This document shows positions 1-6,136 of a DNA stretch of 6,136 nucleotides, in pieces (the stretch's first letter is position 1; each line of letters starts with the position of its first letter). A model generated the notes under the pieces. That model ran no database searches. It had not been told where the DNA came from and saw nothing but the letters and a program-made list of their open reading frames with translations. The position numbers were made by a program, and so were the translations under genes. Source of the DNA: a virus (lineage: Duplodnaviria; Heunggongvirae; Uroviricota; Caudoviricetes); IMG/VR virus record IMGVR_UViG_3300001149_000009, positions 1 to 6,136 of that record. The stretch is one strand, 5' to 3'.

Positions 1-92
1 AACTTGAAAATGATGAAACCCCTTTCAATTTCAAACCATCTCTACCCAAAAAGCTTGACAAAAAAAGAGATAAGGGTGCGGGCATTATCATC

Positions 93-623
93 ATGGAAGA
101 TTATTTTGCACCAAACAGCCGAGAAAATTTTATTTGCTTAGCCATGGAAAAACTAAATAGTAAAGCCATGCTAAAACAAGATGCCTTTAGAACATCATTT
201 TTTAAATCAATGCTAGCTTTCCGCGACTCAATAAATTATATCGACGTCAGATATTATTTATTATTCTCGGCACTAGAAGCACTTTGCAGATTTATTAAAA
301 ATGACTACTCCCCTGCCAAAACACCACAAATAATCACTCAGGTTTTAAAAGAATATGGTTTTAATGTCGAAAAAACAGGACATACATTAGCTCAAAGAAA
401 CATTATGCATTACTGCAAACTCCGTCACTCGCTGTTCCACAATGGTAAATACATTGCCTATCTTGATGAAAAAAACTCAGATGGCAAAATTGAAATTCAA
501 GATTACTCATCAAATTTGAATTTACTGGTGCCACTTGTACTAATGAAATTCATAGGATTTGATGACAATTATATAAACTGGGACTCATGGATTGATAGGA
601 ATCCATTTATCAGTAAAAAGTAA
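93..623 (+). CDS. Hypothetical protein encoded by an AT-rich cargo (moron) gene beside the tail completion gene S; possible HEPN-like fold (R-x4-H motif). True start may lie upstream of the window.
   Basis: ATG at 93 to TAA at 621-623, 176 aa. Counted 60-nt stretches (121-180, 181-240) are ~30% G+C versus 63-67% in sampled phage-gene stretches. Opposite strand to the late operon, convergent with S (stop 650-652). Motif LRHSLFHNG (R111-x4-H116) preceded by QRNIMH. No family recognised by eye. No in-frame stop between position 3 and the ATG at 93, and only a weak, distant purine run (aaggg, ~16 nt upstream) as a ribosome-binding site, so the gene may be 5'-truncated by the window edge. Confidence 0.6.
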   Translation: MEDYFAPNSRENFICLAMEKLNSKAMLKQDAFRTSFFKSMLAFRDSINYIDVRYYLLFSALEALCRFIKNDYSPAKTPQIITQVLKEYGFNVEKTGHTLAQRNIMHYCKLRHSLFHNGKYIAYLDEKNSDGKIEIQDYSSNLNLLVPLVLMKFIGFDDNYINWDSWIDRNPFISKK

Positions 624-649
624 ACTAAATTTTATAAATGTGGTTTTAT

Positions 650-1096
650 TTATCTCTGTAACCAATTTAGCAAAGCATCCTGAATGACAGTTTCCACATC
701 ATCATTTACACCAAGAAGGCGACGCTCTGCGTAACGGACCTCTGGCCCTTTACGACTGACGCGATCACGCAGGCCGTAATGGTGAACGCGGGCAATGCGC
801 TGCACCTTACCTTCAAACTGCACGCTGGCAGAATTGGCGCTGGCGGTAGTTTGAAGGTATTTGGTGGTGCGCAGCTTTGTAAACATCTGACGTTTGATGC
901 GCCCCTTTTTGCTGCGTGCTGTTACCCTACGCGGTTCATAACTGCTGCCATCTGGATTGCGCTGCATCCTGATGTTCTGCTGCTGTGTCCGGCGCAGTTC
1001 CTGCGCCAGCTGACGCATCATGCGGCTTCTTGTGGCTGGCTCCAGATTCGCCAGCAAAGCACTCAGCCAGTCGTCCACCTTCTGCAGTTCAGCCAC
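650..1096 (-). CDS. S: Tail completion protein S (P2 gpS-like)
   Basis: 148-aa ORF (MAELQKVDDWLSALLANLEPATRSRMMRQLAQELRRTQQQNIRMQRNPDGS...) that I recognise as P2 gpS family. It follows R in P2 order and its start overlaps the R stop (1089-1091) by 8 nt. Stop TAA at 650-652. Confidence 0.85.
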   Translation of the reverse strand: MAELQKVDDWLSALLANLEPATRSRMMRQLAQELRRTQQQNIRMQRNPDGSSYEPRRVTARSKKGRIKRQMFTKLRTTKYLQTTASANSASVQFEGKVQRIARVHHYGLRDRVSRKGPEVRYAERRLLGVNDDVETVIQDALLNWLQR

Positions 1097-1520
1097 GTTT
1101 CACCGTCCACATTTCTTCAGGTTCATCGGGCTCTGCTACAGCTTCAACGCTCGACACACTGCCGTCAGTGCTGACCAGCACACGCTCCGTCAGTTGCAGG
1201 TTAAGGCTGATATCACAGACATCGTTGCGCAGAATATCCACCTCAAAGGTGAATAACTTTTCCCGTAACGCCGGATTATTGATGGCATCGGGCTGGTTAT
1301 CCCGCAGCCACAGCAAGACCGGGGCCATCAGCAGATTCTGGTCGCCGCTGAAATCCTCAATCACCGCGTTCAGGGTGTAACGGTACTCCCATGACATGGA
1401 GCTGGCCCCCGTGGCAACCAGCGAACCGTTATCCACAAACAGATGCAGTTTATCCGGGTTATTACGGACATAAGGCACTGCTTTATTGAGGGCGTGGCGC
1501 AGGGATTGTGGTTTGTTCAC
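1089..1520 (-). CDS. R: Tail completion protein R (P2 gpR-like)
   Basis: Translation ...VNKPQSLRHALNKAVPYVRNNPDKLHLFVDNGS...LLMAPVLLWLRDNQPD... resembles P2 gpR as I recall it. The ORF-track start at 1541 is a TTG codon. I prefer the in-frame GTG at 1520..1518, which has an AGGAG Shine-Dalgarno 7 nt upstream. Start is uncertain (1520 vs 1541); either overlaps the 3' end of lysC. Confidence 0.78.
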   Translation of the reverse strand: MNKPQSLRHALNKAVPYVRNNPDKLHLFVDNGSLVATGASSMSWEYRYTLNAVIEDFSGDQNLLMAPVLLWLRDNQPDAINNPALREKLFTFEVDILRNDVCDISLNLQLTERVLVSTDGSVSSVEAVAEPDEPEEMWTVKRG

Positions 1521-1773
1521 TGTTTCGCTCCTGACACGCAATAATCATGTCTACTTTGTCTGCACAGACCGCCCAGGCGGCCTCCGTTTCATCCAGCAAT
1601 GCGTTCAGATCACCGTTATTGTGTGGCGCTGCCTGATCCAGCTGACACGGCGTCACTCGCGGACAACCACTGACGGTAAGCTGCACCTCCGGTGAGTGCC
1701 GGACGTTCCCGCAGCCGGATAATGTCAGCAGGCAAAGGAGTATCAGCCCAGCGGCGTAAATCCTCGTTCTCAC
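1483..1773 (-). CDS. lysC: LysC / Rz1-like outer-membrane lipoprotein (o-spanin), starting inside lysB in another frame
   Basis: 96-aa ORF starting at GTG 1773..1771 with a GAGGAA Shine-Dalgarno 7 nt upstream. N-terminus MRTRIYAAGLILLCLLTLSGC carries a signal peptide and lipobox (LSG|C). The mature part is Pro-rich with Cys residues. It begins within lysB (1616..2044) and runs past the lysB stop into the start of R, as for P2 lysB/lysC. Confidence 0.75.
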   Translation of the reverse strand: MRTRIYAAGLILLCLLTLSGCGNVRHSPEVQLTVSGCPRVTPCQLDQAAPHNNGDLNALLDETEAAWAVCADKVDMIIACQERNSEQTTIPAPRPQ

Positions 1774-2044
1774 GTTTCAGTTCCTCAATCCGATGTTGTC
1801 GTTGTCTCAGCAGCGCGCTGGTCTGTTCTGCTTCGGCATAGAGCCGCGCCTGCTCCCGGTTATTGGTTTCAGTCAGAATGGACAGGCTGATAAGCTGGCT
1901 GTTGCTCTTTGCCAGTGCCTGACTTTTGCTCCGCAGCTCGTCTGCCTGCGTGCTGATGGTCTGGCTGGCATCAGCCAGCCGCCACGTCTGCCAGCCCAGC
2001 GACGCCAGTAATAACGCCAGCACAACCAGCAGCAACCGGTTCAT
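1616..2044 (-). CDS. lysB: LysB / Rz-like inner-membrane spanin (i-spanin)
   Basis: 142 aa with an N-terminal TMD (MNRLLLVVLALLLASLGWQTW) followed by a charged, coiled-coil-like periplasmic region (ELRSKSQALAKS...RIEELKRENEDLRRW). Its ATG (2044..2042) overlaps the lysA stop TGA (2043..2041) as ATGA. Contains the embedded lysC start. Confidence 0.8.
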   Translation of the reverse strand: MNRLLLVVLALLLASLGWQTWRLADASQTISTQADELRSKSQALAKSNSQLISLSILTETNNREQARLYAEAEQTSALLRQRQHRIEELKRENEDLRRWADTPLPADIIRLRERPALTGGAAYRQWLSASDAVSAGSGSATQ

Positions 2045-2418
2045 GCTGCTACCTGTTGCGCCATCTGGTTACGAGTGATCCAGAAGGCAATAACGGTCAG
2101 CAGATAAAAGACCAGGGTAATGGCCCACCCCGTCCAGGCGAGACTTACGATAATCAGCAATCGCATCACCCAACTGATAAATACGTTTTCTTTTCGGGTA
2201 ATTGTCTTCAGCAAAGATGCCCTTAACTCCTGCCAGAGCGGGCCATTCTTAATTAACGCAGCCAGTGCTACCGGAATTACCGCCCATGTCAGCAAACAGG
2301 CTACCCAAACGCCGGACGCTGCCAGTACCGGAAAAATCCCCTGCGGATACACCATTGCTGCGATTAACAGCGCCATCCATAACATCAGAAACAGTCCGCT
2401 GATTAATTTCTTTTTCAT
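2041..2418 (-). CDS. lysA: LysA-like polytopic membrane protein (candidate antiholin / lysis-timing factor)
   Basis: Preferred start is the ATG at 2418..2416 (MKKKLISGLFLMLWMALLIAAMVY...), which has a GGGAG Shine-Dalgarno upstream and lies 1 nt past the endolysin stop (2422..2420). About 125 aa with about four hydrophobic segments. Position between endolysin and lysB matches P2 lysA. The ORF-track start at 2490 would add 24 implausible residues and overlap the endolysin by 70 nt. Confidence 0.7.
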   Translation of the reverse strand: MKKKLISGLFLMLWMALLIAAMVYPQGIFPVLAASGVWVACLLTWAVIPVALAALIKNGPLWQELRASLLKTITRKENVFISWVMRLLIIVSLAWTGWAITLVFYLLTVIAFWITRNQMAQQVAA

Positions 2419-2419
2419 T

Positions 2420-2932
2420 TCAGTTTGCTCCCTGTAAGCACCAGGCCATCTCCCGCGCACGGCGGTTATCCAGCCCCTGATTAAACACACCTTTTACATA
2501 AACCCAGCGCGGCAACTGTCGGCACGCATCCGCCCAGCGCCGCTGATTGAGCAATTTCACCAGCGTGGAGCTGCAGGCATTGCCCGTCCCCACGTTGAAG
2601 GCAAACGACACCGTAGCGTCATACACCTTCTGTGGTGGCTGTTGCTTCACACACCTTTCCAGTGCCCGCTCCACACGCAGCACGTTGGAGATCAGCCCTT
2701 CTGCTGCCTGTCGTTCCGTGATTGTTTTGCCGGGAATGACGCCCGATGTATTACCAATGCCGTCGGTCCAGACACCCGCGCTGCACTGATACGGCTGCAG
2801 ACGACAGCCTTCGTAATCGGCAATCAGTTTCAGCCCCTCCACGGAGGTGTGAAGCTGCTGAAACCCCGGCAGCGTGGCAGCAATAGCCAGCACGGCCCCG
2901 ACAAGGCAGCGTTTAACGATTGATGGATTCAT
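2420..2932 (-). CDS. SAR endolysin (phage lysozyme/muramidase, T4-lysozyme fold, P21 R-like)
   Basis: 170 aa. The N-terminus MNPSIVKRCLVGAVLAIAATLPGF is a weakly hydrophobic Gly/Ala-rich signal-anchor-release segment. YEGCRLQPYQCSAGVWT fits the E-x8-(D/C)-x5-T lysozyme catalytic motif. FAFNVGTGNACSSTLVKLLNQ and RWVYVKG resemble the P21 R lysozyme family as I recall it. GGGAGG Shine-Dalgarno lies before the ATG at 2932. Confidence 0.88.
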   Translation of the reverse strand: MNPSIVKRCLVGAVLAIAATLPGFQQLHTSVEGLKLIADYEGCRLQPYQCSAGVWTDGIGNTSGVIPGKTITERQAAEGLISNVLRVERALERCVKQQPPQKVYDATVSFAFNVGTGNACSSTLVKLLNQRRWADACRQLPRWVYVKGVFNQGLDNRRAREMAWCLQGAN

Positions 2933-3128
2933 AGTCCTCCCGCGAGATCTGCCCGTCGCGCAGAAGCTGGTAGGCTTTGTGTTTGTAGTACCAGTTGATA
3001 GCCAGCATCAGCACACCGATCATCAGGCCGCCCAGCGTTGAGGCATCCTTGATGGACAAATCGCCCAGCCAGGCCAGCACGACGGCGATGCAATACGTGA
3101 TAAAGGCGCTGATTCGCTCAAGCGTCAT
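2913..3128 (-). CDS. Holin, small two-TMD (class II, possibly pinholin-like)
   Basis: 71 aa with two hydrophobic helices (ISAFITYCIAVVLAWLG and LGGLMIGVLMLAINWYY) and a charged C-terminal tail (KHKAYQLLRDGQISREDYESINR). It lies immediately upstream of the endolysin, overlapping its start by 20 nt. ATG at 3128 is 3 nt past the X stop. Confidence 0.8.
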   Translation of the reverse strand: MTLERISAFITYCIAVVLAWLGDLSIKDASTLGGLMIGVLMLAINWYYKHKAYQLLRDGQISREDYESINR

Positions 3129-3131
3129 AAT

Positions 3132-3335
3132 TCAGTCCCATAGCTGGACGGTCTGCACGGTGGTGGTTGTCGGAATGTCCGGCAGCTCCACCTGCAGCCC
3201 GTGAGGTAAAAAGGGGCCGTATTCGGCAAGCCCCGGATTTGCCTTCAGTACCTGCTCCGTGACACCCTGCGTGCGCCCGTAATGACGCCAGCAAAGTGCG
3301 TCCACCGTGTCATACTGATGCGCACGCACTTTCAT
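3132..3335 (-). CDS. X: Tail protein X (P2 gpX-like)
   Basis: 67 aa (MKVRAHQYDTVDALCWRHYGRTQGVTEQVLKANPGLAEYGPFLPHGLQVELPD...), the same length and position as P2 gpX. Its ATG overlaps the L stop as ATGA (3337..3333). Confidence 0.85.
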   Translation of the reverse strand: MKVRAHQYDTVDALCWRHYGRTQGVTEQVLKANPGLAEYGPFLPHGLQVELPDIPTTTTVQTVQLWD

Positions 3336-3799
3336 CAGATAAGCTCCACTGTGCAGTGCGGCGCATCCTGCACCCGGCTGATGGCCCAGCGGGCGTCACG
3401 CCATAAATCACCGCTTGCTTCCGCCAGTTCCTCGCCTCGCTTCGCACCGGATGCCGTGGCGTCATAGTCCTGGTAACGTTCGTTGAGCATGGCGCGTGCC
3501 CAGCAGTAAACCGCGTTGAAATAGTGCTGAATGCGCTCGCTTTTGCCGTCCAGTTGTTCCGCCGGGACTTCTGCCAGCGAGGCATACCCCAGCATCTGCT
3601 GGCGTCTGCGAAACTCATACAGCTCTGCGTTGACCTCCGAAATTGCCGACAGCGCAACTTGCTTTAAACGCGGCTGCGTCACCGTGCCGTCGGTGCGCAT
3701 GACACTGCGAAACTCCGACAGGTCCACATCAGGCCAGAACGGCGTATTTCTGATGATTTCCGCCTGTTCCGGTGCCTGTTCTGGCGCAACAAACTTCAT
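3335..3799 (-). CDS. L: Head completion/stabilization protein L (P2 gpL-like)
   Basis: Preferred start is the ATG at 3799..3797 (MKFVAPEQAPEQAEIIRNTPFWPDVDLSEFRSVMR...), with an AGGAG Shine-Dalgarno 8 nt upstream. About 154 aa. It sits between M and X as in P2. The ORF-track start at 3862 has no ribosome-binding site. Confidence 0.85.
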   Translation of the reverse strand: MKFVAPEQAPEQAEIIRNTPFWPDVDLSEFRSVMRTDGTVTQPRLKQVALSAISEVNAELYEFRRRQQMLGYASLAEVPAEQLDGKSERIQHYFNAVYCWARAMLNERYQDYDATASGAKRGEELAEASGDLWRDARWAISRVQDAPHCTVELI

Positions 3800-3864
3800 G
3801 CTGCTTTCTCCTGAAATAAAGGGCGGTGGACGGGGTTTTGATGTGGCAGTGCCTTTCGCCACCC

Positions 3865-3889
3865 CGTGCCGCCCGTGCGCGGGGGCACG
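3865..3889 (-). other. GC-rich stem-loop in the M-L intergenic region (possible RNA structure; not a canonical terminator)
   Basis: cgtgcc(g)cccg-tgcg-cggg-ggcacg forms a roughly 10-bp G:C-rich stem with a 1-nt bulge and a 4-nt loop, just downstream of the M stop (3895-3897) and about 65 nt upstream of the L start. There is no U-tract on either strand. Confidence 0.3.
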
Positions 3890-3894
3890 TTCTG

Positions 3895-4545
3895 TCAGCG
3901 GCTGTCATTGCGCAGTCTGCGCTCCAGCTGCTGTTTGTCTTTTTTCACGCCACAGCGGGGATCGAGCTGTAACGCATGGTTGAGATGATTAAGGGCGGAA
4001 GCCGGATTGCTTTCACTCAGGACAGCGCCAATCGCTTTATGCAGACGCGCCCGTGACTGGTCCGGCATATCCAGACCGTCTGTCAGCTCCAGCGTCTGCA
4101 GCAACAGATCGGCATCAAAGCCGGTGGCGGCAAGCATTGCGCTCTGCGCTGCATCTGCCATTTCCTCTGCCAGCACGGTCTGCACGTTGCGGTTACCCAG
4201 CGGCATCACCCAGCCATGACGCAGGGCATGACGCCCGATCTCCAGCGCCCCGGCATAATCTCCGGCATCAATGCGCCACAGCATCACGTACATCAGCACG
4301 TCATCCTGTTGAGCGCCTCCGGCAGCCAGGACGCCCTCCGCCCAGGCGGCATATTTCGGCAGCAGCTCCACCTTTATTTCCGCTTTTTTCACCGTGGACT
4401 GAACGCCCTTGAGACGGCGGCGGTCTTCCGCCAGTTGCAGCAGCATCAGGTCATAGCCCGACGCGTGGCGAACGCTGCCGCCCTCGCGGGCGGCCTGTTC
4501 AGCCTGAACGCGCAGGCGATGCTGCCGTGCGGGACTCAGGCTCAT
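3895..4545 (-). CDS. M: Terminase endonuclease (small) subunit M (P2 gpM-like)
   Basis: 216 aa (MSLSPARQHRLRVQAEQAAREGG...LLPKYAAWAEGVLAAGGAQQDDVLMYVMLWRIDAGDY...). It lies directly downstream of N with a 3-nt gap, has a GGAG Shine-Dalgarno inside the N 3' end, and follows P2 order O-N-M-L. Confidence 0.85.
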   Translation of the reverse strand: MSLSPARQHRLRVQAEQAAREGGSVRHASGYDLMLLQLAEDRRRLKGVQSTVKKAEIKVELLPKYAAWAEGVLAAGGAQQDDVLMYVMLWRIDAGDYAGALEIGRHALRHGWVMPLGNRNVQTVLAEEMADAAQSAMLAATGFDADLLLQTLELTDGLDMPDQSRARLHKAIGAVLSESNPASALNHLNHALQLDPRCGVKKDKQQLERRLRNDSR

Positions 4546-4548
4546 GGT

Positions 4549-5607
4549 TTACGCTCCGGCTTCTGCTGCGGCGGCGCTGAAGTCGCCAATCTGGAGGTTT
4601 TCCACCAGTGCGGCGCAGCGGTAGTCCTCAACCACGTAGGCTTCGTTAACGGATTCAAAATTTTCAATCCGGTCACGTTTCGGGTTGTCGATAACTGAAC
4701 GGCGGCGGGTGTCTTCCTGCCAGTAGATGGACAAGTTATCCAGACGGGTGATCAGCAGCGCATTCGGCGGGAAGAACGGCGCACGCACGGCCTGCAGACC
4801 GCCCATGCGTTTCTGACTGATAATCATATCGGCTGCCAATTTTTCACTGTTTTCCTGCTCTTTGTTGACCAGCGGGAAATACTTGTCAGACAGCAGTTCA
4901 CGACCGCAAATCACCACCAGATCGTCATCGTCCTGGTAGACCACGTCGATAAGCTCATTGACCGCATCCATCACCACAGCGTCCAGGTTGGCATATTCGC
5001 CACCTTTCCCGACTTTCACCGCACCCGGTGTGGTTTCGCCGCCCGCGGTGGTGCTGCCCATGACGTGATCCGGTGCATCCTCACGGATTTTCTGCAGCCA
5101 GCCTTTATTCACATCCTGCAGCAGCGGGTTTTCACTACGGTTGGAGGTTTTCGCACGCTTCACGCCGTTAAAGCCGATCATGATGCGGTCCAGTGCCTGA
5201 CGTTTCACGATGGCGTCACGGATACGCACCTGGAAATCCTGAAACTTCGCCCACAGGTCCAGCTTCGCGTAGGTCAGCACCGTGTCAAAGTTGGTCTGCT
5301 CGCATTTATATTCCACATCGACCATCAGCGTCGGATCGACAGGTTCACGCTCTTTCGCAGTGGTGTCAGTGGTTCCGGCAATGGTGCTGCCAACACCCAG
5401 CCCCAGCAGCTGACCGGACTGCTCAGTCACTGGCGTGACGTTAATCAGCGTCAGGAATGCGGCGGACTGCTGGATCTGGTCTTCCAGCGTCTGCTGCACA
5501 GACGGCTCTACAGTGAACTTGCTGGACAGTTCTTCAACGGCCACACCGTTCAGACGCGCCAGCTGCTGCAGGTAAGCGTTAAAAGCAAAGCGGGTATTCT
5601 TCTTCAT
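4549..5607 (-). CDS. N: Major capsid protein N (P2 gpN-like)
   Basis: 352 aa, close to the P2 gpN length (about 357 aa as I recall). Translation MKKNTRFAFNAYLQQLARLNGV...VMDAVNELIDVVYQDDDDLVVICGRELLSDKYFPLVN... matches the P2-family capsid protein as I recall it. It lies 16 nt downstream of the O stop. Confidence 0.9.
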   Translation of the reverse strand: MKKNTRFAFNAYLQQLARLNGVAVEELSSKFTVEPSVQQTLEDQIQQSAAFLTLINVTPVTEQSGQLLGLGVGSTIAGTTDTTAKEREPVDPTLMVDVEYKCEQTNFDTVLTYAKLDLWAKFQDFQVRIRDAIVKRQALDRIMIGFNGVKRAKTSNRSENPLLQDVNKGWLQKIREDAPDHVMGSTTAGGETTPGAVKVGKGGEYANLDAVVMDAVNELIDVVYQDDDDLVVICGRELLSDKYFPLVNKEQENSEKLAADMIISQKRMGGLQAVRAPFFPPNALLITRLDNLSIYWQEDTRRRSVIDNPKRDRIENFESVNEAYVVEDYRCAALVENLQIGDFSAAAAEAGA

Positions 5608-5623
5608 CGGGTTTTGTGCTCCA

Positions 5624-6136
5624 TCAGCAATTGGTCAGAGTGTCAGCGGAGGCGTTACCGCCTGTTGCACGCTGGCGGTAGTCCTGGCGGCTGTCTTCAT
5701 GACTCAGCTTATTCACCAGTTCGTTAAAGGCGGTCTGCTGTGCCTGCAGGGCAGTCTCCAGCTCAGACAGGCGTTCATCCTGCTCAGACAAAGATTTTTC
5801 GGTGCGTGCGCTCAGGTTCTGCTGCTCAGTGGCGACCAGTTCCACGGCCTTATGCATATCAGAGAACCGGGCGTCATCGGACTGCTCTTTTTTGGTAAAC
5901 AGCGCCGTGACACGGGCAAACAGGGACGGTTTGTCGTCCTGGGCTTCTTCCAGTTCGATCACCGTTTCCTCTGCAGCGGTAAAAAGATTGGCGGGATTCT
6001 GCTTGCGGTTTGCCAGCGGGTTATGGGCTGCACTGGCGCTGAATGTCAGCATTTCCGTACCCAGACTGGCGGGATCATCAGTGGCGGCCAGGCCAACCAG
6101 GTAGGCTTTGCCCGTATCAGCGAACTTCGGGCTGAC
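5624..6136 (-). CDS. O: Capsid scaffolding protein O (P2 gpO-like), partial; 5' end beyond the right window edge
   Basis: The minus-strand frame is open from 6136 down to TGA at 5626..5624. Translation ...KFADTGKAYLVGLAATDDPASLGTEMLTFSASAAHNPLANRKQNPANLF... resembles the central and C-terminal part of P2 gpO as I recall it. The ORF-track M at 6052 is internal. Confidence 0.85.
   Translation of the reverse strand, partial: VSPKFADTGKAYLVGLAATDDPASLGTEMLTFSASAAHNPLANRKQNPANLFTAAEETVIELEEAQDDKPSLFARVTALFTKKEQSDDARFSDMHKAVELVATEQQNLSARTEKSLSEQDERLSELETALQAQQTAFNELVNKLSHEDSRQDYRQRATGGNASADTLTNC

Follow-up and report, generated by a model that had tools for sequence, protein, structure and literature searches.

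The stretch of phage DNA analysed here (6,136 nucleotides of an IMG/VR virus record, referred to as the window) begins inside a foreign gene, and we think it probable that bases 1-623 are the 3' two-thirds of an acquired one-gene moron that acts as a sensor-effector RNase abortive-infection module. The 288-residue product of the complete gene is a predicted HEPN RNase: sequence motifs and a structure model point to a family-specific N-terminal alpha+beta domain followed by a C-terminal HEPN domain with intact active-site motifs. The gene is self-contained and moves between P2 phages, apparent integrons and other islands. In the P2-like phages it occupies the interval between the late genes S and V, which carries different cargos, or none, in related prophages.

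Limits, Composition and Reality of the Cargo Gene

Bases 650-6136 of the window carry P2 late genes on the minus strand in their canonical order, O (part), N, M, L, X, Y, K, lysA, lysB/C, R and S. Gene V lies outside the window, and the S/V position of the cargo gene was established from homologous loci. The preliminary description of this DNA had placed a gene for a 176-residue protein at 93..623 on the plus strand, convergent with S. The reading frame, its strand and its convergence with S all stand, but the proposed limits do not. The frame runs without a stop back to base 3, and the profile of phrog_4373 aligns the 176 amino acids only to positions 114-283 of its 283 (E = 1.7e-86). The complete gene is present in E. 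coli DSM 103246 (locus L001, 8757-9623), where it measures 867 bp and encodes 288 amino acids, and its DNA is identical to the window across bases 1-623. The window therefore holds codons 83-288, the methionine at 93 is the internal M113, and the first 82 codons and the promoter lie upstream of the window (Table 1). In L001 the gene lies alone between the baseplate gene V and the tail-completion gene S on the opposite strand; it is antisense to the late operon there as it is in the window, in agreement with the orientation first described. At the other end of the window, the ORF at 5624..6052 (minus strand) represents only the C-terminal part of the capsid scaffold gene O, which measures 834 bp in L001 and is cut by the window edge (5624-6136).

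Table 1. Features of the cargo gene and its right flank, in window coordinates
Feature	Position	Strand	Evidence or remark
Cargo gene, codons 83-288 and stop	3..623	+	Open frame from base 3; identity to L001; phrog_4373
Tail of N-terminal alpha+beta domain and linker, residues 83-112	3..92	+	
Predicted HEPN (metal-independent RNase) domain, residues ~121-288	117..620	+	
E174-x3-R178, upstream acidic E-x3-[KR] motif	276..290	+	E in 58/59 and R or K in 57/59 divergent homologues
R223-H-S-L-F-H228, R-x4-H motif (predicted catalytic)	423..440	+	Invariant in 37/37; R and H each in 58/59
Spacer, AT-rich, 26 nt	624..649	.	Separates the stop codon of the cargo gene from that of S (convergent genes)
Gene S (tail completion / virion morphogenesis)	650..1096	-	Right boundary of the cargo site; annotated in L001 as virion morphogenesis protein

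The composition of the gene is foreign to the phage. The G+C content of 121-180 and of 181-240 is exactly 30% each, the value first reported for this segment, and that of 1-650 is 32.5%. The figure of 63-67% given earlier for the phage genes describes their richer stretches and not their mean: bases 651-6136 average 56.9%, with 60-nt windows that span 35-72%. Codon usage agrees with overall G+C in setting the cargo gene apart, as its GC3 is 31% versus 57-68% in the late genes.

AT-rich DNA whose product is annotated only as hypothetical might hold a spurious or decaying ORF within junk DNA. This explanation is refuted, and we give it practically no weight. At such base composition chance would produce 206 open codons with a probability of ~1e-7, and the longest frame among 2000 shuffles reached 156 codons (mean 62). 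The closest diverged allele (L044) differs from the others by 31-34 synonymous and 7-10 non-synonymous changes (dN/dS ~0.05), and the gene is under purifying selection. Moreover, the predicted fold is confident, and the 194 homologous clusters described below mostly match in length and in two-domain architecture.

When complete E. coli genomes were searched by megablast, 24 of them proved to have the AT-rich segment adjoining S. In two of the 24 (strains 61 and 64; L078:957-2460) the HEPN gene is interrupted by IS1 near codon 245, just past the catalytic motif.

A Predicted HEPN RNase with Its Own N-Terminal Domain

The 176-residue protein had been described as matching no recognisable family. 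This is borne out for curated models: neither the fragment nor the full protein matches any in Pfam, NCBIfam or PADLOC, no defence-protein model of PADLOC-DB v2 responds to either at E <= 10, and the sole match in PHROGs is phrog_4373, a family of unknown function. It does not extend to the superfamily, as motifs and fold place the protein among the HEPN proteins. A search of the literature for the accession of the cargo protein returned no mention.

Catalytic HEPN domains are recognised by R-x4-6-H at the end of helix 3, a polar residue (N, D or H) after the arginine, and an upstream E-x3-[KR] (PMC3710099). The structure model, a confident prediction, is a helical bundle in which the R-x4-H motif lies at the end of helix 3 (residues 216-229); a beta-hairpin (residues 233-246) separates the motif from the next helix. 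We counted motif residues in 37 aligned members of the family and in 59 more divergent ones with identities down to ~20%. Residues R223, L226, F227, H228, D163, Y166, F170, S171, E174 and R178 are invariant in the 37, and among the 59 the residue after R223 is N in 51, H in 4 and D in 3. These counts bear on the possibility that the HEPN fold is non-catalytic and binds a ligand or nucleic acid, or that the protein is a lysogenic-conversion factor that does not cleave RNA. Non-catalytic HEPN domains typically lose R-x4-6-H (PMC3710099), whereas the arginine, the histidine, the polar residue after the arginine and E-x3-R are each kept here in 57-58 of the 59 members, and we consider a non-catalytic role improbable.

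The relationship to described HEPN proteins is distant. None of the Pfam HEPN models reaches its threshold; HEPN_Apea is matched by 3 of the 59 homologues, the best at 17.6 bits against a cutoff of 24.4. Sequence searches of the PDB, with the single protein and with the profile, returned nothing meaningful, and Foldseek against the PDB gave no significant match. The N-terminal alpha+beta domain has no specific known relative and matches none of the described HEPN-associated N-terminal domains. Nevertheless, the cargo protein shares R-[N/H/D]-x3-H at the end of helix 3, E-x3-[KR] and the helical bundle with AbiJ, AbiD/F, the C-terminal HEPN domain of AbiA and ApeA-like HEPN proteins (PMC3710099). 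The AbiJ-type systems have the same architecture, an N-terminal domain of their own and a C-terminal HEPN domain, and they too ride on mobile elements and prophages. The cargo protein differs from these Abi-type proteins in falling below all Pfam HEPN thresholds, in its unmatched N-terminal domain and in the beta-hairpin after the motif, and its anti-phage and RNase roles are predictions of this study.

In structure the protein comes closest to the HEPN toxins of MNT-HEPN pairs (PDB 7ae2, 8xdj, 5yep, 1jog and 1wwp). These type II/VII toxins have ~130 residues and are paired with a nucleotidyltransferase antitoxin, whereas the cargo protein has 288 residues, an extra domain and no conserved neighbour. 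We rejected membership in this group as the gene is alone between V and S in the P2-like prophage, and at 21 other loci no family of neighbours recurs and no nucleotidyltransferase is among the top Pfam families. A relationship to Csm6/Csx1 (CARF-HEPN) was rejected as well: neither a CARF nor a Rossmann-like match was obtained for the N-terminal domain, the context contains no CRISPR, and the Foldseek E-values exceed 2.

The S-V Interval Is a Variable Cargo Site

The orf30 locus is one of three regions in which P2-like phages collect horizontally acquired genes (PMC3091744, PMC6823313). Using V, the cargo gene and S as a joint query, we read the span of the joined match in 60 evenly spaced records out of 1046 matching E. 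coli records. The interval is empty in about 33 of the 60, with ~68 bp between V and S (as in L015). It holds a DUF6216 protein of the P2 Orf30 type in six (E. coli B included), other hypothetical proteins of four sizes in seven, the cargo gene of the window in two, an FRG-domain protein in one (L013) and a TIR-domain protein, encoded on the late-gene strand, in another (L012). V was matched without S in nine records, and by a short partial match alone in one. The one V-without-S record that was inspected encodes a 566-residue AIPR-family protein (L014).

The S-V interval is thus a genuine variable cargo site, as had been proposed for the position after S, and the cargo gene fits a P2 moron at the orf30 site. 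The gene is dispensable for virion assembly because the empty allele is common. The preliminary description's view of a horizontally acquired gene that is not needed to build the virion is upheld by the foreign G+C and GC3, the antisense orientation, the variable site and the frequency of empty alleles. Of 40 IMG/VR loci, 38 place a member of the family between gpV and gpS, likewise antisense, and one of these belongs to a phage with only 45% gpV identity (L075).

The Orf30 protein of phage P2 and of the E. coli B prophage (DUF6216) resembles the cargo protein in its S-V place, its antisense orientation, its similar size (261 residues) and its being nonessential. Homology between the two was rejected (BLASTP E = 32; hhalign probability 0.1%). 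The papers on defence hotspots that we consulted centre on two sites, A-Q (old/tin) and Z/fun, and treat tail-gene hotspots only in general terms; we found no explicit mining of the S-V (orf30) site in them.

Exchange of the Module and Flanking Signals

When occupied and empty alleles are compared, homology ends exactly at the start codon of V and restarts ~43 nt inside the 3' end of S (window position ~693). These breakpoints imply that the exchanged unit includes, besides the cargo gene, the V-promoter spacer (L001:8662-8756) and the last ~14 codons of S (650-692). Every prophage or phage allele checked (L001, L003, L004 and L012-L015) has its own TGT-N12-ACA site ~50 nt upstream of V, and the site is different in each. 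We take TGT-N12-ACA to be the pattern of the Ogr activator site. A regular-expression search for it had no match in the scanned stretch of P2, although an activator-binding site is annotated for this spacer in the P2 record.

The identity of the cargo is uncoupled from that of the backbone. Between the window and L001 the cargo is 100% identical and the adjoining S gene 95%, and L044 has a cargo 98% identical versus a gpV 85% identical. The opposite is seen in L077 and L058, where gpW is 100% identical versus 36% and 56% for the cargo. This sequence pattern fits frequent replacement of the module through recombination in the flanking genes.

A promoter scan of the L001 locus found no sigma-70-like promoter in the 95-nt spacer between V and the cargo gene, a scan of the L001 region equivalent to the cargo/S junction found no terminator or terminator-like hairpin, and Rfam recognised no RNA family in the locus. 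P2 has an annotated terminator after S. One may speculate that late P2 transcription, with no terminator intervening, could run antisense through the cargo gene.

Distribution of the Family and Its Neighbours

A word-indexed search returned 78 homologous clusters, all unnamed, and an exhaustive HMM search of 1.84 billion representatives only 194, none of which links the family to a larger named one. The stronger matches are mostly ~280 residues long and cover both domains, and many of the weaker ones are short fragments. Homologues outside the Enterobacterales occur in Halomonas, Marinobacter, Vibrio, Shewanella, Methylobacter, Thiobacillus, Rhodanobacter, Smithella and others, none of them with P2 flanks.

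The distant homologues in Halomonas and Marinobacter appear to be integron cassettes. In Halomonas (L006:4693-11481) the homologue is the first gene beside an integron integrase (TIGR02249, 399 bits versus a cutoff of 265) and is followed by small genes on the same strand that encode a cupin and acetyltransferases. The Marinobacter homologue (L021:2258-5000) has an IntI-like gene nearby, which shares 54% identity with the IntI of Halomonas, and attC-like core sites on either side; the candidate attC hairpins fold with z-scores of only -1.4 to -2.1. Single-gene HEPN cassettes have been described before in integrons of gammaproteobacteria: the integron-cassette HEPN family (PDB 3jrt) is one, and the defence gene 'Esos' from the Vibrio cholerae superintegron (bioRxiv 10.1101/2024.07.02.601686), HEPN-like only and likened here by its description, is another.

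[quoted passage not shown] In phages the family nearly always occupies a single position within the late genes, and the lack of a terminator between the cargo gene and the late operon would also suit such a role. However, the site is empty in about half of the related prophages, the gene runs against the late operon with the Ogr-type site between it and V, and homologues exist outside phages, in apparent integrons and in chromosomal islands. We therefore give a role in the phage's own growth little credence.

At the 21 non-P2 loci, all-against-all clustering of the neighbours revealed no recurring partner gene, and the top Pfam families of the neighbours include no nucleotidyltransferase family. 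The neighbours include six integrases and scattered matches to defence models (SIR2/ThsA, pAgo, PD-T4-2, TmtA, NsnA, ZorD, LmuA and a restriction enzyme).

A further alternative is an addiction or stabilisation module, in which the HEPN domain would be a toxin with the N-terminal domain as its built-in antitoxin, and the prophage or integron would gain from the penalty on its loss and not from the exclusion of other phages. The structural resemblance to MNT-HEPN toxins agrees with this, as does the presence of homologues in apparent integron arrays, where toxin genes are common (PMC3710099); the disruption by IS1 in two strains is compatible with a cost to the host. However, no antitoxin-like or MNT neighbour recurs, one fused polypeptide is incompatible with the usual route to post-segregational killing, differential stability, and the other cargos at S-V (TIR, AIPR) are of the defence type. 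An addiction module is rather unlikely on this evidence, if somewhat less so than the non-catalytic and life-cycle explanations.

Proposed Function

From sequence features and the comparisons made above, the cargo gene most likely acts alone as an anti-phage or abortive-infection module, and the addiction, life-cycle and non-catalytic explanations are all less likely than a sensor-effector role in defence. The sensor-effector reading is based on the intact catalytic motifs, the AbiJ-type architecture, the defence-type cargos found at the same S-V site, and a pattern of mobility typical of defence genes. A defence role is well motivated; the RNase activity of the protein, its expression in lysogens, its trigger and its effect on phages are inferred.

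In the mechanism that we propose, the protein would be made in the lysogen and held inactive by its N-terminal domain. Upon infection by another phage the N-terminal domain would sense a phage-derived cue and release the HEPN RNase, which by analogy would probably be active as a dimer. The RNase would then cut tRNA, rRNA or mRNA, translation would stop, and the infection would be aborted.

Other Features of the L001 Prophage

Two further segments of the L001 prophage lie outside the window. A DUF262-domain protein is encoded directly beside the portal gene Q (L001:18440-19100), in the classical old/tin hotspot, and may be a second defence-type cargo of this prophage. At the Z/fun position (L001:2877-4693) a recombinase (invertase) gene stands beside inverted tail-fibre and tail-fibre-assembly genes, which suggests a segment for host-range switching.

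Significance

The cargo gene is a new, uncurated member of the well-known HEPN accessory and defence genes carried by prophages, at a site whose variability was already known. It is unsurprising in kind and a good candidate for experiment. More far-reaching, and a claim that we hold tentatively and lean slightly against, is that the family constitutes a hitherto unrecognised immunity system in which a single protein joins a HEPN RNase to a sensor domain of a new type, a one-gene cassette that moves between the S-V site, integrons and chromosomal defence islands. If this is true, the S-V interval, in which TIR, AIPR and FRG proteins are also found, would be an overlooked defence hotspot of P2-like phages beside old/tin and Z/fun. 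In a bolder extension, late transcription of the prophage could silence the convergent cargo gene, so that P2 would be spared its own abortive-infection gene.

About one complete E. coli genome in five contains a P2-like prophage, and many new anti-phage systems have already come from two of the cargo sites in these prophages. If the cargo gene does not protect its host, it is one more hypothetical prophage moron. If it does, it would be a compact defence in which one gene supplies both an RNase and a new sensor domain, and genes S and V would provide a simple flank-based recipe for harvesting further candidates.

Follow-up and report, generated by a model that had tools for sequence, protein, structure and literature searches.

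The DNA considered here (6,136 nt, hereafter the window) begins within an open reading frame, which raised the questions of how far the gene at its left edge extends, whether it depends on partner genes located outside the window and what its product might do. The minus strand of the window encodes a block of P2-type late genes, composed of O (the scaffold gene, only the 3' part of which is included), N, M, L, X, holin, lysozyme, lysA, lysB/lysC, R and S. The gene at the left edge, referred to below as the cargo gene, lies on the plus strand in an AT-rich stretch of 30-35 % GC, against 52-58 % in the phage backbone; the gene itself displayed 33 % GC versus ~55 % for the backbone.

Extent of the cargo gene

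Translation of positions 3-626 in the frame of the ATG at 93-95 yielded LENDETPFNFKPSLPKKLDKKRDKGAGIII ahead of the methionine, and the absence of stop codons from 3 to 92, on which the original prediction was built, was thereby confirmed. The ORF starting at this ATG is 176 aa long and ends at position 623. As also stated originally, the ATG lacks a well-spaced Shine-Dalgarno sequence, the nearest purine-rich run (AAGGG, 72-76) being located 16 nt ahead of it, beyond Shine-Dalgarno spacing. The 30 stop-free codons had been regarded as unusual; they are real but statistically weak. A stop probability of 0.074 per codon, derived from the local base composition, leaves 30 codons open with P = 0.10, mononucleotide shuffles of positions 3-92 leave the frame open with P = 0.13, and frame 1 of the plus strand is likewise devoid of stops across 1-95. 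Given a chance of ~10-13 % and a second open frame on the same strand, the open frame alone was therefore weak evidence. Frame 1 also contains a 45-aa ORF with a TTG start (4-141, plus strand), which overlaps the real cargo frame and is open to near the edge; it is unsupported as a gene and is best taken as a chance ORF in A-rich sequence.

Megablast of window positions 1-1100 against complete E. coli genomes returned 24 genomes with at least 80 % query coverage. On locus L001, from E. coli DSM 103246, window position 1 corresponds to position 6001, and RefSeq annotates a CDS of 867 nt (5757-6623) that crosses the window edge and encodes a 'hypothetical protein' of 288 aa (WP_001579974.1). This locus is 100 % identical to the window over positions 1-709 (L001 6001-6709) and ~97 % identical over the remaining part; the 182 mismatches (~3 %) are all located past 709, the cargo gene and its 3' spacer being 100 % identical. 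Locus L002 (CP156899.1), obtained from a protein look-up, equals the window at 6135 of 6136 bases, with one mismatch, so that it effectively supplies the missing upstream sequence. Its cargo CDS spans 7001-7867. The ATG at 7001 lies 244 nt ahead of window position 1, AAGG is found 7 nt upstream of it, and an in-frame TGA (6935-6937) is situated 66 nt above it; an alternative ATG at 6953 would yield 304 aa.

The off-window part of the CDS measures 244 nt, made up of codons 1-81 plus the leading base of codon 82, while codons 83-288 begin at window position 3 and the stop codon occupies 621-623. Window positions 1-623 (plus strand), the 3' 623 nt of the 867-nt CDS, are the C-terminal 72 % (last 206 codons) of one edge-cut gene of 288 aa, and the open frame at the left edge is an ordinary window truncation. 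The suspicion that the protein exceeds 176 aa was borne out by L002 and by the RefSeq CDS, both of which give 288 aa, and full-length homologues agree. Extension upstream and re-calling of ORFs placed a start with a Shine-Dalgarno sequence at -244 nt, the frame being open for 81 more codons. The N-terminal length of homologues pointed in the same direction, as relatives of 281-305 aa share an N-terminus that is absent from the ATG 93 ORF. Almost all of the 78 homologues fell within this size range and covered 99-100 % of the 288 aa, with MxxxGIYGY as a common N-terminal signature. An exhaustive profile search gathered 194 cluster representatives (50 % identity clusters), and in most (full-length) of these, profile positions 1-5 align with residues 1-5. 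As judged from these sequence comparisons, it appears virtually certain that the gene encodes 288 aa and begins 244 nt ahead of window position 1.

The reverse reading would take ATG 93 as the true start of a 176-aa product restricted to the HEPN domain described below, with an upstream frame that is open by chance. The chance of ~10-13 % for 30 open codons and the openness of frame 1 speak for it, as does the rough coincidence of residues 113-288 with the HEPN domain alone. This was nonetheless judged extremely improbable: the frame continues over those 81 upstream codons to a start with a Shine-Dalgarno sequence, and the N-terminal 112 residues are conserved family-wide, down to 29 % identity. 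Coordinate mapping identifies ATG 93 as internal Met113, in the linker between the N-terminal and HEPN domains; its alignment column displays M, I, L or V, i.e. the methionine is not conserved, and it lacks a Shine-Dalgarno sequence. For these last two reasons, an internal HEPN-only isoform produced from ATG 93 was also rejected.

A solitary gene in the V-S interval

Upstream of the 288-aa gene are 95 bp of late-promoter DNA, beyond which baseplate gene V begins on the opposite strand. Downstream, a spacer of 26 nt (624-649), in which no terminator-like hairpin was detected, separates the convergent stops of the cargo gene and of gene S (650-1096, minus strand), the tail completion / virion morphogenesis gene (annotation; Pfam Phage_tail_S) that forms the right-hand flank of the slot. 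The original prediction had the gene or system continuing upstream, with possible partner genes off-window. Many defence systems and HEPN toxins (HEPN-MNT, RnlAB) are indeed multi-gene, and the window by itself would be insufficient to exclude that the cargo ORF is one part of such a system with partners just beyond the edge. This is very unlikely, as the upstream interval offers only its 95 bp, containing a TGT-N12-ACA late-promoter box, before V is reached, and the downstream one 26 nt before S. The cargo gene was alone between V and S in every P2-type context seen. The solitary layout is retained, in identical slot and orientation, by an allele of 57 % identity in Klebsiella phage ST437-OXA245phi4.1 and by alleles of 35-36 % identity in Salmonella phage RE-2010, a Salmonella chromosome and E. 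coli GF47. Among 25 diverse non-phage loci no neighbour was conserved, the gene itself being the sole common item besides an integrase (three of 25). An adjacent cognate antitoxin gene of the HEPN-MNT / RnlAB type is absent, both flanks being the phage genes V and S. The gene thus does continue upstream, for 244 nt, while the multi-gene system and its off-window partners found no counterpart in these loci; the cargo gene is a single-gene module.

The place it occupies was already known. In P2 (NC_001895) the nonessential Orf30 (261 aa) is annotated at the corresponding position, likewise antisense, with the O-operon terminator on one side and the pV activator-binding site on the other, and the orf30 region is one of three sites of P2-like phages with horizontally acquired genes (PMC3091744, PMC6823313). 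The cargo gene matches this class, as a single gene that lies between S and the pV activator site and runs against the late operons. In other P2-like prophages of E. coli the V-S interval was empty (68 bp) or contained one DUF6216 gene, one 307-aa gene or a 36 %-identity allele of the cargo family; the 307-aa protein, DUF6216 and P2 Orf30 are all unrelated to that family. All cargo genes seen in the slot were single and antisense to the late operons (L001, L009, L011, L012, L015-L017, L045). As the slot is often empty, the cargo gene is dispensable for the phage. It is a horizontally acquired moron that fills the orf30 position in a prophage of the P2-like type (Peduoviridae). It is flanked on one side by gene S, where the O late operon ends, and on the other by the Ogr-dependent pV promoter of gene V, and it is read antisense to the late genes.

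The TGT-N12-ACA box between V and the cargo start (L001 5710-5727; L002 6954-6971) lies ~274-291 nt upstream of window position 1 and recurs in the O/P intergenic region. According to the P2 annotation, its equivalent is the pV activator-binding site, and the V transcript starts at the V start codon. Since the cargo start follows the box by only 14-30 nt, the cargo promoter must overlap pV divergently; no candidate passed a sigma-70 promoter scan upstream of the cargo start. Each slot variant (empty, DUF6216, 307-aa, HEPN alleles, P2 Orf30) displayed its own version of the box and its own spacer to V. Because both differ with the cargo, the swapped cassette seems to include the late promoter region. 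The full identity of the cargo gene and its 3' spacer to L001, next to ~3 % divergence in the flanking phage genes, suggests that P2-like phages of different hosts have recently exchanged the cassette.

A terminator scan around the cargo gene gave nothing convincing, and late transcription may run antisense through the gene. P2 displays an annotated rho-independent O-operon terminator right after S (L045 1898-1934). The only minus-strand terminator candidate was weak and located inside the off-window cargo coding region (L002 7181-7165).

Protein architecture and family

An AlphaFold2 model built with a 37-sequence alignment (pLDDT 89.6, pTM 0.89) displayed an alpha/beta N-terminal domain (residues 1-105), a linker and a helical C-terminal domain (~121-280) with a beta-hairpin insert at 233-246. 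Strands were predicted at residues 78-82 and 99-103, and the domain break lies near 105-120. The bulk of the N-terminal domain is off-window and only its tail end (residues 83-105) is encoded at 3-71 (plus strand), while the predicted HEPN domain, corresponding to the helical part, is encoded at 117-596 (plus strand). Catalytic HEPN domains are defined by an Rx4-6H motif, in which the arginine is directly followed by a polar residue (N/D/H), and by a second motif with a conserved acidic residue, typically within Ex3[KR] (PMC3710099). Both were recognized here, with codons checked. The Ex3R motif, in the context LExLxR, comprises E174 (276-278) and R178 (288-290) and is encoded at 276-290 (plus strand); the Rx4H motif, with a polar residue behind R223, runs from R223 (423-425) to H228 (438-440) at 423-440 (plus strand) and reads RHSLFH in the window protein versus RNALFH in the family consensus. 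All four residues (E174, R178, R223 and H228) were invariant in 37 out of 37 aligned sequences.

Profile and structure searches gave little beyond these motifs. None of the 176-, 206- and 288-aa versions reached the threshold of a Pfam, NCBIfam or PADLOC model, no curated HEPN-clan profile of Pfam matched the window protein above threshold, and no defence family of PADLOC-DB v2.0.0 matched it even at E <= 10. Apea-like HEPN (PF18739) matched two of the 37 members weakly (best E = 6.5e-4, under the gathering score); when 30 more members were scanned against Pfam, only sub-threshold noise appeared besides such weak HEPN_Apea matches. The HEPN_Apea match of P0036 (E = 0.09) covered residues 187-270 and spanned the Rx4H motif. 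A profile search of PDB sequences retrieved no HEPN chain, its single match being unrelated (2p1a, E = 0.038), and Foldseek of the cargo model against PDB and BFVD returned nothing significant. On the strength of the invariant motifs, the cargo protein is probably a HEPN RNase. The whole predicted catalytic HEPN domain, with both motifs, lies inside the window, and the 176-aa ORF is essentially this domain minus its N-terminal partner domain. The assertion that function could not be judged from the window therefore went too far, as the window holds a complete predicted HEPN domain with both signature motifs.

The family corresponds to phrog_4373, a phage family annotated as of unknown function (E = 2.3e-142, residues 1-285 against profile positions 1-283 of 283). 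In a phage collection, tblastn detected it in seven records (four from Klebsiella, three from Salmonella), all P2-like phages, while megablast of the cargo gene against the same collection gave no match. Outside enterobacteria the family was patchy, being encountered in Halomonas, Shewanella, Vibrio, Acinetobacter, Methylobacter, Thiobacillus, Smithella, Fodinibius and others; none of the non-enterobacterial loci displayed P2 flanks. Literature searches for the protein accession and the PHROG id, and for Apea-like HEPN, retrieved nothing.

In E. coli strains 61 and 64 (L018) the cargo gene was interrupted by IS1, with 776 extra bases including the target duplication. The insertion site corresponds to window positions 469-476, near residue 240 and just past the Rx4H motif, and was found in two of the 24 gene-carrying E. 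coli genomes. Such disruption is compatible with selection against an active cargo copy.

Candidate functions and closest known systems

The best mechanistic precedent for the cargo protein is HepS of the Salmonella prophage Gifsy-1, a solo prophage HEPN abortive-infection protein (PMC13043305). Like the cargo gene, hepS is a single prophage gene without partner, encodes a canonical Rx4-6H HEPN protein and occupies an accessory slot of a temperate enterobacterial phage. HepS is constitutively made as an inactive oligomer, is triggered by a phage structural protein and acts as an anticodon nuclease (PMC13043305). It is, however, shorter and HEPN-only, with its motif at R100-H105, whereas the cargo protein has 288 aa, R223-H228 and an extra alpha/beta N-terminal domain of ~105 aa; furthermore, HepS belongs to a lambdoid siphovirus and the cargo gene to a P2-like myovirus. 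The search for homologues conducted by the HepS authors left out sequences of more than 250 aa (PMC13043305).

Other relationships were more remote. Apea-like HEPN (PF18739; ApeA/BMEI1217, Anantharaman et al. 2013) is the sole Pfam family touched by any member, but none of these matches reaches the gathering score, and none involves the window protein; in addition, the N-terminal domain of ApeA is ~300 aa long and consists mostly of beta strands (PMC3710099), in contrast to the ~105-aa alpha/beta domain of the cargo protein. RnlA/LsoA (RNase LS) toxins are also among the closest known systems. P2 orf30 shares the slot between S and the pV activator-binding site and the antisense orientation, but its 261-aa product is unrelated (hhalign against the cargo family: probability 0.2 %, E = 0.37) and contains hydrophobic segments that probably span the membrane.

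Taken as a whole, the locus is most readily read as a single-gene prophage HEPN ribonuclease, probably serving abortive infection, a reading in which we place moderate confidence. For anti-phage defence as such, which is deduced from context only, the chances appear evenly balanced. By analogy with HEPN biology (PMC3710099) and with HepS, the cargo protein would be a metal-independent endoribonuclease and, as in other HEPN enzymes, two Rx4H motifs brought together in a dimer or larger assembly would make up its active site. The lysogen would express the cargo gene from the gene's own promoter, and the N-terminal domain or the oligomeric state would keep the protein inactive until a component of a superinfecting phage switches the nuclease on; cleavage of tRNA or mRNA would then abort the infection, as with HepS of Gifsy-1.

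HEPN proteins are also known to serve as toxins in toxin-antitoxin systems, to process RNA or to bind without catalysis, and two alternatives follow these lines. Instead of an anti-phage sensor-effector, the cargo protein could be a HEPN toxin ensuring prophage maintenance (addiction), or one neutralized by a small peptide or antisense RNA that has escaped annotation. HEPN domains are common as toxins of toxin-antitoxin pairs (PMC3710099), the cargo gene is oriented against strong late transcription that converges on it, and the IS1 disruption in two E. coli strains would be compatible with a fitness cost. We consider such a toxin improbable, because a partner ORF and a conserved neighbour are both lacking and the non-coding space is very small, and because a two-domain architecture that stays fixed over 194 clusters suggests self-regulation.

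The second alternative is a role other than defence, such as the processing of RNA, control over late transcripts or lysogenic conversion, or a HEPN fold that merely binds RNA. The lack of any matching defence model would fit, as would the occurrence in the same slot of P2 Orf30 and DUF6216, membrane proteins without an assigned role; moreover, some HEPN domains are non-catalytic (PMC3710099). The invariance of both catalytic motifs, an often empty slot that shows the gene to be dispensable for the phage, and a patchy family distribution with adjoining integrases in some genomes nevertheless make this rather unlikely, and the prophage HEPN ribonuclease remains the preferred reading.

A more far-reaching proposal, put forward only tentatively, is that the family (~194 clusters at 50 % identity) represents a new self-contained sensor-plus-HEPN abortive-infection RNase, distinct from HepS, AbiV, RnlA and PrrC, whose divergent alleles would be swapped as single-gene cassettes, each with its own version of the pV promoter region, into the S-V slot of Peduoviridae. 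Under this proposal, the constant antisense placement may allow strong late transcription to silence the nuclease while the resident phage goes through its lytic cycle.

The question of edge truncation is settled: the gene encodes 288 aa and stands alone. The cargo is a compact two-domain HEPN family without curated model, residing in an already known moron slot. Recent hotspot surveys centre on the old/tin and Z/fun loci (PMC9122126, PMC13586616, bioRxiv 2024.10.15.618418), and the S-V slot is a third accessory slot of P2-like phages, less studied than these two defence-mined hotspots. If the cargo has no part in defence, it is one more prophage moron. If it does defend against phages, it would add a single-gene system with a new sensor domain, and the S-V slot would be flagged as another place in which to seek phage-borne immunity.
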